Notes under the pieces: generated by a model
What the model saw: only the letters and a program-made list of their open reading frames with translations
Told to the model about the DNA's origin: nothing
Databases searched by the model: none
In this document: positions 1 through 64,000 of the stretch, piece after piece
How positions within the stretch are numbered: the stretch's first letter is position 1
Layout: every line of letters begins with the position of its first letter
Program-made: the position numbers and the translations under genes
Sequence record: PZ154895.1
Length of the DNA: 64,000 nucleotides
Reading direction: 5' to 3' (one strand)
Origin: a phage

Positions 1-5
1 AATGG

Positions 6-887
6 GTGCGTAATTTTAATAAAGCGGGATATATTACACAAATGACTGCTCGTGAGCAGCTCACCGATTTCTGTAAAACTATTGATTATAAAAATCCTCT
101 ATTTGTTCAAGGCGTTGGCCAAAGTAAGGTCGATTTATCATCTGGATTTTTCAATCCAAATCATTATCGTATTGAATGGAGATTTATTGCTCTGTTCCGT
201 AGGCAATTAAAGCAAATTTTATCAACTGCGAGTCGATTAAAAGGTTCTGATATTAATTTAAAGAATCTGAAATTTGATGGTTATACTCTTCAGATGGAAG
301 TAAGACCATTAAAAGAAAATAACAGAACTGCACGAATTAGCTTTAAACCTAATACAAAAAATTCTCTTTCAATTTGCGAATGCCTTAAATCACAGTTGAC
401 AGAAGCATTTAAGTATATGGATGTTGTTGCTGCTGTTCAGTCTAAGATTTCACAACATTTCGAACGATTTAAATTAGACACAACAACATATGAACTTGAT
501 ATGATCGTTTCATTTAAATACGATTTTTTGAGAAAGGACGAAGTCACGCAAGAGAAAAAGCAGGAAGTGCAAGATAACTTAAATTTAAATTTATCCAATT
601 ACTTATCAAACGATCCTAAATTTTGGATGTATAGTTCAGGTAATAAGGATGAATGGAAATTCAATAAAGTGAATTTTCTTCCTGTTGAAAATCCGAGTCT
701 TAAACCTGTTGAAAAATGGCATGCAGATGCGATTGAGAAGTCTATCAAGGCAGTAGATGATGAACTCGTTAAAGCAACTAATGAAGTGCTAGAAGCTGAA
801 AAGATGCTAGAAAAAGCTCAAGAAAAAGTCAAAAATCTCACGAAGCAACGTTCTAAACTGAACAATGCACTAAATGCACTAAACTAG
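6..887 (+). CDS. hypothetical early protein (nrdC-upstream region), coiled-coil C-terminus; 5' end probably truncated by window edge
   Basis: ORF track 6..887; frame stays open upstream of nt 6; no recognisable catalytic motif; early promoter begins at its stop codon. Confidence 0.5.
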   Translation: MRNFNKAGYITQMTAREQLTDFCKTIDYKNPLFVQGVGQSKVDLSSGFFNPNHYRIEWRFIALFRRQLKQILSTASRLKGSDINLKNLKFDGYTLQMEVRPLKENNRTARISFKPNTKNSLSICECLKSQLTEAFKYMDVVAAVQSKISQHFERFKLDTTTYELDMIVSFKYDFLRKDEVTQEKKQEVQDNLNLNLSNYLSNDPKFWMYSSGNKDEWKFNKVNFLPVENPSLKPVEKWHADAIEKSIKAVDDELVKATNEVLEAEKMLEKAQEKVKNLTKQRSKLNNALNALN

Positions 888-916
888 TTTACTTTGCCAC
901 AAGGATGTGGTATAAT
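887..916 (+). promoter_or_regulatory. early sigma70-type promoter (GTTTAC -35, TATAAT -10)
   Basis: GTTTAC 887-892, 18-nt spacer, TGgTATAAT 911-916. Confidence 0.6.
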
Positions 917-944
917 GTTCTTACTTTCTACTGAGGAGATTAAT

Positions 945-1946
945 ATGACTCGCAACGAATATATCAAATCGTTCAACAGCGTTATTGATGATAAAGTTAA
1001 ACCTATGTCTAGTCAGAATAGTTTGATTTCTATTATCAATCAATGGCTCAATAATACTGATGCAAGTATTGTTTCTTCTGGCAAATTTATTCATGAAGTT
1101 CGTGAAATTTCTAGTCGTACAGATAAAGAAGACATTAAGAAAACCTTTAAAGGGTCTCGTCTTCTTTCATACTTAGTCAACAGAGATATTCTTAGTAAAT
1201 TTGGGAAAGAAATTAAACGAACTAAAGATGTAGTAGGATATAATTGGTTCGGTGATGTTAATTCTTATCATCTTAATAATAAAGAAGACCCTGAGAATAT
1301 TTTTACTCGTCGTTGGATTAGTAATTTCAGACTTTTCAAAGGACAAATTCTAAAATCAGCTTCTAAATTATGCTATGGCGATTATCGTCAAATTCATCCT
1401 TTGGCTTCTGATATGATTATCGTAAAAGAATATGAGCTTGATAAAAATAAAGTAGCTATTTTTGTGAATTATGGATTTTTTACACCAAACGCTAACCAAA
1501 AGAATATTAATAAATTTTTCTCAATTGCTAGCACTATAACTTATCAATTAGAGGCGGCTTTGGGCTGTATGGAAACTGTAAAAAGTATTCATACATATCC
1601 TTTCAAAAATATGTGTGGTTGGGAAGGATATAAAATTATAATTAGCCTTCGTGAAGTAAAGCGTGCGTACTCACCGACTGATAAAGAAATTTATCAACAA
1701 AAATGCGAAGAAATTGTGAATACTCCTAAAGAAGAAACTACCCTTGAGGAACTAATGGAATGTCTTGACGATTCACCTGAACCGGTAGAAATTCGTCCAG
1801 AAGTTATTGCATTAGAAAAAGCTTATAAAGAAGCTCTAGAAATTTCTAATAAAGCACAGAAAGAATATGAGAAGACTAAAAGGATTTGGGAAGAATCTGT
1901 TAATCGTCTGGATCGTCTGGAACAAGCTTTACAATTAATTAAGTAA
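945..1946 (+). CDS. hypothetical early protein, coiled-coil C-terminus
   Basis: ORF track 894..1946 begins at TTG inside the promoter; first ATG at 945 preceded by GAGGAG. Confidence 0.55.
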   Translation: MTRNEYIKSFNSVIDDKVKPMSSQNSLISIINQWLNNTDASIVSSGKFIHEVREISSRTDKEDIKKTFKGSRLLSYLVNRDILSKFGKEIKRTKDVVGYNWFGDVNSYHLNNKEDPENIFTRRWISNFRLFKGQILKSASKLCYGDYRQIHPLASDMIIVKEYELDKNKVAIFVNYGFFTPNANQKNINKFFSIASTITYQLEAALGCMETVKSIHTYPFKNMCGWEGYKIIISLREVKRAYSPTDKEIYQQKCEEIVNTPKEETTLEELMECLDDSPEPVEIRPEVIALEKAYKEALEISNKAQKEYEKTKRIWEESVNRLDRLEQALQLIK

Positions 1947-1998
1947 TTTAAAGCCAAGGATGGCTCGGAGTATAAATCATTAACCAAGTGAGAAGAAC

Positions 1999-2928
1999 AT
2001 GAAAACTCGTAAACATTATATTGATTATTTTGACAGTCTTATTACTAAACACCGTAATTATCAAATCGGGCACAGAGCAGTAATCAATAATATTCTTCGT
2101 GATTTCCTTCAATATGTTGGCCAGGAAAATCATATCTGTAAAGATACTCAAAACGCTTATTCTCATTCGTTAGGCAATTTGCTTGAATGGTTTAAACGTT
2201 CTCGTATGTTATCTTCTACTGTAGCTCGCGATAACATTAAAAACTTTATGAAGCCGAGCTTTATTAAATCTGAGACATCTATAACTGATTTGGTTGAATT
2301 TACTATTGTTAACGATGTTAAAAAGACTCATTTGGCTGATTGGTTATCTACCATTCCTGAAACTAAATTTGCTGATAAATTTGCTTGTCAATTCAATGAC
2401 CAAGTGAATATGCTTTTTAAGCATGCTCGCAAACTGTTTACCGCGGGTGATGACCGTACAAATACAGTTCATGTTAAGGATTGGGTTATTGCTGATGAAG
2501 TAACACACAAGCCAGGTGGTTCATCAGTATTAATTAATATCCAGGTTCCTTATTATTACTCACGTAATCTCGGCACCATGAATGCTAGAGAAATTAATAA
2601 GCATAACAAAACTATTCGTTCGTTGTCTTATAAACTCCGCATGATGCTAAAAATTATGGACGTAGTGGAAATGTATGACGAAACCGAAGATAATGGTTCA
2701 ATGTTATACAGTTCACGCATTCTAATTAAACTGAAGAACCCTAATACATATAAGCCAGATGTAAAAGAACCTAAAGTAGAAAAGGTTGATAACCTGAGTG
2801 AAGAACGTGAATATCTCAAATCTCGATTGGTTGAAGTTGAAGCCCAGATTGCCGAACACACCAAATTGTTAAAAGCTCTTAATGCAAAAGCAAATGGTTT
2901 ACGTAATGCTATTGAGGTATTGAAATGA
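1999..2928 (+). CDS. hypothetical early protein (309 aa), coiled-coil C-terminus
   Basis: ORF track; ATG start; C-terminal heptad-like region. Confidence 0.55.
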   Translation: MKTRKHYIDYFDSLITKHRNYQIGHRAVINNILRDFLQYVGQENHICKDTQNAYSHSLGNLLEWFKRSRMLSSTVARDNIKNFMKPSFIKSETSITDLVEFTIVNDVKKTHLADWLSTIPETKFADKFACQFNDQVNMLFKHARKLFTAGDDRTNTVHVKDWVIADEVTHKPGGSSVLINIQVPYYYSRNLGTMNAREINKHNKTIRSLSYKLRMMLKIMDVVEMYDETEDNGSMLYSSRILIKLKNPNTYKPDVKEPKVEKVDNLSEEREYLKSRLVEVEAQIAEHTKLLKALNAKANGLRNAIEVLK

Positions 2929-3242
2929 AAAAGCGTCTATTAGAAGACATTGCAGCTTCAAGTAATTCTAGTCTAATTAAAATTATTATGGCTGGTGAAG
3001 AAGACGATCTGGAAATGCGTGGAAAGATTCATGGTTGTGACGATTTAGATTTTAAACCTCCGGCATGGGATGCTATTATTGTTATGGTTGAACGCCGCGA
3101 AAGGGCTTCTAAGAATGTTCCGAACTGCCCAAAATGTGGTACTGAACAGGTACAATTAGTTCATTGGCAGACTAGTATTCTTCGTTATAAATGTCGTCAT
3201 TGCAAACACCGATTTGACCGAGAAGAAAATGAAAAAGCGTAA
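2925..3242 (+). CDS. small zinc-ribbon protein (CPKCG...CRHCKH)
   Basis: ORF track; ATGA overlap with upstream stop; GAGG 7 nt upstream; two Cys pairs. Confidence 0.5.
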
Positions 3243-3471
3243 AGAATATATGGAGATTGCTGAAAAGGCAGTCCGTGAATTAGCAATAGCGTATTATAAT
3301 GAACACGGTAAATTTCCTGATAGATACAGCGTGCTTAAATCTGCTTTAACTCGTTCATATAAAAATATGCTATCAGAAGTAAGTGATATTATATACAAAC
3401 ATAAAGAACAAACGGGCCAAAGTCTTGATTACGACGAGACTTTTAAACAAGTACTAGGAATTAAGGAATAA
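3229..3471 (+). CDS. hypothetical protein
   Basis: ORF track 3214..3471 begins at TTG; first in-frame ATG at 3229. Confidence 0.4.
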
Positions 3472-3472
3472 T

Positions 3473-3736
3473 ATGTTTAAAGTATATGGTTATGATAGCA
3501 ACATCCACAAATGTGTGTATTGCGATAATGCAAAACGTCTCTTGACTGTGAAGAAACAGCCGTTTGAATTTATCAACATTATGCCGGAAAAAGGTGTTTT
3601 TGATGATGAGAAAATCGCTGAGCTTCTGACGAAACTAGGTCGTGATACTCAAATTGGACTGACGATGCCACAAGTATTTGCTCCTGATGGAAGTCATATT
3701 GGTGGATTTGACCAATTGCGGGAATACTTTAAATGA
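3473..3736 (+). CDS. nrdC: phage glutaredoxin/thioredoxin NrdC
   Basis: 87 aa; CVYC redox motif; matches T4 NrdC as recalled; AAGGA SD. Confidence 0.9.
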   Translation: MFKVYGYDSNIHKCVYCDNAKRLLTVKKQPFEFINIMPEKGVFDDEKIAELLTKLGRDTQIGLTMPQVFAPDGSHIGGFDQLREYFK

Positions 3737-3948
3737 TGCTCGAAGGAACTGATTATATCCATGACTACCGCGGAAGCGCGGTATATGTAGGTGATGAGGT
3801 TGCAGTTTATTATGGGTATGGAACTTTGATGACAGCAAAGGTTATTCAAATTAAAAATAATCGTGCTAAACTCGAAGTTTATTATTCTAATGGTGAAAAG
3901 TCTATTTCTAAATGGAAATATGGCGATTGCATGGTCAAACTGGGGTAA
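3733..3948 (+). CDS. hypothetical protein (71 aa)
   Basis: ORF track; ATGA overlap with nrdC stop. Confidence 0.45.
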   Translation: MMLEGTDYIHDYRGSAVYVGDEVAVYYGYGTLMTAKVIQIKNNRAKLEVYYSNGEKSISKWKYGDCMVKLG

Positions 3949-3950
3949 AT

Positions 3951-4121
3951 ATGATTTACGATATTAGTGTATCAAGAACTCCGTCAATGGTTACTATTCC
4001 AGCCGAAGAATTAGATCGTCTTCAGAAAATTGAAGAGCTTCTTTGGGAAATTGAATCTGATTTGCCATCAGGACTAGAATCCTGGATTGATTATGAAGAA
4101 CTTAATAAATTGCGAAATTAA
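3951..4121 (+). CDS. hypothetical protein
   Basis: ORF track 3912..4121; in-frame ATG at 3951 just after upstream stop; alternative start 3912. Confidence 0.4.
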   Translation: MIYDISVSRTPSMVTIPAEELDRLQKIEELLWEIESDLPSGLESWIDYEELNKLRN

Positions 4122-4131
4122 TTGGTGACAA

Positions 4132-4452
4132 ATGAATATTGAAAATAAATTAGATGTTGATGCAGTTCTGAGTGAAATCATTGAAGACCATGATGCATTT
4201 TCAGAAAACTATGATTTCGATTTTTCCGATTATCTTAAACCTGTCGAAATAGAAGACTGGGTGCAAGACGGTAAATGTCAATATCGTCAGTGTGTTTATT
4301 TTAGTCCAAAACATAACGTTCATGTGTCTGTAAATGAATCTCGCTCAGGTTCTTACCATTCTGACTGGTATTATGCAGTTCCGACTGTTGAACTAGTCGA
4401 GCCCCGTGAACGTGTAGTAACTCAGACAATACGAGAATGGATTACGCTATAA
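4132..4452 (+). CDS. hypothetical protein (106 aa)
   Basis: ORF track. Confidence 0.5.
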   Translation: MNIENKLDVDAVLSEIIEDHDAFSENYDFDFSDYLKPVEIEDWVQDGKCQYRQCVYFSPKHNVHVSVNESRSGSYHSDWYYAVPTVELVEPRERVVTQTIREWITL

Positions 4453-4575
4453 AACCTTGGTGGGCGGCTAGATGGGAAACAGTAGAGCCAGAACCGGAAG
4501 AACCGGTTTACACTGATGAAGAAACAGTATATAATGAACCTACAATAAATGACATAATTGATATGGAGATGGGAC

Positions 4576-5022
4576 ATGATTACAGTAGATAAGTGGTTTA
4601 GAATTAATCGTGCTGATAAAGGGCTGTGTAATTACTGGCCGGAACTTAGTGCAGGTACTGTCTTTAAAGTTCGTGAACTTGCAAAAGAATGTGAAGATGA
4701 TATAGAACCTGATACTGGAATTATTGAAATTGAACTTTCTGACGGAAAGGTTATTAACATCTATGATAAGCCAATTACATATTGGTGCCTATGGAATACT
4801 GAATCAGTAGAAAACGGCGAAATTGAAGAAGTTGTAGAACGAGTTGATCAAGCTATTCATAAACCTAAAGCCGCTTTTCAAGGTGAACGCATTTCATATG
4901 CATTAGCTAAATTAGCTGCGCAAGAAAACAATGATGGCTATGAAGGAAATTTGATGCAAGCTGCGGCAGAATATATTGAATGGCTTGAAACTCAAATTTC
5001 TTTTTCTGACCGAGCGTTTTAA
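4576..5022 (+). CDS. hypothetical protein (possibly pin-like by position)
   Basis: ORF track 4558..5022 begins at TTG; first ATG at 4576 with GGAG upstream; position between nrdC and gene 49. Confidence 0.45.
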   Translation: MITVDKWFRINRADKGLCNYWPELSAGTVFKVRELAKECEDDIEPDTGIIEIELSDGKVINIYDKPITYWCLWNTESVENGEIEEVVERVDQAIHKPKAAFQGERISYALAKLAAQENNDGYEGNLMQAAAEYIEWLETQISFSDRAF

Positions 5023-5071
5023 TACTTGAAAATAATAAATACCCTTATCTATTCAAGGTAAGGGTTTTATT

Positions 5072-5545
5072 ATGTTATTGACTGGCAAATTATACAAAGA
5101 AGAAAAACAGAAATTTTATGATGCACAAAACGGTAAATGCTTAATTTGCCAACGAGAACTAAATCCTGATGTTCAAGCTAATCATCTTGACCATGACCAT
5201 GAATTAAATGGACCGAAAGCTGGAAAGGTACGTGGATTGCTCTGTAATCTCTGCAATGCTGCAGAAGGTCAAATGAAGCATAAATTTAATCGTTCTGGCT
5301 TAAAGGGACAAGGTGTTGATTATCTTGAATGGTTAGAAAATTTACTTACTTATTTAAAATCCGATTACACCCAAAATAATATTCACCCTAACTTCGTTGG
5401 AGATAAATCAAAGGAATTTTCTCGTTTAGGAAAAGAGGAAATGATGGCTGAGATGCTTCAAAGAGGATTTGAATATAATGAATCTGACACCAAAACACAA
5501 TTAATAGCTTCATTTAAGAAGCAGCTTAGAAAGAGTTTAAAATGA
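5072..5545 (+). CDS. 49: endonuclease VII (Holliday junction resolvase)
   Basis: 157 aa; matches T4 gp49 as recalled; zinc-binding Cys cluster; hairpin immediately upstream. Confidence 0.9.
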   Translation: MLLTGKLYKEEKQKFYDAQNGKCLICQRELNPDVQANHLDHDHELNGPKAGKVRGLLCNLCNAAEGQMKHKFNRSGLKGQGVDYLEWLENLLTYLKSDYTQNNIHPNFVGDKSKEFSRLGKEEMMAEMLQRGFEYNESDTKTQLIASFKKQLRKSLK

Positions 5546-7359
5546 CAATTGAAAAAGAAATTGAAGGATTGATTCATAAAACTAATAAAGACCTTTTAAA
5601 CGAGAATGCTAATAAAGATTCTCGTGTTTTTCCAACTCAACGGGACCTTATGGCTGGTATTGTGTCTAAACACATTGCCAAAAATATGGTCCCGTCTTTT
5701 ATTATGAAAGCGCATGAAAGCGGAATTATTCATTTCCATGATATTGATTATTCCCCTGCTCTTCCATTTACTAATTGCTGTTTAGTAGATTTAAAAGGAA
5801 TGCTTGAAAACGGATTTAAGCTCGGCAATGCACAGATTGAAACTCCTAAATCAATCGGCGTTGCTACTGCAATTATGGCACAAATTACTGCACAGGTTGC
5901 TTCCCATCAATACGGTGGAACGACTTTTGCGAATGTAGATAAAGTCCTTTCTCCTTATGTTAAACGCACCTATGCAAAACATATTGAGGATGCAGAAAAA
6001 TGGCAAATCGCTGATGCGTTGAATTATGCCCAATCTAAAACAGAAAAAGACGTATACGATGCATTCCAAGCTTATGAATATGAAGTAAATACTCTCTTTA
6101 GTTCAAACGGACAAACGCCTTTTGTAACAATTACATTTGGTACGGGAACTGACTGGACTGAACGAATGATTCAGAAAGCAATTCTGAAAAATCGTATTAA
6201 AGGTCTTGGTCGTGACGGGATAACTCCTATTTTCCCTAAGCTTGTTATGTTCGTTGAAGAGGGTGTTAATCTTTATAAAGACGATCCGAACTATGATATT
6301 AAGCAGCTTGCTTTAGAGTGTGCAAGCAAAAGAATGTATCCTGACATCATTTCGGCTAAGAACAATAAAGCTATCACCGGTTCATCTATTCCTGTTTCTC
6401 CAATGGGTTGTCGTAGTTTCTTGAGTGTATGGAAAGATTCGACTGGTAATGAAATTCTTGATGGACGTAATAATCTTGGTGTTGTAACACTGAATCTTCC
6501 TCGTATTGCATTAGATTCTTATATTGGAACACAGTTCAATGAACAGAAATTTACTGAATTGTTCAATGAGCGAATGGATTTATGTTTTGAAGCATTGATG
6601 TGTAGAATTAGTTCCTTAAAAGGAGTTAAAGCGACTGTTGCTCCTATTCTTTACCAAGAAGGTGCATTCGGGGTTCGTCTTAAACCTGATGACGATATAA
6701 TTGAGTTATTTAAAAACGGTAGAAGTTCAGTGTCCCTAGGATACATCGGTATTCACGAATTGAATATTCTTGTCGGTCGTGATATTGGACAGGAAATTTT
6801 AACTAAAATGAATGCTCGTCTTAAGCAGTGGACTGAAAGAACTGGTTTTGCTTTTAGCTTGTATTCTACTCCTGCTGAAAACCTGTGCTATCGCTTCTGT
6901 AAACTTGATACCGAAAAATATGGAAGTGTAAAGGATGTTACTGATAAAGGCTGGTACACCAACAGTTTCCACGTTTCAGTAGAAGAAAATATTACTCCGT
7001 TTGAAAAGATTTCTCGAGAAGCCCCATATCATTTCATTGCGACAGGTGGTCACATTTCTTATGTTGAACTTCCTGATATGAAAAATAACCTAAAAGGTCT
7101 TGAGGCTGTATGGGATTATGCTGCACAACATTTAGATTATTTTGGTGTTAACATGCCGGTAGATAAATGTTTTACGTGTGGAAGTACCCATGAAATGACT
7201 CCTACTGAAAACGGATTTGTTTGTTCTATTTGTGGAGAAACTGATCCTAAAAAGATGAACACAATAAGAAGAACTTGTGGCTATTTGGGAAATCCGAATG
7301 AACGCGGATTTAATCTTGGCAAAAATAAAGAAATCATGCATAGGGTTAAACACCAATGA
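5542..7359 (+). CDS. nrdD: anaerobic ribonucleoside-triphosphate reductase NrdD, uninterrupted
   Basis: 605 aa continuous ORF; matches T4 NrdD including C-terminal Cys/Gly-radical region; ATGA overlap with gene 49. Confidence 0.95.
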   Translation: MTIEKEIEGLIHKTNKDLLNENANKDSRVFPTQRDLMAGIVSKHIAKNMVPSFIMKAHESGIIHFHDIDYSPALPFTNCCLVDLKGMLENGFKLGNAQIETPKSIGVATAIMAQITAQVASHQYGGTTFANVDKVLSPYVKRTYAKHIEDAEKWQIADALNYAQSKTEKDVYDAFQAYEYEVNTLFSSNGQTPFVTITFGTGTDWTERMIQKAILKNRIKGLGRDGITPIFPKLVMFVEEGVNLYKDDPNYDIKQLALECASKRMYPDIISAKNNKAITGSSIPVSPMGCRSFLSVWKDSTGNEILDGRNNLGVVTLNLPRIALDSYIGTQFNEQKFTELFNERMDLCFEALMCRISSLKGVKATVAPILYQEGAFGVRLKPDDDIIELFKNGRSSVSLGYIGIHELNILVGRDIGQEILTKMNARLKQWTERTGFAFSLYSTPAENLCYRFCKLDTEKYGSVKDVTDKGWYTNSFHVSVEENITPFEKISREAPYHFIATGGHISYVELPDMKNNLKGLEAVWDYAAQHLDYFGVNMPVDKCFTCGSTHEMTPTENGFVCSICGETDPKKMNTIRRTCGYLGNPNERGFNLGKNKEIMHRVKHQ

Positions 7360-7826
7360 ATTACGACAGATTTTATCCCTGCGATTTTGTGAATGGCCCT
7401 GGATGCAGGGTCGTTCTTTTCGTTACGGGGTGTTTGCATAAATGTGAAGGGTGTTATAATAAATCAACATGGAATGCTAGAAATGGCGTTCCATTCACTG
7501 GTGAAACACTAGAACAATTAATTGAATGTTTGAATAATGATTATATAGAAGGATTAACTATAACTGGAGGAGACCCTCTTTATCCTGATAACCGGGATGC
7601 TGTTCATTGCATTGTTCAAACAGTAAAAAATCTTTATCCAAATAAAAGCATTTGGTTGTGGACAGGGTATAAGTTTGAAGATATTAAACAACTAGAAATG
7701 CTTAAATATGTTGATGTTATTATTGATGGGAAGTATGAGAAAAATCTTCCGACCAAAAAGCTGTGGCGAGGATCAGATAATCAGCGACTTTGGTCAAATA
7801 CCGATGGGGTGTGGAAACATGATTAA
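7356..7826 (+). CDS. nrdG: anaerobic RNR activating enzyme NrdG (radical SAM)
   Basis: 156 aa; CxxxCxxC-type cluster (CLHKCEGC); overlaps nrdD stop. Confidence 0.95.
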   Translation: MNYDRFYPCDFVNGPGCRVVLFVTGCLHKCEGCYNKSTWNARNGVPFTGETLEQLIECLNNDYIEGLTITGGDPLYPDNRDAVHCIVQTVKNLYPNKSIWLWTGYKFEDIKQLEMLKYVDVIIDGKYEKNLPTKKLWRGSDNQRLWSNTDGVWKHD

Positions 7827-7940
7827 ATTGAATTATATTATGGACACTATAAATGATATGATTTTTCATTTTGGTCCAGAATTTTATTCGCAATATAGTT
7901 TAGTGCTTATCAATGCTTGGTTAATCAATTAAGGGTAAAT

Positions 7941-8156
7941 ATGTATAAATTTCGTAAAGGTTTAGCTGATTTTCTTACAACTGTAACATTCTTTTTGTTT
8001 ATGGCAGTTGGTGCTATTTTTCTTATTCCTTTTATTGTTATATTTTTCGTGATTAGTTTGATTTATCCAGAAAAAGGCTTATCTTCTAGCGAGTTCAATG
8101 AGCGTCTGGATAAAATTACTAACAAACTGAATTCTGTTCTTGACAAAAAGGCTTAA
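7941..8156 (+). CDS. small membrane protein
   Basis: ORF track 7917..8156 begins at TTG; ATG at 7941 after AAGGG; hydrophobic core. Confidence 0.45.
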   Translation: MYKFRKGLADFLTTVTFFLFMAVGAIFLIPFIVIFFVISLIYPEKGLSSSEFNERLDKITNKLNSVLDKKA

Positions 8157-8158
8157 TT

Positions 8159-8470
8159 ATGATTAGTTTTGAGCGGTACGTGGTAGAGAGTTGGAAGGGT
8201 TTTGATATGTTCGGTAATGACTATTATTTCTATGAATGTAGTCTAAATCCTAGTTTTTGGGCTGGACGAGAACGAGAACTCGAAGAAATTAATAACCGTG
8301 CTGAATTGTTAGGTGAATTACCTACGGTGTATTTTACCTTTGACGCATCTGGATTTGTTATCCAGGTTTATTTTCCTGAAGAAAATTCTGGCGATGATTC
8401 TGTTAACCCGCCATACTGGGCTTATCAAGGAATTATTTCTCGTGGAACAAAACTCGAACTTAAAGAATAA
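8159..8470 (+). CDS. hypothetical protein (103 aa)
   Basis: ORF track. Confidence 0.5.
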   Translation: MISFERYVVESWKGFDMFGNDYYFYECSLNPSFWAGRERELEEINNRAELLGELPTVYFTFDASGFVIQVYFPEENSGDDSVNPPYWAYQGIISRGTKLELKE

Positions 8471-8471
8471 G

Positions 8472-8765
8472 ATTGAAGTCTATGGAATTCCAGATGAAGT
8501 AGGTCGTTGTCCTGGATGTCAATCAGTTACAAAACTTCTAAAGGAGCTCAATGCTCCTTTTACTTTCTATAAAGTTCTTACAAATAATGGTAAGATTGAG
8601 TATGATCGTCCACTAATTGTATCTCTTGCTAAACGAGCTGGATTCACATCTCTTAACATTCGTTATCCAGTCATTTTCATTAATGATTCTAGACAAAAGA
8701 ACATTAAACACTTCAAAGAAACTCTCATTTCACTTGGATATGATAGAGATATCATAGAAGACTAA
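8472..8765 (+). CDS. nrdH: NrdH-like glutaredoxin (CPGC); start codon unresolved
   Basis: Glutaredoxin-like region KIEVYG...CPGC lies in ORF 8313..8765; no ATG between upstream stop (8470) and the fold; ATT at 8472 or upstream ATG/GTG are candidates. Confidence 0.5.
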   Translation: MEVYGIPDEVGRCPGCQSVTKLLKELNAPFTFYKVLTNNGKIEYDRPLIVSLAKRAGFTSLNIRYPVIFINDSRQKNIKHFKETLISLGYDRDIIED

Positions 8766-8767
8766 GA

Positions 8768-8790
8768 CGGGCCCTCTGGGCCTTTCTTTC
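8768..8790 (+). terminator. putative rho-independent terminator
   Basis: GGCCC-TCT-GGGCC hairpin then TTTCTTT. Confidence 0.4.
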
Positions 8791-8861
8791 TCACATTCTG
8801 TATATTACCATTCTAACTATCATTCACTTCTTATCATTCCCTAAAATAATTTCACAAAGTT

Positions 8862-8891
8862 GTTTACAACAAGTTCAAACTGTGGTATTAT
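8862..8891 (+). promoter_or_regulatory. early promoter
   Basis: GTTTAC, 18-nt spacer, TGgTATTAT. Confidence 0.55.
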
Positions 8892-8921
8892 TAACATATG
8901 AATTGCCTTTGAGGATTTGAT

Positions 8922-9104
8922 ATGGTTGTGGTTGATAAAGAAATTAAAAAGGGACAATATTATTTTATTAATGGTAATGTTGTTCGTGTTACTTACGTAA
9001 ACGGTTTTGAAGTTTATTATCTTATACTCAAGTTACATAAACAGATGATTTGTGATCGTGCTGTATTTAGTTCAGTTGCTAAGGAAATTAAACTCCATGG
9101 GTAA
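8922..9104 (+). CDS. hypothetical protein (60 aa)
   Basis: ORF track; GAGGA SD; early promoter upstream. Confidence 0.4.
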   Translation: MVVVDKEIKKGQYYFINGNVVRVTYVNGFEVYYLILKLHKQMICDRAVFSSVAKEIKLHG

Positions 9105-9390
9105 AACGTATCGTCGTAAAGATTTAAAAGTACGTGATTATGACTATTTTGGAAAGCGCAAAGCTCCTGATGGTGTAAGTCATAAAGATATGGTTGAAAA
9201 CATTTTTCGCTCTGATAAATGGCGTAGAATGAAAGGCATTGATTCAGAAGTTAAAGATGAGCTAAATCGTCAATTACGTAGTGAAGTAAGAAAGTTGAAA
9301 AAATCAGTTTACATTGACGATGATTTTGATTATAATACTTCTCAACGAGTTGCTAAGCGTAAATCAAACGAGTGCTATCGTTACAGCTGA
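9097..9390 (+). CDS. hypothetical basic protein
   Basis: ORF track 9052..9390; in-frame ATG at 9097; K/R rich. Confidence 0.4.
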   Translation: MGKTYRRKDLKVRDYDYFGKRKAPDGVSHKDMVENIFRSDKWRRMKGIDSEVKDELNRQLRSEVRKLKKSVYIDDDFDYNTSQRVAKRKSNECYRYS

Positions 9391-9529
9391 GGAAAATATG
9401 AATATCAAACGAATGCTTTTTAAACAAGGATTATACACTTTAAATGTTGCTCCAAAAGGTGATACGACTAAGTGGTCAATAAATGACTGGATTAAATTCA
9501 TTGATGAAAACGGTAACTGGAAAATTTAA

Positions 9530-9730
9530 ATGAATCCTGAATCTAAATTATCGCAACGAATTGCTGAAGCTCGTCGCCAGTTCTTTGAAAATATGATATC
9601 TCAAGGTATTGATGACGAAGTTTTTCTAAACTGGTTTTGGAATCACAAATATTCAAGTTGCTCAGGAGCAATATTAATATCAGCCGCAATGATGTACGAA
9701 GGCTGGAAGGGTGCCAAGAAGTTTAGCTAA
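9530..9730 (+). CDS. hypothetical protein (66 aa)
   Basis: ORF track; followed by terminator. Confidence 0.45.
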   Translation: MNPESKLSQRIAEARRQFFENMISQGIDDEVFLNWFWNHKYSSCSGAILISAAMMYEGWKGAKKFS

Positions 9731-9748
9731 GGGCTTCGGCCCTTTTTG
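9731..9748 (+). terminator. rho-independent terminator (UUCG tetraloop)
   Basis: GGGCTTCGGCCC + TTTTT. Confidence 0.7.
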
Positions 9749-9782
9749 GATAATAAAATTTTAATGTAATTGAGGATAATGT

Positions 9783-10109
9783 ATGACTATTCAAATTAAA
9801 AACGCCATCAATTCTTACGCATATGATAAAGTAGTTTCTTTGCTAGAAAAAGGCGATATTGTAACTCCTCAAATTTTGGATAAATGGGAAAAAGAGCTTC
9901 ATCAGACGATGAAACAGAATGATCAGAAAATTGGACGCAATACTGTCCGTGAATTGTTGGTTCAATATATCTTGTCAGAATTTGATGTTAAAGCTTTTGG
10001 TGTAGAATCTAAAGCTTATCAAAAACATGAAATTTCCGATAAAACTATTCGTCGTATGAAAAATCAACGCAAGAAAAAATTTGCTGACCTGAAAATTGCT
10101 AAGGTATGA
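9783..10109 (+). CDS. hypothetical protein (108 aa)
   Basis: ORF track. Confidence 0.5.
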   Translation: MTIQIKNAINSYAYDKVVSLLEKGDIVTPQILDKWEKELHQTMKQNDQKIGRNTVRELLVQYILSEFDVKAFGVESKAYQKHEISDKTIRRMKNQRKKKFADLKIAKV

Positions 10110-10327
10110 ATATGAACGAAGCTCTTATTAACGATTTGCGTCTTGCCGGATATGAAGTAAATACAAATGGCATTGGTTTAACTCAAATTGAAGGAAATGG
10201 ATTCATCCTTGAGTATGAATTTAGCCAATGGTGGTTATACGCTAATTATGGCGAATTGATTGAATACGTTGACCAATTTGATTCACTAGATGCAGCTCTT
10301 GAAGCGGCTAAGTTGATGAATGTATGA
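10106..10327 (+). CDS. hypothetical acidic protein (73 aa)
   Basis: ORF track; ATGA overlap. Confidence 0.45.
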   Translation: MNMNEALINDLRLAGYEVNTNGIGLTQIEGNGFILEYEFSQWWLYANYGELIEYVDQFDSLDAALEAAKLMNV

Positions 10328-10593
10328 AATTTATTAATATTTCTATTACTATTGAAAATTATGGAATTTTCTATGTTGATCAATACATGAAAATTTCATT
10401 TTTCCCAAATAAGACTGGTGTTGGATATTGGGAAAGCCATGTTTCTGAATTAAATGAAAGTGAATATGCTAGCACACATGAAAAGTTTTTAGACTTTTTA
10501 TATCATGCTGATTTAACTAGTCATTATATAGATATTCATGAATTTAAAAAGATGATGGAGAAAGTGTTCCAAGCATACTGCTTACTTAGATAA
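10324..10593 (+). CDS. hypothetical protein (89 aa)
   Basis: ORF track; overlaps upstream stop. Confidence 0.45.
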   Translation: MKFINISITIENYGIFYVDQYMKISFFPNKTGVGYWESHVSELNESEYASTHEKFLDFLYHADLTSHYIDIHEFKKMMEKVFQAYCLLR

Positions 10594-10671
10594 CTGATAT
10601 CCTCTATGCTTTAAGATAGATCTTCAAATATTATGATATAATAGATCTATGAATTGAGCTAAGAGGTGAAA

Positions 10672-11229
10672 ATGTCAGAAACTAAGCCTAAATATAATTA
10701 CGTAAACAATAAAGAGCTTTTACAAGCTATTATTGATTGGAAAACAGAATTAGCAAATAATAAAGACCCAAATAAAGTAGTTCGTCAGAATGATACTATC
10801 GGATTAGCCATTATGCTTATTGCAGAAGGTTTATCTAAACGTTTCAACTTTTCAGGATACACCCAGTCTTGGAAACAAGAAATGATTGCAGATGGTATAG
10901 AAGCTTCTATTAAAGGACTTCATAATTTTGATGAAACGAAATATAAAAACCCACATGCATATATAACTCAAGCTTGTTTTAATGCATTCGTCCAACGTAT
11001 TAAAAAAGAACGTAAGGAAGTTGCAAAGAAATACAGTTACTTCGTTCACAATGTCTATGACAGTCGTGACGACGATATGGTTGCGTTAGTAGATGAAACT
11101 TTTATTCAAGACATCTACGATAAAATGACGCATTACGAAGAATCAACCTATAGAACACCGGGGGCTGAAAAGAAAAGTGTTGTAGACGATTCTCCTAGTT
11201 TGGATTTTTTATATGAGGCTAACGATTAA
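10672..11229 (+). CDS. 55: late-transcription sigma factor gp55
   Basis: Matches T4 gp55 ([17 protein letters not shown]...); ATG at 10672 with AAGAGG SD (track starts at GTG 10666). Confidence 0.92.
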
Positions 11230-11431
11230 CCTCTCCGGATTCTTGGAAGAAATACCTGAAGTTGAAGCTATTCCCTATTTACTTAAAATGTATCTCAGGG
11301 AAGTTTTAGCTCTTGACATTGATATTGATCCAGAAAATCCGTATGATACCGCTTTTAAATCTAATGGTGTAGAATTAAACTATCGGTATCATTTAACAGA
11401 TGATGATTTTTATTTTATATTAGAGAAATAA
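11213..11431 (+). CDS. hypothetical protein (72 aa)
   Basis: ORF track. Confidence 0.4.
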
Positions 11432-11432
11432 T

Positions 11433-11750
11433 ATGACTGATAAACCCGAAATTAATGATGAAGTGGAAAAGCTTATTTCTTCTATTGAAGAAAAGAACCG
11501 TCTTGAAGCAGAAAGAAAAGCAAATAAGTTATTGTCTAAAAATAAACGCGAACTGAACCGTCTTTATAAGCACGCTCAGATTGCAGCTGAAAACAATAAT
11601 TTCGCTCAATACGAATATGCTATCAAGAAAAGTCGGGATATTCTAAAACAGCCATATAACGATGAACTCATTAGTATTCTTTGGAAGACTACTAGATCGC
11701 AGATTGAGGATATGATTGATGCTTACACGCGTAAAATTCAAGCGTCTTAA
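11433..11750 (+). CDS. hypothetical protein (105 aa)
   Basis: ORF track. Confidence 0.5.
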   Translation: MTDKPEINDEVEKLISSIEEKNRLEAERKANKLLSKNKRELNRLYKHAQIAAENNNFAQYEYAIKKSRDILKQPYNDELISILWKTTRSQIEDMIDAYTRKIQAS

Positions 11751-11922
11751 AATTAATGCAGGATTTACTGAATCTTTGAATGGTCATCTTTGCGTGAAAA
11801 TTTCTGAAAAAGAATACCATGATAGTTCAATTAAAGAAGTTAATCCTCCTATTGTAAGAGCAGACCCTAATATGAAAGTGTGGGTTGATTCCTATCAAGT
11901 CAAAAAATGGTGGCAGCTGTGA
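11716..11922 (+). CDS. hypothetical protein (68 aa)
   Basis: ORF track. Confidence 0.4.
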   Translation: MMLTRVKFKRLKINAGFTESLNGHLCVKISEKEYHDSSIKEVNPPIVRADPNMKVWVDSYQVKKWWQL

Positions 11923-11925
11923 AAG

Positions 11926-12099
11926 ATGAACACCCAGACTTCTGAAATAGATTATAATAAAATTCGTTCCTCTAAAGTAGAAATGATGAGGCGCTTTAAA
12001 GAGTCTCATGATAAAGCTAAAGCAGAAGGAACTATAACACATAAACGTATAAAATTTAGAAGCTCTAATGAGCCTCTGTATGGCGTATTATGTGGATAG
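11926..12099 (+). CDS. small hypothetical protein (57 aa), below ORF-track size cut-off
   Basis: ATG 3 nt after upstream stop; ends in hairpin; read by eye. Confidence 0.3.
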   Translation: MNTQTSEIDYNKIRSSKVEMMRRFKESHDKAKAEGTITHKRIKFRSSNEPLYGVLCG

Positions 12100-12116
12100 G
12101 AGCTTCGGCTCCTATA
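12099..12116 (+). terminator. hairpin / putative terminator
   Basis: GGAGCTTCGGCTCC then TATATT. Confidence 0.4.
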
Positions 12117-12117
12117 T

Positions 12118-12141
12118 TGCTTTACAAATTTTTGGTAAAAT
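12118..12141 (+). promoter_or_regulatory. MotA-dependent middle promoter upstream of a-gt
   Basis: MotA box TGCTTTA, 11-nt spacer, -10 TAAAAT (approx. coordinates). Confidence 0.45.
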
Positions 12142-12165
12142 AAACCAAAACAATGAGGATATTAA

Positions 12166-13368
12166 ATGAAAGTATGCATTTTTATGGCTCGAGGTCTTGA
12201 AGGTTGTGGCGTAACTAAATTTTCTCTTGAGCAACGTGATTGGTTTATTAAAAATGGTCATGAAGTAACTTTGGTTTATGCTAAAGATAAATCATTTACT
12301 CGTAATTGCGCACATGATTATAAGTCATTTTCAATTCCGGTTTTATTGGCAAAAGAATACGATAAAACACTTAAGTTGGTAAATGATTGTGATATTCTAA
12401 TTATCAATTCAGTTCCTGCTACTTCAGTAGAAGAAGACACTATTAATAACTATAAAAAAATTATTGATAACATTAAACCTTCAGTTCGTGTTGTAGTTTA
12501 TCAGCATGACCATTCTTCTCTTTCTTTGCGCCGAAATTTGGGATTAGAAGAAACTGTTCGTCGAGCTGATGTTATTTTTAGTCATTCTGATAATGGTGAT
12601 TTTAATAAAGTTCTGATGAAAGAATGGTATCCGGAAACTGTTTCTCTGTTTGATGATATTGAAGAAGCACCGACCGTATATAACTTTCAGCCTCCTATGG
12701 ATATTGCGAAGGTTCGATCAACTTACTGGAAAGATGTTTCTGAAATTAACATGAATATCAACCGTTGGATTGGTCGTACTACTACATGGAAAGGCTTTTA
12801 TCAGATGTTTGATTTTCACGAAAAACATCTTAAACCTGCAGGACTAAGTACTATTATGGAAGGTCTGGAACGTTCTCCAGCGTTCATTCCTATTAAAGAA
12901 AAAGGAATTCCATACGAGTATTATCGTCTTCATCAAGTAGACCAAATTAAAATTGCTCCTAATTTGCCAACGCAAATTCTCGACCGTTATGTAAATAGCG
13001 AAATGCTTGAACGCATGAGTAAATCCGGATTTGGTTATCAGCTGAGTAAATTAGATAAAAAATATCTACAACGTTCTTTAGAATATACTCATCTCGAGCT
13101 TGGTGCATGCGGAACAATTCCAGTATTTTGGAAATCTACTGGCGAAAATTTAAAATTCCGTGTTGATAATACTCCGTTAATTTCTCATGATAGCGGTATC
13201 GTTTGGTTTGATGAAAATGACATGGAATCAACATTTGAGCGTATTAAAGAACTGTCATCTGACCGAGCTCTTTATGACCGTGAACGCGAAAAAGCTTATG
13301 AATTTTTGTATCAGCATCAAGATTCAAGCTTCTGCTTTAAAGAACAGTTTGACATTATTACAAAATAA
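12166..13368 (+). CDS. a-gt: DNA alpha-glucosyltransferase
   Basis: 400 aa; near-identical to T4 AGT as recalled; GAGGA SD; MotA-box promoter upstream; terminator downstream. Confidence 0.93.
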   Translation: MKVCIFMARGLEGCGVTKFSLEQRDWFIKNGHEVTLVYAKDKSFTRNCAHDYKSFSIPVLLAKEYDKTLKLVNDCDILIINSVPATSVEEDTINNYKKIIDNIKPSVRVVVYQHDHSSLSLRRNLGLEETVRRADVIFSHSDNGDFNKVLMKEWYPETVSLFDDIEEAPTVYNFQPPMDIAKVRSTYWKDVSEINMNINRWIGRTTTWKGFYQMFDFHEKHLKPAGLSTIMEGLERSPAFIPIKEKGIPYEYYRLHQVDQIKIAPNLPTQILDRYVNSEMLERMSKSGFGYQLSKLDKKYLQRSLEYTHLELGACGTIPVFWKSTGENLKFRVDNTPLISHDSGIVWFDENDMESTFERIKELSSDRALYDREREKAYEFLYQHQDSSFCFKEQFDIITK

Positions 13369-13388
13369 AGGGCTTCGGCCCTTTAGCT
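13369..13388 (+). terminator. rho-independent terminator after a-gt
   Basis: GGGCTTCGGCCC + TTT. Confidence 0.6.
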
Positions 13389-13407
13389 TTATACGGAGTT
13401 TGATATA

Positions 13408-13548
13408 ATGATATTTCTTGGATATGTGATACTTTTTCTAGCGTTTTATTTGTTCACCAGAGCATGTTGGATTGGGTTCTTTAGTACTCCAGATGGATTT
13501 ATTTCAATAATTTTATTTTGCATTTCAATGACGGTTCTTGATATATGA
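13408..13548 (+). CDS. small hydrophobic peptide (46 aa)
   Basis: ATG after GGAG; stop overlaps start of next gene (ATGA). Confidence 0.35.
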   Translation: MIFLGYVILFLAFYLFTRACWIGFFSTPDGFISIILFCISMTVLDI

Positions 13549-14168
13549 AAAAATATATAACTTATTTAACAATATATAGTGGAGATAAACTTCCTCCTTT
13601 TTATATTGGATCTACATCTTTAGACAGGCATTTAGCCGGATATCATGGATCAGTTTTATCTAAAAAGTATAAGAAAATTTATAATGAAGAACTTTCAAAT
13701 AACCCACATTTATTTGATTCATGCATTTTAGATGAATTTGATACACGCGAAGAAGCTATTAAATGCGAGCTATATTATCAACGTTTGCATGATGCGGTTA
13801 AAAATCCATTATTCTTTAATATGTCATATGCTGCTCCAAAAGGTTCATTTGGAAGAGATATTAAAGGACAAAATCATCCATTATATGGTTCTCATAATTG
13901 TAAAGGAAACATACATTCACATGACCCATTAACAGGAAAATCTGCCTTTTTACCGTATATTCCAGAAGGTTATGTAAAAGGAAGGTCAAATAAATTTAAA
14001 GCTTCATCACATAATAAAGGTAAAAAATGGTATAATAACGGAGTTAAGCAAATGTTATGTCATGAACCTCCTGGTCCTGAATGGACAAAAGGAAAAATTA
14101 AAGAACTAGTTTCAAAAGCAGCTAAATTAGGATGGAAAAGACACCATGAAAATACTAAACTTGGGTGA
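13545..14168 (+). CDS. GIY-YIG family homing endonuclease-like protein (seg-like)
   Basis: N-terminal YLTIY...(10 aa)...FYIGST with downstream R and E (EEAIKCELYY); basic C-terminal half; 3' end overlaps gene 47 by 23 nt. Confidence 0.6.
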   Translation: MKKYITYLTIYSGDKLPPFYIGSTSLDRHLAGYHGSVLSKKYKKIYNEELSNNPHLFDSCILDEFDTREEAIKCELYYQRLHDAVKNPLFFNMSYAAPKGSFGRDIKGQNHPLYGSHNCKGNIHSHDPLTGKSAFLPYIPEGYVKGRSNKFKASSHNKGKKWYNNGVKQMLCHEPPGPEWTKGKIKELVSKAAKLGWKRHHENTKLG

Positions 14169-15165
14169 TTGGCATTTAGGCGTTAAAGCTGATGATGAAT
14201 GGATTCGCGGTATTCAAATTGATGGAATTAAGCAAGCGATAGAATATTCTAAGAAAAATGGAATTACTGTATGGATTCAATACGGTGATATTTTTGATGT
14301 ACGAAAAGCGATCACGCATAAAACTATGGAGTTTGCCCGTGAAATAGTTCAAATGCTTGATGCCGCTGGAATCACATTACATACTATTGTAGGAAATCAC
14401 GATCTCCACTATAAAAATGTAATGCATCCAAATGCTTCTACTGAGCTTTTGGCTAAATATCCTAATGTTAAAGTATATGATAAGCCTACTACAGTAGATT
14501 TTGACGGATGTTTGATTGATTTAATTCCTTGGATGTGTGAAGAAAATACCGGTGAAATTCTTGAACACATCAAAACTTCATCTGCTTCTTTTTGTGTCGG
14601 TCACTGGGAGCTGAATGGATTTTATTTTTATAAAGGAATGAAATCTCACGGTCTTGAACCTGATTTCCTTAAGACTTATAAAGAGGTGTGGTCTGGTCAC
14701 TTCCATACTATCTCTGAGGCTGCTAACGTCAGATATATTGGGACACCATGGACACTAACTGCAGGTGACGAGAATGACCCTCGTGGGTTCTGGGTGTTTG
14801 ATACAGAAACAGAACGAATGGAATTTATTCCAAACAACACTACCTGGCATCGTCGAATTCAATATCCATTTAAGGGAAAAATTGACTATAAAGATTTTAC
14901 AAATCTATCAGTGCGTGTTATAGTAACTGAAGTAGACAAAAATCTAACGAAGTTCGAATCTGAACTAGAAAAAGTTGTGCATTCATTACGAGTTGTGTCA
15001 AAGATTGATAACTCTGTCGAGTCAGATGATAGTGAAGAAGTTGAAGTTCAATCTCTTCAGACATTGATGGAAGAATACATTAATGCAATTCCAGACATCA
15101 CTGATTCTGACCGTGAAGCACTTATTCAATATGCAAATCAGTTATATGTAGAGGCAACACAATGA
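14146..15165 (+). CDS. 47: recombination endonuclease subunit gp47 (Mre11/SbcD-like)
   Basis: 339 aa; matches T4 gp47; phosphoesterase motifs GDxH/GNHD. Confidence 0.93.
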   Translation: MKILNLGDWHLGVKADDEWIRGIQIDGIKQAIEYSKKNGITVWIQYGDIFDVRKAITHKTMEFAREIVQMLDAAGITLHTIVGNHDLHYKNVMHPNASTELLAKYPNVKVYDKPTTVDFDGCLIDLIPWMCEENTGEILEHIKTSSASFCVGHWELNGFYFYKGMKSHGLEPDFLKTYKEVWSGHFHTISEAANVRYIGTPWTLTAGDENDPRGFWVFDTETERMEFIPNNTTWHRRIQYPFKGKIDYKDFTNLSVRVIVTEVDKNLTKFESELEKVVHSLRVVSKIDNSVESDDSEEVEVQSLQTLMEEYINAIPDITDSDREALIQYANQLYVEATQ

Positions 15166-15425
15166 CTTTTGATGAATTTAAAAATGATATGATGAGTCAG
15201 CATTTTGAATGCGAAGTAAAAGATGATATTGGGCATAAAGAAATTATTGAATATTGGTTTGAACCGCTAGAAGTTGAAGATAATTGTATTAAAAAGGTTA
15301 CGGTCTGTACTGACTGGGCTGTATCTTTTAACTTCAACATTTTAGATAATGACACACCTAAATCATTACAAGATATGGCTGTATCTTGTATTAAGGATGC
15401 ATACTGTGAAGTTTTCGACATTTGA
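15162..15425 (+). CDS. hypothetical acidic protein (87 aa)
   Basis: ORF track; ATGA overlap with gene 47. Confidence 0.45.
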   Translation: MTFDEFKNDMMSQHFECEVKDDIGHKEIIEYWFEPLEVEDNCIKKVTVCTDWAVSFNFNILDNDTPKSLQDMAVSCIKDAYCEVFDI

Positions 15426-15612
15426 CATTAACGATGAATTCATAGCAAATATTGATTACACCGAAGAAGATTCTAGATATGTTGGAATAATTTATATCAC
15501 ATCAAAAGCAGCACAAGGTGTTGTTTGCATGGCTGAATTTGATGAATACTTTTTAGATTATGATGATATGATAGAATGGTCTAAAAGATACATTAAAAGG
15601 AATCTTTTGTGA
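15397..15612 (+). CDS. hypothetical protein; start uncertain
   Basis: ORF track 15349..15612; in-frame ATG 15397 or GTG 15406. Confidence 0.35.
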   Translation: MHTVKFSTFDINDEFIANIDYTEEDSRYVGIIYITSKAAQGVVCMAEFDEYFLDYDDMIEWSKRYIKRNLL

Positions 15613-17297
15613 AGAATTTTAAACTAAACCGAGTTAGGTATCAAAATATAATGTCAGTAGGTGGAAATCCTATTGACATTCAACTAGATAAGGTTCAAAA
15701 AACTCTTATTACTGGGCGAAATGGTGGTGGTAAGTCTACTATGTTAGAAGCCATCACATTTGGGCTTTTTGGCAAGCCATTTCGTGATGTAAAGAAAGGT
15801 CAATTAATAAACAGCACAAATAAGAAAGAACTTTTAGTTGAACTGTGGATGGAATATGATGAGAAAAAGTACTATATCAAAAGAGGACAAAAACCAAACG
15901 TTTTCGAAATCACCGTTAACGGTACACGTCTTAATGAATCTGCCAGCAGTAAAGATTTCCAAGCAGAATTTGAACAGCTTATCGGAATGTCATATGCCAG
16001 TTTCAAGCAGATTGTTGTCCTTGGTACAGCAGGGTATACCCCTTTCATGGGTTTGTCGACCCCTGCGCGAAGAAAGCTTGTGGAAGACCTGCTCGAGGTA
16101 GGAACATTAGCTGAAATGGATAAGCTTAATAAAGCACTAATACGTGAATTAAATTCACAAAACCAAGTGCTTGATGTTAAAAAAGATAGTATTATCCAAC
16201 AAATTAAAATATATAATGATAACGTTGAACGCCAGAAAAAATTAACTGGTGATAACCTTACTCGTCTGCAGAACATGTATGATGATTTGGCAAAAGAAGC
16301 TAGAACGTTAAAATCGGAAATAGAAGAAGCTAATGAAAGATTAGTTAATATTGTTTTGGATGAAGACCCGACTGATGCATTTAATAAAATCGGTCAAGAA
16401 GCATTTTTAATTAAATCAAAAATTGACTCGTATAATAAAGTCATTAATATGTATCACGAAGGTGGATTATGTCCAACCTGTTTGTCACAATTAAGTTCCG
16501 GTGATAAAGTTGTTTCTAAAATTAAAGATAAAGTTTCTGAATGCACGCATTCATTTGAACAGCTTTCAACACATCGTGATAATTTAAAAGTTCTTGTTGA
16601 TGAATACCGAGATAATATTAAAACCCAGCAGACGTTGGCAAATGATATTCGCAATAAAAAGCAATCCTTAATCACGACGGTAGATAAAGCTAAAAAAGTT
16701 AAAGCGGCTATAGAAAAAGCATCATCTGAGTTTATTGACCATGCTGATGAAATAGCACTGCTTCAAGAAGAACTTGATAAAATTGTTAAGACAAAAACTA
16801 ATTTAGTAATGGAAAAATACCACAGAGGAATTTTGACTGATATGCTCAAAGATTCTGGTATTAAAGGTGCTATTATTAAAAAGTACATTCCATTATTTAA
16901 TAAGCAGATTAACCATTATCTTAAAATAATGGAAGCGGATTATGTGTTTACATTAGATGAAGAATTTAATGAAACAATTAAATCCCGTGGTCGTGAAGAT
17001 TTTAGTTATGCTTCATTTAGTCAAGGTGAAAAAGCACGAATTGATATTGCTCTTTTATTTACTTGGCGTGATATTGCTGAAAAAGTTTCAGGTGTTAAAA
17101 TAAGCTGTTTATTTCTTGATGAAGTATATGACGGTGCATTTGATGCTGAAGGTATTAAAAATGTAGCTAAAATTTTAGATGGTTTGAAGGATACCAACTT
17201 CTTCATAATTTCGCATAAAGACCATGACCCACAAGAATATGGTCAGCATATTCAGATGGAAAAAGTTGGTAGATTTAGTTTAGCTAAGATTAGCTAG
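15609..17297 (+). CDS. 46: recombination endonuclease subunit gp46 (Rad50/SbcC-like ATPase)
   Basis: 562 aa; Walker A GRNGGGKST; CPTC zinc hook; matches T4 gp46; GTG start. Confidence 0.93.
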   Translation: MKNFKLNRVRYQNIMSVGGNPIDIQLDKVQKTLITGRNGGGKSTMLEAITFGLFGKPFRDVKKGQLINSTNKKELLVELWMEYDEKKYYIKRGQKPNVFEITVNGTRLNESASSKDFQAEFEQLIGMSYASFKQIVVLGTAGYTPFMGLSTPARRKLVEDLLEVGTLAEMDKLNKALIRELNSQNQVLDVKKDSIIQQIKIYNDNVERQKKLTGDNLTRLQNMYDDLAKEARTLKSEIEEANERLVNIVLDEDPTDAFNKIGQEAFLIKSKIDSYNKVINMYHEGGLCPTCLSQLSSGDKVVSKIKDKVSECTHSFEQLSTHRDNLKVLVDEYRDNIKTQQTLANDIRNKKQSLITTVDKAKKVKAAIEKASSEFIDHADEIALLQEELDKIVKTKTNLVMEKYHRGILTDMLKDSGIKGAIIKKYIPLFNKQINHYLKIMEADYVFTLDEEFNETIKSRGREDFSYASFSQGEKARIDIALLFTWRDIAEKVSGVKISCLFLDEVYDGAFDAEGIKNVAKILDGLKDTNFFIISHKDHDPQEYGQHIQMEKVGRFSLAKIS

Positions 17298-18006
17298 GTT
17301 TATATTTACAGTTATCATTATGCCATCTTGATAAATTTCCGAAAGTGGTAACTTTACCACAATGGACGCAAGTACCAGTCTTTTCAGTTTTCTTGCGTCC
17401 ATTTGGATTTTTCTTGCAGAAATTTCTATGCGCTGCGATAACGCATTTCTTGCCTATCATTCCACAGAATTCGCAGGATGTTTCTTCAAGAACGATTGCT
17501 TTAAGCCCGTTTGAGATATTATTTCTGTGTTCTTTAGACATTGGTGGTCTAACTTTAGGATTAGGGTGATTTGGACAGTTATCAAAATGCCAACGATTCA
17601 TATTCCCGCTTAATCCAGACTTACCGCAATGAGGACAAGTTAGTCTTGCTTTATTAGCTACTGCATCAGACATTTTCTTTCGTGTCTCCTGGGAGAATTC
17701 TTTGTTCTTTTCTATTTCCCAGAGTTTACGACGAATCCAACCGAAAGTTTTATTGTTGCGTTTAGCGTATTTCGTGGAAACTGTCATCATGTTAGCAGCA
17801 TAGACTAATTTTGGTTCAGAAGGATAAATTTTTACTAAAAGTTGATGAGCTACATAGTGCTCTTCTGGCGTTAAATCTACTAAGTTTGAAGCATCATCAC
17901 TACCGTTTAAACAGCGTGGTATAATGTGATGAGATTCAGTATAGCAATCAAGTTTTCGAGATTTAGCATTAGAGATTAACTTTTCATAAATTAGTTTATA
18001 ATTCAT
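17290..18006 (-). CDS. HNH homing endonuclease with three C-terminal zinc-finger-like repeats
   Basis: HNH core ESHHIIPR...SNLVDLTPEEHYVAH; three CxxC...W(H)xDNC repeats; AAGGA SD; only minus-strand gene inside the plus-strand replication cluster; 3' end overlaps gene 46 by 8 nt. Confidence 0.75.
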   Translation of the reverse strand: MNYKLIYEKLISNAKSRKLDCYTESHHIIPRCLNGSDDASNLVDLTPEEHYVAHQLLVKIYPSEPKLVYAANMMTVSTKYAKRNNKTFGWIRRKLWEIEKNKEFSQETRKKMSDAVANKARLTCPHCGKSGLSGNMNRWHFDNCPNHPNPKVRPPMSKEHRNNISNGLKAIVLEETSCEFCGMIGKKCVIAAHRNFCKKNPNGRKKTEKTGTCVHCGKVTTFGNLSRWHNDNCKYKPS

Positions 18007-18057
18007 AACATATCCTTTTGATACAGCGAGTGATAAACATATTTATACGGAGGAACT

Positions 18058-18249
18058 GTGGCAGAATATTTAACTGGACAGCATCTATTAACTATTCCTG
18101 AAATAAAACGATATATTCTGAGAAATAATTTTTCTAATGAAGAGCATATAGTTACTGAATCTATGCTTAAGAATGCATTTAAATCAGAATATACGAAAAT
18201 AATGTCCAACAGGAATGAAGCTTGGACTGTTACTGATTATTATGACTAA
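18058..18249 (+). CDS. hypothetical protein (63 aa)
   Basis: ORF track; GTG start after GGAGG. Confidence 0.45.
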   Translation: MAEYLTGQHLLTIPEIKRYILRNNFSNEEHIVTESMLKNAFKSEYTKIMSNRNEAWTVTDYYD

Positions 18250-18258
18250 AGGTGTATT

Positions 18259-18648
18259 ATGACTAAAATTACTGTGAATTATACTGTTGATGTAAAAGAT
18301 ATTCAGCCAAAACACGTGCGTTCTGAATCAAATCCGCAAAACCAAAATAAAATTCGTCGAGCATGGGTTTTGTCTCTTTCTGATAACGCAATGGAAGTTA
18401 TTCAGAATAAAATTAAATCTGCACCTGCTCGTCATGCGTATTATGAAGCTATCGATCGTGAAGTGAGTGATAAATGGATTGAACTAATGCGCAAACATAC
18501 GACAGAATCTCTAAATGCTGGCGCTAAATTTATTATGACTTCATGCGGTGAACGCCTTGAAGATGATTATTGCGGTAATGCAGATGAACGTCTAATTGTT
18601 GCTGCTCAAATTGTTGCGGAAACAATTGCTGCTGATTTTAATCGTTAA
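18259..18648 (+). CDS. rpbA: RNA polymerase-binding protein RpbA
   Basis: 129 aa as in T4; position immediately upstream of gene 45. Confidence 0.8.
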
Positions 18649-18649
18649 T

Positions 18650-18674
18650 TGCTTTATTAAATTAGTTATAAAAT
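18650..18674 (+). promoter_or_regulatory. MotA-dependent middle promoter upstream of gene 45
   Basis: TGCTTTA box, 12-nt spacer, TAAAAT. Confidence 0.5.
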
Positions 18675-18703
18675 TAAATCTCATTTGAATTGAAGGAAAT
18701 TAC

Positions 18704-19390
18704 ATGAAACTGTCTAAAGATACTACTGCTCTGCTTAAAAATTTCGCTACTATTAACTCCGGTATTATGCTTAAATCCGGTCAATTTATTATGACTCGCG
18801 CAGTTAATGGTACAACTTATGCAGAAGCAAATATTTCTGACACTATTGATTTTGATGTAGCAATTTACGATTTGAACGGTTTTCTCGGTATTCTGTCTCT
18901 AGTTAATGACGATGCAGAAATTTCCCAGTCAGAAGATGGAAATATTAAAATTGCTGATGCCCGTTCAACAATTTTTTGGCCAGCAGCCGATCCGAGTACA
19001 GTAGTTGCTCCTAATAAACCAATTCCATTCCCGGTAGCATCTGTTGTTACTGAAATTAAAGCTGAAGACCTTCAACAACTGTTGCGTGTATCTCGCGGTC
19101 TGCAGATTGATACAATTGCTATCACAGTAAAAGAAGGTAAAATCGTAATTAACGGTTTTAATAAAGTAGAAGATTCTGCTTTGACCCGTGTTAAATATTC
19201 TTTGACTCTTGGTGATTATGATGGTGAAAATACATTTAATTTCATTATCAATATGGCAAATATGAAAATGCAACCAGGAAATTATAAACTTCTGCTCTGG
19301 GCAAAAGGTAAACAAGGCGCTGCTAAATTTGAAGGTGAACATGCGAATTATGTAGTAGCTCTTGAAGCTGATTCTACCCACGATTTTTAA
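18704..19390 (+). CDS. 45: sliding clamp gp45
   Basis: 228 aa; near-identical to T4 gp45; MotA-box promoter upstream; terminator downstream. Confidence 0.95.
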   Translation: MKLSKDTTALLKNFATINSGIMLKSGQFIMTRAVNGTTYAEANISDTIDFDVAIYDLNGFLGILSLVNDDAEISQSEDGNIKIADARSTIFWPAADPSTVVAPNKPIPFPVASVVTEIKAEDLQQLLRVSRGLQIDTIAITVKEGKIVINGFNKVEDSALTRVKYSLTLGDYDGENTFNFIINMANMKMQPGNYKLLLWAKGKQGAAKFEGEHANYVVALEADSTHDF

Positions 19391-19412
19391 TAAAGGGCTT
19401 CGGCCCTTTATA
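19391..19412 (+). terminator. rho-independent terminator after gene 45
   Basis: GGGCTTCGGCCC + TTTAT. Confidence 0.6.
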
Positions 19413-19441
19413 ATTTACACTAAAACTTGAATGAGGAAATT

Positions 19442-20401
19442 ATGATTACTGTAAATGAAAAAGAACACATTCTTGAACAGAAATATCGTCCATCTACTAT
19501 CGATGAATGTATTCTTCCCGCCTTTGATAAAGAAACCTTTAAATCTATTACAAGTAAAGGTAAGATTCCACATATTATTCTTCATTCTCCTTCTCCAGGA
19601 ACAGGTAAAACAACTGTAGCAAAAGCATTGTGTCATGATGTAAATGCTGATATGATGTTTGTGAATGGGTCAGATTGTAAAATTGATTTCGTTCGTGGTC
19701 CTTTGACTAATTTTGCTAGTGCAGCTTCATTTGATGGTCGTCAAAAAGTAATTGTTATTGATGAATTTGACCGTTCAGGGTTAGCAGAGTCTCAGCGACA
19801 TCTTCGTTCCTTTATGGAAGCTTATAGTTCAAACTGTAGTATTATTATTACTGCTAACAATATTGATGGTATTATTAAACCGCTTCAGTCACGCTGCCGA
19901 GTTATTACGTTCGGTCAACCGACCGATGAAGATAAAATTGAAATGATGAAGCAGATGATTCGTCGATTGACTGAAATCTGTAAGCATGAAGGAATTGCTA
20001 TAGCTGATATGAAAGTTGTAGCAGCTTTGGTTAAAAAGAATTTTCCTGATTTTCGTAAAACTATTGGTGAGCTCGATAGTTATTCATCTAAAGGTGTTTT
20101 GGATGCTGGTATTTTATCACTGGTTACTAACGATCGTGGTGCTATTGATGATGTTCTTGAGTCTCTCAAAAATAAAGATGTTAAACAGCTCAGAGCTTTA
20201 GCACCAAAATATGCAGCTGATTATTCGTGGTTCGTTGGTAAACTTGCCGAAGAAATCTATACACGTGTAACTCCGCAAAGTATTATTCGTATGTATGAAA
20301 TTGTTGGTGAAAATAACCAGTATCATGGAATTGCGGCTAATACGGAATTACATTTAGCATATCTTTTCATTCAATTAGCATGCGAAATGCAGTGGAAGTG
20401 A
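19442..20401 (+). CDS. 44: clamp loader large subunit gp44 (AAA+)
   Basis: Matches T4 gp44 ([17 protein letters not shown]...); Walker [11 protein letters not shown]; ATG at 19442. Confidence 0.95.
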
Positions 20402-20402
20402 T

Positions 20403-20966
20403 ATGAGCTTATTTGAAGATGATATTCAATTAAACGAGCATCAAGTTGCTTGGTATTCAAAAGATTGGACAGCTGTCCAATCTGCTGCTGATTCTTTCAA
20501 GGAAAAAGCTGAAAATGAATTTTTTGAAATAATTGGGGCTATCAATAATAAAACTAAATGCTCTATTGCTCAAAAAGATTATTCAAAATACATGGTTGAG
20601 AATGCATTATCACAATTTCCTGAATGCATGCCAGCTGTATATGCTATGAATTTAATTGGATCAGGTTTAAGCGATGAAGCCCATTTTAATTACCTGATGG
20701 CTGCTGTTCCTCGGGGTAAAAGATATGGTAAATGGGCAAAACTGGTCGAAGATTCTACTGAAGTATTGATTATTAAGTTACTTGCTAAGCGGTATCAAGT
20801 TAATACAAATGATGCAATTAACTATAAATCAATTCTTACTAAAAATGGAAAACTTCCTTTAGTATTAAAAGAACTAAAAGGTTTAGTCACGGATGATTTT
20901 TTGAAAGAAGTGACTAAGAACGTAAAAGAACAGAAACAACTCAAAAAACTAGCATTGGAATGGTAA
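20403..20966 (+). CDS. 62: clamp loader small subunit gp62
   Basis: 187 aa; synteny 44-62-regA. Confidence 0.9.
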
Positions 20967-20967
20967 A

Positions 20968-21336
20968 ATGATTGAAATTACTCTTAAAAAACCTGAAGAT
21001 TTTCTGAAAGTAAAAGAAACTTTGACTCGCATGGGAATTGCTAATAATAAAGATAAAGTTCTGTATCAGTCCTGTCATATTCTTCAGAAAAAAGGACTAT
21101 ACTATATCGTTCATTTTAAAGAAATGCTTCGTATGGATGGTCGCCAGGTTGAAATGACAGAAGAAGATGAAGTTCGTCGTGATTCGATTGCATGGCTGTT
21201 AGAAGATTGGGGGCTGATTGAAATCGTTCCTGGTCAAAGAACTTTTATGAAAGATTTAACCAATAACTTCCGAGTTATTTCTTTTAAACAAAAACATGAA
21301 TGGAAACTCGTTCCAAAATATACGATTGGTAATTAA
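20968..21336 (+). CDS. regA: translational repressor RegA
   Basis: 122 aa; synteny. Confidence 0.9.
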   Translation: MIEITLKKPEDFLKVKETLTRMGIANNKDKVLYQSCHILQKKGLYYIVHFKEMLRMDGRQVEMTEEDEVRRDSIAWLLEDWGLIEIVPGQRTFMKDLTNNFRVISFKQKHEWKLVPKYTIGN

Positions 21337-21337
21337 T

Positions 21338-21559
21338 ATGACTGCTATAACCCCGCAAGAATACATGGCGTCTCTTAAAGAAAAATATAATCTTTCTGCA
21401 ACAGAAACACTTTTTGATTTACCAGAAAATCTCCAACTAAAATTTCAGGTAGAATTTCAAAAATTAGTTCACCCAGAACAAAAACACTTTACCGCAGTGG
21501 TTAAGTCAATTAATGCAGATGGATTGACAATTTTTCACCGACAAATGGTATTAATTTAA
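21338..21559 (+). CDS. hypothetical protein
   Basis: ORF track 21296..21559; ATG at 21338 just after regA stop; terminator follows. Confidence 0.45.
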   Translation: MTAITPQEYMASLKEKYNLSATETLFDLPENLQLKFQVEFQKLVHPEQKHFTAVVKSINADGLTIFHRQMVLI

Positions 21560-21561
21560 GC

Positions 21562-21583
21562 AAGGGGCTTCGGCCCCTTATTT
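21562..21583 (+). terminator. rho-independent terminator upstream of gene 43
   Basis: GGGGCTTCGGCCCC + TTATTT. Confidence 0.6.
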
Positions 21584-21600
21584 AGAGTATAATATATCAA

Positions 21601-21637
21601 GAGCCTAATAACTCGGGCTATAAACTAAGGAATATCT
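21601..21637 (+). promoter_or_regulatory. gene 43 translational operator (hairpin plus SD)
   Basis: GAGCCTAATAACTCGGGCT hairpin followed by AAGGA SD before ATG; matches the T4 gp43 autoregulation site as recalled. Confidence 0.6.
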
Positions 21638-24334
21638 ATGAAAGAATTTTATATCTCTATCGAAACAGTCGGAAATAATATTGTTGAGCGTTATATTGAT
21701 GAAAACGGAAAGGAACGTACTCGTGAAGTAGAATATCTTCCGACTATGTTTAGGCATTGTAAGGAAGAGTCAAAGTACAAAGACATTTACGGTAAAAATT
21801 GCGCTCCTCAAAAATTTCCATCAATGAAAGATGCACGAGACTGGATGAAGCGAATGGAAGACATCGGTCTCGAAGCTCTTGGTATGAACGATTTTAAACT
21901 CGCTTATATCAGTGATACATATGGTTCAGAAATTGTTTATGACCGAAAATTTGTTCGTGTAGCTAACTGTGACATTGAGGTTACTGGCGATAAATTTCCT
22001 GACCCAATGAAAGCAGAATATGAAATTGATGCTATCACTCATTATGATTCAATTGACGACCGTTTTTACGTCTTTGATTTGTTGAATTCAATGTACGGTT
22101 CAGTATCAAAATGGGATGCAAAGTTAGCTGCTAAACTTGACTGTGAAGGTGGTGATGAAGTTCCTCAAGAAATTCTTGACCGAGTAATTTATATGCCATT
22201 TGATAATGAGCGTGATATGCTCATGGAATATATTAATCTCTGGGAACAGAAACGACCTGCTATTTTTACTGGTTGGAATATTGAGGGATTTGACGTTCCG
22301 TATATCATGAATCGCGTTAAAATGGTTCTTGGTGAACGTAGTATGAAACGCTTCTCTCCAATCGGTCGAGTAAAATCTAAACTAATTCAAAATATGTACG
22401 GTAGCAAAGAAATTTATTCTATTGATGGCGTATCTATTCTTGATTATTTAGATTTGTACAAGAAATTCGCATTTACTAATTTGCCATCATTCTCTTTGGA
22501 ATCAGTTGCTCAACATGAAACCAAAAAAGGTAAATTGCCGTACGATGGTCCTATTAATAAACTTCGTGAGACTAATCATCAACGATACATTAGTTATAAC
22601 ATTATTGACGTAGAATCAGTTCAAGCAATTGATAAAATTCGTGGGTTTATCGATCTAGTTTTAAGTATGTCTTATTATGCTAAAATGCCTTTTTCTGGTG
22701 TAATGAGTCCTATTAAAACTTGGGATGCTATTATTTTTAACTCACTGAAAAGTGAACATAAGGTTATTCCTCAACAAGGTTCGCACGTTAAGCAGAGTTT
22801 TCCAGGCGCATTTGTGTTTGAACCTAAACCGATTGCCCGTCGATACATTATGAGTTTTGACTTGACATCTCTGTATCCTAGCATTATTCGTCAGGTTAAC
22901 ATTAGTCCTGAGACTATTCGTGGACAGTTTAAAGTTCATCCAATTCATGAATATATCGCAGGAACAGCTCCTAAGCCAAGTGATGAATATTCTTGTTCTC
23001 CGAATGGATGGATGTATGATAAGCACCAAGAAGGTATCATTCCAAAGGAAATCGCTAAAGTATTTTTCCAGCGTAAAGATTGGAAAAAGAAAATGTTCGC
23101 CGAAGAAATGAATGCCGAAGCTATTAAAAAGATTATTATGAAAGGTGCAGGGTCTTGCTCAACTAAGCCAGAAGTTGAACGATATGTTAAGTTCAGTGAT
23201 GATTTCTTAAATGAATTATCGAATTACACCGAATCTGTTCTTAATAGTCTGATCGAAGAATGTGAAAAAGCAGCTACACTTGCTAACACAAATCAGCTGA
23301 ACCGTAAAATTCTTATCAACAGTCTTTATGGTGCTCTTGGTAATATTCATTTCCGTTACTATGATTTGCGAAATGCTACTGCTATCACAATTTTTGGTCA
23401 AGTTGGTATTCAGTGGATTGCTCGTAAAATTAATGAATATCTGAATAAAGTGTGTGGAACTGATGGTGAAGATTTCATCGCAGCAGGTGATACTGATTCG
23501 GTATATGTTTGTGTAGATAAAGTAATTGAAAAAGTAGGTCTTGACCGCTTTAAAGAACAAAATGATTTAGTTGAATTCATGAATCAGTTTGGTAAGAAAA
23601 AGATGGAACCTATGATTGATGTTGCATATCGTGAGTTATGTGATTATATGAATAACCGCGAGCATCTGATGCATATGGACCGTGAAGCTATTTCTTGCCC
23701 TCCACTCGGTTCAAAGGGTGTTGGTGGATTTTGGAAAGCGAAAAAACGTTATGCTCTGAACGTTTATGATATGGAAGATAAGCGATTTGCTGAACCACAT
23801 CTAAAAATCATGGGTATGGAAACTCAACAGAGTTCAACACCAAAAGCAGTGCAAGAAGCTCTCGAAGAAAGTATTCGTCGTATTCTTCAGGAAGGTGAAG
23901 AGTCTGTCCAAGAATACTATAAGAACTTTGAGAAAGAATACCGTCAACTTGACTATAAAGTTATTGCTGAAGTAAAAACCGCGAACGATATAGCAAAATA
24001 TGACGATAAGGGTTGGCCAGGATTTAAATGTCCGTTCCATATTCGTGGTGTGCTAACTTATCGTCGAGCTGTTAGCGGTTTAGGTGTAGCTCCAATTTTG
24101 GATGGAAATAAGGTAATGGTTCTTCCGTTACGTGAGGGAAATCCATTTGGTGACAAGTGTATTGCTTGGCCGTCGGGCACAGAACTTCCAAAAGAAATTC
24201 GTTCTGATGTACTGTCTTGGATTGACTACTCAACTTTGTTCCAAAAATCGTTTGTTAAACCGCTTGCGGGCATGTGTGAATCGGCAGGTATGGACTATGA
24301 GGAAAAAGCTTCGTTAGACTTCCTGTTTGGCTGA
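21638..24334 (+). CDS. 43: DNA polymerase gp43 (family B, 3'-5' exonuclease)
   Basis: 898 aa; exo and pol motifs (DIE, YGG, DTDS); translational operator hairpin upstream. Confidence 0.97.
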   Translation: MKEFYISIETVGNNIVERYIDENGKERTREVEYLPTMFRHCKEESKYKDIYGKNCAPQKFPSMKDARDWMKRMEDIGLEALGMNDFKLAYISDTYGSEIVYDRKFVRVANCDIEVTGDKFPDPMKAEYEIDAITHYDSIDDRFYVFDLLNSMYGSVSKWDAKLAAKLDCEGGDEVPQEILDRVIYMPFDNERDMLMEYINLWEQKRPAIFTGWNIEGFDVPYIMNRVKMVLGERSMKRFSPIGRVKSKLIQNMYGSKEIYSIDGVSILDYLDLYKKFAFTNLPSFSLESVAQHETKKGKLPYDGPINKLRETNHQRYISYNIIDVESVQAIDKIRGFIDLVLSMSYYAKMPFSGVMSPIKTWDAIIFNSLKSEHKVIPQQGSHVKQSFPGAFVFEPKPIARRYIMSFDLTSLYPSIIRQVNISPETIRGQFKVHPIHEYIAGTAPKPSDEYSCSPNGWMYDKHQEGIIPKEIAKVFFQRKDWKKKMFAEEMNAEAIKKIIMKGAGSCSTKPEVERYVKFSDDFLNELSNYTESVLNSLIEECEKAATLANTNQLNRKILINSLYGALGNIHFRYYDLRNATAITIFGQVGIQWIARKINEYLNKVCGTDGEDFIAAGDTDSVYVCVDKVIEKVGLDRFKEQNDLVEFMNQFGKKKMEPMIDVAYRELCDYMNNREHLMHMDREAISCPPLGSKGVGGFWKAKKRYALNVYDMEDKRFAEPHLKIMGMETQQSSTPKAVQEALEESIRRILQEGEESVQEYYKNFEKEYRQLDYKVIAEVKTANDIAKYDDKGWPGFKCPFHIRGVLTYRRAVSGLGVAPILDGNKVMVLPLREGNPFGDKCIAWPSGTELPKEIRSDVLSWIDYSTLFQKSFVKPLAGMCESAGMDYEEKASLDFLFG

Positions 24335-24347
24335 TAGAATAAATCTA

Positions 24348-24369
24348 GGGACCTCCGGGTCCCTTTTTC
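24348..24369 (+). terminator. rho-independent terminator after gene 43
   Basis: GGGACC-TCCG-GGTCCC + TTTTT. Confidence 0.7.
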
Positions 24370-24451
24370 ATACAAGTAATATAAATCTATACTTAGGAAA
24401 AATAGATGATTCTAGGTCCTGTAAATTCATTAAAAATTTTTTCACAAAACT

Positions 24452-24481
24452 GTTTACATCCCCGTTCTTCCATGGTACTAT
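24452..24481 (+). promoter_or_regulatory. early promoter
   Basis: GTTTAC, 18-nt spacer, TGgTACTAT. Confidence 0.5.
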
Positions 24482-24515
24482 ACAACTATCAACTGATATG
24501 GATTTGGAGAATAAA

Positions 24516-24752
24516 ATGAAAATTGTTTATGGTTGTTTAGCAGTGTGTTTAGTTGCATTAGCAACTGTTCCATTTATTGATATTGAAAATGACACTCAGA
24601 ATGTGATTGAATCTAATACTATTATTCACATGAATGGTAAAGTATCAACAAAAATTGATGATAATCTTCATATGAATACTAATGGAACGTTGGGTGTTCA
24701 ATTAGGTAATACCTGTGTAAGCACTACTGGAGTAATTACTACTTGTATTTGA
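24516..24752 (+). CDS. small secreted/membrane protein (78 aa)
   Basis: In-frame ATG inside ORF 24327..24752, preceded by early promoter and GGAG; N-terminal hydrophobic segment. Confidence 0.45.
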   Translation: MKIVYGCLAVCLVALATVPFIDIENDTQNVIESNTIIHMNGKVSTKIDDNLHMNTNGTLGVQLGNTCVSTTGVITTCI

Positions 24753-24762
24753 GGAAATTATT

Positions 24763-25143
24763 ATGAAAATCGCTATTTTGGTTATTGCATTAGGTCTTAC
24801 TGGCTGTGTAGCTCAAGGACCAGTAGTAAATCAGTCTGATGTAGGAAAAATTGTAAACTGTTCAAGCAAATTTTATAATCCTAACGTCAAGTGTTATAAA
24901 GAAGCTCCAAAACAGACAGTAGAACAAATGCAGGCGAATTTTGACGAAGCTATTCGTCCAGATGAATCTGCTCAAGCATATCGTAATTCAGATGTGATTA
25001 CACGTGAAGAAAAAATTGAAAACTACTGTGCTGAACTTTGGGCAAATTGGGCTAATAATTACCAATGGCGTACCGGTAAAAATGCTCCGATGGAGTATGT
25101 AGTAAATTCTTATAATTCATGCGTAAAAAATTTGACTAAGTGA
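24763..25143 (+). CDS. putative lipoprotein (126 aa)
   Basis: Signal peptide with lipobox LTGC; GAGGA SD. Confidence 0.55.
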   Translation: MKIAILVIALGLTGCVAQGPVVNQSDVGKIVNCSSKFYNPNVKCYKEAPKQTVEQMQANFDEAIRPDESAQAYRNSDVITREEKIENYCAELWANWANNYQWRTGKNAPMEYVVNSYNSCVKNLTK

Positions 25144-25150
25144 GGAAAAC

Positions 25151-25402
25151 ATGGAAACTTTAGTAGCAGGTTCAATTTTTATGGTTTTAGTTTCAGGCGT
25201 GTTGGCTATTATTATATACATGCTTCCATGGTTCATCGCCTTGATGCGTGGGTCAAAATCGACAGTAGGAATCTTTTTCACATCTTTACTGTTTAACTGG
25301 TCAATCATTGGTTGGTTTATTACATTTATTTGGTCAATTGCAGGTGAAACTAAAAAATCTGTACAGCAAAATCAAGTAATTATCATCAGAGAGAAGGAAT
25401 GA
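25151..25402 (+). CDS. imm: immunity (superinfection exclusion) membrane protein Imm
   Basis: 83 aa, two hydrophobic helices; position between 43 and 42 as in T4. Confidence 0.85.
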   Translation: METLVAGSIFMVLVSGVLAIIIYMLPWFIALMRGSKSTVGIFFTSLLFNWSIIGWFITFIWSIAGETKKSVQQNQVIIIREKE

Positions 25403-25548
25403 AAAGCAAAATTTTAGCAGTATTGCTTTTAATCTTGATGATTATAATAAGTATATACTATAGCGTAACAGTTCCTTGTATGATTCCAACGCTTATTATA
25501 GGGTGGAGTTTATTACTGTTACAAGTTAAATATGAATGCATCAATTGA
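25399..25548 (+). CDS. small membrane protein (49 aa), below ORF-track cut-off
   Basis: ATGA overlap with imm stop; entirely hydrophobic. Confidence 0.4.
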   Translation: MKSKILAVLLLILMIIISIYYSVTVPCMIPTLIIGWSLLLLQVKYECIN

Positions 25549-25555
25549 GGTTTAA

Positions 25556-26296
25556 ATGATTAACGATTATATGACAGTTGAAGAAATCCGTCTTGATTTG
25601 GGTCTTGCATTAAAGGAAAAAGATTTCGTAATTGATAAAACCGGTGTTAAAACTATTGAAATTATTGGTGCATCATTTGTAGCAGATGAACCTTTTATTT
25701 TTGGCGCTCTTAATGATGAATACATTCAACGTGAACTTGAATGGTATAAGTCTCAAAGTCTGTTTGTTAAAGATATTCCAGGTGAAACGCCGAAGATTTG
25801 GCAGCAGGTAGCATCTTCTAAAGGCGAAATTAACTCGAATTATGGTTGGGCCATCTGGTCAGAAGATAACTATGCCCAGTATGATATGTGTTTAGCTGAA
25901 CTTGGTCAAAATCCTGATTCTCGACGCGGTATCATGATTTATACTCGTCCATCCATGCAGTTTGACTACAATAAAGATGGTATGTCAGATTTCATGTGTA
26001 CGAATACAGTACAGTACCTGATTCGTGATAAGAAAGTCAATGCAGTAGTAAGCATGCGTTCAAATGACGTAGTCTTCGGATTCCGTAATGATTATGCGTG
26101 GCAAAAATACGTACTAGATAAATTAGTATCTGATTTGAATGCAGGTGATTCAACTCGTCAGTATAAAGCAGGTTCCATTATATGGAATGTCGGGAGCCTT
26201 CATGTGTATTCCCGTCATTTTTATTTGGTTGACCATTGGTGGAAAACTGGCGAAACTCATATTGCGAAAAAAGATTATAACGGTGAGTGGAAATGA
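25556..26296 (+). CDS. 42: dCMP hydroxymethylase gp42
   Basis: 246 aa; near-identical to T4 gp42. Confidence 0.95.
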   Translation: MINDYMTVEEIRLDLGLALKEKDFVIDKTGVKTIEIIGASFVADEPFIFGALNDEYIQRELEWYKSQSLFVKDIPGETPKIWQQVASSKGEINSNYGWAIWSEDNYAQYDMCLAELGQNPDSRRGIMIYTRPSMQFDYNKDGMSDFMCTNTVQYLIRDKKVNAVVSMRSNDVVFGFRNDYAWQKYVLDKLVSDLNAGDSTRQYKAGSIIWNVGSLHVYSRHFYLVDHWWKTGETHIAKKDYNGEWK

Positions 26297-27135
26297 TTCA
26301 ATTCGTAATTCCAAGCTATCAACGCGGAGGGGCAGTTTCTGCCCTTGATATGTTTCCGACTGATTATGAACCTCATATTGTAGTACGTGAACACGAAGAA
26401 AAAGCTTATTATGACGCTTACGGGTCTAGAGCTAAAATTATAACTATTCCTGATGATGTTAATGGAATTGCTGGTACTCGTAAAGCAATTACTGATATGT
26501 ATGCAGGTCAACGAATCTGGATGATTGATGATGATACTACTATTCGTATGAGTTCAATGCGAAAGAAAGATGATCGTCGCTGTGTAGATAAAATTAATCA
26601 ATTAACTCGTGAACAGTTCTATGAATTGATTCAATACGTGGAAGATGCCATGGATTGCGGGTATTATCACGGCCATGCTCGTCTACCTATTTTTAAAATT
26701 ACTTCATCTTGGGGTAATTATCGTGAAAATTCATACGGATTCACGAATACCTGGTATGATTTAGGAAAACTTACAACAGAACAAATTGGGTATGGAAAAA
26801 TTGATTTATGCGAAGATATGTATGCATTTCTCAATTTAATTAATCAAGGTTATCCGCATTTGGCCTTGTTCAAATATCTAGTTGTATCTGGAAAAGCGCA
26901 AGCTCCTGGCGGATGTAGTTCAATTCGTAGTAATTCAAAACATAATAGAGCTCTTGAGCAAATCAATAGAGAGTTTCCAGAGCAAGCTCGTTGGAAAACT
27001 TCTAATATTGAAAAACGAAAATCGTTGGGTGAAGAAGACGAGCCATTAAAGGTTCTTCGCATGTGTGTTTCGCGCAAAGAAAAGTCAGAAGCATTTCATA
27101 AGTTTAATGCTATTCATCCAATAGCAGTTGATTAA
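26293..27135 (+). CDS. ba-gt: putative DNA glycosyltransferase with DXD motif; candidate beta-alpha-glucosyltransferase
   Basis: Occupies the b-gt slot between 42 and uvsX but does not resemble T4 BGT; motif WMIDDDTTI; ATGA overlap with gene 42. Confidence 0.6.
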   Translation: MIQFVIPSYQRGGAVSALDMFPTDYEPHIVVREHEEKAYYDAYGSRAKIITIPDDVNGIAGTRKAITDMYAGQRIWMIDDDTTIRMSSMRKKDDRRCVDKINQLTREQFYELIQYVEDAMDCGYYHGHARLPIFKITSSWGNYRENSYGFTNTWYDLGKLTTEQIGYGKIDLCEDMYAFLNLINQGYPHLALFKYLVVSGKAQAPGGCSSIRSNSKHNRALEQINREFPEQARWKTSNIEKRKSLGEEDEPLKVLRMCVSRKEKSEAFHKFNAIHPIAVD

Positions 27136-27212
27136 TGCCTAAATTTATTGTGTTATAATTACCCTATCTTTAACCAGTGAGGAAAATATAATGATGCCTA
27201 TGGAAAAAATGA

Positions 27213-28394
27213 ATGTCTATTGCAGATTTAAAATCCCGTTTGATTAAAGCTTCCACTTCTAAAATGACTGCTGAACTGACTACATCTAAATTCTTTAATG
27301 AAAAGGATGTAATCCGTACAAAAATCCCAATGCTTAATATCGCTATTTCCGGTGCGATTGATGGTGGAATGCAGTCTGGTTTAACCATTTTTGCAGGTCC
27401 TTCTAAACACTTTAAATCAAATATGTCTTTGACTATGGTTGCGGCGTATTTGAACAAATATCCTGATGCGGTTTGTTTATTCTATGATAGCGAATTTGGT
27501 ATTACTCCAGCTTATTTGCGATCCATGGGAGTTGACCCGGAACGAGTAATTCATACACCAATTCAGTCAGTTGAACAGCTGAAAATTGATATGGTGAATC
27601 AGCTTGAAGCTATTGAGCGCGGTGAAAAGGTTATTGTATTCATCGACTCAATCGGTAATATGGCTTCTAAGAAAGAAACGGAAGATGCCTTGAATGAAAA
27701 ATCTGTGGCAGATATGACTCGTGCTAAATCACTGAAGTCATTATTCCGTATTGTTACTCCTTATTTTAGTATCAAAAACATTCCATGTGTTGCGGTTAAC
27801 CATACAATTGAAACAATTGAAATGTTTAGTAAAACCGTGATGACAGGTGGTACAGGCGTAATGTATTCGGCTGATACTGTATTCATTATCGGTAAGCGTC
27901 AGATTAAAGATGGTTCTGATCTTCAGGGGTATCAATTTGTTCTAAATGTAGAAAAATCTCGTACCGTCAAAGAAAAAAGTAAATTCTTTATTGATGTTAA
28001 ATTTGACGGTGGTATCGATCCTTATTCTGGATTGTTAGATATGGCTCTTGAATTAGGATTTGTAGTAAAACCTAAAAATGGCTGGTATGCTCGTGAATTT
28101 CTTGATGAAGAAACCGGCGAGATGATTCGCGAAGAAAAATCTTGGCGCGCAAAAGATACCAACTGTACTACATTCTGGGGTCCTTTATTTAAGCATCAAC
28201 CATTCCGAGATGCTATTAAACGCGCTTATCAGTTGGGTGCTATTGATAGTAATGAAATTGTTGAAGCTGAAGTTGATGAATTAATTAACTCAAAGGTTGA
28301 AAAATTTAAATCTCCAGAAAGTAAAAGTAAATCAGCAGCTGATTTAGAAACTGACCTAGATCAGTTAAGTGATATGGAAGAATTTAATGAATAA
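27213..28394 (+). CDS. uvsX: RecA-like recombinase UvsX
   Basis: 393 aa; near-identical to T4 UvsX; Walker A GPSKHFKS. Confidence 0.95.
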   Translation: MSIADLKSRLIKASTSKMTAELTTSKFFNEKDVIRTKIPMLNIAISGAIDGGMQSGLTIFAGPSKHFKSNMSLTMVAAYLNKYPDAVCLFYDSEFGITPAYLRSMGVDPERVIHTPIQSVEQLKIDMVNQLEAIERGEKVIVFIDSIGNMASKKETEDALNEKSVADMTRAKSLKSLFRIVTPYFSIKNIPCVAVNHTIETIEMFSKTVMTGGTGVMYSADTVFIIGKRQIKDGSDLQGYQFVLNVEKSRTVKEKSKFFIDVKFDGGIDPYSGLLDMALELGFVVKPKNGWYAREFLDEETGEMIREEKSWRAKDTNCTTFWGPLFKHQPFRDAIKRAYQLGAIDSNEIVEAEVDELINSKVEKFKSPESKSKSAADLETDLDQLSDMEEFNE

Positions 28395-28731
28395 AGATGA
28401 TTTGGATTTAGATCTAGAAATTATCGACGAATCCCCCTCTTCGGAGGGGGAAGAAGAAAGAAAAGAACGTCTTTTTAATGAATCTCTTAAGATAATTAAA
28501 TCTGCCATGGAAAATGTTATCCAGGAGATTGTCATTAAACTAGAAGACGGTTCTACACACATTGTGTATGTGACAAAATTAGATTGGGTTGATGGAAAAG
28601 TCGTAATGGACTTTGCTGTTCTTGACCAAGAAAGAAAAGCTGAGTTAGCTCCTCATGTAGAAAAATGTATTACAATGCAACTACAAGATGCATTTAATAA
28701 AAGGTCAAAGAAAAAATTTAAATTCTTTTAA
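28387..28731 (+). CDS. 40: head vertex assembly chaperone gp40
   Basis: ORF track 28369..28731 (GTG); in-frame ATG at 28387 overlapping uvsX stop; synteny uvsX-40-41. Confidence 0.7.
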   Translation: MNKDDLDLDLEIIDESPSSEGEEERKERLFNESLKIIKSAMENVIQEIVIKLEDGSTHIVYVTKLDWVDGKVVMDFAVLDQERKAELAPHVEKCITMQLQDAFNKRSKKKFKFF

Positions 28732-28740
28732 GGAGTAAGT

Positions 28741-30168
28741 GTGGTAGAAATTATTCTTTCTCATCTCATATTTGATCAAGCTTATTTTTCAAAAGTTTGG
28801 CCATATATGGATTCAGAATATTTTGAAAGTGGTCCAGCTAAAAATACATTCAAATTAATTAAATCTCATGTTAATGAATACCATAGCGTTCCATCTATTA
28901 ATGCGTTAAATGTTGCATTAGAAAATAGTTCATTTACTGAAACAGAATATTCTGGTGTAAAAACACTTATTTCAAAACTGGCCGATTCTCCGGAAGACCA
29001 TAGCTGGTTAGTAAAAGAAACAGAAAAATATATTCAGCAAAGGGCGATGTTTAACGCCACATCTAAAATAATTGAAATTCAAACTAATGCTGAGCTTCCT
29101 CCGGAAAAACGAAATAAGAAAATGCCAGATGTAGGTGCTATTCCTGACATCATGCGCCAAGCATTATCAATTTCATTTGATAGCTACGTTGGTCATGATT
29201 GGATGGATGACTACGAAGCACGTTGGCTATCTTATATGAATAAAGCTCGTAAGGTTCCATTTAAACTCAAAATTCTAAATAAAATTACTAAAGGCGGAGC
29301 TGAGACTGGAACACTGAACGTTTTAATGGCTGGTGTTAACGTTGGTAAGTCATTAGGATTGTGTTCATTGGCAGCAGATTATTTGCAGCTCGGACACAAT
29401 GTTCTTTACATTTCCATGGAAATGGCAGAAGAAGTCTGCGCTAAGCGTATTGACGCTAACATGCTCGATGTTTCTCTTGATGACATTGATGATGGGCATA
29501 TTTCTTACGCTGAATATAAAGGAAAAATGGAAAAATGGCGTGAGAAATCTACTCTTGGACGTTTAATCGTTAAACAGTATCCTACTGGTGGAGCAGACGC
29601 TAATACATTTCGGTCGCTTTTAAATGAATTAAAGCTCAAGAAGAATTTTGTTCCAACAATCATTATTGTTGACTATCTGGGTATTTGTAAATCTTGCCGC
29701 ATTAGAGTTTATTCAGAAAATAGTTACACAACTGTTAAAGCCATCGCAGAAGAATTGCGTGCTCTGGCTGTTGAAACCGAAACTGTTCTTTGGACTGCAG
29801 CACAGGTTGGTAAGCAAGCTTGGGATTCTTCTGATGTTAACATGAGCGATATTGCAGAATCTGCCGGTCTTCCAGCAACAGCCGATTTTATGCTTGCGGT
29901 CATTGAAACCGAGGAGTTAGCAGCTGCTGAACAACAACTCATTAAGCAAATCAAATCACGATACGGTGATAAGAATAAATGGAATAAGTTTTTGATGGGT
30001 GTTCAAAAAGGAAATCAGAAATGGGTAGAAATTGAACAAGATTCTACTCCAACTGAAGTGAACGAAGTAGCAGGTTCACAGCAGATTCAGGCTGAACAGA
30101 ATCGCTATCAAAGAAACGAATCCGCTCGAGCTCAGTTAGATGCTTTGGCAAATGAATTAAAATTTTAG
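28741..30168 (+). CDS. 41: replicative DNA helicase gp41 (DnaB-like)
   Basis: 475 aa; near-identical to T4 gp41; GTG start after AAGGAG; Walker A GVNVGKS. Confidence 0.95.
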   Translation: MVEIILSHLIFDQAYFSKVWPYMDSEYFESGPAKNTFKLIKSHVNEYHSVPSINALNVALENSSFTETEYSGVKTLISKLADSPEDHSWLVKETEKYIQQRAMFNATSKIIEIQTNAELPPEKRNKKMPDVGAIPDIMRQALSISFDSYVGHDWMDDYEARWLSYMNKARKVPFKLKILNKITKGGAETGTLNVLMAGVNVGKSLGLCSLAADYLQLGHNVLYISMEMAEEVCAKRIDANMLDVSLDDIDDGHISYAEYKGKMEKWREKSTLGRLIVKQYPTGGADANTFRSLLNELKLKKNFVPTIIIVDYLGICKSCRIRVYSENSYTTVKAIAEELRALAVETETVLWTAAQVGKQAWDSSDVNMSDIAESAGLPATADFMLAVIETEELAAAEQQLIKQIKSRYGDKNKWNKFLMGVQKGNQKWVEIEQDSTPTEVNEVAGSQQIQAEQNRYQRNESARAQLDALANELKF

Positions 30169-30204
30169 TTTACAAGCCGACAAGACTATGGTATAGTAGT
30201 CTTG
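30168..30204 (+). promoter_or_regulatory. early promoter with stem-loop around -10 (PeSL-like)
   Basis: GTTTAC 30168-30173, TATAGT 30192-30197, inverted repeat CAAGACT/AGTCTTG flanking the -10. Confidence 0.55.
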
Positions 30205-30226
30205 TTGGTTAAATGAGGAGATTTTT

Positions 30227-30409
30227 ATGGAATTGGTAAAGGTAGTTTTTATGGGGTGGTTTAAGAATGAAAGCATGTTTACTAAAGAAATCACAATGAT
30301 GAAAGATGACGTTCAATGGGCTACTACTCAATATGCTGAAGTTAATAAAGCGCTAGTTAAAGCTTTCATTGATGACAAGAAAGTATGCGAAGTGGATTGC
30401 CGAGGATAA
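30227..30409 (+). CDS. dmd: Dmd-like protein (60 aa)
   Basis: Size and position (first gene after 41) as T4 dmd; GAGGAG SD. Confidence 0.6.
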   Translation: MELVKVVFMGWFKNESMFTKEITMMKDDVQWATTQYAEVNKALVKAFIDDKKVCEVDCRG

Positions 30410-30410
30410 T

Positions 30411-30668
30411 ATGCATATTGTTTTATTTAAACCTACTCCGTATAACGTCAGGAAAAATACTCAATTCAAAGCACTTATCGCAGATACGTGGGAATTGGTA
30501 TTAGATATTCCAGCAGAAGAAAGCCCTCCATTTGGTCGAGTGGAATTTATTAAGTTTGCTGTGCGCCCTACGAAGCGACAGATTCGTCAATGCAAAAGAT
30601 ACTTTCGTAAAATCGTCAAGTTAGAGAAACAGTTTGTAACATGTGATTATACAGAAGTTTTAAAATAG
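30411..30668 (+). CDS. hypothetical protein
   Basis: ORF track 30369..30668; ATG at 30411 after GAGGA, immediately after dmd stop. Confidence 0.45.
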   Translation: MHIVLFKPTPYNVRKNTQFKALIADTWELVLDIPAEESPPFGRVEFIKFAVRPTKRQIRQCKRYFRKIVKLEKQFVTCDYTEVLK

Positions 30669-30670
30669 TA

Positions 30671-30712
30671 GTTTACAAGCTGATAGAGTTGTGTTATAGT
30701 AATTCTATCAGC
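30671..30712 (+). promoter_or_regulatory. early promoter with stem-loop around -10 (PeSL-like)
   Basis: GTTTAC, TATAGT, inverted repeat GCTGATAGA/TCTATCAGC. Confidence 0.55.
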
Positions 30713-30731
30713 TAATCGCGGAGAAAAGAAA

Positions 30732-30986
30732 ATGATGCTAGTTAATAGAGAATATCAGTTTAAATCAGAAGAAGATTTGGAAAAATTCGCGAGTGGTTGT
30801 GAACTGAATAGACGCACAGCTAAAGTCATAGGATTAAAACCCTTTACAGTTCTAGATTGTGAAGTTTCTAAATTCCGCAGAGGGTGTTCTATTAGCAGTC
30901 ATGCTCTGGTTGATGGGAACACATTTTTCTTTGTTTTTAGCGTCAGAGAACTTTTATTGATTAACGAACTTGAGGAAATAAAATAG
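30732..30986 (+). CDS. hypothetical protein (84 aa)
   Basis: ORF track; promoter/stem-loop upstream. Confidence 0.45.
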   Translation: MMLVNREYQFKSEEDLEKFASGCELNRRTAKVIGLKPFTVLDCEVSKFRRGCSISSHALVDGNTFFFVFSVRELLLINELEEIK

Positions 30987-31040
30987 TTTACTTTTGTTTT
31001 AAACATGTTATTATAGACCTATCAAAACAAACGAGTAAAT
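30986..31040 (+). promoter_or_regulatory. early promoter with flanking inverted repeat (PeSL-like)
   Basis: GTTTAC, TATTAT, TTTTGTTTT/AAAACAAA inverted repeat. Confidence 0.5.
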
Positions 31041-31050
31041 GGAGAATAAA

Positions 31051-31230
31051 ATGTCTAAAGTATCAGGTTATCAATTATTAACACAAGAACAACGTTCAGA
31101 GATGGATTCTTTACAAGAACGGTGTCAGCATAGAAATAACGCACTTGATTCATTTTTATTAATTGAATATGAAAACTTGTGCTCTAGACTTGAAAAAGAA
31201 TATGTTCATCAACATGGAGGAGAAGAATGA
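31051..31230 (+). CDS. hypothetical protein
   Basis: ORF track 31039..31230; ATG at 31051 has GGAG SD. Confidence 0.4.
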   Translation: MSKVSGYQLLTQEQRSEMDSLQERCQHRNNALDSFLLIEYENLCSRLEKEYVHQHGGEE

Positions 31231-31333
31231 AACTGAAATCACCAATTATTGTAATTTGTCTGTTTGCTTCTACTAGTGTTTACTTTTGTTGAAAATTGAG
31301 ATACTATAAACATAAACTACTGAGGAGATTATC

Positions 31334-31627
31334 ATGAAAAAATTTATCTTTGCTGCAATTTTTGCTTTATCTTCTTGCGCTGCTCAGCCTACTATGGCAG
31401 GCTATGATAAAGATTTGTGTGAGTGGTCTATGACTGCAGATCAGACTGAAGTTGAAACTCAAATTGAAGCCGATATTATGAATATCGTTGAGCGTGATCG
31501 TCCTGAAATGAAAGCTGAAGTGCAAAAACAACTTAAGTCTGGTGGTGTAATGCAGTATAATTATGTTCTGTATTGCGATAAAAACTTTAATAATAAAAAT
31601 ATCATCGCTGAAGTGGTAGGTGAGTAA
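31334..31627 (+). CDS. sp: periplasmic protein with signal peptide, Sp (spackle)-like
   Basis: 97 aa; cleavable signal peptide; position in 61.x cluster. Confidence 0.6.
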   Translation: MKKFIFAAIFALSSCAAQPTMAGYDKDLCEWSMTADQTEVETQIEADIMNIVERDRPEMKAEVQKQLKSGGVMQYNYVLYCDKNFNNKNIIAEVVGE

Positions 31628-31639
31628 ATAGAGGTTAGT

Positions 31640-31996
31640 ATGTATAGTTCTGAATTTTCATATTTAAAAATGGAAAAAATTTCATACGATTTCATAGATG
31701 AAAAGATTTATTACAGTTTCCATGAACCACGTTTTAATAGTGAAGTTGGGTTTATTGTAGTAAAAGACAATTTCATTTTAAAAATATATTCGGCATTAAA
31801 GGATTTTCACTACGAAAATATTAACCTAAAATTTGATAAAGAAAACGTTCGTAATTGCGCAGTAACAATTACAGGAAATAAAGGTACATGCGTTATGCTA
31901 TCTGATGAAATTAATGATTTGTTAAATGATGCCGAAAAGGTTGCTATTCCATCGATTGATGACCAAATTTTTAATGCTTTTATGAATAGAGGTTAA
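31640..31996 (+). CDS. hypothetical protein (118 aa)
   Basis: ORF track. Confidence 0.5.
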   Translation: MYSSEFSYLKMEKISYDFIDEKIYYSFHEPRFNSEVGFIVVKDNFILKIYSALKDFHYENINLKFDKENVRNCAVTITGNKGTCVMLSDEINDLLNDAEKVAIPSIDDQIFNAFMNRG

Positions 31997-31997
31997 T

Positions 31998-32162
31998 ATG
32001 AAAACATATAAAGAATTTATCAAAGAAGATATGGTAGCTGGAGATTCGGGTGGTAATCCTGAAAATATCTCTACTGGAACAACGTCAGGCGCTGTAGTAA
32101 ATAAAGGTCCTGAACAGATTCCTAAAAAGAAAAAAGAGGAATCTAAAGAAAAAGAAGAGTAA
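31998..32162 (+). CDS. small charged protein (54 aa), below ORF-track cut-off
   Basis: ATG 1 nt after upstream stop; stop 2 nt before gene 61 ATG. Confidence 0.3.
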   Translation: MKTYKEFIKEDMVAGDSGGNPENISTGTTSGAVVNKGPEQIPKKKKEESKEKEE

Positions 32163-32164
32163 AA

Positions 32165-33193
32165 ATGTCATCAATACCTTGGATTGATAATGAGTTTGCA
32201 TATCGTGCATTAGCTCATTTACCTAAATTCACACAAGTAAATAATAGTTCAACTTTTAAATTACGGTTTAGATGCCCTGTTTGTGGAGATTCAAAAACCG
32301 ACCAAAATAAAGCCCGTGGATGGTATTATGGCGATAATAATGAAGGAAATATTCATTGTTATAACTGCAACTATCATGCACCAATCGGAATATATTTAAA
32401 GGAGTTTGAACCCGATTTATATCGTGAGTATATCTTTGAAATAAGAAAAGAAAAAGGTAAAAGTCGTCCAGTAGAAAAACCTAAAGAACTTCCTAAACAA
32501 CCTGAGAAGAAAATAATTAAATCTCTTCCGTCATGCATTAGATTAGATAAATTGGCGGAAGACCATCCAATTATAAAATATGTAAAAGCTCGCTGTATTC
32601 CAAAGGATAAATGGAAATATCTTTGGTTTACAACCGAATGGCCTAAATTAGTTAATAGCATAGCACCAGGAACATACAAAAAGGAAATACCTGAGCCTCG
32701 TCTTGTTATTCCAATTTATAATGCTAATGGAAAAGCTGAGTCTTTTCAAGGACGTGCATTAAAGAAAGATGCTCCTCAAAAATATATCACCATCAAAGCT
32801 TATCCTGAAGCAACAAAAATCTATGGCGTTGAACGAGTTAAAGATGGTGATGTATATGTTCTAGAAGGACCTATAGATTCACTTTTTATTGAAAATGGTA
32901 TAGCTATTACGGGCGGTCAATTAGACCTAGAAATTGTTCCATTTAAAGATAGACGTGTGTGGGTTTTGGATAATGAACCTCGTCATCCTGACACTATTAA
33001 ACGAATGACTAAATTAGTTGATGCAGGAGAAAGGGTTATGTTTTGGGACAAATCTCCCTGGAAATCAAAAGATGTTAATGATATGATTAGAAAGGAAGGT
33101 GCAACCCCTGAACAAATTATGGAATATATGAAAAATAATATTGCCCAGGGGTTGATGGCTAAAATGCGGCTATCTAAATATGCTAAGATTTAA
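32165..33193 (+). CDS. 61: DNA primase gp61
   Basis: 342 aa; near-identical to T4 gp61; zinc ribbon CPVCGD...CYNC; TOPRIM region. Confidence 0.95.
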   Translation: MSSIPWIDNEFAYRALAHLPKFTQVNNSSTFKLRFRCPVCGDSKTDQNKARGWYYGDNNEGNIHCYNCNYHAPIGIYLKEFEPDLYREYIFEIRKEKGKSRPVEKPKELPKQPEKKIIKSLPSCIRLDKLAEDHPIIKYVKARCIPKDKWKYLWFTTEWPKLVNSIAPGTYKKEIPEPRLVIPIYNANGKAESFQGRALKKDAPQKYITIKAYPEATKIYGVERVKDGDVYVLEGPIDSLFIENGIAITGGQLDLEIVPFKDRRVWVLDNEPRHPDTIKRMTKLVDAGERVMFWDKSPWKSKDVNDMIRKEGATPEQIMEYMKNNIAQGLMAKMRLSKYAKI

Positions 33194-33390
33194 ATTAACC
33201 CAACTAAAGCAAATGCTAAATCTACGAATGTATCAAGAGTAATTACTGGAATATTAACACCATGAGCAATAGCAATTGGTGATAAAACAAAATTCCAAAG
33301 TAAAATTCCTACCATAGCAGAAATAGTAAAAGCTATACGTTTTTTATTACCTTTTATGGCATTAACAAGTGCCATTAATTTTTGTACCAT
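33190..33390 (-). CDS. small membrane protein on opposite strand (66 aa)
   Basis: ORF track; strong AGGAGG SD on minus strand; two hydrophobic segments; stop overlaps gene 61 stop. Confidence 0.45.
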   Translation of the reverse strand: MVQKLMALVNAIKGNKKRIAFTISAMVGILLWNFVLSPIAIAHGVNIPVITLDTFVDLAFALVGLI

Positions 33391-33461
33391 ATGTCCTCCT
33401 TATTGCTTTATATATTTATTGTATAATTAATCTACTAACCCATGAATTGAAAGGAAAAATA

Positions 33462-33980
33462 ATGGCATACTTTAATGAATGTTCACAACTGATCGAAGGC
33501 GCTGATAAAGCTCAAAATGAATACTGGGATATTCTCGGTGATGAAAAAGACCCACTACAGGTTATGCTTGATATGCAGAAATCTTTGCAGGTTCGTTTAG
33601 CTAAAGATAAACCTGAATATAACCGTCATCCTGATGATTTGGCTACTGCAGGCGAAGTTGTTGATTGGCTGCGTAATCAAAAAGATTATATTGACGATGA
33701 ATTCCGTGAACTTCTGACTTCTCTTGGCGGCATGAGCAATGGTGAAAAAGATGCATCTGCTGTATGGAAGCCTTGGAAAGCTCAACATGGTGAACGCCGT
33801 GAAACTCTAATTACTGATTTGTCTCCGCAAGATCAGTTGGAAATTAAATTCGAAATGATTGATATTCTTCATTTCGTTCTGAACATGTTCCAAGGTCTTG
33901 GTCTTACGGCTGAAGAAATCTTTAAACTTTATTATCTGAAAAATGCTGAAAACTTCGCTCGTCAAGACCGAGGTTATTGA
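33462..33980 (+). CDS. 56: dCTPase/dUTPase gp56
   Basis: ORF track 33369..33980; internal ATG at 33462 gives MAYFNECSQLIEG... as in T4 gp56. Confidence 0.9.
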   Translation: MAYFNECSQLIEGADKAQNEYWDILGDEKDPLQVMLDMQKSLQVRLAKDKPEYNRHPDDLATAGEVVDWLRNQKDYIDDEFRELLTSLGGMSNGEKDASAVWKPWKAQHGERRETLITDLSPQDQLEIKFEMIDILHFVLNMFQGLGLTAEEIFKLYYLKNAENFARQDRGY

Positions 33981-34180
33981 TGGCTCGTTTAAATAAACGC
34001 CAGCTTAAGAAAGCCCGCAAGAAACGTATTGACCAGCTATTTAAAAATTATGATAAGGAGCTCGTATGTGAGCTCTTATCTAATCAGCTCCGCAAAGCTC
34101 ACACAATTAAAACTGGACATATACCAGGTAAGTGGGTGCATGAAGAAGCCTTAAAATTAATTATAGAGCATTCAAAATGA
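33980..34180 (+). CDS. hypothetical basic protein
   Basis: ORF track 33977..34180 (TTG); ATG at 33980. Confidence 0.4.
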   Translation: MARLNKRQLKKARKKRIDQLFKNYDKELVCELLSNQLRKAHTIKTGHIPGKWVHEEALKLIIEHSK

Positions 34181-34386
34181 AATTTGATTTTTATGCATGG
34201 CAAAAAGCCGGTAGACCTGCTAGTCGAGCATTTGGTTCTGATGGATATAATATTAGAGCCCATTGGAAGTTTAATGCTCCAGCCGATTATTCTCCGGTAA
34301 TTATTAATGGTGATGTTGTTATATTAACTAAAATTGGATATTTTAACGTTCCGCGAGAATTTATTATAAATAATCATGTAATTTAA
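34177..34386 (+). CDS. hypothetical protein (69 aa)
   Basis: ORF track; ATGA overlap. Confidence 0.4.
   Translation: MKFDFYAWQKAGRPASRAFGSDGYNIRAHWKFNAPADYSPVIINGDVVILTKIGYFNVPREFIINNHVI
34365..34372 (+). promoter_or_regulatory. late promoter TATAAATA upstream of soc
   Basis: TATAAATA about 30 nt upstream of soc ATG (approx.). Confidence 0.5.
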
Positions 34387-34402
34387 ATAAAAGGAGAATT
34401 AC

Positions 34403-34648
34403 ATGGCTAGTACTCGCGGTTATGTTAATATCAAAACGTTTGAGCAGAAATTAGATGGAAATAAGAAAATTGAAGGAAAGGAAATTTCTGTAGCTTTCCC
34501 TCTTTATTCTGATGTTCACAAAATTTCTGGCGCTCATTACCAGACATTCCCTTCAGAAAAAGCAGCATATTCTACAGTATATGAAGAAAATCAACGTACT
34601 GAATGGATTACTGCAAACGAAGATTTGTGGAAAGTAACTGGTGAATAA
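34403..34648 (+). CDS. soc: small outer capsid protein Soc
   Basis: 81 aa; near-identical to T4 Soc; AAGGAG SD; TATAAATA upstream; terminator downstream. Confidence 0.9.
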   Translation: MASTRGYVNIKTFEQKLDGNKKIEGKEISVAFPLYSDVHKISGAHYQTFPSEKAAYSTVYEENQRTEWITANEDLWKVTGE

Positions 34649-34654
34649 ATTCAA

Positions 34655-34680
34655 GGACTCCTCCGGGAGTCCTTTTTTCA
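34655..34680 (+). terminator. rho-independent terminator after soc
   Basis: GGACTCC-TCCG-GGAGTCC + TTTTTT. Confidence 0.75.
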
Positions 34681-34688
34681 TTTTACTG

Positions 34689-34718
34689 GTTTACTTTCCA
34701 AAATGAGTATGGTATAAT
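34689..34718 (+). promoter_or_regulatory. early promoter
   Basis: GTTTAC, 18-nt spacer, TGgTATAAT. Confidence 0.55.
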
Positions 34719-34744
34719 AGAATTATCTTATAGAGGAGAGCACT

Positions 34745-34951
34745 ATGTTAAATCGTTGGATTAAACCAAATGAAGATTTAGATATTATCATTTCACGGCA
34801 TGTAATGAAGAAATATGAACTGCAGCCATGGTCTACAGAAGTTGTTGTGCATTCATTTATGATGTACGCAGATGGTTCTGTCGAATTTAATGCAGAGATT
34901 CGATATGATTATGGCGAGAAGCAAGTTGAATTCAAGAGAGGCTTTTTGTAA
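34745..34951 (+). CDS. hypothetical protein (68 aa)
   Basis: ORF track; early promoter upstream. Confidence 0.45.
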   Translation: MLNRWIKPNEDLDIIISRHVMKKYELQPWSTEVVVHSFMMYADGSVEFNAEIRYDYGEKQVEFKRGFL

Positions 34952-35292
34952 TGTTTATCTTTAATTGGTTTAAAAGCTTCTTTACAGATTTTTTCTCTAC
35001 AACTCCTGGAGAAGGTGTAGTTCCTATTTCAAACGACTACCTTCCTTTAACTGTAGTTGAATATGTTTATATGGGAGATGGAACAGTAGAAGCAGTTACT
35101 ATGACTTATGAAGAAGCCCAAGAATATTATAAAAATCCTTGGCGCTGGTCAACACCTACTACATCATCTAATACGCAGAATACACAGTCTAGTTCTGATT
35201 CATATGACACTAATGTTCCTGTTCATGTATGGACGGGCGATTCGTGTGGAAGTTCTTGCGATTCTAGTTGTTCATCTACATCTTGTGATTGA
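34951..35292 (+). CDS. hypothetical protein with Ser/Cys-rich C-terminal tail
   Basis: ORF track; tail ...[18 protein letters not shown]. Confidence 0.45.
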
Positions 35293-35300
35293 GGAAAATT

Positions 35301-35786
35301 ATGGAAGCGATTTTGTTTGAAATGTATATTAGCAGTGATAGCATGGCGTTTGCTAAAGATATTCCAATTACAGTAGCAGTAATGATTGATAAAAGATATG
35401 ATAATAACATGTATCTAGTAGAAGATTTTATTTCAATGCCAGTTCCAGAAGATGTTGAAATAAAACTTAAAAAGATCGGAATTATTGAAACTGTACGAAA
35501 TTCTCCATTTATGTCAATTCAAGCATTTACTAAATCTAACTATATTGATGTTGCTGAATCATATTATAACAATAAACCATTGCCATTATATTCATATGAT
35601 TCAATATATGACTGGAAAATAGATAAGGGAAATAAATTTATAATTACAGAAGAAAATGCACTATCATATTTTATTACCTCTTTATGGAATAATTTAAATC
35701 CAAATTTACTCAAAATTCATAAATTTGACGATGCTCCTACTGTTGTTTTAGGTAAAACAAATGAAAGTTCTGAAGAAAATGCTTGA
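35301..35786 (+). CDS. hypothetical protein
   Basis: ORF track 35289..35786 (TTG); ATG at 35301 after GAGGA. Confidence 0.5.
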
Positions 35787-35964
35787 ATGGTTCAGTAGAC
35801 CAAACTCAATGTACATTGACGATGGTTGGGTTGAACAAGCAAATAAAGAAATGCAGAACGAATCAGAAGAATGGATGAAATCAATGATTAGCGTTGAGAA
35901 AGAAAAGAAATTAGAACGCTCAGCGCTTAAATTGATGAGAGACATCTATGGGGATAAATCATGA
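35761..35964 (+). CDS. hypothetical protein (67 aa)
   Basis: ORF track; overlaps upstream gene; start uncertain. Confidence 0.35.
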
Positions 35965-36125
35965 ACAAAGATATAACGTTAGAAGAGGCTAAAGCTAAAG
36001 CAAATGAAGCATTGGATTTGCTTCTTAAAATTGGCAGTAAAATGATGGAAGAAAATGAGAAATATATCCAGGAAAACAAAATTCCTGACGGCCCATTAGT
36101 AGGCAAGAGGAAATCACATGATTGA
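35961..36125 (+). CDS. small protein (54 aa), below ORF-track cut-off
   Basis: ATGA overlap with upstream stop; ends overlapping next start. Confidence 0.3.
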
Positions 36126-36588
36126 AGTAGCAAAACATTATTCAATAGAATTTATGTCTAAAGAAGGTAAATCAGTAAATACACTTGATAAAAAGTGCTC
36201 ATTAATTATTCCTTTAGCAGAAAATCCGGATATTTTAATTAAAGATATAAAAGAAAGAAAATATCCAGAAAATGTTATTCTAATTATAAAGCATACTGAA
36301 GATATTTTGCAGAATACTGATTCACCATTTTCTTCTTCTGAAGCTTTAACTATTAAAGGCTATAAAAGAGCTCATGAATATGGTCTTTTTGACCTGTTTG
36401 AAGACGATAAAGTTAAATTAGCGAGTCAACCTTCTAAAAGTAAAACATTCATTATTGAAGATATTAAAGATATAAATGCATTTGTTAAGATGGTCTGGGC
36501 TCATTTTGATGTTGGACTGCGCTGGAGAATGTCCGAAGAAGAAAGAAAAATTATTGAAGCTAATCGTTATTTTGGTTTTTATCGCTAG
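36118..36588 (+). CDS. hypothetical protein (156 aa)
   Basis: ORF track. Confidence 0.5.
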
Positions 36589-36596
36589 GAATTAAT

Positions 36597-36779
36597 ATGG
36601 ATTTATTTGAGATGTTAGAAGATAATCATTCTACGAATATCCAGAATGATTCTAGTGATTATAAGAAAGAGTACCGTATAGTATTACAGAATTATGGAAT
36701 TGAAGCCCCAGATGCTCTTCTAGAAGAACTAGCTTCATACCATCTTGACCCTCCGCCCTGGGCTCCCTGGGCAAAATAA
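36597..36779 (+). CDS. hypothetical acidic protein (60 aa)
   Basis: ORF track. Confidence 0.4.
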   Translation: MDLFEMLEDNHSTNIQNDSSDYKKEYRIVLQNYGIEAPDALLEELASYHLDPPPWAPWAK

Positions 36780-36790
36780 TTCACAAAGTT

Positions 36791-36820
36791 GTTTACTTTC
36801 CTTCCTAACAATGATATGAT
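36791..36820 (+). promoter_or_regulatory. early promoter upstream of modB
   Basis: GTTTAC, 18-nt spacer, TATGAT. Confidence 0.45.
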
Positions 36821-36846
36821 AGCTTCTGAAGTATATGGAGGCTATC

Positions 36847-37470
36847 ATGATTATTAATCTTGCAGATGTTGAACAATTATCTATAAAAGCTGAAAGCGTT
36901 GATTTTCAATATGATATGTATAAAAAAGTCTGTGAAAAATTTACTGACTTTGAACAGTCAGTTCTTTGGCAATGTATGGAAGCCAAAAAGAATGAAGCTC
37001 TTCATCGGCAGTTGAATAAAATCGTTAAAAAGCATTTAACTAAATCGCCTTATCAGTTATATCGTGGTATATCAAAATCGACAAAAGAACTCATTAAAGA
37101 TTTACAAGTTGGAGAAGTGTTTTCAACGAACAGAGTAGATTCATTTACTACTAGTTTGCATACAGCGTGTTCTTTTTCTTATGCTGAATATTTCACTGAA
37201 ACAATACTTCGCTTAAAAACTGATAAAGCTTTTAATTACTCTGACCATATCAGCGATATTATACTTTCTTCTCCTAATACTGAGTTTAAGTATACATATG
37301 AAGATACTGATGGATTAGATTCAGAACGTACTGATAACTTAATGATGATTGTGCGTGAACAAGAATGGATGATTCCAATTGGAAAGTATAAAATAACTTC
37401 TATTTCAAAAGAAAAATTACACGATTCATTTGGAACATTTAAAGTGTATGATATTGAGGTAGTTGAATGA
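36847..37470 (+). CDS. modB: ADP-ribosyltransferase ModB-like
   Basis: ORF track 36835..37470; ATG at 36847 after GGAGG gives 207 aa; R (LYRGI), S-x-S (TTSLH) and EQEWMIP motifs. Confidence 0.8.
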   Translation: MIINLADVEQLSIKAESVDFQYDMYKKVCEKFTDFEQSVLWQCMEAKKNEALHRQLNKIVKKHLTKSPYQLYRGISKSTKELIKDLQVGEVFSTNRVDSFTTSLHTACSFSYAEYFTETILRLKTDKAFNYSDHISDIILSSPNTEFKYTYEDTDGLDSERTDNLMMIVREQEWMIPIGKYKITSISKEKLHDSFGTFKVYDIEVVE

Positions 37471-38069
37471 AATATTCAGCAATGCAATTAAAAGATTTTA
37501 AAATCAAATCAATGGATGCATCGGTGCGTGCTTCTATTCGTGAAGAATTACTTTCTGAAGGATTTAATTTATCTGAAATTGAACTTTTAATTCATTGTAT
37601 TACTAATAAGCCAGACGATCATTCTTGGTTAAATGAAATAATCAAATCTCGTTTGGTTCCAAACGATAAACCTCTTTGGAGAGGTGTTCCAGTTGAGACT
37701 AAGCAGGCGTTAAATCAAGGAATTGATATTATTACATTTGATAAAGTAGTATCAGCTTCATATGATAAAAATATAGCTCTACATTTTGCTTCTGGATTAG
37801 AATACAATACGCAAGTTATTTTTGAATTCAAAGCTCCTATGGTATTTAATTTTCAGGAGTATGCTATAAAAGCTCTACGTTGTAAAGAATATAGTCCGAG
37901 TTTTAAATTTCCGGATAGCCATCGTTATCGTAATATGGAATTAGTTTCAGATGAACAGGAAGTAATGATACCAGCTGGAAGTGTATTTAGAATTGCGGAT
38001 AGATATGAGTATAAAAAGTATTCAACATACACTATCTATACTCTTGACTTTGAAGGATTTAATCTATAA
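37467..38069 (+). CDS. modA: ADP-ribosyltransferase ModA-like
   Basis: 200 aa; R (LWRGV), S-x-S (SASYD), EQEVMIP; tandem paralogue of upstream gene. Confidence 0.8.
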   Translation: MKYSAMQLKDFKIKSMDASVRASIREELLSEGFNLSEIELLIHCITNKPDDHSWLNEIIKSRLVPNDKPLWRGVPVETKQALNQGIDIITFDKVVSASYDKNIALHFASGLEYNTQVIFEFKAPMVFNFQEYAIKALRCKEYSPSFKFPDSHRYRNMELVSDEQEVMIPAGSVFRIADRYEYKKYSTYTIYTLDFEGFNL

Positions 38070-38125
38070 TGGAAGGACTTAGATTCATTATACCATGAAA
38101 GTTTTAAAGCATTTTTCATAAAGTT

Positions 38126-38155
38126 GTTTACAAGCTAAAGTAAAAATGATATAGT
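38126..38155 (+). promoter_or_regulatory. early promoter upstream of srd
   Basis: GTTTAC, 18-nt spacer, TATAGT. Confidence 0.45.
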
Positions 38156-38184
38156 ATAAGTAGTTAACCGTCCGTGAGAAAAAT

Positions 38185-38931
38185 ATGAAACTGTCTAATA
38201 ATCAAATTCGTAAAATTACACGTCGTTTAGAGCACACTCAGGCATCTGCCAAAAGACGTTCTAAAGATTTTAACTTAGACTTCAATTACATTAAGAACAT
38301 TTTAGATCAGAAAGTTTGCGCTTACTCGGGAGAACCTTTTGATAATCGTATTGAAGGAGAGAAATTATCATTAGAACGTTTTGATAATAATGTTGGATAC
38401 ATTAAAGGGAATGTTATTGCAGTAAAGAAAAAGTATAATACATTTCGTTCTGATTATACTTTAGAAGAGTTGATTGAAAAGCGTGATTTATTTGCTTTGC
38501 GAATTGGTCGTTCATCTGCGAAAAAAGTTCATAAACTAAATTTAGATGAAAAGAAATGGGCTAAAATCAAAAAGACTTATAATCAAATTAAAGCTATACA
38601 GAAAAAACGTGAAAACCGAATTGAGCACATTTCTCAGCTTTCTAAATCAAAACAAACTTCTGACGTTAAGCTAACGATTATAGCACTCAAAGCTCGTATT
38701 GATGGTTCTCGTATAGCAGAAGGCGCTGAAGTTGTTAAATTGAACGTTCTTCTTAAAGGCTCGGATTGGAAAACTGTGAAAAAGCTGTCAGAAGCAGAAA
38801 TGCAATATGATATGTGTGATAAAATTATTCAAGGTGTAGAGCGGTATCAAAACTTGTCTTTTATTGATAAACTTAAACTGAAAAGAGGATACCCGCTAAA
38901 TTGTTCAATTTTTAAACTTATCCGAGGATAA
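38185..38931 (+). CDS. srd: Srd-like protein
   Basis: 248 aa; position between modA and dda as T4 srd; early promoter upstream; weak recollection only. Confidence 0.6.
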   Translation: MKLSNNQIRKITRRLEHTQASAKRRSKDFNLDFNYIKNILDQKVCAYSGEPFDNRIEGEKLSLERFDNNVGYIKGNVIAVKKKYNTFRSDYTLEELIEKRDLFALRIGRSSAKKVHKLNLDEKKWAKIKKTYNQIKAIQKKRENRIEHISQLSKSKQTSDVKLTIIALKARIDGSRIAEGAEVVKLNVLLKGSDWKTVKKLSEAEMQYDMCDKIIQGVERYQNLSFIDKLKLKRGYPLNCSIFKLIRG

Positions 38932-38932
38932 T

Positions 38933-39244
38933 ATGTTTTATGTATATGCGATAGTGTATAGAGATAAAGATGGATTTGCGGTGCCTGTTCCTCTTGATGA
39001 ACATCGTCCTGCTGTATTTTTTGAAAGGGAGATTGCTGATAAAGTATTTACTACTCTTAAAGAGCAGTATCGACTAGCTTTAGGTATGGGAATTCCGAGA
39101 TTAGTTGAGACTCCACGCAAGTTTTGGTTTAATAAAATAGAAGTTAAACATGTTAAGCCTGATGTAGACACACAAAGATTATATCAGCGAATTTTAGATA
39201 CTGGGCGTATTGTTAGTATACCAATTGCAGGGAATTTACGATGA
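38933..39244 (+). CDS. hypothetical protein (103 aa)
   Basis: ORF track; position upstream of dda. Confidence 0.5.
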   Translation: MFYVYAIVYRDKDGFAVPVPLDEHRPAVFFEREIADKVFTTLKEQYRLALGMGIPRLVETPRKFWFNKIEVKHVKPDVDTQRLYQRILDTGRIVSIPIAGNLR

Positions 39245-40560
39245 CATTTGATGATTTGACAGAAGGCCAGAAAAATGCCTTTAACATCGTTATGAGGGCT
39301 ATTAAAGAAAAGAAACATCATGTAACTATTAATGGACCTGCTGGTACTGGTAAGACTACTCTTACTAAGTTCATCATTGAAGCCTTAATATCTACGGGCG
39401 AAACTGGCATTATTTTAGCAGCTCCTACACATGCAGCTAAAAAGATTCTTTCAAAACTATCAGGAAAAGAAGCAAGTACTATTCACAGTATTCTTAAAAT
39501 TAACCCAGTAACATACGAAGAAAACGTTCTTTTTGAACAAAAAGAAGTACCGGATTTAGCTAAATGCAGAGTATTAATCTGCGACGAAGTGTCAATGTAT
39601 GATAGAAAGCTATTTAAAATTCTGCTTTCAACTATCCCGCCATGGTGTACTATAATTGGAATAGGTGATAATAAGCAAATTAGACCTGTTGACCCAGGAG
39701 AAAACACTGCTTATATTAGTCCATTCTTTACGCACAAAGACTTTTATCAGTGTGAACTCACTGAAGTTAAACGCAGTAATGCTCCTATTATTGATGTAGC
39801 TACTGATGTTCGTAACGGTAAGTGGATTTATGATAAAATTGTTGACGGACATGGAGTACGTGGATTTACTGGTGATACCGCTTTACGCGATTTTATGGTA
39901 AATTATTTTTCAATCGTCAAATCACTAGATGATTTGTTTGAAAATCGTGTAATGGCATTTACGAATAAATCTGTTGATAAGTTAAATAGCATTATTCGTA
40001 AAAAGATTTTTGAAACTGATAAAGATTTTATTGTCGGTGAAATTATTGTAATGCAGGAACCATTAATTAAAACATATAAAATTGATGGAAAGCCTGTGTC
40101 AGAAATTATTTTTAATAACGGACAATTAGTTCGTATTATAGAAGCAGAATATACATCAACATTTGTTAAAGCTCGTGGTGTTTCTGGAGAATATCTAATT
40201 CGTCATTGGGATTTAACAGTAGAAACTTACGGCGATGATGAATATTATCGTGAAAAGATTAAAATAATTTCATCTGATGAAGAGCTGTATAAGTTTAACT
40301 TATTTTTAGGTAAAACTGCAGAAACTTACAAAAATTGGAATAAAGGTGGAAAAGCTCCGTGGAGTGATTTTTGGGATGCTAAATCACAGTTTAGTAAAGT
40401 GAAAGCACTTCCTGCATCAACATTCCACAAAGCTCAGGGCATGTCTGTAGACCGTGCTTTCATCTATACGCCTTGTATTCATTATGCAGACGCTGAACTA
40501 GCTCAGCAGCTTCTTTATGTTGGTGTAACACGTGGTCGTTATGATGTGTTTTATGTATGA
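39241..40560 (+). CDS. dda: DNA helicase Dda (SF1B)
   Basis: 439 aa; near-identical to T4 Dda; Walker A GPAGTGKTT. Confidence 0.95.
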   Translation: MTFDDLTEGQKNAFNIVMRAIKEKKHHVTINGPAGTGKTTLTKFIIEALISTGETGIILAAPTHAAKKILSKLSGKEASTIHSILKINPVTYEENVLFEQKEVPDLAKCRVLICDEVSMYDRKLFKILLSTIPPWCTIIGIGDNKQIRPVDPGENTAYISPFFTHKDFYQCELTEVKRSNAPIIDVATDVRNGKWIYDKIVDGHGVRGFTGDTALRDFMVNYFSIVKSLDDLFENRVMAFTNKSVDKLNSIIRKKIFETDKDFIVGEIIVMQEPLIKTYKIDGKPVSEIIFNNGQLVRIIEAEYTSTFVKARGVSGEYLIRHWDLTVETYGDDEYYREKIKIISSDEELYKFNLFLGKTAETYKNWNKGGKAPWSDFWDAKSQFSKVKALPASTFHKAQGMSVDRAFIYTPCIHYADAELAQQLLYVGVTRGRYDVFYV

Positions 40561-40581
40561 TTAAATTTGAGGAAGCTATTC

Positions 40582-40827
40582 GTGGAAATAACTAAAGACC
40601 AGTTTTATCTACTTCAAGATAAAGTGAGCGAAATTTATGAAATAGCTTATAGTAAAAATCGCAAAAATGTGAAAATTGAATCAGGCAAGTTAATGCTTCA
40701 ATTGGAAGAAATTGAACGAGATTTGATTGCGTTAGAATTCTTTTGCGGTGAAGTGAAAACTGTTACAATCAGTGATTATGTTTTAGGTGAAATTAGTCAT
40801 CTTTATAAGGCGATTATTAATGATTGA
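40582..40827 (+). CDS. hypothetical protein (paralogue of next gene); start uncertain
   Basis: ORF track 40567..40827 (TTG); GTG at 40582 after GAGGAAG. Confidence 0.4.
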   Translation: MEITKDQFYLLQDKVSEIYEIAYSKNRKNVKIESGKLMLQLEEIERDLIALEFFCGEVKTVTISDYVLGEISHLYKAIIND

Positions 40828-41062
40828 ATTAAGTTTGCATCAGTTTAAATCTCTTATGACAAATGTTAAAGCTGTCATTGAGGAAAATCCAGGACCTGAT
40901 AATGTTACTATTCGCGAAAAAGCTTCAAAGATAGTATACAGTCTTGAAGAGATACAAAAAGATATTGAATCTATGGAAAAATTTATTGATGAGCCCATTA
41001 ATAAAGTTTATATCCAAGATTATACTGTAGGTCAAATTCGCGATTTAGCGAGGAAAATTTAA
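40820..41062 (+). CDS. hypothetical protein (paralogue of previous gene)
   Basis: ORF track 40787..41062; ATG at 40820 overlapping upstream stop; shared motif LEEI(E/Q)(R/K)D...DY(V/T)(L/V)G(E/Q)I. Confidence 0.4.
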   Translation: MIELSLHQFKSLMTNVKAVIEENPGPDNVTIREKASKIVYSLEEIQKDIESMEKFIDEPINKVYIQDYTVGQIRDLARKI

Positions 41063-41745
41063 TGTTTGATTTTATTATAGATTTTGAAACAATGGGAAGC
41101 GGTGAAAAGGCAGCTGTTATTGATTTGGCTGTTATTGCCTTTGACCCTAATCCAGAAGTAGTTGAAACATTTGATGAATTAGTTTCACGCGGCATTAAAA
41201 TCAAGTTTGATTTAAAAAGCCAAAAAGGACATCGTCTTTTTACTAAAAGCACTATCGAATGGTGGAAAAATCAGTCTCCCGAAGCTCGAAAAAATATTGC
41301 ACCATCAGATGAAGATGTAAGCACCATCGATGGTATTGTAAAATTTAATGATTACATCAATGCACATAACATCGATCCTTGGAAATCTCAAGGCTGGTGC
41401 CGTGGAATGTCGTTTGATTTTCCAATTTTAGTCGATCTCATTCGCGATATTCAACGTCTTAATGGCGTTTCTGAGAATGAACTTGACACATTTAAGTTAG
41501 AACCATGTAAATTCTGGAATCAGCGTGATATTCGTACCAGAATTGAAGCACTTCTCCTTGTTCGTGATATGACCACGTGTCCTCTTCCAAAGGGAACTTT
41601 AGATGGATTCGTTGCACATGATTCTATTCATGACTGTGCGAAAGACATCCTGATGATGAAGTATGCTTTGCGGTATGCTATGGGTCTTGAAGATGCTCCG
41701 TCAGAGGAAGAGTGCGATCCTCTATCTCTTCCAACAAAACGATAA
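41062..41745 (+). CDS. dexA: exonuclease A DexA
   Basis: 227 aa; near-identical to T4 DexA; DEDD-like IDFET motif. Confidence 0.92.
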   Translation: MFDFIIDFETMGSGEKAAVIDLAVIAFDPNPEVVETFDELVSRGIKIKFDLKSQKGHRLFTKSTIEWWKNQSPEARKNIAPSDEDVSTIDGIVKFNDYINAHNIDPWKSQGWCRGMSFDFPILVDLIRDIQRLNGVSENELDTFKLEPCKFWNQRDIRTRIEALLLVRDMTTCPLPKGTLDGFVAHDSIHDCAKDILMMKYALRYAMGLEDAPSEEECDPLSLPTKR

Positions 41746-41751
41746 AAAGTT

Positions 41752-41781
41752 GTTTACTTCCTCGGTTAGTTGTGGTATTAT
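41752..41781 (+). promoter_or_regulatory. early promoter
   Basis: GTTTAC, 18-nt spacer, TGgTATTAT. Confidence 0.55.
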
Positions 41782-41808
41782 AACACCATAGCTACTGAGG
41801 ATAATAAA

Positions 41809-42309
41809 ATGAAAATTTATCGTGTTGAATCATCGTTTAGTATTCTTGATTATGAAGATGCTATAACAATACGTCGAAATCTTTGTGTTCAAATAACGCC
41901 GTACAGGAGTATAATAGATTCATGGAGCGAAGAGTGGCTATTACACGTAGGTTATGACAGACCTAATTTTATGCATCATAGCGATAATAATAAAAGAATT
42001 CCTTTACCGCACGAAGATAAACTATTAGTTAAAAACGCTAATATAGTAATTAATACTAAGTTCAAGAAAGATTATGTTGGAGTAGAATATCATATTCCAG
42101 GATGGTTTATAGCTCTTTATCATTTTGCTTTCGCTAGCGAATATGATATGATGAGATGGTTCACACGAGAAGAGCGGGAAGAATTATCTTCTAAAGGATT
42201 TTATCTCGCTGTATACGAAGTTCCTGAAGATGAAGTTATCATTGGCGGGCACCAAGTAATGTTCCGCAAATCGCATGCTGAACTCATAGATTTTATTGAA
42301 ATGAGATAA
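41809..42309 (+). CDS. hypothetical protein
   Basis: ORF track 41770..42309 (TTG); ATG at 41809 after GAGG; early promoter upstream. Confidence 0.5.
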   Translation: MKIYRVESSFSILDYEDAITIRRNLCVQITPYRSIIDSWSEEWLLHVGYDRPNFMHHSDNNKRIPLPHEDKLLVKNANIVINTKFKKDYVGVEYHIPGWFIALYHFAFASEYDMMRWFTREEREELSSKGFYLAVYEVPEDEVIIGGHQVMFRKSHAELIDFIEMR

Positions 42310-42311
42310 TT

Positions 42312-42854
42312 ATGAAATTTAATTATAATCCTGAATACATACCAAATCCGGTAGCTAAACTGATTGATTTTGATGTTGTAAGCACTTATGTATGCCCTGT
42401 TAAACCATTGGAAATTAAGGAACCTACTATGACTACCGCTATTGAAATCGGCAAAACCTACAAACTGGTTGAACCTGAAATTAAAACTAATGCCTTGATT
42501 TCCGGCCATAAAACTCTGACTGATGTTTTTGGTGAAGGCGAATTTACTGTTGAAGACTTTGAAAAAAGTAAATGGTTTACTAAATCTTATATTGTCCACG
42601 GTCGTCGTTTAGACAATAACAAAATAGAGAAAATCCTGGTTTATGAAGCAGAGTTCATCCTGTTCCAAGAAGTTGAAGAACAAGACCCTACAGACCTTCT
42701 AACTCGTGCGGTAGCTATCAAGACTCCATTTATTTCAGTCTGTGGTTGGGTAACAGACCAATGGATTGAAGATGGCGTTGAACTTCTGAACGTTGTTCAT
42801 GCAGGTGATTTTAGCGTAGTACCTCGTAGTGCAGTGGTAGCTATTTTGAATTAA
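42312..42854 (+). CDS. hypothetical protein (180 aa); C-terminal domain shared with next gene
   Basis: ORF track. Confidence 0.5.
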   Translation: MKFNYNPEYIPNPVAKLIDFDVVSTYVCPVKPLEIKEPTMTTAIEIGKTYKLVEPEIKTNALISGHKTLTDVFGEGEFTVEDFEKSKWFTKSYIVHGRRLDNNKIEKILVYEAEFILFQEVEEQDPTDLLTRAVAIKTPFISVCGWVTDQWIEDGVELLNVVHAGDFSVVPRSAVVAILN

Positions 42855-42856
42855 TA

Positions 42857-42892
42857 GTTTACAAACTCTTGGGACCAGAGTATAATGGTCCC
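42857..42892 (+). promoter_or_regulatory. early promoter with -10 inside hairpin (PeSL-like)
   Basis: GTTTAC 42857-42862, TATAAT 42881-42886 flanked by GGGACC/GGTCCC. Confidence 0.55.
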
Positions 42893-42930
42893 GCGGAGTA
42901 TAAAATCTTTTTAACAAGTGAGAGATAACT

Positions 42931-43428
42931 ATGATTATTAATATTGGTGAAATTGCTCGTGTATCTGATAAATCCCGTTCTAAAGCAGCAGGAAAATTGG
43001 TCGAAATTGTAAGCATTCAGCTTAAACATGGTGTTAAAGATGAAGATTCTGAAGTAAAAGTGCGTATCATTCCTAAAGATGGAAAGTCTAAACCTCAGTT
43101 TGGCTATGTTCGTGCGAAATTTCTTGAGTCTGCGTTTTTGAAAGCTGTTCCTGCTAAAGGAATTGAAACGATTGATACTTCGCATGTAGGTGTAGACTTT
43201 AAGTGGAAACTCGGTCAGGCTATTAAGTTCGTTGCTCCTTATGAATTCGAATTTACTGAAGATGAGGAAGGGGTTGTTCAAAAACATCGTACTCGTGCTA
43301 TGTGTGCATACATTACTGATCAATGGGTAGAAGATGGTGTTAAGCTATACAACGCGGTATTTTTAGGAACATACAAAGTCATTCCTGAAAGTTGGATTAA
43401 ACACTATAGCAAAGCTCGCTGTGCATAA
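42931..43428 (+). CDS. hypothetical protein (165 aa); paralogous C-terminal domain
   Basis: ORF track; promoter with stem-loop upstream; shared motif (C)xYxTDQW(I/V)EDGV(E/K)L(L/Y)N(V/A)V. Confidence 0.5.
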   Translation: MIINIGEIARVSDKSRSKAAGKLVEIVSIQLKHGVKDEDSEVKVRIIPKDGKSKPQFGYVRAKFLESAFLKAVPAKGIETIDTSHVGVDFKWKLGQAIKFVAPYEFEFTEDEEGVVQKHRTRAMCAYITDQWVEDGVKLYNAVFLGTYKVIPESWIKHYSKARCA

Positions 43429-43476
43429 AGTTTAAAATTTTTTCATAAAACTATATACATCAGTAGTTGATTATGG

Positions 43477-43482
43477 TACTAT
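43477..43482 (+). promoter_or_regulatory. early promoter -10 (TGgTACTAT) with degenerate -35
   Basis: TATGGTACTAT followed by conserved leader box. Confidence 0.4.
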
Positions 43483-43525
43483 ATCAATATCAACTACTGA
43501 TACAGAAAACAACTTGGAGAATAAA

Positions 43526-43795
43526 ATGGAAAACTTAATTATCATCGAGCAATCTTTCAACGATTATGGTATGGCTTACGGTTATCGTGCGATAATGGAA
43601 GATTCTTGTGGATGTGTTATCGATATTGCTGAATGTAAAGATTTACTGCAGCTTTTGAAGATTGTTCGTAAAAATTGGGATTGTGAAAACATTAAAGTTC
43701 GTGTTGTAACGGAAGAAGAAACTGTTTTTCATGATGTAAAATTTGCCAAAGGTGCTGCTACTCTTCTGAAACGCATCGCTCCACTGTTCAATTAA
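43526..43795 (+). CDS. hypothetical protein
   Basis: ORF track 43514..43795 (TTG); ATG at 43526 after GGAG. Confidence 0.45.
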   Translation: MENLIIIEQSFNDYGMAYGYRAIMEDSCGCVIDIAECKDLLQLLKIVRKNWDCENIKVRVVTEEETVFHDVKFAKGAATLLKRIAPLFN

Positions 43796-43808
43796 TGAGG
43801 AAATTGTA

Positions 43809-44024
43809 ATGAAACGTAAAATTGTTCAGAACTGCACTAATGACGAATTTGAAGATGTATTATTCGATCCAGATTTGGTAGTAGTTCAAAAGGAACACAC
43901 CATTAAGTTTACTCACTTGACTTCGGTTTATGTTTATGAAAAGGTTGGTGATAAACAGCCAATTTACGGTGTATTTCGTGAAATTACTGAAGATGGCACA
44001 ACTTACTGGAAGGAAATTTATTAA
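43809..44024 (+). CDS. hypothetical protein (71 aa)
   Basis: ORF track. Confidence 0.45.
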
Positions 44025-44443
44025 TGGCTATTAGATTTGAAGTTAATAAATGGTATCAATTTAAAAATAAACAAGCTCAAGAAAATTTTATTAAAGACCA
44101 TACTGATAACGGAATCTATGCACGACGTTTAGGTATGTATCCTTTTAAAATTTTAGATGTGGACGCTCTTGGGCGTCCTATTAAAATTTTGTCATCTACT
44201 GGAAATTTAGTACTATCTTCTGGTAAAGATGTTTTGGATGAAGACTTTATTTGGCTTTCAAAAAGTGAAGCTGGGTTCTTTGATGAAGTGGAAAATCCAT
44301 ATCAGGCTGCTGAAGAACAAGAGCAGGAAGAGCAAGAACAAATAGAAGATTTCACAGAATTCCCGGTAATGAAAGTTACTATTGAAAATAATGAACAGGC
44401 ATGGTCCTTGTATCAGATGTTGAAAGCACATTTTAAGGAATAA
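44024..44443 (+). CDS. hypothetical protein with acidic EQEQEEQEQ tract
   Basis: ORF track. Confidence 0.45.
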
Positions 44444-44445
44444 TT

Positions 44446-44622
44446 ATGCCAATGTATGATTATAAATGCCAATCCGAAGATTGTGGGCATGAATATGAAA
44501 AAATTAAAAAGATTTCTGAACGAGAAAATGATGTTTGCCCTAAATGTCATCGTTTGTCTACTCGTCGGCCTTCTGCTCCTAAGCATGTGAATGGTGGATT
44601 TTACGACTTACTTAAAGGGTGA
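44446..44622 (+). CDS. small zinc-ribbon protein (58 aa), below ORF-track cut-off
   Basis: CxxC (CQSEDC) ... CPKC; ATG 2 nt after upstream stop. Confidence 0.45.
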   Translation: MPMYDYKCQSEDCGHEYEKIKKISERENDVCPKCHRLSTRRPSAPKHVNGGFYDLLKG

Positions 44623-44624
44623 TT

Positions 44625-44996
44625 ATGTTTAAAATCGGTAAGAAATATCGTGTTCGCGAAGGTGAAGAAAAGAAATATCTACTTTCTGCTAGTAATAGGA
44701 ATAGTTCTATTAATGCTGTAATATTGACTAGTGAATTTATCGTTGAAGATATGAAAGGTCATAATGTTACAATGATTAGTACAGCATCTGGAAATGATGG
44801 AAAAGTTCTTCATAGTCTGCGGAGTAGTGTTCTAATTTATGATGAAGAATTTGACTTCTTCAAAGAAGTTTCCGAAGATTTTGATTTTGAATGCACTATC
44901 ACTATGAAATCTGGCGACCCTCTTTCTTTTACAGTTAAAGATGAAAGAAGTCGCTTGAGAATTATTAGTCTTCTTCAAGCCATTAAATTTGAGTGA
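44625..44996 (+). CDS. hypothetical protein
   Basis: ORF track 44619..44996 (GTG); ATG at 44625. Confidence 0.5.
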   Translation: MFKIGKKYRVREGEEKKYLLSASNRNSSINAVILTSEFIVEDMKGHNVTMISTASGNDGKVLHSLRSSVLIYDEEFDFFKEVSEDFDFECTITMKSGDPLSFTVKDERSRLRIISLLQAIKFE

Positions 44997-45000
44997 AATT

Positions 45001-45261
45001 ATGAAATATGTTAATCGTTCTATCGCGGCAATAGTATTAGCAGTATCTTTAGTAGGATGTACTGATGCTGATAATGCAACCAAAGTTCTGTCTTCAAGTG
45101 GTTTTACTAATATTGAAATCACTGGATATAATTGGTTCGGTTGCTCTGAAAATGATTTCCAACATACTGGATTTCGTGCTATTGGACCTACCGGGCAGAA
45201 AGTAGAAGGAACAGTATGTTCTGGTCTTTTCTTCAAGGATTCGACTATCCGTTTTAAATAA
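45001..45261 (+). CDS. putative lipoprotein (lipobox LVGC)
   Basis: ORF track 44989..45261 (TTG); ATG at 45001; signal peptide plus lipobox; terminator downstream. Confidence 0.5.
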   Translation: MKYVNRSIAAIVLAVSLVGCTDADNATKVLSSSGFTNIEITGYNWFGCSENDFQHTGFRAIGPTGQKVEGTVCSGLFFKDSTIRFK

Positions 45262-45282
45262 AAGGCCTTCGGGCCTTTAGCT
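45262..45282 (+). terminator. rho-independent terminator upstream of gene 39
   Basis: AGGCC-TTCG-GGCCT + TT. Confidence 0.55.
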
Positions 45283-45330
45283 TTATGATTACCGGAGTAT
45301 AATATTCCCGAAACCAAACGAGGATAAGTG

Positions 45331-47148
45331 ATGATTAAGAATGAAATTAAAATTCTGAGCGATATTGAACATATCAAAAAGCGTAGCGGCATGTACATTG
45401 GTTCTTCTGCTAATGAAATGCATGAGCGCTTTCTGTTTGGTAAATGGGAAAGTGTTCAGTATGTACCTGGTCTTGTTAAGCTTATTGATGAAATTATCGA
45501 TAACTCAGTAGATGAAGGTATTCGTACTAAGTTTAAATTCGCAAATAAAATTAATGTTACTATTAAAAACAATCAAGTAACAGTTGAAGATAACGGTCGT
45601 GGTATTCCGCAGGCGATGGTTAAAACACCTACTGGTGAAGAAATTCCTGGTCCAGTTGCTGCATGGACTATTCCAAAAGCAGGTGGTAACTTCGGTGATG
45701 ATAAAGAACGCGTCACTGGTGGTATGAACGGTGTTGGTTCTAGTTTAACTAACATTTTTTCTGTGATGTTTGTCGGTGAAACTGGTGATGGTCAAAATAA
45801 TATTGTAGTTCGTTGTTCAAACGGCATGGAAAATAAATCGTGGGAAGATATTCCTGGAAAATGGAAAGGAACTCGCGTTACTTTCATTCCTGATTTTATG
45901 TCATTTGAAACTAATGAGCTATCTCAAGTTTATCTTGACATTACACTGGATCGTCTCCAGACACTTGCAGTAGTTTATCCTGATATTCAATTTACATTTA
46001 ATGGTAAAAAGGTTCAGGGTAATTTTAAGAAATATGCACGCCAATATGATGAACATGCTATTGTTCAAGAACAAGAAAATTGTTCTATTGCGGTCGGTCG
46101 TTCACCTGATGGTTTTCGTCAATTAACATACGTCAATAACATTCATACTAAGAATGGTGGCCATCATATTGACTGTGTTATGGATGATATTTGTGAAGAC
46201 CTTATTCCACAAATCAAACGTAAATTCAAAATTGATGTAACTAAAGCACGTGTTAAAGAATGCTTGACTATCGTTATGTTTGTTCGTGATATGAAAAACA
46301 TGCGATTTGATTCTCAAACTAAAGAGCGTTTGACTTCTCCATTTGGTGAAATCCGTAGTCATATTCAGCTTGATGCTAAAAAGATTTCACGTGCTATTTT
46401 GAATAATGAAGCAATTTTAATGCCAATTATTGAAGCTGCATTGGCTCGTAAATTGGCGGCAGAAAAAGCAGCTGAAACTAAAGCAGCTAAAAAGGCCTCT
46501 AAAGCTAAGGTTCATAAACATATTAAAGCGAATCTTTGTGGTAAAGATGCTGACACTACTCTTTTCTTGACTGAGGGTGATTCTGCTATCGGATATCTTA
46601 TTGATGTTCGTGATAAAGAACTTCATGGCGGTTATCCATTGCGTGGTAAAGTTCTCAACAGTTGGGGTATGTCATATGCTGATATGCTTAAAAACAAAGA
46701 ACTGTTTGATATTTGCGCAATCACTGGATTAGTTCTTGGTGAAAAAGCCGAAAACTTGAATTATCATAATATTGCTATTATGACTGATGCTGACCATGAT
46801 GGTCTAGGAAGCATTTATCCTTCTCTGCTCGGATTTTTTAGTAATTGGCCAGAATTGTTTGAACAAGGAAGAATTCGCTTTGTCAAAACTCCTGTAATCA
46901 TCGCTCAGGTCGGTAAAAAACAAGAATGGTTTTATACAGTCGCTGAATATGAGAGTGCCAAAGATGCTCTACCTAAACATAGCATCCGTTATATTAAAGG
47001 ACTTGGCTCTTTGGAAAAATCTGAATATCGTGAGATGATTCAAAATCCAGTATATGATGTTGTTAAACTTCCTGAGAATTGGAAAGAGCTTTTTGAAATG
47101 CTCATGGGAGATAATGCTGACCTTCGTAAAGAATGGATGAGCCAGTAG
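45331..47148 (+). CDS. 39: DNA topoisomerase II large (ATPase, GyrB-like) subunit, unsplit
   Basis: 605 aa from ATG 45331 (track starts at GTG 45328); N-terminus matches T4 gp39; one continuous ORF. Confidence 0.93.
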   Translation: MIKNEIKILSDIEHIKKRSGMYIGSSANEMHERFLFGKWESVQYVPGLVKLIDEIIDNSVDEGIRTKFKFANKINVTIKNNQVTVEDNGRGIPQAMVKTPTGEEIPGPVAAWTIPKAGGNFGDDKERVTGGMNGVGSSLTNIFSVMFVGETGDGQNNIVVRCSNGMENKSWEDIPGKWKGTRVTFIPDFMSFETNELSQVYLDITLDRLQTLAVVYPDIQFTFNGKKVQGNFKKYARQYDEHAIVQEQENCSIAVGRSPDGFRQLTYVNNIHTKNGGHHIDCVMDDICEDLIPQIKRKFKIDVTKARVKECLTIVMFVRDMKNMRFDSQTKERLTSPFGEIRSHIQLDAKKISRAILNNEAILMPIIEAALARKLAAEKAAETKAAKKASKAKVHKHIKANLCGKDADTTLFLTEGDSAIGYLIDVRDKELHGGYPLRGKVLNSWGMSYADMLKNKELFDICAITGLVLGEKAENLNYHNIAIMTDADHDGLGSIYPSLLGFFSNWPELFEQGRIRFVKTPVIIAQVGKKQEWFYTVAEYESAKDALPKHSIRYIKGLGSLEKSEYREMIQNPVYDVVKLPENWKELFEMLMGDNADLRKEWMSQ

Positions 47149-47177
47149 TTTACTTTACCACAAGGATGTGGTATAAT
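47148..47177 (+). promoter_or_regulatory. early promoter, near-identical copy of promoter at 887
   Basis: GTTTACTTTaCCACAAGGATGTGGTATAAT. Confidence 0.6.
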
Positions 47178-47202
47178 TAATTGGGTAAATGAGGATATTG
47201 AA

Positions 47203-47406
47203 ATGAAATCATATAGAGTAAATTTAGAACTTTTTGATAAAGCAGTTCATCGAGAATATAGAATCATTCAACGCTTTTTCGATATGGGAGAAGCCGAAGA
47301 GTTTAAAAACCGCTTTAAGGACATTAGAGATAAAATTCAATCCGACACTGCAACTAAAGATGAACTACTAGAAGTTGCTGAAGTTATTAAACGCAATATG
47401 AATTAA
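47203..47406 (+). CDS. hypothetical protein (67 aa)
   Basis: ORF track; early promoter upstream. Confidence 0.45.
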
Positions 47407-47416
47407 TGAGGAAATT

Positions 47417-49594
47417 ATGATTATCACCACTGAAAAAGAAACAATTCTTGGTAATGGTTCTAAATCAAAAGCATTTAGCATCGCAGCAAATCCTAAAGTA
47501 TTTAAAATTCTATCATCTGATTTGTATACAAACAAGATTCGTGCAGTAGTCCGTGAATTGATTACCAACATGATTGATGCCCATGCTCTCAATGGAAATC
47601 CTGAAAAATTTATCATTCAAGTTCCAGGACGATTAGATCCGCGATTTGTTTGTCGAGATTTTGGTCCGGGTATGAGCGATTTTGATATTCAGGGTGATGA
47701 TAATTCTCCTGGGTTGTATAATTCATACTTTAGTTCATCTAAGGCTGAATCTAACGATTTCATTGGCGGATTTGGTTTAGGTTCTAAATCCCCGTTTAGT
47801 TATACTGATACATTCAGTATTACTTCATATCATAAAGGCGAAATTCGCGGTTATGTAGCTTACATGGATGGTGACGGTCCGCAAATTAAACCTACATTCG
47901 TAAAAGAAATGGGTCCAAATGATAAAACTGGTATTGAAATCGTAGTTCCAGTTGAAGAAAAAGATTTTAGAAACTTTGCTTATGAAGTTTCTTATATCAT
48001 GCGACCATTCAAAGATTTAGCTATCATTAACGGTCTTGACCGCGAAATTGATTATTTTCCGGATTTTGATGATTATTACGGCGTAAATCCAGAAAGATAC
48101 TGGCCAGATCGCGGTGGATTGTATGCTATCTATGGCGGCATTGTTTATCCTATCGAAGGTGTTATTAGAGATCGTAACTGGTTAAGCATCCGCAATGAAG
48201 TGAATTACATTAAGTTTCCAATGGGTTCACTTGATATTGCTCCATCACGCGAAGCTCTTTCATTAGATGATCGTACTCGTAAAAATATTATTGAGCGTGT
48301 TAAAGAGCTTAGTGAAAAGGCATTCAATGAAGATGTAAAACGATTTAAAGAATCTACATCTCCTCGTCATACATACCGTGAATTGATGAAGATGGGATAT
48401 TCTGCTCGAGATTATATGATTAGTAATTCAGTCAAATTTACGACTAAAAATCTGTCATATAAGAAGATGCAGAGCATGTTTGAACCTGATAGTAAACTAT
48501 GCAATGCAGGAGTTGTGTATGAAGTAAATCTTGACCCTCGACTGAAACGCATTAAGCACAGCCATGAAACTTCAGCCGTTGCATCAAGTTATCGTCTGTT
48601 TGGTATTAATACGACAAAAATTAATATTGTTATTGATAATATTAAAAATCGTGTTAATATTGTCCGTGGATTAGCACGTGCATTAGATGATAGCGAATTT
48701 AATAACACCTTAAATATTCATCACAATGAACGCCTTTTGTTTATTAATCCGGAAGTAGAATCACAGATTGATTTGCTTCCTGATATTATGGCAATGTTTG
48801 AAAGTGATGAAGTTAACATTCATTATTTGTCAGAAATTGAGGCTTTAGTTAAAAGTTATATTCCAAAGGCAGTAAAAAGTACAGCTCCTCGTCCTAAAAC
48901 TGCTACTGCATTTAAGTTTGAAATTAAAGACGGGCGTTGGGAAAAAGAGGAACTGTTTACACTTACGTCAGAAGCAGATGAAATTACTGGTTATGTAGCA
49001 TACATGCATCGTTCTGATATTTTCTCTATGGATGGTACTACATCGCTTTGTCATCCATCTACGAATATTTTGATTCGTATGGCTAATCTTATTGGCATTA
49101 ATGAATTTTATGTTATTCGTCCGCTTTTACAGAAAAAGGTAAAAGAACTTGGTCAGTGCCAATGTATTTTTGAAACTCTACGTGATTTATATGTAGATGC
49201 TTTTGACGATGTAGATTATGATAAGTATGTAGGTTATTCAAGTTCAGCTCAGCGATATATTGATAAAATTATTAAGTATCCTGAACTTGATTTTATGATG
49301 AAATATTTCAGTACAGATGAAGTTTCCGAAGAATATACTCGCCTTGGTAATATGGTTAGTTCATTGCGGGGCGTATATTTCAATGGTGGAAAAGATACCA
49401 TCGGTCATGACATCTGGACCGTAACTAATCTTTTTGATGAATTATCACGTAATGCTTCAAAAAACAGTGATAAAATGGTTGCTGAGTTTACCAAGAAATT
49501 CCGTATTGTTTCCGACTTCATCGGTTATCGCAATTCTTTAAGTGATGATGAAGTTTCCCAAATCGCTAAAACTATGAAGGCCCTTGCGGCCTAA
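47417..49594 (+). CDS. rIIA: rIIA membrane-associated protein
   Basis: 725 aa; N-terminus matches T4 rIIA; GHKL-like ATPase region. Confidence 0.93.
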
Positions 49595-49605
49595 TAAGGA
49601 AAATT

Positions 49606-50544
49606 ATGTACAATATTAAATGCCTGACCAAAAACGAACAAGCTGAAATTGTCAAACTGTATTCAAGTGGTAATTACACCCAACAGGAATTGGCTGATTG
49701 GCAAGGTGTATCGGTTGATACAATCCGTCGTGTTTTGAAAAATGCTGAAGAAGCTGAGCGCTCCAAAGTTACCATTAACGGTGACATTACAGTTGAAGTT
49801 AAGAGCGATGTAGCTATTGCTCCAGTTGCTAAATCTGACATTATTTGGAATGCATCTAAAAAATTCATTTCAATTACTGTTGACGGTGTAACTTATAACG
49901 CAACTCCTAATACTCATTCAAACTTCCAAGAAATTCTTAATCTGCTTGTTGCAGATAAATTGGAAGAAGCAGCGCAAAAAATTAACGTTCGTCGCGCTGT
50001 TGAAAAATATATTTCCGGCGATGTTCGAATTGAAGGTGGAAGCTTGTTCTATCAAAACATTGAATTGCGGTCTGGTTTAGTTGATCGTATTCTCGATTCG
50101 ATGGAAAAAGGCGAAAACTTTGAATTTTATTTTCCGTTCTTGGAAAATCTGCTGGAAAACCCAAGCCAAAAAGCGGTATCTCGACTCTTTGATTTCTTGG
50201 TAGCAAACGATATTGAAATTACAGAAGACGGCTACTTCTATGCTTGGAAAGTAGTTCGCAGCAATTACTTTGACTGTCACTCAAATACCTTTGATAACAG
50301 TCCTGGTAAAGTAGTTAAAATGCCACGTACTCGTGTAAATGACGATGATACACAAACTTGTTCTCGTGGTCTGCATGTGTGTTCTAAATCTTATATTCGT
50401 CACTTTGGCAGTTCAACCAGCCGAGTTGTAAAAGTTAAAGTACATCCTCGCGATGTAGTATCAATTCCGATTGATTACAACGATGCTAAAATGCGTACCT
50501 GCCAATATGAAGTAGTCGAAGACGTTACTGAACAATTTAAATAA
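49606..50544 (+). CDS. rIIB: rIIB protein
   Basis: 312 aa; matches T4 rIIB; terminator downstream. Confidence 0.93.
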   Translation: MYNIKCLTKNEQAEIVKLYSSGNYTQQELADWQGVSVDTIRRVLKNAEEAERSKVTINGDITVEVKSDVAIAPVAKSDIIWNASKKFISITVDGVTYNATPNTHSNFQEILNLLVADKLEEAAQKINVRRAVEKYISGDVRIEGGSLFYQNIELRSGLVDRILDSMEKGENFEFYFPFLENLLENPSQKAVSRLFDFLVANDIEITEDGYFYAWKVVRSNYFDCHSNTFDNSPGKVVKMPRTRVNDDDTQTCSRGLHVCSKSYIRHFGSSTSRVVKVKVHPRDVVSIPIDYNDAKMRTCQYEVVEDVTEQFK

Positions 50545-50562
50545 GGGCTTCGGCCCTTATCA
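50545..50562 (+). terminator. rho-independent terminator after rIIB
   Basis: GGGCTTCGGCCC + TTAT. Confidence 0.55.
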
Positions 50563-50576
50563 CATTAAGGAAAATT

Positions 50577-50771
50577 ATGTTAGGTTATCAAGCACGAGTA
50601 AAAGAAGAATACGATCAATTAATGCTCAAAATTAATGCACTGAGCAAATTTTTAGAAAGCGCAAAGTTTCTAACAGTTAGCGCAGTTGAGCAAGAACTGC
50701 TACTTTCGCAGTTTATCTCAATGAAATCTTATGCTGAATGTCTAGAGAAAAGAATTGCACAATTCAAGTAA
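50577..50771 (+). CDS. hypothetical protein (64 aa)
   Basis: ORF track; flanked by terminators. Confidence 0.45.
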   Translation: MLGYQARVKEEYDQLMLKINALSKFLESAKFLTVSAVEQELLLSQFISMKSYAECLEKRIAQFK

Positions 50772-50775
50772 AATA

Positions 50776-50798
50776 AAGGGCTTCGGCCCTTTTGTTTT
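50776..50798 (+). terminator. rho-independent terminator
   Basis: GGGCTTCGGCCC + TTTTGTTTT. Confidence 0.7.
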
Positions 50799-50857
50799 AA
50801 GGGAAGTTATGATTTATTATATGAATATCAGTAATTCCGACGTGAAAGGAAAGTTTA

Positions 50858-51415
50858 ATGCAGAAAACAAATCCGGGTTTACAGAGACTATTTCAGATTC
50901 CGACATTTATCCTATCGAACGGTGACTTGACTAGTGAAATGAAGGTCAAAATTGCTGATACAGCAAGATACTCTTTAAAACAAAATCCTAATCAGGATAA
51001 AGCAGAAGTCATCGAAAGATGCCGTATCGCTGTGTATGCAGAGTTTTTTGTAGCAGATTGGCTGAGCGGGTATGTTAACAAAGGCCAAGAGGATGTTAAT
51101 GACCCGTATACATACGCATGGGATGTATTGGCGCATCCAAGATATTGCGGGCTTCGTGTAGAAGTTAAGACACACCAAACTGACTCACGTTGGATTTCTG
51201 TAACAACCGGATGCAGCGGAGAGTATCCATATGGTTCTGGAATAAATCTAGGGCCCATTCTAAATCATCAAGTCGCTGACTGTATAATTATATTCAACAC
51301 TAAAGAAATTCATCCAGGTGTCATCCAGTACACTCCGAAGTTCATCGGTGACAGAGAAGACCTTCGTAAGGTTGTAAGAAAAAGCAACTACAACGGATGG
51401 TATCTTTCCATTTAA
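50858..51415 (+). CDS. denB: DenB-like endonuclease (endonuclease IV)
   Basis: 185 aa as T4 DenB; position downstream of rIIB; identity from size and synteny only. Confidence 0.65.
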   Translation: MQKTNPGLQRLFQIPTFILSNGDLTSEMKVKIADTARYSLKQNPNQDKAEVIERCRIAVYAEFFVADWLSGYVNKGQEDVNDPYTYAWDVLAHPRYCGLRVEVKTHQTDSRWISVTTGCSGEYPYGSGINLGPILNHQVADCIIIFNTKEIHPGVIQYTPKFIGDREDLRKVVRKSNYNGWYLSI

Positions 51416-51433
51416 AAAAAATTTCACAAAACA

Positions 51434-51463
51434 GTTTACATACCACAAGGACTGTGGTACTAT
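51434..51463 (+). promoter_or_regulatory. early promoter
   Basis: GTTTAC, 18-nt spacer, TGgTACTAT. Confidence 0.5.
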
Positions 51464-51490
51464 ACAACTATCAGCTACGGAGGAGTAAAA

Positions 51491-51754
51491 ATGAAATTTA
51501 AATTTTATTACGCTAAACATAAAATTACCGGTGAATTTATTGCATTTACGACTTCAACTACAGGTGAAGGAGATATTTTTACTGCAGTATTTTTATCAAA
51601 ATGGGAATCAGATCAACCTTACTTATCATCACGTGAAGATCTCCAACGATTAGTTAATGGAGAATATAATGATTCATGGTCATATTTAGTCCATGATTGT
51701 GTTAAAAAGGCAATAAAACAAAAACACCTGGAAATCGTTGAGATTGAACTATGA
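51491..51754 (+). CDS. hypothetical protein (87 aa)
   Basis: ORF track; early promoter upstream. Confidence 0.45.
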   Translation: MKFKFYYAKHKITGEFIAFTTSTTGEGDIFTAVFLSKWESDQPYLSSREDLQRLVNGEYNDSWSYLVHDCVKKAIKQKHLEIVEIEL

Positions 51755-51939
51755 GTTCACTGTGGTGGTGTTTTGTTTGGTTAATTAGTATTCCAGTAAT
51801 TTGTTTAACATTTACTTTTGTGATGAGGTTATTATGAAAATTTTGAATTCTGTACTTATTGCTTGTGCGTGGTGGGTTGTGCAAGTTTCAGCGGTAGTAG
51901 TTGGTATTCACATTTATTACGAATATTTTTAAAAAAGTT

Positions 51940-51969
51940 GTTTACAAGACTGTTCTTCCGTGGTACTAT
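51940..51969 (+). promoter_or_regulatory. early promoter
   Basis: GTTTAC, 18-nt spacer, TGgTACTAT. Confidence 0.5.
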
Positions 51970-51997
51970 TACCCTATCAACTACGGAGGAACAGAAA

Positions 51998-52111
51998 ATG
52001 AAAAAGATTGTTAAAGCTATATGGAATGTAGTTATAATACTAATAGTTTTGAGTATATTCCCAATCGTTTTAATGATTGATGTATTAAACGTTTACTTTG
52101 GATTTATGTGA
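51998..52111 (+). CDS. hydrophobic micro-protein (37 aa)
   Basis: In-frame ATG within ORF 51863..52111, preceded by early promoter and GGAGG. Confidence 0.3.
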   Translation: MKKIVKAIWNVVIILIVLSIFPIVLMIDVLNVYFGFM

Positions 52112-52118
52112 GGAAAAT

Positions 52119-52316
52119 ATGAAGCGTAAACGCAGTGCTTTTACATTTATTGAATGGTTTTTCGATAATATTTTTCCGGCTTTATTCATTTTCATGCTGA
52201 TTTTTGCCTTAGGTTCAGTTGTAGTTGGAATCTATTTGATGACAGTAGTCGGAATTGATATTCGTCAAAATGGTTTAAAATCTGTGGTTGAAACAATTTG
52301 GAATGGTGTAAAATAA
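52119..52316 (+). CDS. small membrane protein (65 aa)
   Basis: ORF track 52098..52316 (TTG); ATG at 52119 after GAGGA. Confidence 0.4.
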   Translation: MKRKRSAFTFIEWFFDNIFPALFIFMLIFALGSVVVGIYLMTVVGIDIRQNGLKSVVETIWNGVK

Positions 52317-52419
52317 GCATTTGGTTTTATATTCTTATGTTTTACATTGGTGCAAATTTTCCATATTGGATGGGATGGTCAACAACTGCATTTGGATTTT
52401 ATACTCCTTGAGGTGAATT

Positions 52420-52635
52420 ATGAAAAGTTTTAAAGATGTAAAAGTTGGTGAAATTTTTTGTTTAGATAACGGTGATCAGTTAATTCGTATTTCACCTCTT
52501 AAGAGCACTAGCGAGAAACCGACAGTTAACGCTACTTTAGCAAATAACAGTAATGAACGTTTCTGTATTGAAAATGATACTGAAACTTATACCGTAGAAG
52601 AGTTCTGGGAATTGAGCGTCGACTGCGACGATTAA
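52420..52635 (+). CDS. hypothetical protein (71 aa)
   Basis: ORF track. Confidence 0.45.
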   Translation: MKSFKDVKVGEIFCLDNGDQLIRISPLKSTSEKPTVNATLANNSNERFCIENDTETYTVEEFWELSVDCDD

Positions 52636-52639
52636 TTTA

Positions 52640-52668
52640 TCGGCCGTATGTATTCATGCGGCCTTGGA
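52640..52668 (+). terminator. hairpin, possible terminator or processing site
   Basis: GGCCGTATG...CATGCGGCC imperfect hairpin, no clear U-tract. Confidence 0.3.
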
Positions 52669-52694
52669 GTAGAAAATAATTAGAGGAAATTAAT

Positions 52695-53153
52695 ATGAAA
52701 TATATGACTGTTACTGATCTGAACAATGCAGGCGCTACTGTTATTGGTACAATCAAGGGTGGTGAATGGTTTTTAGGAACTCCGCATAAAGATATTTTAT
52801 CTAAACCTGGATTTTACTTTTTAGTAAGTAAATTAGATGGTCGTCCATTTAGTAATCCATGTGTGTCTGCACGATTTTATGTAGGTAATCAGCGTTCTAA
52901 GCAAGGATTCAGTGCAGTTCTAAGTCATATTCGTCAACGTCGGTCTCAGCTTGCACGTACTATTGCAAATAACAATGTTCCATACACAGTATTTTATCTG
53001 CCTGCTTCTAAGATGAAACCTCTGACGACGGGATTTGGTAAAGGTCAGTTAGCTTTGGCGTTTACTCGTAATCATCATTCTGAGTATCAAACACTTGAAG
53101 AAATGAATCGTATGTTGGCTGATAACTTTAAATTCGTTTTGCAGGCATATTAA
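52695..53153 (+). CDS. ndd: nucleoid disruption protein Ndd
   Basis: 152 aa; N-terminus matches T4 Ndd as recalled. Confidence 0.8.
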
Positions 53154-53240
53154 TGAGTAATTTCCACAACGAACACGTGATGCAGTTCTATCGTAACAAT
53201 CTTAAAACCAAAGGCGTCTTCGGACGCCAGTGAGGAAAAT

Positions 53241-53399
53241 ATGAATATCGCAAAATTATTAGGAGTTATTTCATTTATTTGTTGGATAGTAGCATGTGTT
53301 TTAACTATCTGTATTGATGCCAGCAGTGTGTTTTCGCAAGCTTTAGCTCAGGGTATGTGTGCATATTTAACATTTGTGTTGTTATCTACTAATGATTAA
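53241..53399 (+). CDS. ac: small membrane protein (52 aa), Ac-like by size and position
   Basis: GAGGA SD; single hydrophobic helix; T4 ac is a 51-aa membrane protein near gene 52. Confidence 0.45.
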   Translation: MNIAKLLGVISFICWIVACVLTICIDASSVFSQALAQGMCAYLTFVLLSTND

Positions 53400-53532
53400 G
53401 AAAATCTTGGGCTATTCATTAGCCCTTGCTATTTTATTGATAGCATTATATTACGGAATAATGTTCGGATTAATTCAAGTCGTGCTTTTCATTTCCGATG
53501 TTATTATGGCACTACATTCACTAGTATGGTAA
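53392..53532 (+). CDS. small membrane protein (46 aa)
   Basis: Start overlaps upstream stop; hydrophobic; stop 4 nt before gene 52 ATG. Confidence 0.3.
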   Translation: MIKKILGYSLALAILLIALYYGIMFGLIQVVLFISDVIMALHSLVW

Positions 53533-53536
53533 ATTT

Positions 53537-54865
53537 ATGCAACTGAATAATCGCGATTTAAAAAGTATCATTGATAATGAAGCATTGGCTTATGCTATGT
53601 ACACGGTTGAAAATCGTGCTATTCCAAATATGATTGATGGATTTAAGCCAGTCCAACGATTTGTTATTGCTCGAGCTCTTGATTTGGCGCGAGGAAATAA
53701 AGATAAGTTTCACAAACTTGCTTCTATTGCAGGTGGTGTAGCGGACCTTGGATATCATCATGGTGAAAACTCTGCGCAAGACGCGGGGGCTTTGATGGCT
53801 AATACTTGGAATAATAACTTTCCTTTGTTAGATGGTCAAGGAAACTTTGGTTCTCGTACCGTTCAAAAAGCAGCGGCAAGTCGTTATATTTTTGCTCGTG
53901 TAAGTAAAAATTTCTATAGCGTATATAAAGATACTGAATATGCTCCGGTACATCAAGATAAAGAACACATTCCTCCTGCTTTCTATTTGCCTATTATTCC
54001 TACTGTTCTTCTTAATGGTGTTTCCGGTATTGCAACTGGTTATGCAACTTACATTCTTCCTCATAGTGTTTCTTCTGTCAAGAAAGCTGTATTGCAAGCT
54101 CTTCAAGGAAAGAAAGTAACTAAACCGAAGGTAGAATTCCCAGAATTTCGCGGTGAAGTCGTTGAAATTGACGGTCAATATGAAATTCGTGGAACGTACA
54201 AGTTTACTTCACGAACTCAAATGCATATCACTGAGATTCCGTATAAGTATGATCGTGAAACTTATGTGAGTAAAATCTTAGACCCGCTTGAAGATAAAGG
54301 CTTCATTACGTGGGATGATGCTTGCGGTGAGCATGGTTTTGGCTTTAAAGTTAAATTCCGCAAAGAATATTCTTTGAGCGATAACGAAGAAGAACGCCAT
54401 GCAAAAATCATGAAAGACTTCGGGTTGATTGAGCGTCGTTCCCAAAATATTACAGTCATCAACGAGAAAGGAAAGTTACAAGTTTACGATAACGTAGTTG
54501 ATTTAATTAAAGACTTCGTTGAAGTTCGTAAAACTTATGTCCAAAAACGAATTGATAACAAAATCAAAGAAACTGAATCAGCATTTCGTTTAGCCTTTGC
54601 CAAGGCGCATTTCATTAAGAAAGTAATTTCAGGTGAAATTGTTGTGCAGGGTAAAACTCGTAAAGAACTGACCGAAGAACTTTCTAAAATTGAGATGTAT
54701 TCTTCTTATGTTGATAAACTAGTCGGAATGAATATTTTTCATATGACTTCCGACGAAGCAAAGAAACTTGCTGAAGAAGCTAAAGCTAAGAAAGAAGAAA
54801 ACGAATATTGGAAAACTACTGATGTAGTTACAGAATACACCAAAGATTTAGAGGAAATCAAATGA
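53537..54865 (+). CDS. 52: DNA topoisomerase II medium (GyrA-like) subunit gp52
   Basis: 442 aa; near-identical to T4 gp52. Confidence 0.95.
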   Translation: MQLNNRDLKSIIDNEALAYAMYTVENRAIPNMIDGFKPVQRFVIARALDLARGNKDKFHKLASIAGGVADLGYHHGENSAQDAGALMANTWNNNFPLLDGQGNFGSRTVQKAAASRYIFARVSKNFYSVYKDTEYAPVHQDKEHIPPAFYLPIIPTVLLNGVSGIATGYATYILPHSVSSVKKAVLQALQGKKVTKPKVEFPEFRGEVVEIDGQYEIRGTYKFTSRTQMHITEIPYKYDRETYVSKILDPLEDKGFITWDDACGEHGFGFKVKFRKEYSLSDNEEERHAKIMKDFGLIERRSQNITVINEKGKLQVYDNVVDLIKDFVEVRKTYVQKRIDNKIKETESAFRLAFAKAHFIKKVISGEIVVQGKTRKELTEELSKIEMYSSYVDKLVGMNIFHMTSDEAKKLAEEAKAKKEENEYWKTTDVVTEYTKDLEEIK

Positions 54866-55011
54866 GTCCATTTATAGGTATTACAAGCGCTGCATTAGTA
54901 TCCGGTGGCATTTTACTGGCGGGTTTAGGTGTTGTTCCAGCTGTAGCAGGAGGTCTTCTTGCGTTCGGCATTCAACGTGTTATCATGACAGTTATCACAG
55001 TCATGCAGTAA
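54862..55011 (+). CDS. small membrane protein (49 aa)
   Basis: ATGA overlap with gene 52 stop; Gly/Ala-rich hydrophobic helix; hairpin downstream. Confidence 0.35.
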   Translation: MSPFIGITSAALVSGGILLAGLGVVPAVAGGLLAFGIQRVIMTVITVMQ

Positions 55012-55016
55012 TTTTA

Positions 55017-55040
55017 GGGAGAGCCGAGGCTCTCCCTTCC
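55017..55040 (+). terminator. hairpin upstream of motA promoter
   Basis: GGGAGAGC-CGAG-GCTCTCCC; weak U-tract. Confidence 0.4.
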
Positions 55041-55054
55041 AAAGCATACTGTGG

Positions 55055-55060
55055 TACTAT
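55055..55060 (+). promoter_or_regulatory. early promoter -10 (TGgTACTAT) upstream of motA
   Basis: CTGTGGTACTAT plus conserved leader box; -35 weak. Confidence 0.4.
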
Positions 55061-55101
55061 ACAACTATCAACTACTGATACAGAATTACGGAGATTAGAA
55101 A

Positions 55102-55737
55102 ATGTCTAAAGTAACTTACATCATCAAAGCTTCTAACGATGTTCTGAATGAAAAAACTGCTGCGATTTTAATTACCATTGCTAAGAAAGATTTCATTACA
55201 GCTGCAGAAGTTCGTGAGGTGCATCCAGATTTAGGTAACGCAGTAGTTAATAGTAATATTGGGGTATTGATTAAAAAAGGCCTGGTGGAGAAATCTGGTG
55301 ATGGATTAATCATTACAGGTGAAGCTCAGGATATTATTTCAAATGCAGCAACTTTATACGCACAGGAAAACGCTCCTGAACTGCTGAAAAAACGAGCAAC
55401 TCGTAAAGCTCGTGAGATTACTTCTGATATGGAAGAAGATAAAGACTTCATGTTAAAACTTTTAGATGAAAATGGATTTGTTCTTAAAAAGGTTGAAACT
55501 TATCGTAGTAACTATCTCGCTATTTTAGAAAAACGCACTCACGGAATTCGCAATTTTGAAATTAACAACAATGGAAATATGCGAATTTTTGGATACAAAA
55601 TGATGGAACATCATATTCAGAAATTTACTGATATCGGAATGTCATGTAAAATCGCTAAAAACGGTAATGTGTATCTTGACATTAAACGCTCAGCAGAAAA
55701 CATTGAAGCTGTAATCACCGTGGCATCTGAACTGTGA
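55102..55737 (+). CDS. motA: middle-transcription activator MotA
   Basis: 211 aa; near-identical to T4 MotA. Confidence 0.93.
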   Translation: MSKVTYIIKASNDVLNEKTAAILITIAKKDFITAAEVREVHPDLGNAVVNSNIGVLIKKGLVEKSGDGLIITGEAQDIISNAATLYAQENAPELLKKRATRKAREITSDMEEDKDFMLKLLDENGFVLKKVETYRSNYLAILEKRTHGIRNFEINNNGNMRIFGYKMMEHHIQKFTDIGMSCKIAKNGNVYLDIKRSAENIEAVITVASEL

Positions 55738-55747
55738 GGAATAAATA

Positions 55748-56077
55748 ATGAACAAGTTAGAAATTATTAATGAACTTCGTCGCTGTGCAGAACCCACTCA
55801 AGAGGGGTGGGACATCTGGTACCACGGGGCTTATCTTGGAACCATCGTAAAGATTAAGACCGGTAAATACATGATTATTCGTGAAAGTAAAGATGCTCCA
55901 GTAGGTATTCGCAATAATTTCATGGCAGCGATAAGTTCCTTTACGGATTCAGCTTACGAAATTTACCTTGCTGATTATAAAGAATTCCAGGAATCTCAAC
56001 CGGTTATTCGTTCAATTGGTGTTAACAAAGCTCAACAGAAAACTTTGTGGCAGCGTATTAAAGGATGGTTTAAATGA
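55748..56077 (+). CDS. hypothetical protein (109 aa)
   Basis: ORF track. Confidence 0.5.
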
Positions 56078-56535
56078 ACCCATTTATCAATCGTTTAAAA
56101 ATGCTGAATGTTCCTTTATCTCGTGAAACTCCAGAAAGTCTTGTTGAAAAATTTAAAGCGCATGGTTATAAATGCACAGAAGAAGATATTCTGAAAGAAG
56201 TTCCTGAAATTTGTTGGCAGACTGCATATTGGGATGAAAACCAAAAGTATCAACGACGAATTGTCTGTGCAGCCAACCGTTTTAAATTAAAAGATGGACG
56301 AACTCTTGTTATTCCAGGTGCTCGTCATTATTCTAAAGATATGGCAGAAGTTTTAGATGTAGTTAAACCTCAATTAGTTACTCAACAAGTTTGTGATGAT
56401 GACCAAGGGTTTATTGACCAATATAGTAATTATTGGACACGTGAAGAAGCAATGATTATTGCAACTTACGCTGGACAAGTACGTATTGAACGTGGTGGTA
56501 GTGAAAAAGAACTTTACTCCGAGGACCTTTACTAA
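56074..56535 (+). CDS. hypothetical protein (153 aa)
   Basis: ORF track; ATGA overlap. Confidence 0.5.
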
Positions 56536-56831
56536 TGAATATTAAAAAGTTTCAAATTGATGGAATTATGAATCAAATCCAGGCATTGGAATATGCCAAT
56601 AAAATGATGTCAACCAAATGGGGAATTTATGCCAATGAACCGGCATTTCAGTTCTGTAATATGGAATTCACTAAAAAGCTCGTAGGAAAAGATTATGTAT
56701 GTCCATTTAGTTCCCCAATAAATGGAATGCTAAAACCTGCTTTACGCGATCTTTATATTGCGATGAACGAAGAGATGATAAAAGAGCTAAAACGTCAACT
56801 GAAGGTGATTCAATTTGGCCAGGGAAATTAA
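56535..56831 (+). CDS. hypothetical protein (98 aa)
   Basis: ORF track. Confidence 0.5.
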   Translation: MNIKKFQIDGIMNQIQALEYANKMMSTKWGIYANEPAFQFCNMEFTKKLVGKDYVCPFSSPINGMLKPALRDLYIAMNEEMIKELKRQLKVIQFGQGN

Positions 56832-57033
56832 TTCAAAATCCGATTATTTTAATTCTCTCAATGATAAAGATAAAAATCTAATACGACATTTTATCGTTGA
56901 GATGGGATATACTGACACGCGTGATTTAAGAGAACATATATTTGAATGTGGTGTAGCTAAAAAGTTTTCATTCACATGCAAATGTTTAAGAGAGGTAATT
57001 CAACATTATGAACAATTTAGTCGCAAAACATAA
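56815..57033 (+). CDS. hypothetical protein (72 aa); TTG start only
   Basis: ORF track; no in-frame ATG near 5' end. Confidence 0.3.
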   Translation: MAREINSKSDYFNSLNDKDKNLIRHFIVEMGYTDTRDLREHIFECGVAKKFSFTCKCLREVIQHYEQFSRKT

Positions 57034-57116
57034 TTTTAATAAAGCTTCTGTTCATAAAGATAAGAAGAAAGCGTTTAAAGAATCTAATCGCAAACAGAAA
57101 CATAAGGGGAAGGTCT

Positions 57117-57395
57117 ATGATTATTGATTCTCAATCTGTGGTTCAATACACAATCAAAATTGATATTCTAGAAAAGCTATATAAGTTTCTACCAAATTTA
57201 TACCACTCAATTGTTAATGAATTAGTTGAAGAACTACATCTTGAGAATAATGATTTCTTGGTTGGAACTTATAAAGACCTCTCAAAAGCAGGGTATTTTT
57301 ACGTAATTCCAGCTCCAGGAAAAAGTATTGATGATGTATTAAAAACTATAATGATTTACGTCCATGATTACGAAATTGAAGACTATTTCGAATGA
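57117..57395 (+). CDS. arn: anti-restriction nuclease Arn-like
   Basis: 92 aa, acidic; position between motA and asiA as in T4. Confidence 0.7.
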   Translation: MIIDSQSVVQYTIKIDILEKLYKFLPNLYHSIVNELVEELHLENNDFLVGTYKDLSKAGYFYVIPAPGKSIDDVLKTIMIYVHDYEIEDYFE

Positions 57396-57556
57396 GTCAT
57401 AATCTTGAAAAGGTAATCGAGCATAATGTAGCTCAGGAACGCGAGTCGTTCAAGGAATTCGTAGAAAAAATTTTTGAAGAAAATAACACAGACCAGTTTA
57501 CAAATCAAGCGTCTGATGATATTATAATAAAGTCAACTAATTGAGTGGTATAGTTA

Positions 57557-57829
57557 ATGAATAAAAACATTGATACAGTTCGTGAAATTATTACTGTTGC
57601 GTCTATTTTGATTAAATTTTCCAGAGAAGATATTGTTGAGAATCGTGCTAATTTTATTGCATTTCTGAATGAGATTGGAGTAACGCATGAAGGTAGAAAG
57701 TTAAATCAGAATTCATTCCGTAAAATTGTTTCTGAATTAACTCAAGAAGATAAGAAAACCCTCATCGACGAATTCAACGAGGGTTTTGAGGGTGTATATC
57801 GATATCTAGAGATGTATACAAACAAATAA
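57557..57829 (+). CDS. asiA: anti-sigma-70 factor AsiA
   Basis: 90 aa; matches T4 AsiA (MNKNIDTVREIITVASILIKF...). Confidence 0.9.
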   Translation: MNKNIDTVREIITVASILIKFSREDIVENRANFIAFLNEIGVTHEGRKLNQNSFRKIVSELTQEDKKTLIDEFNEGFEGVYRYLEMYTNK

Positions 57830-58486
57830 TTATTTAGCCCTTCCTAATATTCTGGCCGCCTGAGCACATATTGATTCAAGGCGGTCATTACTTATATGAT
57901 CATTTCTATACCAGTACATGGTTATTGTTCCAGCATAGATATTATCCAAATTGAAATATGGACAACTGTACATGTAATTTATTTCGGGAGTAGGCTTTTT
58001 AGTTGGTAAAAAAGCAAATTTTGAATTGGAATAATAGTGACGTCCATTTAAATGAACTGTATATTCATCCATAGTTTTATCAACAGGATATCCTCCAAGT
58101 GATTTTTCAGTTATTGTTGAAGGTAATCTTCCTTCGTATGCTATAATATCAACAAAATAGTTTAAGTTTTTAGGGCGGAAAGAATACACCGCACTAAAGT
58201 CTGCCTCAGATGATATATGAACTATCTGGAGTTGTTCCAGGGCGACAGATTCAAAGCGTGCAGTTCTTTCCTTTTCAATAATTTCACTGTATGTTTCATA
58301 CTTTGATTGCTTATAGTACTCAAAGAAACTATCTCCCCTATACCAAACAATCGCCATCATAAATAAAAGAATTACGACAGCTACTCGGGAAGCAAGAACT
58401 TTCCCGGTAGCGTTATCTTTGAACAAGCGATCTAGAACACCAAATAGAATATCAGAGGGCGAAAATGATATTCTAGGTGCTGCCAT
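57830..58486 (-). CDS. t: holin T
   Basis: 218 aa; near-identical to T4 holin; single N-proximal TM; AAGGAGGG SD and TATAAATA upstream on minus strand. Confidence 0.92.
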   Translation of the reverse strand: MAAPRISFSPSDILFGVLDRLFKDNATGKVLASRVAVVILLFMMAIVWYRGDSFFEYYKQSKYETYSEIIEKERTARFESVALEQLQIVHISSEADFSAVYSFRPKNLNYFVDIIAYEGRLPSTITEKSLGGYPVDKTMDEYTVHLNGRHYYSNSKFAFLPTKKPTPEINYMYSCPYFNLDNIYAGTITMYWYRNDHISNDRLESICAQAARILGRAK

Positions 58487-58504
58487 AGACCCTCCTTTTT
58501 AAGA

Positions 58505-58512
58505 TATTTATA
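58505..58512 (-). promoter_or_regulatory. late promoter TATAAATA upstream of t
   Basis: TATAAATA on minus strand about 20 nt upstream of t ATG, overlapping gene 38 stop (approx.). Confidence 0.5.
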
Positions 58513-59059
58513 CGTAATGCTTGAATAAACGCTTATACCAAGGCTTCCGTTCTTTTTCAGGCCATGCAGGGAATTCACCACCTAAATGCTCATGCTTTTC
58601 TAAAAGAGCAAAGAACCGTTTAAGGTTTTGATGATAGAATTTTTCCTTTTTATTTGCAGCTGAAGCTTCGATCATATTACTCAATACTTGAAATTCTTTA
58701 TATAATTCTTCAATTTTTCTATTACGAATTAAAACCCGTTTATATGTTTCATCTTCTTTCCAACCATCATCAGTCCATATGTCAAATTCGCCGGGTTCAT
58801 CAAAAGTTATACCAACTGGGCTTCCAATGTCATTTATAAAAATTTCTTCTTTATTAAAAGTCCATGCTCGTTTGCCGCGATGGTCTTCTTCATAAATCCA
58901 ATCCTGAATACGTTCATCAAATACAACCGCGTATCCTTCTTTAGGTTCTAAAGGTTTTTTAATTGTTGAATGAGCAGGAAGACCAAGACCTTTAATCGGT
59001 TTGTAATTTTCTTCTTTGTAAAATTCTTTTGTGTCAAAATAATAATGATAGATTTTCAT
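58508..59059 (-). CDS. 38: long tail fiber assembly chaperone gp38 (T4-type)
   Basis: 183 aa; near-identical to T4 gp38; lacks the Gly-rich adhesin architecture of T2-type gp38. Confidence 0.9.
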   Translation of the reverse strand: MKIYHYYFDTKEFYKEENYKPIKGLGLPAHSTIKKPLEPKEGYAVVFDERIQDWIYEEDHRGKRAWTFNKEEIFINDIGSPVGITFDEPGEFDIWTDDGWKEDETYKRVLIRNRKIEELYKEFQVLSNMIEASAANKKEKFYHQNLKRFFALLEKHEHLGGEFPAWPEKERKPWYKRLFKHYV

Positions 59060-59086
59060 ATTTAGAAGGGGCCGAAGCCCCTCTCC
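59060..59086 (-). promoter_or_regulatory. gene 38 translation initiation region with hairpin between SD and AUG
   Basis: Minus-strand RNA: TAAGGAGAGGGGCUUCGGCCCCUUCUAAAUAUG; SD lies 5' of a GGGGC-UUCG-GCCCC hairpin, AUG 3' of it. Confidence 0.5.
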
Positions 59087-62000
59087 TTATGCTAAACGAA
59101 CGATATAGTTAAAAGCAATGTTTTTAACCGTGTTTTCTGTATTACCTGTACTATTTACAGTGATAGTATGACCATGCGAACCAATCGCTACCGTGTGGGT
59201 ATGAGCACCAATACCTACAGAGTGGGAATGGTTACCATCACCGCTTGTAGTACCAGACCATGTGTGTGTATGGTTACCAGTTGTGTTAGTGTTAGGGAAC
59301 TTATTGTCTCTTCTGTCAAGCCAGTCAAGTGTTCTAGGTAGACTGTTACCAATGGTTGTATAACCGTACAAAGCATCACCGCCGTTAACTAATAGTAGAC
59401 CTAAGTGATGAGCGTGGTTACCAGCAGCACTTGTTGTACCACTTACAGAGTGAGTGTGAGCACCAGTACTATTAGTGTTCTTCGTACCATAGTCAAAGCT
59501 TGATGTGGTTTTAGTGCCTAAGTCAGTACTTGAAGCAGATGCACTATGGCTATGAGCCTTAACACCATCTTCTTCTGTGCTCAAAACAGCACGACCACTT
59601 GGTTTACCTTTGATAGTTTGCCCGCGCATATCTGGAATAACACCGCTAGGATATGCAACAGCTAGCTTTGGATATGCAGACTTATCAAAGGTCTGACCTT
59701 CCATAATAGCGTAACCGTTAGGAGGAGTATCTGTAGGCCATGGAATTGGAGCTCCAATAGGATAACTTGAAACAATATCAGTTTTAAGTGATTCAATTGT
59801 ACTGTTTAAGTTAGCAAAATTACCAGAACCACCAGTAATATTACCATCAGTGCCAAGAGTGGCAGCGCCGGCAATAATTTTACCTGCCGCGCGGAAATCG
59901 CCTGTGCGACGGAATTCCCAACTCAAATCTACGCCATTGGTGCTAGTTCCCTGGTGATAATGGACGCGGAAGTCTCCCTGAGAAATCAAGGTACCAATAG
60001 AATAAGTACTATCTCCTTGAACGTAACGTTGCTTCAAAATTGGAATATAAGTACTATTATCACCACGGTCGATATTCATATAGAACGGTGCACGAACATT
60101 TTCGTTATTCTGTGAAGCAAACGAACCAGCACCTGCCGGGCGAACAGAGTTAGTGCATTCAACATCAATATAAGACGAGTGGCCTATTTGCATGCGGAAA
60201 TTAGGGCTTAATCTGGTATTAGAAGTTATCACAACAAGTTTACTATCATTATCAATAGTAACCATATTGCCGCCTAATCCATCGTCGCCTAATGTAACCG
60301 AATGACGCATTTGTACCATACCATTATTAAGACTAATACTTAATGGGCGGAGATTACTTATTCCACCACTTTCACCAGCATCTTTAGGAGTCGGGATAAT
60401 ATGTAATGCTGCTTCTGAACGACGGAAAATAGCACCGTATTCAGCATTCCAAATTCTCAATGCATCAGCTGTTCCACCAATTTTTACTTGGCCTGTAATA
60501 GAAGAACCCCCAGTTAAATTAAGCCCATTGCTCATTGTAACTGCGCCGACTAAAGTGCTCAATCCATTAACTTTAAGATTTCCTGCAGTGCTAATAGAGC
60601 CGTTAGCATTAACTGGTCCATTGAACTGGGTTACAACGGGCCCAACAGTTTCAGAACCTTCTGGGCGCTGGCGTTGTGAATAAAAATAATAACCTTGTGA
60701 ATCATATACTTCAAATACAGTTTCTCTAATACCGGGAACTGAGTTAAAGGCATTACCCCATGCTTTAATTGAAACAGTATTTTTATTCTGTCCGTTACGA
60801 GTGCCTGCATCCCAGTTAATAGTTTTGGTACCATCTACACCGGAAGGAGCTTTAAACGATAAAGCATTAGTATTATCATCACCATTTAAAAACAAGCCCG
60901 TACGCATAGAAATACGTTGGGTTGAGTCAAATGTACCATCTGCTCTAATAGCAACTCTATTAGACCCAGTTTTAATATCTAAAATACCTGGCTCAACAAG
61001 AAGTCCATCGCCCATGCTAACAGACATACGACCCGTGCCACGGAAATAGTGATACATTTTAGAATTACTGTTATAACCGATATGAGTTTGCCCATCACCG
61101 TTATTATTGCCATCAACATCAGTACGTGCAGTAAACATTGCTTGGTTGTTATTTGGGAAAACCCAAGTAGAACCGGAATCTCGACTATAACCAACCATCA
61201 ATTTTTTAGTACTGTTAATACCATTATTAATAATAGTCGCCGCAGAAATACCGTTAGCCATCAGGTCATAAACGCCATCACGGACCCATTTAATACCGGT
61301 GTCATTATCACCAATTGCAATACCGATAGAAATGGCAGAATCTAAAGGATAACGTCCATTTGCACCGTTATCAGGAAGACCTACTGAAATAGATTTACCT
61401 GCAGTAATACGACCGGAGATATCAAACGCCCATAGGAAAGATTCCGGGCCTACGCCTGTCCACCAAGAAATTTCTTGTGGCTTACCTTTTCGGCAATCGG
61501 CAATTTCATGGAAAATACTTGCTGCACTTGATGCACGCAATTTACGCAAATAGTTTAAACCATTAGTGGTATTATCAGAACCATCAGCCGGTGGGTTATA
61601 AACCCAAGTAGGTAAAGAAACCCAATCATACCCGATGTTGGCGTTAGCGACAAATGTTTTTGTACTGAAATTAATATTTTTAGTAACAATTTCAGGCCCG
61701 GTGATAATACCATTAGCGGAGTTAATATTGCCTGACGCAGAAATATTACCGGCACGAACTTCAATACTACCGGAATCTACGATGAAATTACCATTTCTAT
61801 TAAAAGTCCAGTATTTTGAATCACCAGATTCATTGATATATTGAATTTTAAAACTTCCTTCATTTACTAACGTACCAACAGAAAAAGTTCCATCTTTATA
61901 GCGTTGTTTAATTAGCGGATGGTATTCTGAAGTAGAAGTAGTTGAACTCAAATCGGTAAAGATAGGAGCTTTATTTTTATGTTGGTTTGCCCAAGCACCA

Positions 62001-62290
62001 TTACCCGCGGTTTTAGGCAGGAATTCAATATATTTACCAGCATAAACAAACTGGTTTCCATTAAGATTATATGTTCCATTTTGTAAATAATCACCAGTTT
62101 GAGTGATATTTCCACTGATATTACCGCCAGCGGAAATGCTTAAGTCGATGATATTTCCTGAATCATCTTTAGTAAAAATTGTTCTATCTTTTAAGTTTAT
62201 AGCCAATTCACCTTCGGCTAATACTGAAGCAGCAGGACGTGCACCTGCGGTTTTGCTTCTTTTAAATTGTATTTGTTTTAAAGTAGCCAT
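59087..62290 (-). CDS. 37: long tail fiber distal subunit gp37 with C-terminal His-box repeats
   Basis: 1067 aa; repeated HxH boxes near C-terminus ([48 protein letters not shown]). Confidence 0.93.
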
Positions 62291-62298
62291 AAGTCCTC

Positions 62299-62961
62299 TT
62301 AATAATAGCCGAAATCTTGAACAGAATCCTTAATTACGATTTGGTCAAATCGTGGAACGTGTGAAGGTTGAGATGCAGGATTCTGCGAGAAAAAGTTTGG
62401 TGCTGTTAAGTTACCCGTCATAGTGTCGCCAGATCGTAACACTCTAGAGTTCGCATTTGCCGTAACAGTATTTATTGCTCCATCAACATAGTCCTTTCTA
62501 GTAAGGTCATTTGCTGATACAGGAGAAACTGCATTACTTCTTATTTGACCTACTGCTGTCACAACGCCTTTTGTACTAATATCACCATTACGTGCATTAA
62601 TTACAACAGTTCGGTCTGCTGAACCTTGTGATGATTTAAAACCAATACCATTCCACGAAACGATGTCAATATTTGCCATAGCAAAAGTAGCTGCATCACC
62701 GTTACCTGGATAAACACCGCACTGTTGACTACTACCTATAGTAGGAACATGTACTCCTCCATTAAATCGAACAGTCGCGGCATAAGTACCACCATTAGCT
62801 TTAGAAACGAAATCGTTATCAGCAGCTTGTGGTTTATTGTATTCTGAATATATTTTAAATGATTTATAGAGTACATCGTCACCGGCTGGATTCAATGGAA
62901 AATTTCCTTGATGCCAAATGACAGAGCCTCCAGTTGTTGAACCTACTTTTAAATCAGCCAT
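62299..62961 (-). CDS. 36: long tail fiber hinge subunit gp36
   Basis: 220 aa; synteny 35-36-37; late promoter upstream. Confidence 0.9.
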
Positions 62962-62984
62962 TGTATGCCCCTTTATTTTAATAG

Positions 62985-62992
62985 TATTTATA
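62985..62992 (-). promoter_or_regulatory. late promoter TATAAATA upstream of gene 36
   Basis: TATAAATA on minus strand between 35 and 36, preceded by hairpin (approx.). Confidence 0.45.
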
Positions 62993-63023
62993 AAGAAAAA
63001 GGGAACCCGAAGGCTCCCTCAAT

Positions 63024-64000
63024 TTATACTTCTCTAAATTCTTGCCCAAACACTTTACCAGTTTTAGACGATGCTTGCGTAGGAAGTACCATTATATCCG
63101 GAGGTGAAGCAGATTCACAGATATAATTAACACGAATGCCGTTGACGCCAAATTCAGCAGGTTTCGAAATACCTCCATTTCTTGACACTTCAGAAAAGCT
63201 TAAATTTCTCATGCCACCTTGACCAGCTTGTGCTGTTCTTTGTGCATATATCGTAAATCCCACAGCGTTTTCTGGAACAACTACATAATCTTCCTTTAAT
63301 TCCCAAGACCCAGCTTGTCCGGTAAACTCAGCTTGTGTTGAAGAAATATATCCATTTGATGCGTTATAAAAACGGATAGATATATTTGTGGTTCCAAGCG
63401 CAAGTAAATCGGCATCAGCATATAACTGAGCTTTAAGATAAAGAACATCGCCAGGAATTAAATTATAATCAGAGAGTTTACTTATAGCAGCTGAAGTTGG
63501 CAATCGCGCAATTTCGTTATTAGTTCCACCAACCGCTGACATAAATTGCTCGATGCTTTCATATGTTCTTTTAGGAAATCCCGTAGCTCCAACGTCTTCT
63601 AAACTGTCAAATACAACATCTAAAATAGTTTGATAGTCATCTGTGCTTTTTCTATTACTTAGTTTAACGTGTTCTAATGCAATAGCTCTTTTAGAAGAAG
63701 TGTAAAAAGCAGCATATGATACGTCAAATCTTGACAATATAGAATCAGATGGAAAAGCAGACGTTCCTGCGGTTCTTAGCCAAGATACTACTTCAGGAGG
63801 AAAATTAACCTTTCCGTTAGTTAATATAGCAACAAGTCTATTATTCGCCAAAGAATTCATGAAACTAACAAAAGCAGCTGATGTAGTATCATTTGAAGTC
63901 GAAAAAGCATATGACTTACTATCAACTAATGCTCCGGTGGAAGGGTCAAAAACTCTTAAATGAAGACCCGCGCTAAATGTTTGACTTCCAACCGGATTAT
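63024..64000 (-). CDS. 35: long tail fiber subunit gp35, 5' end beyond window
   Basis: ORF track 63024..63860; frame stays open upstream to the window edge; synteny. Confidence 0.8.
   Translation of the reverse strand, partial: NPVGSQTFSAGLHLRVFDPSTGALVDSKSYAFSTSNDTTSAAFVSFMNSLANNRLVAILTNGKVNFPPEVVSWLRTAGTSAFPSDSILSRFDVSYAAFYTSSKRAIALEHVKLSNRKSTDDYQTILDVVFDSLEDVGATGFPKRTYESIEQFMSAVGGTNNEIARLPTSAAISKLSDYNLIPGDVLYLKAQLYADADLLALGTTNISIRFYNASNGYISSTQAEFTGQAGSWELKEDYVVVPENAVGFTIYAQRTAQAGQGGMRNLSFSEVSRNGGISKPAEFGVNGIRVNYICESASPPDIMVLPTQASSKTGKVFGQEFREV

Follow-up and report, generated by a model that had tools for sequence, protein, structure and literature searches.

PeSL elements (promoter-early stem-loops) of T4-like phages have been defined by an early promoter of the sigma70 type with a stop codon in AT-rich DNA upstream of it, a stem-loop positioned in or adjoining the promoter, an SD with an ATG, and a location in a hyperplastic region (PMC2839356, PMC4122927). 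In 2010, Arbiol and colleagues described such composite promoter/stem-loop units in phi1 and RB49 (Krischvirus), in which terminator activity, promoter activity and the formation of mini-circles were shown experimentally (PMC2839356). The phi1/RB49 elements have near-consensus TTGACA/TATAAT promoters and G/C-rich stems, their conservation extends over ~100 bp, and stem-loops "overlapping the -10" are among their commonest subclasses; at the Phi1 locus, GGGGGTA..TACCCCC surrounds a -10. In the T-even (PST/T4) elements, reported by Comeau, Arbiol and Krisch in 2014 (PMC4122927), the promoter is of the TTTACW-N17-TAYWAT type and the stem-loops are variable, mostly AT-rich, with an AGNA..TCNT pattern, and are placed by the legend "just upstream of the promoter"; the text of that paper does not mention the 41-61 locus. 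Hairpins are also known from the T4 genes e, soc, 49 and I-TevI, where a late promoter lies inside the DNA encoding the 5' strand of the hairpin, the SD or AUG is paired, and upstream-initiated transcripts fold while promoter-proximal ones do not (PMC3014915).

The DNA analysed here is a 64,000-nucleotide stretch of a phage (PZ154895.1; hereafter the window), which belongs to Tequatrovirus (T4-like) and matches phage GEP001 at 99.3%. Judged by sequence, two cassettes downstream of gene 41 and one upstream of motB have all the defining features of a PeSL, as a sequence-only reading had proposed, and the published pattern is well exemplified here rather than a new kind of element being present. 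Like the PST/T4 elements, the cassettes have a TTTACW-N17-TAYWAT-type promoter, a stop codon within AT-rich DNA upstream of it, an SD and ATG downstream, and variable, mostly AT-rich stem-loops, in a hyperplastic region beside ORFs that differ among close relatives. They are unlike them in that the stem-loops lie across the -10 in the manner of the phi1/RB49 subclasses, the stems depart from the AGNA..TCNT pattern, and the -10 TATAGT is one base off TAYWAT. With the phi1/RB49 elements they share the composite build, the stop codon in the AT tract and the flanking of optional ORFans, with deletion or insertion between adjacent cassettes, but contiguous identity between cassettes is here limited to 12-15 nt and the cassettes are known from their sequence. 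As at e, soc, 49 and I-TevI, the promoter lies inside the DNA encoding the 5' strand of the hairpin; cassettes 1, 2 and motB differ from that type in being early and having an unpaired SD, whereas the early promoters at 41753, 51941 and 36792 share its SD pairing. Like morons (Hendrix et al. 2000) and integron cassettes, the modules are single accessory genes with their own expression signals on a conserved backbone; unlike integron cassettes they have no integrase or attC site, and unlike morons their flanking signals are shared motifs in which the joints lie. We consider it probable that these are T-even-type PeSL cassettes, whose hairpins would form in read-in RNA and whose modules would turn over at shared motifs.

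Layout of the interval between genes 41 and 61

The gene order 41-dmd-61.4-...-sp-61 in the window is that of Tequatrovirus, and the interval holds counter-defence or exclusion genes (dmd, an adfA-like ORF and sp; imm in Mosigvirus). The features are as follows.

28741..30168, + strand: gene 41, replicative helicase (ORF list, homologous-locus annotation)
30160..30226, + strand: cassette 1 (P_dmd), AT-rich stretch with stop codon, -35 GTTTAC at 30168-30173
30175-30189/30196-30210, + strand: hairpin 1, 15-bp stem including 3 G.U pairs, loop GGTATA, core CAAGACT/AGTCTTG
30227..30409, + strand: dmd, antitoxin against RnlA/LsoA, 60 aa, 100% identical to T4 Dmd
30411..30668, + strand: gene 61.4 (DUF7279), 85 aa
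30662..30731, + strand: cassette 2 (P_ORF84), AAAATAG-TAG, -35 GTTTAC at 30671-30676
30678-30691/30700-30713, + strand: hairpin 2, 14-bp stem including 2 G.U pairs, loop TGTTATAG, core GCTGATAGA/TCTATCAGC
30732..30986, + strand: ORF84, goF-like (phrog_2980), optional module in ~71 phage records
30980..31050, + strand: cassette 3 (P_ORF59), AAAATAG, -35 GTTTAC at 30986-30991
30986..30998, + strand: left copy of the 13-nt direct repeat GTTTACTTTTGTT, flanking the ORF59 module with the right copy at 31278-31290
30993-31000/31024-31031: third inverted repeat TTTGTTTT/AAAACAAA, AT-only, in cassette 3
31051..31230, + strand: ORF59 (phrog_37915), optional module in only 21 phage records
31227..31292, + strand: 21-aa ORF (ORF list), overlapping the ORF59 stop and extending into the next -35
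31278..31333, + strand: cassette 4 (P_sp), upstream of sp, promoter 31278-31307, missing from the sequence-only reading
31334..31627, + strand: sp (spackle, gene 61.3)
31629..32000, + strand: ORF118 module, AdfA-like C-terminus, a promoter-less control indel
42855..42934, + strand: motB early promoter TAGTTTACA-17-TATAAT (TTTACA-17-TATAAT), the fourth example of the sequence-only reading
42871-42876/42887-42892, + strand: motB hairpin GGGACC/GGTCCC, extendable to ~13 bp

All the motifs that had been described earlier are present where they were placed. The motif TAGTTTAC lies at 30166-30173, 30669-30676 and 30984-30991, with further copies at 885, 42855 and 47146 (window total 6 on the + strand and 1 on the - strand), and each of the three local copies opens a predicted T4-type early promoter, in agreement with the early promoter that had been assigned to each of the three intergenic regions. 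These regions had also been said to begin with a stop codon fused to the -35. This holds for the gp41 stop at 30166, whose TAG (30166-30168) overlaps the G of the first -35, and for the ORF84 stop at 30984, but at 30669 the TAG is a second in-frame stop directly after the real 61.4 stop (30666-30668). The TAG abuts or overlaps GTTTAC in 3/3 cases, the AT-rich tracts that contain the stop being AAAATTTTAG, TTTTAAAATAGTAG and GAAATAAAATAG, and each of the four local cassettes has a GGAG-containing SD, with 6-8 nt between it and the ATG.

We infer promoter activity from the match to T4 early promoters. P_dmd reads TTTACA-17-TATAGT, with the -10 at 30192-30197, an extended TG (TGG plus -10 at 30189-30197) and the SD GAGGAG at 30215-30220; P_ORF84 has the same TTTACA-17-TATAGT form, with the -10 at 30695-30700, an extended TG (TGT plus -10 at 30692-30700) and the SD GGAG at 30720-30723. 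P_ORF59 is TTTACT-16-TATTAT with the -10 at 31009-31014, and the GGAGAATAAAATG of its cassette (31041-31053) matches the RegB strong-site consensus GGAGRAYARAA. P_sp comprises the right GTTTACTTTTGTT copy, a -10 TACTAT at 31302-31307 and the SD GAGGAG. Depositors of related genomes have independently made similar predictions: an early promoter is annotated at the cassette sites in fPS-65 (cassette 1) and DalCa, cassettes 1 and 2 are annotated as rho-independent terminators in SA20RB, and in SA21RB the motB site bears a promoter label as well as a terminator label. No promoter or terminator is annotated at the locus in the T4 reference records NC_000866, KJ477684 and S57514. Of 78 phage records, 71 have cassette 2 at 100% identity.

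Hairpins around the -10 elements

Fold significance was assessed with 200 dinucleotide shuffles per hairpin. Hairpin 1 (-21.8 kcal/mol, z -5.46), hairpin 2 (-18.0 kcal/mol, z -3.93) and the motB hairpin (-24.4 kcal/mol, z -4.78) were each equalled by 0/200 shuffles. The third repeat (-7.6 kcal/mol, z -0.78) was equalled by 41/200 and is indistinguishable from chance, a G>A change breaks it in PP01, and cassette 3 is left as a promoter that lacks a credible stem-loop; P_sp is unstructured (z +1.98). The idea that inverted repeats bracket the -10 of all three local promoters is therefore sustained for hairpins 1 and 2 and lost for the third, while the fourth example proposed near 42857..42892 was confirmed at motB. 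Across the window, 5 of 17 early promoters have z < -3.7 (mean z -1.7).

In hairpin 1 the -10 spans the loop and 3' arm, part of the stem is the -10 pairing with upstream ACTAT, and the predicted transcription start (~30204) lies inside the 3' arm; in hairpin 2 the loop holds most of the -10. Pairing in hairpin 1 is 100% across 23/23 Tequatrovirus loci (11 haplotypes), and every one-sided change is wobble-compatible. There are no two-sided changes, and with an uninformative shuffle control (405/500) this variation is no more than consistent with pairing. A Dmd-based locus search yielded only 5 IMG/VR and 7 metagenome loci, and the sample was 23 loci. Hairpin 2 holds no covariation information, since it is invariant in relatives. 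At motB, 4/8 pairs are compensatory between Tequatrovirus and Dhakavirus (both sides changed), and pairing is 100% across genera against 31-47% in slid controls. The conservation of the repeats relative to the promoter was thus upheld at hairpin 1 and at motB.

A U-tract is missing after both hairpin 1 and hairpin 2, whose tails are GGTTAAATGAGG and AGCTAATCGCGG, and a consensus terminator scan of 29000-33000 returned 0 sites, which makes classical intrinsic termination, by a GC-rich hairpin with a U-tract directly behind it, doubtful. Rfam covariance models gave 0 matches at E <= 1 on either strand of 29900-31700, and full-text literature searches found no T4 TSS or 3'-end map for the 41/dmd locus. 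Cassettes 1, 2 and motB leave the SD and ATG free in both the minimum-free-energy and the centroid structure, which sets these three apart from RBS-sequestering hairpins of the gene e type.

Because transcription is predicted to start downstream of the 5' arm, the hairpin would arise only in sense transcripts that enter from the upstream gene, and not in the module's own mRNA. Most likely, it attenuates or ends the incoming transcript, giving a stable 3' end, and it would insulate the module with no burden on its own message. The RNA-level role, which we infer from sequence as we do the recombination pathway, is argued from the kind of mismatch and not from the asymmetry of strand energies. 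Among inverted repeats scoring >= 8, the non-Watson-Crick positions are G.T in 10 cases and A.C in 3, and 0/3 of the A.C positions fall within statistically strong hairpins. At every strong site folding also favours the + strand over the - strand, an advantage that is partly compositional because shuffled + strands fold better too.

It was also considered that the hairpins might be translational insulators, blocking ribosome loading on read-through RNA so that only mRNA from the module's own promoter would be translatable. This would be the early-promoter counterpart of the e, soc, 49 and I-TevI hairpins, for which the late-promoter paradigm has been reviewed (PMC3014915). The 5' arm is always upstream of the predicted start; the 3' arm contains the SD at 41753, 51941 and 36792 in the window and at one Mosigvirus promoter; and only 5-7 nt separate hairpins 1 and 2 from the SD, which places their ends within the 30S footprint. 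The SD and ATG are nonetheless unpaired in hairpins 1, 2 and motB, and the motB hairpin ends ~40 nt before the start codon. We regard such a role as rather unlikely.

Gene gain and loss and the position of the joints

The sequence-only reading had marked 30.2-31.3 kb as plastic, and indeed relatives show all four architectures: neither ORF, ORF84 only, ORF84 with ORF59, and ORF59 only. Approximate record counts are 478 for Dmd (>= 95% identity), 71 for ORF84 and 21 for ORF59. ORF84 is absent from T4 and stands directly after gene 41 in Gaprivervirus SP18. The ORF59 module carries at its right end the 21-aa ORF, probably what is left of a truncated signal-peptide gene. This ORF occurs only in the 21 records that have ORF59, and no other record of the phage collection yielded a donor of the module or a full-length form of the stump.

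Every examined joint is a short conserved control motif, namely AAAATAG..TTTAC (stop codon plus -35), GTTTACTTTTGTT, or the RBS and ATG in GGAGAAnAAAATG. The junction with the 61.4 end, whether T4-type or alternative, is AAAATAG/TAGTTTACA, comparison with PD112 and RB10 places the ORF59 indel at the 13-nt repeat GTTTACTTTTGTT, and in IsaacDaniel and SA20RB P_ORF84 is fused to ORF59 at GGAGAAcAAAATG. An allele swap of dmd (RB10, HY01) is bounded by 30210, the end of hairpin 1, and ~30410. No joint lies inside a stem, and each stem is private to its own module. When the cassettes are aligned with one another, they share the 12-15 nt motifs but their stems are wholly different. A role of the cassettes in modular shuffling is supported in that boundaries of indels and allele swaps fall within them, but the joints are at the stop/-35 or SD/ATG and never at the stems; the cassettes may actively drive the shuffling or may simply be places that combine short homology with viability. 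Non-conservation of the repeats relative to the promoter, or boundaries that missed the indel break-points, had been named as results that would speak against the earlier proposal; with boundaries lying in cassettes and hairpin 1 and motB conserved, neither was seen.

Two of the four local promoters, P_sp and P_ORF59, are module borders without any hairpin. Moreover, ORF118, which is promoter-less and hairpin-less and lies 300 bp downstream, is flanked by TAGAGGTTA(A/G)TATG repeats at 31629-31642 and 31987-32000 and shows an equally precise indel at these ribosome-binding-site repeats, indicating that stem-loops are not needed for shuffling, nor promoter cassettes for a gene to be gained or lost precisely. 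Since stems are never joints and ORF118 behaves alike, the stems look like RNA elements on read-through transcripts, not recombination sites. We suggest that each cassette heads a self-contained early micro-gene module consisting of a stop codon in an AT tract, a strong sigma70 early promoter, a GGAG RBS and a small ORF, with a 13-15 bp hairpin encoded around the -10 in cassettes 1, 2 and motB. Modules would be gained and lost through rare recombination between shared 12-15 nt motifs at the stop and -35 (AAAATAG/TAGTTTAC), the -35 and spacer (GTTTACTTTTGTT) or the SD/RegB and ATG (GGAGAAnAAAATG), and the stems would travel with the module as cargo and would not be the crossover point.

It could be argued that recombination is random and illegitimate, that only events leaving ORFs and signals intact are recovered, which could on its own put the joints in intergenic DNA, and that the cassettes are plain promoters with no particular part in shuffling. 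Tight packing of tiny genes means that viable indels must end in ~60-nt spacers; the promoter-less ORF118 indel behaves identically; and the homology tracts are short (12-15 nt). Each examined joint, though, falls in a motif repeated at both ends (GTTTACTTTTGTT, AAAATAG..TTTAC, GGAGAAnAAAATG or TAGAGGTTAnTATG), which is the signature of homology-guided events, and the mini-circles of phi1 and RB49 show excision between PeSLs experimentally (PMC2839356). Survivorship of this kind is an unlikely explanation.

A further proposal is that the stem-loops act as DNA, in the form of a cruciform or as the target of a DNA-binding or structure-specific protein, and are themselves the recombination sites that move cassettes; Arbiol and colleagues speculated on a DNA-level role of GGGG/CCCC stems, and excised mini-circles are on record in phi1 and RB49 (PMC2839356). 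Inverted repeats do occur in every strongly structured cassette, and folds with DNA parameters still beat shuffles (hairpin 1 z -5.1, hairpin 2 z -3.2). Their energies, however, are just -7 to -9 kcal/mol, and the stem mismatches are G.T and not A.C, so that the - strand arm is broken. No joint maps inside a stem, stems that are unlike between cassettes offer no homology, and the hairpin-less P_sp and ORF118 borders recombine equally precisely. Action as DNA therefore appears very unlikely. That the repeats are chance or neutral by-products of the AT-rich promoter consensus is scarcely credible as a general account, since it fits the AT-only third repeat, broken in PP01, for which we accept it, and might draw on the -10/ACTAT pairing in hairpin 1, but is ruled out for hairpins 1, 2 and motB by the 0/200 shuffles, the 23/23 copies that keep hairpin 1 and the compensatory changes at motB.

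The shared homology of 12-15 nt is short for T4 homologous recombination, for which patches under 50 bp were cited by Arbiol et al. (PMC2839356).

Implications for accessory genes in T4-like phages

If read-in hairpins and turnover at shared motifs are the correct reading, the genes that come and go in the 41-61 interval are modules with their own promoters, and 12-15 nt motifs predict the sites. ORF84 and ORF59 would then be flagged as candidate accessory or anti-defence genes, and the motifs could serve as natural "landing pads" for engineering T4-like phages. With four architectures and an adjoining promoter-less control indel, the locus offers a clean natural data set for the PeSL model.

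A broader and more tentative suggestion, which we hold possible without favouring it, is that T-even early hairpins are a general device in sense RNA that marks the origin of a transcript, and that the 12-15 nt expression motifs, not the stem-loops, are the engine of shuffling. With transcription starting beyond the 5' arm, folding would be confined to read-in RNA and would mark where the transcript began. If so, the hairpins would cap the upstream message (dmd, ORF84, motB) or silence the downstream RBS (41753, 51941, 36792), and an accessory gene would be expressed solely from its own promoter wherever it had landed. The stop/-35 motif and the RegB-type GGAGAAYAAAATG site would then drive shuffling, and the "PeSL-mediated" model would be revised.

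Within 1-6 nt downstream of gene 41, Mosigvirus, Gaprivervirus and Dhakavirus have an intrinsic terminator with a UUCG tetraloop, and then an early promoter of the GTTTACA type. Those terminators have a GC stem and a U-tract and lie upstream of the -35, whereas hairpin 1, which lacks the U-tract and overlaps the promoter, fills the same post-gene-41 slot in Tequatrovirus.

Gene layout and early promoters between genes 41 and 61

In a megablast search, the segment 30100-31400 matched 515 phage records, nearly all of them Tequatrovirus; the top match was Escherichia phage GEP001, with 99.3% identity over 100% of the query, and T4 covered just 54% of the segment, in two pieces. The genes of the interval are:

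28741-30168, + strand, gene 41
30227-30409, + strand, dmd
30411-30668, + strand, 61.4
30732-30986, + strand, ORF84, goF-like, 84 aa
31051-31230, + strand, ORF59, 59 aa
31227-31292, + strand, 21-aa stump ORF
31334-31627, + strand, sp
31640-31996, + strand, ORF118
3' of ORF118, + strand, 61.1, then primase gene 61

The sequence-only reading had proposed three promoter-early stem-loop (PeSL)-like cassettes in this cluster, with a fourth example at 42857-42892, and every motif that it named was found where it had been placed. The three are here called cassette 1 (ahead of dmd), cassette 2 (ahead of ORF84) and cassette 3 (ahead of ORF59); the fourth lies upstream of motB. Within the 64-kb window the motif TAGTTTAC has 6 + strand copies, all located at early-promoter-like sites, and 1 copy on the - strand. 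The TAG serves the upstream gene as its stop codon in the copies at 30166 and 30984, and in the copy at 30669 it is a second TAG directly 3' of the true 61.4 stop. Predicted T4-type early promoters start at these motifs, two of the form TTTACA-17-TATAGT with an extended TG and one of the form TTTACT-16-TATTAT. An additional predicted early promoter upstream of sp (P_sp, 31278-31307), missing from the earlier list, is part of the same series.

PeSLs were first defined in phi1/RB49 (Arbiol 2010, PMC2839356) and later extended to the T4/PST pair, with a TTTACW-N17-TAYWAT promoter and AT-richer, variable stems (Comeau 2014, PMC4122927). At the level of sequence, cassettes 1, 2 and motB have every defining PeSL feature; cassette 3 and P_sp have no stem-loop and count as ordinary early promoters or, as the PeSL authors put it, 'half' PeSLs. 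The interpretation offered earlier was largely right, except that two, not three, of the listed cassettes in the cluster have a credible stem-loop. The kind of element is already known; these particular cassettes and indels may be undescribed, and the 41-61 locus is not mentioned in the text of Comeau 2014 (PMC4122927).

Stem-loops and the conservation of their pairing

Folding energies were compared with those of 200 dinucleotide shuffles per hairpin. Hairpin 1, in cassette 1 (15 bp, 30175-30210; -21.8 kcal/mol, z -5.46), hairpin 2, in cassette 2 (14 bp, 30678-30713; -18.0 kcal/mol, z -3.93), and the motB hairpin at 42858 (-24.4 kcal/mol, z -4.78) were each matched by 0 of 200 shuffles. All the inverted repeats named earlier were present, the first two extending to the longer stems given here; the stem-loops therefore held in three of the four cases but not at the third repeat (30993-31031), which is AT-only, reached -7.6 kcal/mol (z -0.78), was equalled in stability by 41 of 200 shuffles and is broken by a G>A change in PP01. 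The shuffle test found no structure at P_sp, and no Rfam family matched. Over the whole window 5 of 17 early promoters had a hairpin with z below -3.7 (mean z -1.7), indicating that structure near early promoters recurs in this genome. Strong sense-strand hairpins were also seen at other early promoters, at 41759-41801 (z -5.5), 51950-51994 (z -5.7) and 36816-36848 (z -2.5).

Hairpin 1 is kept in all 23 Tequatrovirus loci collected, including RB10 and HY01, and its 11 haplotypes are 100% paired, the six variable stem positions differing by C-G/U-G, G-C/G-U/A-U or A-U/G-U steps only. Among these 11 haplotypes and 23 loci there were no two-sided changes and the shuffle control was uninformative, so that the pairing is consistent with selection on the stem without being proof of it. 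In 71 of 78 records the sequence of hairpin 2 is the same, which leaves nothing from which to judge its pairing. The clearest result on selected pairing came from the motB hairpin, in a sample of four haplotypes: between Tequatrovirus and Dhakavirus 4 of its 8 pairs are altered on both sides (A-U/G-C, G-C/A-U via G-U, and U-G/G-C), and the four haplotypes are 100% paired, as against 31-47% with a slid partner strand.

Among all inverted repeats scoring at least 8 at these promoters, in the window and in three other genera, the non-Watson-Crick positions comprised 10 G.T and 3 A.C, none of the latter in a statistically strong hairpin. This bias fits pairing in sense-strand RNA and would be unexpected for a DNA cruciform or an antisense RNA. 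Folds with DNA parameters were weak (-7 to -9 kcal/mol), and the + strand folded better than the - strand everywhere, a difference that is partly compositional. The stems look like sense-RNA elements acting on read-through transcripts.

Placement and possible action of the hairpins

Hairpins 1, 2 and motB each have their 5' arm within the promoter spacer, and the -10 falls within the loop and the uppermost part of the 3' arm. Transcription from sigma70 promoters starts about 7 nt after the -10, a spacing which puts the predicted start inside the 3' arm, so that each hairpin can form only in RNA read in from upstream. Hairpin 1 extends from 7 nt past the gene 41 stop to 5 nt ahead of the dmd Shine-Dalgarno sequence (SD), and hairpin 2 from 10 nt past the 61.4 stop to 7 nt ahead of the ORF84 SD. 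In the SA20RB and SA21RB records exactly these hairpins carry annotations as rho-independent terminators, made with WebGeSTer and TransTermHP, and other depositors have early promoters at the same spots. No U-tract follows hairpin 1 or 2, and a consensus terminator scan of 29000-33000 gave no sites. In Mosigvirus, Gaprivervirus and Dhakavirus a canonical UUCG-tetraloop terminator with a U-tract stands 1-6 nt after gene 41, with an early promoter immediately 3' (1150-1190 in the Mosigvirus locus L013; 886-920 in L015 and 1593-1630 in L017, loci of the Gapriver-/Dhakavirus set), and hairpin 1 occupies the equivalent slot.

We prefer the reading that the hairpins would end, attenuate or 3'-stabilise incoming transcripts, that is, would serve as the 'terminator/attenuator' half of a PeSL, an activity demonstrated by reporter assay for one phi1 element (Arbiol 2010, PMC2839356). 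All four local ribosome-binding sites contain GGAG, and the ORF59 site GGAGAATAAAATG is an exact fit to the strong RegB consensus GGAGRAYARAA; RegB cutting just 3' of a hairpin might yield a protected 3' end. Secondary structure protects GGAG from RegB. In the outer part of the motB hairpin ACUCU pairs with GGAGU, so that the GGAG at 42897-42900 (in GCGGAGTAT), which precedes the true motB SD by ~35 nt, would be held in the stem in read-through RNA.

That the hairpins are instead translational insulators seems to us unlikely, since the SD is unpaired in cassettes 1, 2 and motB, although the 3' arm does include the SD at the promoters at 41753, 51941 and 36792 and at a Mosigvirus promoter, paralleling the late-promoter arrangement of T4 genes e, soc, 49 and I-TevI (PMC3014915). 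The hairpins at 41753, 51941 and 36792 are an early-promoter version of that design, in which the ribosome-binding site is sequestered; in all three the 5' arm precedes the predicted start of transcription, and at 36792 the 3' arm takes in the ATG as well as the SD. The Mosigvirus case, the ORF040c promoter (L013 1623-1667), has a perfect 14-bp stem.

Module joints and proposed short-homology recombination

Between 61.4 and sp four architectures were found:

Neither ORF84 nor ORF59: T4, FN, fPS-65, HY01 and most others
ORF84 only: PD112, RB10 and one IMG/VR contig
ORF84 and ORF59: the window, GEP001, PP01, ime09 and REP4
ORF59 only: IsaacDaniel and SA20RB

Rough frequencies in the phage collection were 478 records for T4-type Dmd, 71 for ORF84 and 21 for ORF59. 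In keeping with the sequence-only reading, the inverted repeats of hairpin 1 and motB were conserved and the cassette boundaries fell at break-points. The joints are placed to within a motif repeated at both ends, inside which the alignment is ambiguous. The ORF84 module starts where AAAATAG meets TAGTTTACA, and is attached there to either of two distinct 61.4 3' ends; RB10 is 33% identical to the window over 30640-30669 and 100% identical beyond, starting at 30670. The Tequatrovirus 61.4 ends at 30640-30669 comprise a T4-type form of 85 aa and a form of 74-80 aa, both attached to the same AAAATAGTAGTTTACA. The ORF59 module is flanked by a 13-nt direct repeat, GTTTACTTTTGTT (30986-30998 and 31278-31290), which is single-copy in phages without ORF59, and in ORF59-only phages the fusion of P_ORF84 and hairpin 2 to ORF59 lies at GGAGAAcAAAATG, a ribosome-binding site that both modules have. 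A slightly different allele of P_sp and sp is common to the phages that carry ORF59, suggesting that the linkage extends beyond the 13-nt repeat. The 21-aa ORF, MKLKSPIIVICLFASTSVYFC, begins within the ORF59 stop (ATGA), extends into the -35 of P_sp and is confined to the 21 ORF59-bearing records; it resembles what would remain of the N-terminal end of a signal-peptide gene, cut off when the ORF59 module joined P_sp.

Replacement was also seen at dmd, where the RB10/HY01 allele (66.7% identical as protein) extends from ~30210, directly after hairpin 1, to ~30410, the 61.4 start; only the SD and ORF diverge in nucleotide sequence, the flanks being at least 97% identical. SP18 has a goF-like gene directly after gene 41 and Mosigvirus has imm.1/imm in the 61.4-sp slot, each with its own early promoter and several with hairpins.

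As a control, the indel of ORF118 between sp and 61.1 is as precise as those at the cassettes, with no promoter and no hairpin at its boundary, the module being flanked by TAGAGGTTA(A/G)TATG repeats (31629-31642 and 31987-32000). Every joint within the promoter cassettes falls in one of the shared motifs, -35/stop or SD/ATG, and none in a stem; no sequence is common to the stems of different cassettes, and one cassette has only 12-15 nt of contiguous identity to another. From these comparisons of sequence, the data support recombination over short homologies at repeated expression signals, with viability as the filter, in which the stem-loops would be cargo, and argue against the speculation of Arbiol et al. 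that the stem is a recombination target. The sequence-only reading is to be corrected here in the place of the joints, which are at the shared -35 and SD motifs and not at the stems.

The C-terminal two thirds of ORF118 have a Pfam match to AdfA (anti-DarT factor A; PF23813, E 2.5e-8) and show ~35% identity to the C-terminus of T4 gp61.2; full-length 61.2 is absent from the window, and GEP001 and FN have both genes. With dmd, sp, the AdfA-like ORF118 and, in Mosigvirus, imm, the 41-61 interval looks like a counter-defence/exclusion islet. The ORFs flanking the 42858 cassette (42312-42854 and 42931-43428) are annotated in relatives as motB.1-like and MotB, and a resemblance seen by eye between their C-terminal regions suggests that they are tandem paralogues split by the promoter-hairpin cassette. 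Early promoters at 888-930, 47149-47190 and 51435-51475 have a near-identical spacer, CCACAAGGA(C)TGTGG, a 5-bp inverted repeat between -35 and -10, suggesting that they are duplicated copies which could double as dispersed homology.

What the first reader, a model, noticed from the sequence alone, without database searches (positions are those of the whole stretch)
33190..33390. Opposite-strand small membrane protein with strong SD between primase (61) and dCTPase (56)
A 66-aa two-helix hydrophobic ORF lies on the minus strand in an otherwise strictly plus-strand early region. It has a near-consensus SD (AGGAGG, 5 nt spacing), and its stop overlaps the gene 61 stop. Antisense placement means it needs its own promoter and would be expressed against read-through early transcription, which is unusual enough to suggest separate timing (late?) or an acquired gene.
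Basis: seen in the sequence. Interest (0 to 1): 0.45.

Follow-up and report, generated by a model that had tools for sequence, protein, structure and literature searches.

The report
Overlooked late membrane-protein gene of T-even phages
The small opposite-strand ORF between the primase and dCTPase genes is a real, conserved T4-family gene (called dam.1 in one T4 record). It most likely encodes a single-pass inner-membrane protein made late in infection from its own late promoter; its function is still unknown.

Summary
A 66-aa ATG ORF lies at 33190..33390 on the minus strand, preceded by TAAGGAGG, and it ends stop-to-stop against primase gene 61.

It is not a chance ORF and not a recent acquisition. 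It belongs to PHROG 2024 (unknown function). It is annotated 'dam.1' in phage T4T and 'RB32ORF030w' in RB14, but it is missing from the T4 RefSeq record even though the ORF is intact there.

tblastn finds the family in about 800 phage records. In the nine T-even-like genera whose locus I fetched, it is always convergent on gene 61. Length is kept at 61-74 aa and dN/dS is about 0.05-0.7, while synonymous sites are saturated between genera.

AATAAATA, the commonest variant of the T4 late promoter TATAAATA, sits 22 nt upstream of the ATG. The core ATAAATA recurs in 13 of 15 otherwise unalignable upstream contexts, and it is about 4-fold depleted in the window overall.

The protein has one strong transmembrane helix after a basic patch and a weakly hydrophobic C-terminal helix, so N-in/C-out single-pass topology is more likely than a two-helix hairpin. 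No homologue with a known function or solved structure was found.

Verdict: an ordinary, already catalogued hypothetical gene of modest interest, because it is invisible in T4 omics studies that use the RefSeq annotation.

The parts
33190..33390 (-). Coding sequence of the 66-aa small membrane protein. It is the orthologue of T4T dam.1 / RB32ORF030w and a member of PHROG 2024. It is 100% identical to proteins of phages ime09 and SHFML-26.
   Evidence: Purifying selection is shown.
33395..33402 (-). Shine-Dalgarno sequence TAAGGAGG, 4 nt before the ATG.
   Evidence: A GGAGG-type SD is present in all orthologues.
33413..33420 (-). Predicted gp55-type late promoter box AATAAATA, the A(-13) variant of TATAAATA. 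It lies 22 nt upstream of the ATG.
   Evidence: Conservation is shown. Variant frequency comes from PMC2988020. It was not tested experimentally.
33391..33407 (-). Predicted 17-nt mRNA leader. The +1 position is inferred at about 33407, 6 nt after the box.
   Evidence: Inferred from the box spanning -13 to -6 (PMC2988020) and the sequence.
33401..33427 (+). Divergent MotA-type middle promoter for gene 56: tatTGCTTTA (33401-33410), an 11-nt spacer, then TATAAT (33422-33427). The late box of the small ORF lies inside its spacer.
   Evidence: Sequence. Consensus and 12+/-1 bp spacing from PMC2988021. The annotators of phage fPS-2 predict a middle promoter at the same place.
33356..33385 (+). Terminator-like hairpin plus U-run on the early strand, inside codons 6-12 of the small ORF. 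It is a candidate end of the gene 61 transcription unit.
   Evidence: dG -8.9 kcal/mol, z -2.4. It is the same in T4 and is annotated as a terminator in fPS-2. It is not conserved in Mosigvirus or Gaprivervirus.
32165..33193 (+). Gene 61 (DNA primase). It is convergent with the small ORF and overlaps it by 4 nt.
33462..33980 (+). Gene 56 (dCTPase), divergent from the small ORF. The real start is the ATG at 33462; the GTG at 33369 listed by the ORF finder is not the start.

Best explanation
The ORF is a bona fide, vertically inherited gene of T-even-type phages (Tevenvirinae). It is the gene annotated dam.1 in T4T.

Expression (inferred from sequence signals). After DNA replication starts, host RNA polymerase carrying the phage late sigma gp55, with gp33 and the gp45 clamp, initiates at the variant late promoter AATAAATA (33413-33420, minus strand). 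This gives an mRNA with a leader of about 17 nt and a near-perfect Shine-Dalgarno site. No terminator follows, so the transcript continues antisense into primase gene 61. The early and middle transcription that crosses the ORF in the other direction has by then largely ceased.

Product (inferred from sequence and model). The 66-aa protein inserts into the inner membrane. Its short amphipathic N-terminus and KGNKKR patch stay in the cytoplasm. There is one transmembrane helix at about residues 19-42. A tail of about 24 residues lies on the periplasmic side and ends in an amphipathic, weakly hydrophobic helix.

Action (speculative). The only family-wide invariant residues are W32, N33, P38, G44 and P48, in the outer half of the TM and just after it. 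A buried Asn, plus a buried Asp in the b-type paralogues, points to helix-helix association. That could be self-association or, more likely, binding to a conserved phage or host membrane protein, so that the protein acts as a small late-stage modulator of an envelope process. My first guess is lysis timing or lysis inhibition; superinfection exclusion or membrane-bound head assembly are alternatives.

Shown: the ORF, its signals, its conservation and the purifying selection on it. Inferred: late timing, topology and partner binding. Unknown: the biological role.
For: - Reality of the gene: PHROG 2024 match at E 5e-31. It is found in 693 phage records with the a-type query and 130 with the b-type query. 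In every locus fetched, in at least nine genera, it lies next to and convergent on gene 61.
- The ORF is intact in T4 NC_000866 at 17738..17938 although not annotated there.
- Selection: dN/dS is 0.13-0.68 for the a-type and 0.05 for the b-type. pS is 0.58-0.76 (at or near saturation) between genera, while the length stays 61-74 aa.
- Late promoter: only 9 ATAAATA heptamers occur in the window, against 38 +/- 6 expected.
- Six of those nine lie 18-33 nt upstream of an SD plus ATG on the same strand. These are gene 49, soc, gene 36, holin t, a homing endonuclease and this ORF.
- The core is conserved in 13 of 15 upstream contexts whose flanks no longer align.
- A(-13) variants make up 9 of 50 listed T4 late promoters (PMC2988020).
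- No sigma-70-like promoter was found in front of the ORF on the minus strand.
- No minus-strand terminator was found for 4.5 kb downstream.
- Topology: one strong TM, a basic patch on its N-terminal side, and a marginal C-terminal helix that is not hydrophobic in b-type members.
Against: - No transcript, ribosome-profiling or proteomic evidence could be obtained. The T4 dRNA-seq TSS table exists but is not held as text. The T4 omics study counted only NC_000866 features, which lack this ORF.
- In Tequatrovirus, Mosigvirus and Gaprivervirus the box never has the consensus T at -13, so the promoter may be weak.
- Two lineages lack the heptamer: metagenomic L022 has TATTAATA and Gelderlandvirus CGG4-1 has ATTAAATA.
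- In some genera the box is only 12-16 nt from the ATG, which would leave a very short leader.
- The functional proposal rests only on residue conservation. There is no homologue of known function, no Pfam or NCBIfam hit, no PDB hit and no similarity to Imm or holin T.
- The AlphaFold model is of moderate confidence and could not settle topology.
Confidence: 0.8

Rival explanations
1. It is a chance ORF. A 66-codon open frame arises easily on the antisense strand of AT-rich DNA. The apparent conservation would then reflect constraints on the DNA itself, such as the terminator hairpin, the end of gene 61 or the promoters of gene 56.
For: - Many antisense ORFs of similar or greater length occur in the window.
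- A terminator-like hairpin for the early strand lies inside the ORF.
- The T4 RefSeq and several other records do not annotate it.
Against: - Other long antisense ORFs have no PHROG match, whereas this one matches at 5e-31.
- The frame and length are kept across genera with saturated synonymous sites, and dN/dS is below 1.
- A strong SD is present in every lineage.
- The hairpin is not conserved outside Tequatrovirus, while the protein is.
- The ORF overlaps gene 61 by only 4 nt.
Confidence: 0.03
2. It is a recently acquired or mobile 'moron' gene inserted between genes 61 and 56.
For: - It has the opposite orientation and its own promoter.
- Its GC content is 28.9%, against 34.9% for the window.
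- The adjoining space towards gene 56 is variable: dam in T4, a homing endonuclease in fPS-2, extra ORFs in Kanagawavirus.
Against: - It has the same position and orientation in at least nine genera whose primases are only 60-74% identical.
- A profile search of 1.84 billion representative proteins finds the family nowhere else.
- The low GC is what is expected for an Ile/Leu/Phe/Lys/Asn-rich membrane protein.
- The variable DNA always lies upstream of the ORF's promoter and never separates it from gene 61.
Confidence: 0.04
3. It is a holin or pinholin-like hole former, as one UniProt entry names a family member.
For: - It is a small, very hydrophobic protein with polar residues inside the TM.
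- It is predicted to be expressed late.
- UniProt A0A482MZV5 is named 'Holin'.
Against: - The name is an unsupported automatic or submitter label; every other member read in the cluster look-up is named 'hypothetical protein'.
- There is no holin Pfam, PHROG or NCBIfam match.
- The C-terminus is hydrophobic rather than charged and hydrophilic.
- There is probably only one true TM.
- The window already carries the T4-type holin t with a consensus late promoter.
- From established T4 genetics (my own knowledge), t-null mutants do not lyse, so no second sufficient holin exists.
Confidence: 0.07
4. The main function is RNA-level. The late transcript that starts here runs antisense through primase gene 61 and down-regulates it late in infection, and the peptide is secondary.
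For: - The stop-to-stop convergent arrangement with gene 61 is kept in most lineages.
- There is no minus-strand terminator for 4.5 kb.
- T4 is known to transcribe both strands at several sites at different times (PMC2988020).
Against: - The amino-acid sequence is under purifying selection, and invariant residues cluster in a TM motif. An RNA-only role would not require this.
- An untranslated antisense RNA would probably be ended by Rho (my inference).
- The two roles are not mutually exclusive.
Confidence: 0.06

Closest known systems
T4T gene dam.1 / RB32ORF030w / RB69ORF029w (PHROG 2024, 'unknown function')
   Same: It is the same gene. It is 94-100% identical within Tequatrovirus, and the window protein is identical to those of ime09 and SHFML-26. 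It has the same position, convergent on gene 61.
   Different: Nothing in the protein differs. In T4 the dam gene lies between the ORF and gene 56, whereas in the window gene 56 follows directly.
Canonical T4 late genes driven by gp55-type TATAAATA promoters (for example soc, t, 36 and the late transcript of gene 49)
   Same: The layout is the same: box, then 18-33 nt, then SD and ATG. Gene 49 in this window uses the same A(-13) variant, AATAAATA. The variant class is documented in PMC2988020.
   Different: The box is non-consensus at -13. The gene is embedded, in the opposite orientation, in a block of early and middle replication genes. Its late timing has not been shown experimentally.
Small T4 envelope proteins: Imm (superinfection immunity), RI (antiholin), holin T, i-spanin PseT.3
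   Same: All are small inner-membrane proteins with a cytoplasmic N-terminus and a periplasmic C-terminal part, and they act through protein-protein contacts in the envelope (established T4 knowledge).
   Different: No sequence relationship was found: hhalign gives probability 1% against Imm and 0.2% against T. The periplasmic part here is only about 24 residues. No genetic phenotype is known.
Class II / pinholin-type holins (such as S21-68) and the T7 gp17.5 type
   Same: Similar size (60-75 aa), high hydrophobicity and late expression.
   Different: It has no charged C-terminal tail, probably a single TM, no linkage to an endolysin and no family match.

Membership tests
PHROG 2024 / dam.1 family | Full-length sequence homology to the family profile | tested here: met
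   E 5.4e-31, residues 2-66 against profile positions 1-65 of 65. The b-type, Mosigvirus and Gaprivervirus members hit the same PHROG.
PHROG 2024 / dam.1 family | Conserved position: convergent on the 3' end of primase gene 61, on the side towards gene 56 | tested here: met
T4 late genes (gp55/gp33/gp45-dependent) | TATAAATA-type box about one helical turn upstream of the start site, with no -35 element | tested here: met
   AATAAATA lies at 33413-33420 on the minus strand. A(-13) variants are 9 of 50 listed T4 late promoters. The heptamer is conserved in 13 of 15 upstream contexts and is 4-fold depleted genome-wide.
T4 late genes (gp55/gp33/gp45-dependent) | The transcript appears only after replication starts and depends on gp55/gp33 | not testable with these tools
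   The T4 dRNA-seq TSS table is not held. The RNA-seq and proteome study counted only NC_000866 features.
Holins | At least one TM domain and small size | tested here: met
Holins | Highly charged, hydrophilic C-terminal domain | tested here: not met
   The C-terminus is ...FVDLAFALVGLI, with no basic residues. The only basic patch is N-terminal to the TM.
Holins | Match to a holin sequence family, or linkage to an endolysin or lysis cassette | tested here: not met
   No Pfam or NCBIfam hit, and the PHROG is of unknown function. The neighbours are the primase and dCTPase genes. The T-type holin is elsewhere, at 57830..58486.
Holins | Forms membrane lesions that release endolysin | not testable with these tools
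   Needs an experiment.
Imm / Sp superinfection-exclusion proteins | Sequence homology | tested here: not met
   hhalign against the window's 83-aa ORF at 25151..25399, which I take to be Imm from its size and position (not checked against a family library), gives probability 1%. A profile search of 1.84e9 proteins finds only the ORF's own family.
Bitopic (N-in/C-out) inner-membrane proteins | One hydrophobic segment of at least 19 residues, with the positive charge cluster on its N-terminal side | tested here: met
   The best 19-mer has dG -10.4 kcal/mol. KGNKKR precedes it. The C-terminal helix is marginal and is non-hydrophobic in b-type members. The actual topology has not been tested.

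The most novel reading that the evidence does not exclude
The dam.1 family could be a missing, conserved component of a late envelope process of T-even phages. One example would be a small transmembrane partner of the holin T / antiholin RI system that tunes lysis timing or lysis inhibition. Another would be a binder of a conserved host inner-membrane protein. It would have escaped 60 years of T4 genetics and recent omics because it is tiny and absent from the reference annotation. A second layer could be that its late transcript, which has no terminator, silences primase gene 61 by antisense transcription.
Probability: 0.15. Interest if true: 0.65.

Novelty: already known. Interest (0 to 1): 0.3.

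Why it matters
T4 is a reference organism, yet its RefSeq record (NC_000866) does not list this ORF. A transcriptome and proteome study that counts reads per annotated feature of that record therefore cannot see it.

The gene is conserved, selected, apparently late-expressed and membrane-targeted across the T-even group, so it is a cheap and well-defined target for a knockout or tagging experiment. It should also be added to the T4 annotation.

Beyond that it is an ordinary hypothetical phage gene. Nothing in the evidence points to a new kind of system.

Tried and rejected
- Pfam, NCBIfam, PDB sequence search and Foldseek against PDB and BFVD found nothing beyond the ORF's own family. BFVD did point to the distant Kanagawavirus member CIP9, which I then confirmed by locus inspection.
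- A profile search of 1.84 billion representative proteins gave only 6 clusters, all the same family.
- hhalign against the presumed Imm ORF and against holin T of the window found no relationship.
- Literature searches for 'dam.1', 'RB69ORF029w' and 'RB32ORF030w' returned zero papers.
- Broader searches for T4 Ribo-seq, TSS or antisense work gave nothing specific.
- Nolan 2006 and Petrov 2010 do not discuss the ORF. Miller 2003 is not held.
- The T4 dRNA-seq TSS table is not available as text.
- The search for related loci with the divergent alignment failed. With the close alignment it gave only 7 loci.
- A sigma-70 promoter scan found nothing convincing in front of the ORF.
- I considered whether the terminator-like hairpin explains the conservation and rejected this, because the hairpin is not conserved outside Tequatrovirus.
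- The PADLOC library was not searched.

Full report
**What is there.** The window is a Tequatrovirus (T4-like) genome segment. The 1.4 kb around the finding is 99.5% identical to Shigella phage SH-2 and 97-99% identical to hundreds of T-even relatives. On the minus strand, 33190..33390 is an ATG-initiated ORF of 66 codons. Immediately upstream the minus strand reads TAAGGAGG-ACAT-ATG, an 8-nt match to the anti-Shine-Dalgarno sequence with a 4-nt spacer. The gene 61 (primase) stop codon is at 33191-33193. The ORF's stop is the complement of 33190-33192, so the two genes converge and share 4 nt.

**It is a real gene, and a known one.**
- The protein matches PHROG 2024 ('unknown function') over its full length at E 5e-31. 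It has no Pfam or NCBIfam match.
- tblastn finds it in 693 phage records, and in 687 of them at least 80% of the query is covered. About 500 are Tequatrovirus at 90% identity or more, and about 190 are Mosigvirus or Gaprivervirus at about 50% identity.
- It is annotated 'dam.1' in phage T4T and 'RB32ORF030w, similar to RB69ORF029w' in RB14. Elsewhere it is 'hypothetical protein'.
- In the T4 RefSeq record NC_000866 the ORF is intact at 17738..17938 but is not annotated.
- Gaprivervirus VR25 and TH41 carry a second, diverged tandem copy, which I call the b-type.
- Searching with the b-type finds 130 more records in Dhakavirus (JS98), Marfavirus, Kanagawavirus and others.
- Inspection of the gene 61 to gene 56 junction adds Gelderlandvirus and Jiaodavirus members.
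- In every case the ORF is convergent on the 3' end of gene 61.
- It is absent from that site in Krischvirus, Pseudotevenvirus, Aeromonas phage 31 and Serratia phage 92A1.
- A profile search of 1.84 billion representative proteins finds only this family.

So it is an old, vertically inherited gene of the T-even group. It is not a recent acquisition.

**Selection.** Across 21 distinct coding sequences the frame and length are kept. Nei-Gojobori dN/dS is 0.13-0.68 for the a-type and 0.05 for the b-type. The synonymous proportions between genera (pS 0.58-0.76) are at or near saturation, while 48-54% of residues stay identical. Other long minus-strand ORFs in the same early region have no PHROG match at all.

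**How it is expressed.**
- AATAAATA lies at 33413-33420 on the minus strand, 22 nt before the ATG.
- According to Geiduschek and Kassavetis, 32 of 50 listed T4 late promoters are perfect TATAAATA and nine have A at -13, exactly this variant. Late transcripts have either polarity (PMC2988020).
- The heptamer ATAAATA is strongly avoided in the window: 9 copies against 38 +/- 6 expected.
- Six of the nine copies lie 18-33 nt upstream of an SD plus ATG on the same strand. These are gene 49 (also AATAAATA), soc, gene 36, holin t, a homing-endonuclease ORF and this ORF.
- The heptamer recurs upstream of the orthologues in 13 of 15 different upstream contexts whose flanks no longer align.
  - The box is G/A/C-ATAAATA in Tequatrovirus, Mosigvirus, Gaprivervirus, JS98, PEi26 and UTI-K4.
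  - It is perfect TATAAATA in Marfa, CIP9 and Q7622.
  - The exceptions are one metagenomic lineage and Gelderlandvirus.
- No sigma-70-like promoter precedes the ORF.

I therefore infer gp55-dependent late transcription starting near 33407, with a 17-nt leader. This is an inference from signals. No expression data could be retrieved: the T4 dRNA-seq TSS table is not held, and the T4 omics study counted only NC_000866 features.

**Surroundings.**
- The late box sits inside the spacer of a consensus MotA-type middle promoter for gene 56 on the other strand: tatTGCTTTA, then 11 nt, then TATAAT (33401-33427). The consensus and spacing come from PMC2988021, and fPS-2 annotators predict the same promoter.
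- On the early strand a hairpin plus U-run (33356-33385, dG -8.9 kcal/mol) lies within codons 6-12 of the ORF and may end the gene 61 unit. It is present in T4 but not in Mosigvirus or Gaprivervirus.
- On the minus strand no terminator follows the ORF for 4.5 kb, so the late RNA should run antisense into gene 61.
- In T4 the dam gene is inserted between the ORF and gene 56. The window has neither dam nor segF.

**The protein.**
- GRAVY is 1.25 and net charge is +3.
- There is one strong transmembrane segment at about residues 19-42 (Wimley-White -10.4 kcal/mol), preceded by KGNKKR.
- The last 19 residues are only marginally hydrophobic (-2.0) and contain two conserved acidic residues. In the b-type members this part is not hydrophobic at all.
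- AlphaFold2 (pLDDT 76) gives helices 2-12, 16-42 and 52-65.
- By the positive-inside rule the likely topology is N-in/C-out, with a periplasmic tail of about 24 residues, rather than a two-helix hairpin.
- Family-wide invariant residues are W32, N33, P38, G44 and P48, in the outer half of the TM and just beyond it. The b-type adds a buried Asp.
- Polar residues buried in a lone TM helix usually mediate helix-helix association (general membrane-protein knowledge). I therefore propose that the protein works by binding itself or a conserved membrane partner.
- Fold and sequence searches give no functional lead. It is unrelated to the presumed Imm ORF of the window or to holin T.

**What it is not.** The single 'Holin' label in UniProt is unsupported.
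- The protein has no charged C-terminal tail.
- It matches no holin family.
- It is not linked to any lysis gene.
- The phage already has the T-type holin with a consensus late promoter.

Chance-ORF and recent-acquisition readings are contradicted by the conservation data above. An RNA-level role of the late antisense transcript against gene 61 remains possible as an addition, but it cannot explain the protein-level constraint.

**Verdict.** This is an ordinary gene architecture and an already catalogued hypothetical protein family. The residual interest is that a conserved, probably late, membrane-protein gene of the model phage T4 is missing from the reference annotation and has never been studied.

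Noticed in passing
window 17290..18006 (-), box at 18040-18047 (-): A 238-aa homing-endonuclease-like ORF (phrog_655, E 9e-69) lies on the minus strand within the plus-strand early block. It appears to sit between genes 46 and rpbA/45; those neighbours are assigned from T4 gene order and ORF sizes only. It has a perfect TATAAATA 33 nt before its ATG, so it is a second opposite-strand, apparently late-promoted gene in the early region.
   Followed up: partly
whole window, both strands: The late-promoter core is strongly under-represented. ATAAATA occurs 9 times against 38 +/- 6 expected, and TATAAATA 4 times against 10 +/- 3. Six of the nine heptamers sit in front of genes. This is consistent with selection against stray late promoters.
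   Followed up: yes
window 33401-33427 (+) versus 33413-33420 (-): A consensus MotA-box middle promoter for gene 56 and the late box of the small ORF are interleaved back to back, with the late box lying in the middle promoter's spacer. The two polymerase forms would occupy the same DNA in opposite directions at different times.
   Followed up: partly
window 33356-33385 (+): A terminator-like hairpin plus U-run for the early strand is embedded in codons 6-12 of the minus-strand ORF. It is identical in T4 and annotated as a terminator in phage fPS-2, but it is not conserved in Mosigvirus or Gaprivervirus.
   Followed up: partly
window 33391-34400 compared with L001 (T4 NC_000866 15606-17934): T4 has dam between the small ORF and gene 56, and segF after gene 56. 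The window has no dam or segF anywhere in its 64 kb. Gene 56 is instead followed by two small ORFs (33977..34180 and 34177..34386) before soc; relatives label the first of them soc.2. The side of the ORF towards gene 56 is a hot spot for gene gain and loss among relatives.
   Followed up: partly
L005 1495-1901 (VR25), L020 (TH41), L006 (TH40): Gaprivervirus carries two tandem paralogues of the family, a-type then b-type. The b-type is translationally close-coupled, starting 8 nt after the a-type stop. TH40 has lost the b copy. Other genera keep only a or only b.
   Followed up: partly
L032 1732-1956 (NC_031065 BI049_gp026); UniProt A0A482MZV5; NC_000866, EF469154, AP014715: Annotation problems in public records. 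A family member is labelled 'dCTP pyrophosphatase' in Salmonella phage CGG4-1 and another is labelled 'Holin' in UniProt. The ORF is not annotated at all in the T4 RefSeq, JS98 and PEi26 records.
   Followed up: yes
window 5034-5041 (+): In this phage, gene 49 (endonuclease VII) is preceded by the same A(-13) late-box variant, AATAAATA, 30 nt before its ATG. This gives an internal example of that variant in front of a gene which, from my memory of the literature, has a late transcript in T4.
   Followed up: no

Follow-up and report, generated by a model that had tools for sequence, protein, structure and literature searches.

Background

In bacteriophage T4, a series of micro-genes, ndd.6 to ndd.2 (NC_000866 T4p275-T4p270), lies between denB and ndd.1 in the dispensable rIIB-gene 52 region. 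Their products are called 'predicted membrane/periplasmic proteins' in the T4 annotation, and the genes are among the least studied of the best studied phage, being hardly named in the literature searched. RNA-seq assigns the ndd.x transcripts to the early class, and mass spectrometry detected none of the five T4 proteins (PMC9697503 Table S2). CRISPRi-ART knockdown in T4 scored all ndd.x genes as 'Not Fit', with no fitness effect (PMC11879866 supplement), and no T4 ribosome-profiling dataset was found in the literature searched. The viable deletion sa-delta-9 loses phospholipid stimulation and the overlapping deletion rII-delta-DD2 loses phosphatidylglycerol stimulation; both span several genes, denB, ndd, ac and 52.1 among them, and lie in multiply mutant backgrounds (PMC6071114).

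The closest described proteins in the same block are Ac and gp52.1 of T4, which are likewise small (46-52 aa), hydrophobic, early and dispensable and are encoded about 0.9 kb downstream; they differ in showing no sequence similarity to ndd.x and in belonging to separate PHROGs, and Ac has an acridine-sensitivity phenotype whereas the ndd.x genes have none. A purely functional analogy can be drawn with AcrZ, MgrB and MgtS, bacterial small inner-membrane regulators of 30-65 aa that cross the membrane once and bind a larger membrane protein, although no Pfam or PHROG link exists and the ndd.x genes are early genes encoded by a phage.

Here we describe the corresponding locus of a Tequatrovirus (PZ154895.1; 99.4% identity to Shigella phage SP21535) within a stretch of 64,000 nt, hereafter the window.

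Results and discussion

Between denB and ndd, on the plus strand and where the first-pass annotation had placed them, five small ORFs of 28, 32, 37, 65 and 24-37 aa follow one another head to tail at 51751-52411, covering 589 of 661 nt (89%). They correspond to T4 ndd.6, ndd.5, ndd.4, ndd.3 plus ndd.2a, and ndd.2, with the order between denB and ndd.1, the promoters and the coupling as in T4 and with 94-100% amino-acid identity across the conserved parts. All five match PHROG profiles (E 1e-17 to 1e-28). These are genuine T4-like genes and not chance ORFs, and they have been annotated for decades. The implication that they are overlooked, as lying below usual annotation cut-offs, does not hold for T4, which already names every one of them; PHROGs exist for all and Pfam families for two. 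The original observation is thus right yet not new. Under-annotation is real among the relatives of T4, where automatic annotation often drops micro-ORFs: in SP21535, the closest relative, the 65-aa ORF alone is annotated among the five. Beyond ndd and stp, the run of micro-proteins is prolonged by ac (53241-53399, plus strand, 52 aa) and 52.1 (53392-53532, plus strand, 46 aa), both hydrophobic and together occupying 53241..53532.

The locus is organized as two early units. The first is driven by a T4-type early promoter (51434..51463, plus strand; GTTTACA-17-TGGTACTAT), found both by pattern scan and by sigma-70 scan, and continues through orf87, ndd.6 and ndd.5, with ATGA overlaps of stop and start codons. 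The product of orf87 (51491..51754, plus strand) is a soluble, not hydrophobic protein of 87 aa (PHROG 2390); in T4 this full-length gene is reduced to an 8-codon relic. Its stop overlaps the start of ndd.6 (ATGA, 51751-51754). The latter (51751..51837, plus strand) encodes 28 aa with one predicted transmembrane segment (MSSLWWCFVWLISIPVICLTFTFVMRLL), is 100% identical to T4 Ndd.6 and aligns with PHROG 8851 over its whole length (E=1.6e-17, residues 1-28 against profile 1-28). Homologues occur in 648 phage records, among which those of Mosigvirus are about 54% identical. Those of RB69, Dhakavirus and fDHCT2 have the same length and keep the motif MSS..W..IP.IC; the coupling to an upstream ORF is also present, as ATGA in RB69, Dhakavirus and T4 (through the 8-codon relic) and as TTGA in fDHCT2. 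A resemblance of ndd.6 to the Hok N-terminus was taken as no more than a lead, and a Pfam scan including Hok/Gef gave no match. The start of ndd.5 (51834..51932, plus strand; 32 aa, one predicted transmembrane segment) overlaps the ndd.6 stop in the same manner (ATGA, 51834-51837). It is 97% identical to T4 Ndd.5, matches PHROG 5011 over all 32 residues (E=1.6e-25) and is present in 491 records, each at least 90% identical, with no homologue outside Tequatrovirus among the matches listed. The 36-aa ORF that RB69 has at this position does not align with ndd.5 and is therefore a positional analogue only.

The second unit starts at another T4-type early promoter (51940..51969, plus strand; GTTTACA-17-TGGTACTAT, again by both scans) and comprises ndd.4, the 65-aa gene, ndd.2 and ndd.1, with Shine-Dalgarno (SD) sequences located in, or just past, the stop of the preceding gene. 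The two early promoters of the first-pass annotation both exist, and only the second falls within the run as first delimited; the one at 51434-51463 lies 5' of orf87 and reaches ndd.6 and ndd.5 only via that gene. The pattern GTTTAC-N15-19-GGTAYWAT has eight matches in the window, all on the plus strand, with 0.01 expected, and only two positions of 51940-51969 vary among the aligned Tequatrovirus sequences. As for the GGAG-type SDs attributed to several of the ORFs, GGAGG precedes ndd.4 only, ndd.5 and the 65-aa ORF have GAGG, and ndd.6 lacks a good SD. The unit ends, before ndd, with ndd.1 (52420..52635, plus strand), which encodes an acidic, soluble protein of 71 aa that is not hydrophobic.

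The -10 region and leader are duplicated between the two units (51454-51491 versus 51960-51997, 79% identity). A duplicated early promoter and leader, together with gene content and order that are reshuffled between related phages, recall the PeSL (promoter/stem-loop) cassettes known from hyperplastic regions of T4-type phages (PMC2839356, PMC4122927). The denB-ndd.1 promoters described here differ from these in having no terminator-like stem-loop, and no terminator-like site was found on the plus strand at 50966-52617. Upstream, the sole identical hairpin pair flanks denB.1. An Rfam scan of 51300-52800 (E<=1) returned no RNA family and hence provides no support for a structured RNA element.

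The ATGA overlaps and the SDs embedded at stop codons link the ORFs to one another, the 8-codon relic of T4 preserves the coupling of ndd.6, and the GGAG motifs are potential RegB sites, as such motifs in T4 SDs can be. This arrangement is compatible with translation relays, in which the act of translation would pass ribosomes to ndd.1 and ndd or protect the mRNA and the peptide sequence would be irrelevant. We consider such relays very unlikely, given that amino acids are conserved while synonymous sites between genera are saturated, that variation is skewed to third positions, that family motifs persist despite a changed gene order and that ndd, set off by a 59-nt spacer, is preceded by an SD of its own.

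The gene ndd.4 (51998..52111, plus strand) encodes 37 aa, an N-terminal MKKIVK followed by one transmembrane segment. It is 97% identical to T4 Ndd.4 when the latter is counted from an internal Met; the upstream ATG annotated in T4 is ACG here, which indicates that the 37-aa protein is the conserved form. PHROG 3098 is matched over the full length (E=2.9e-21). Precomputed assignments to the family PF26889 (Phage_T4_Y16N) exist for proteins that share 92-100% identity with ndd.4 and for the homologue of L022; the family is missing from the Pfam copy that we scanned, in which ndd.4 itself gave no match. Records that contain the gene number 597, among them those of Dhakavirus, Pectobacterium PM2 and Enterobacter and Edwardsiella phages, and further homologues occur in Marfa and L022.

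The longest of the five genes (52119..52316, plus strand) encodes 65 aa: an MKRKRS N-terminus, one long transmembrane helix and a C-terminal tail, NGLKSVVETIWNGVK. It matches Pfam DUF7248 (PF23906) over residues 6-63 with 66.3 bits (cut-off 27), with DUF6753 as a sub-threshold match in the same Pfam scan, and belongs to PHROG 2401. In T4 RefSeq this single gene is split by a 1-nt gap, around 166,620-166,628, into ndd.3 and ndd.2a, whereas it is intact in PZ154895.1 and of full length in 494 of the 495 records that contain it, and resequenced T4 (MT984581) does not have the gap. The T4 'ndd.3' may accordingly be a frameshift artefact and 'ndd.2a' the C-terminal part of the 65-aa DUF7248 protein. 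An AF2 model consists of two helices (residues 3-17 and 19-64; mean pLDDT 81). From 22 family members we derived a juxtamembrane tail motif, GLKSVVExIWNG (G-L-K-S-V-V-E-x-I-W-N/E-G), which is common to at least 20 divergent DUF7248 proteins and in which G, K, W and G are invariant in distant relatives; the 65-aa protein fits this layout of a hydrophobic helix followed by the tail, with NGLKSVVETIWNG at residues 51-63. The DUF7248 profile gave nothing at E<=1 against PDB sequences, and no mention of DUF7248 was found in the literature searched. A profile search of 1.84 billion representatives returned small DUF7248 proteins as well as four large proteins (820-976 aa), in each of which 5-10 short stretches match the tail motif. 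Since all four contain repetitive helical segments, and PhageMin_Tail marks at least two of them as phage tape-measure proteins, we regard these as compositional or repeat matches and not as homologues. An identical 16-nt segment, containing the ribosome-binding site and start, is shared by the DUF7248 gene and the start region of ac.

The last micro-gene, ndd.2 (52298..52411, plus strand), is represented by a start-deficient allele that matches PHROG 4135 (E=2.2e-23) and retains the conserved core WFYILMFYIGANFPYWMGWSTTAFGFYTP, which is identical to the core of phage Lutter. In T4, ndd.2 begins with a double start (ATGATG) that overlaps the previous stop; here 52313-52315 reads ATA, in a region shorter than that of T4 by 12 nt, leaving as possible starts TTG at 52298 (37 aa) or ATG at 52337 (24 aa; 52337-52411). 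The 24-aa ORF of the first-pass annotation is therefore an ATG-initiated remnant of a 36-aa gene whose normal start is absent from this phage. The same allele is found in phages a51 and ECP52 and, by BLAST, in SP21535 and EO1, and 519 records, 25 of them of Klebsiella phages (44-49% identity), contain the T4-type gene. Expression of the allele described here may be weak, or its product truncated or inactive.

Loss of the reading frames in related phages had been named as the finding that would refute the micro-genes. The five genes instead keep their frames in hundreds of genomes (491-648 phage records) and in several genera. Among 10 aligned Tequatrovirus sequences, the only indels are those of an intergenic A-run, one change of 12 nt that preserves the frame, and the single-nucleotide gap of T4 RefSeq. 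The Ka/Ks comparison proposed alongside gave values well below 1: in a sample of 16 + 6 loci, drawn from about 500 Tequatrovirus alleles plus outgroups, pN/pS is 0.21 for ndd.6, 0.09 for ndd.5, 0.14 for the DUF7248 gene and 0.07 for the ndd.2 core, so that four of the five are under purifying selection. Variable sites are distributed 12/10/34 over the three codon positions (third-position excess p=7.5e-5), with 18 of the 27 in the DUF7248 gene at third positions. The exception is ndd.4, which within Tequatrovirus has four variable sites, a pN/pS of 1.3 and no synonymous excess; between genera its pN is 0.21-0.41 and its pS 0.70-0.98, and sequence support for its being coding comes only from that inter-genus comparison. 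Homologues of ndd.6, ndd.4 and ndd.2 in other genera have 44-61% amino-acid and 51-68% nucleotide identity with saturated synonymous sites, and in the denB-ndd interval of Pectobacterium PM2, Klebsiella Marfa and an uncultured phage the same families occur in another order. A scan for Ndd in viral_contigs yielded five loci only, all close relatives.

These data bear on whether the ORFs could have arisen by chance in AT-rich leader or regulatory DNA and appear conserved through recent ancestry or RNA constraint. Hydrophobicity by itself is weak evidence for a gene, because 18% of plus-strand ORFs of 24-70 aa in the AT-rich window reach a GRAVY of at least 1.0, and hydrophobic off-frame short ORFs are correspondingly common; DNA identity of the region within Tequatrovirus is about 95%, the pN/pS of ndd.4 within the genus is near 1 and no proteins have been detected. 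What stands above chance is how closely the ORFs are packed, together with their translation signals and their conservation. With cross-genus homologues at saturated pS, frame-breaking indels absent, no Rfam match and a significant codon-position bias, a chance origin is scarcely credible and, as far as sequence comparison can tell, already contradicted by the conservation data.

The description of the peptides as almost purely hydrophobic applies to the first four ORFs, which have GRAVY values of 1.77 (ndd.6), 1.32 (ndd.5), 1.87 (ndd.4) and 0.83 (65 aa) and best 19-residue hydrophobic windows of 2.3-3.1, and not to ndd.2, in which aromatic residues abound and hydrophobicity is mild (0.27-0.54). 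Very hydrophobic peptides of this small size, with a single helix, might be membrane-damaging toxins of the type I or holin-like kind that depolarise the host during shut-off, and one distant DUF7248 relative has a sub-threshold match to Holin_BlyA (E=0.0045, 17 bits against a cut-off of 27). For the five peptides themselves the Pfam scan found no toxin, holin or lipoprotein family at E<=1, and ndd.6, ndd.5, ndd.4 and ndd.2 gave no match of any kind. Early in infection T4 needs an energised host membrane, and it is then that the early promoters would deliver these products; furthermore, the conserved polar tail of DUF7248 fits specific binding better than bulk damage to the membrane, and knockdown neither helps nor harms T4. 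Toxicity of this sort is thus decidedly improbable.

We conclude that the five ORFs are very probably protein-coding, immediate-early accessory genes. Judging from their predicted features, the ndd.x products are most likely single-pass inner-membrane accessory proteins: four of the five have a single hydrophobic helix that appears long enough to span a membrane and would enter the cytoplasmic membrane of the host in the first few minutes after infection. The lysine/arginine-rich N-termini of ndd.4 and DUF7248 suggest, by the positive-inside rule, an N-in orientation, which would leave the tail of DUF7248 on the periplasmic side. The weakest steps concern what follows. The micro-proteins might bind host envelope proteins or the lipid-synthesis machinery as small modulators and not form pores, DUF7248 might act through its invariant juxtamembrane tail, in keeping with the partner-binding mode of AcrZ, MgrB and MgtS, and the ndd.x genes might include the factor that stimulates phosphatidylglycerol synthesis. 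A role of a micro-protein as membrane anchor of Ndd was also considered and set aside, because Mosigvirus has denB and ndd without ndd.4, DUF7248 and ndd.2.

As a special case of this explanation, the peptides might serve in counter-defence or superinfection exclusion, shielding the membrane from abortive infection or secondary phages in the way that the rII genes act against Rex and that T4 Imm and Sp act at the envelope. They share a dispensable block with rIIA/rIIB, stp (the PrrC trigger) and ac, are dispensable on laboratory hosts, and vary between genera in presence and order, as is typical of host-interaction genes; the conserved DUF7248 tail likewise suggests a defined target. On the other hand, PHROG and Pfam searches revealed no similarity to characterised anti-defence or exclusion proteins, no phenotype has been reported, and identity within Tequatrovirus is at least 90%, with no diversifying selection of the kind that arms-race genes often show, so that we regard this special case as possible but rather unlikely.

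Conclusions

As they stand, these are annotated T4 genes rediscovered, and that adds little. What is new is the single-gene nature of ndd.3/ndd.2a, the start-less ndd.2 allele and the invariant DUF7248 tail. The T4 reference is misleading here, since screens based on RefSeq, such as CRISPRi guide sets, count ndd.3/ndd.2a as two genes, and ORFs that are dropped or mis-framed in the automatic annotation of relatives distort pangenome counts. A bolder proposal, speculative and on balance doubtful, is that the locus is a kit of early effectors of the inner membrane, conserved but reshuffled, each aimed at a defined host target, in which the periplasm-facing DUF7248 tail would bind a conserved Gram-negative envelope component and DUF7248 or a neighbour (e.g. 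ndd.4) would be the phosphatidylglycerol-switch factor or a blocker of membrane defence. Conserved and under purifying selection, the genes lie in the deletion interval of a phenotype that has been unexplained for 50 years, in which T4 infection stimulates phosphatidylglycerol synthesis; conservation, selection and deletion interval together provide a short list of testable candidates for the factor involved.

Results

Window positions 51400–52700 matched 499 phage records by megablast, T4 among them, with Shigella phage SP21535 (species Tequatrovirus lutter) as the top match at 99.4%. The ORFs listed for 49606–54865, set against the T4 RefSeq annotation, give the gene order rIIB, denB.1, denB, an 87-aa ORF (orf87), five micro-ORFs, ndd.1, ndd, stp, ac, 52.1 and gene 52, and the T4 early-gene direction corresponds to the + strand. 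The five small ORFs proposed in the first-pass annotation are all present, where and at the lengths it had given, between denB (50858–51415) and orf87 (51491–51754) on one side and ndd.1 (52420–52635) and ndd (52695–53153) on the other, all on the + strand. They match T4 ndd.6 (51751–51837, 28 aa), ndd.5 (51834–51932, 32 aa), ndd.4 (51998–52111, 37 aa), ndd.3 plus ndd.2a (here one 65-aa ORF, 52119–52316) and ndd.2 (52337–52411, 24 aa from ATG, or 37 aa in a frame open from TTG at 52298), and occupy 89% of 51751–52411. Each has a full-length PHROG match (8851, 5011, 3098, 2401 and 4135, respectively; E-values 1.6e-17 to 2.3e-28); the 65-aa ORF belongs to Pfam DUF7248 (score 66 bits, cut-off 27), and precomputed matches on near-identical proteins relate ndd.4 to PF26889 (Phage_T4_Y16N). 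No Rfam family matched the region. In T4, the products of ndd.6–ndd.2 are annotated as predicted membrane or periplasmic proteins. The initial observation is correct, and the micro-ORFs, described there as below typical annotation cut-offs, are real genes of families already known and annotated.

The hydrophobic micro-proteins continue at 53241–53532 with two more, ac (52 aa) and 52.1 (46 aa), whose genes share 8 nt, so that the denB–gene 52 interval holds seven such peptides. Klebsiella phage Marfa and an uncultured T4-like phage (Logan SRR9703290 contig, L022) likewise have three hydrophobic ORFs downstream of ndd.

Each of the first four ORFs contains a 19-residue window with a mean Kyte-Doolittle hydropathy of 2.3–3.1; ndd.2 is aromatic-rich, uncharged and not strongly hydrophobic. 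In this AT-rich genome, 18% of the window's + strand ORFs of 24–70 aa reach a GRAVY of at least 1.0, and composition by itself therefore proves nothing: the peptides could, on this measure, be chance ORFs. We searched each peptide against 50,697 phage records using tblastn, and the conservation and Ka/Ks check proposed at first pass found the frames kept in 491–648 records. Matches to ndd.6 occur in 648 records, 154 of them, Mosigvirus and Dhakavirus included, at less than 60% identity; ndd.4 in 597, extending to Dhakavirus, Pectobacterium phage PM2 and Enterobacter and Edwardsiella phages; ndd.2 in 519, including 25 Klebsiella phages at 44–49% identity; the 65-aa ORF in 495, at full length in 494; and ndd.5 in 491, all at least 90% identical, with none outside Tequatrovirus among the matches listed. 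Across 16 Tequatrovirus loci, pN/pS is 0.21 for ndd.6, 0.09 for ndd.5, 0.14 for the 65-aa ORF and 0.07 for the ndd.2 core, compared with 0.05 and 0.09 for denB and ndd, respectively; ndd.4, with only four variable sites, gives no information at the genus level. Pooled variable sites are distributed 12/10/34 by codon position (p = 7.5e-5). In the whole-region alignment, which took in 10 of the 16 loci, indels are confined to an A-run between genes, a single 12-nt difference that keeps the frame, and a 1-nt gap in the T4 RefSeq.

Between genera, synonymous sites are saturated while peptide length and motifs are kept (MSS..W..IP.IC in ndd.6, K.IWN...VL.IFP.V.MID in ndd.4, N.PYW.GWS in ndd.2), with pN of 0.21–0.41 and pS of 0.70–0.98 for ndd.4, of which the two Dhaka-type copies differ only synonymously. 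The families also retain their denB–ndd location in varied order and content: ndd.4 is the sole gene of this interval in PM2, ndd.4 and ndd.2 are adjacent directly before ndd in Marfa, and L022 (1260–2126) has an uncalled ndd.6-like ORF, ndd.4, an orf87-like ORF, an ndd.2-like ORF, a 76-aa DUF7248 ORF and ndd. They therefore behave as independent small genes, and chance ORFs are effectively excluded. In RB69 and other Mosigvirus, a 28-aa ndd.6 homologue (54% identity; RB69 locus 2096–2182) has gone unannotated; in RB69 it is followed by an ATGA-coupled 36-aa hydrophobic ORF (2179–2289) with no detectable similarity to ndd.5 though in the same position.

When 1.84 billion representative proteins were searched by profile, about 20 more small proteins (47–76 aa) exceeded the DUF7248 threshold, from Dhakavirus UPEC01, Serratia phage CHI14, Kosakonia phage Kc304 and uncultured phage contigs rich in small same-strand genes. 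Their hydrophobic segments vary freely, but every protein terminates in G-L-K-S-V-V-E-x-I-W-N/E-G, in which G, K, W and G are invariant; a conserved tail motif beside an anchor that varies suggests that these proteins bind a specific partner. The MKRKRS N-terminus and the positive-inside rule would place this tail in the periplasm. The AlphaFold2 model of the 65-aa protein (mean pLDDT 81) consists of a short N-terminal helix (3–17) and a long helix (19–64), with confidence peaking in the hydrophobic core and falling in the tail.

The early-promoter pattern GTTTAC-N15-19-GGTAYWAT has eight matches in the window, all on the + strand, against 0.01 expected. Two of the eight lie upstream of orf87 (51434–51463) and of ndd.4 (51940–51969); the two early promoters of the first-pass annotation are thus roughly right, with only one inside the run it had delimited. 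The other six exact matches are at 887, 8862, 24452, 34689, 41752 and 47148. ATGA overlaps join the orf87 stop to the ndd.6 start and the ndd.6 stop to the ndd.5 start. The claim of several GGAG Shine-Dalgarno sequences (SDs) is roughly right, although a literal GGAG is found only at ndd.4 (GGAGG); the GAGG/GAGGTGA SDs of the 65-aa ORF and ndd.1 lie in or directly 3' of the preceding stop codons. The same 16 nt, GTGAGGAAAATATGAA (52108–52123 and 53230–53245), which span a stop region, an SD and a start, lie ahead of the DUF7248 gene and of ac, and a similar CTGAGGAAAATATT-ATG junction is repeated ahead of several genes in a Dhakavirus locus. Upstream, denB.1 is flanked on both sides by an identical 16-nt GC-rich hairpin, AAGGGCTTCGGCCCTT (50543–50558 and 50776–50791), resembling the stem-loop component of the PeSL shuffling cassettes described in T4-type phages.

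Comparison with the T4 reference provides new details. What the RefSeq shows as two genes, "ndd.3" (26 aa) and "ndd.2a" (40 aa), is a single 65-aa DUF7248 gene (start region 52119–52130), split by a 1-nt gap right after the ATG (NC_000866, 166548–166628; ATGAA-CGT versus ATGAAGCGT); in resequenced T4 (MT984581, L018 1077–1274) the G is present and the ORF intact. In a CRISPRi-ART supplement, ndd.3 is entered as a PHROG singleton (PMC11879866). The annotated T4 ndd.4 start (MEEQK...) is ACG in the window phage, and the form that is conserved is the 37-aa product downstream of GGAGG. The window phage lacks the ATG-ATG start of ndd.2 (T4 ATG to ATA at 52313–52315), in a start region 12 nt shorter than in T4 (52298–52340); the 24 aa initially reported are therefore a remnant, and ndd.2 expression in this phage is uncertain. 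This start-less allele, shared with a51, ECP52 and, by BLAST, SP21535 and EO1, is skipped by annotators or called in the wrong frame (as in a51). Of orf87, T4 retains only an 8-codon relic (MKIAEIEL), whose ATGA coupling to ndd.6 persists. Two orf87 types, only about 55% identical within flanks at least 95% identical, occur in tandem in fDHCT2 (L017 3004–3524). In phage vB_EcoM-fFiEco06, ndd.1 is frameshifted into two annotated ORFs (L009 2214–2473).

Discussion

The products of the ndd.x genes are stated to be unknown (PMC6071114). T4 ndd.2–ndd.6 transcripts are classed as early and protein was detected from none of them (PMC9697503, Table S2), which is unsurprising for tiny hydrophobic peptides; in CRISPRi-ART knockdown all were "Not Fit", that is, without fitness effect (PMC11879866, supplement). 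When 52.1 through denB are removed by the sa-delta-9 deletion, the yield remains at about half the wild-type level and T4-induced stimulation of phospholipid synthesis is abolished; specific phosphatidylglycerol stimulation is lost in the partly overlapping rII-delta-DD2 (PMC6071114).

Besides chance ORFs, the alternatives considered were that the micro-ORFs act as toxins or as a translation relay. We hold it very probable that they are early genes translated into small inner-membrane proteins, most of them single-pass, that serve an accessory role. Our preferred reading is that such proteins would bind host envelope proteins or the lipid-synthesis machinery, rather than form pores, and they are candidate determinants of the phosphatidylglycerol phenotype or, alternatively, of counter-defence or exclusion; any single specific function appears unlikely to be the correct one. 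Were one of the micro-genes to account for the long-known phenotype in lipid synthesis, or for a counter-defence at the membrane, there would be a modest gain.
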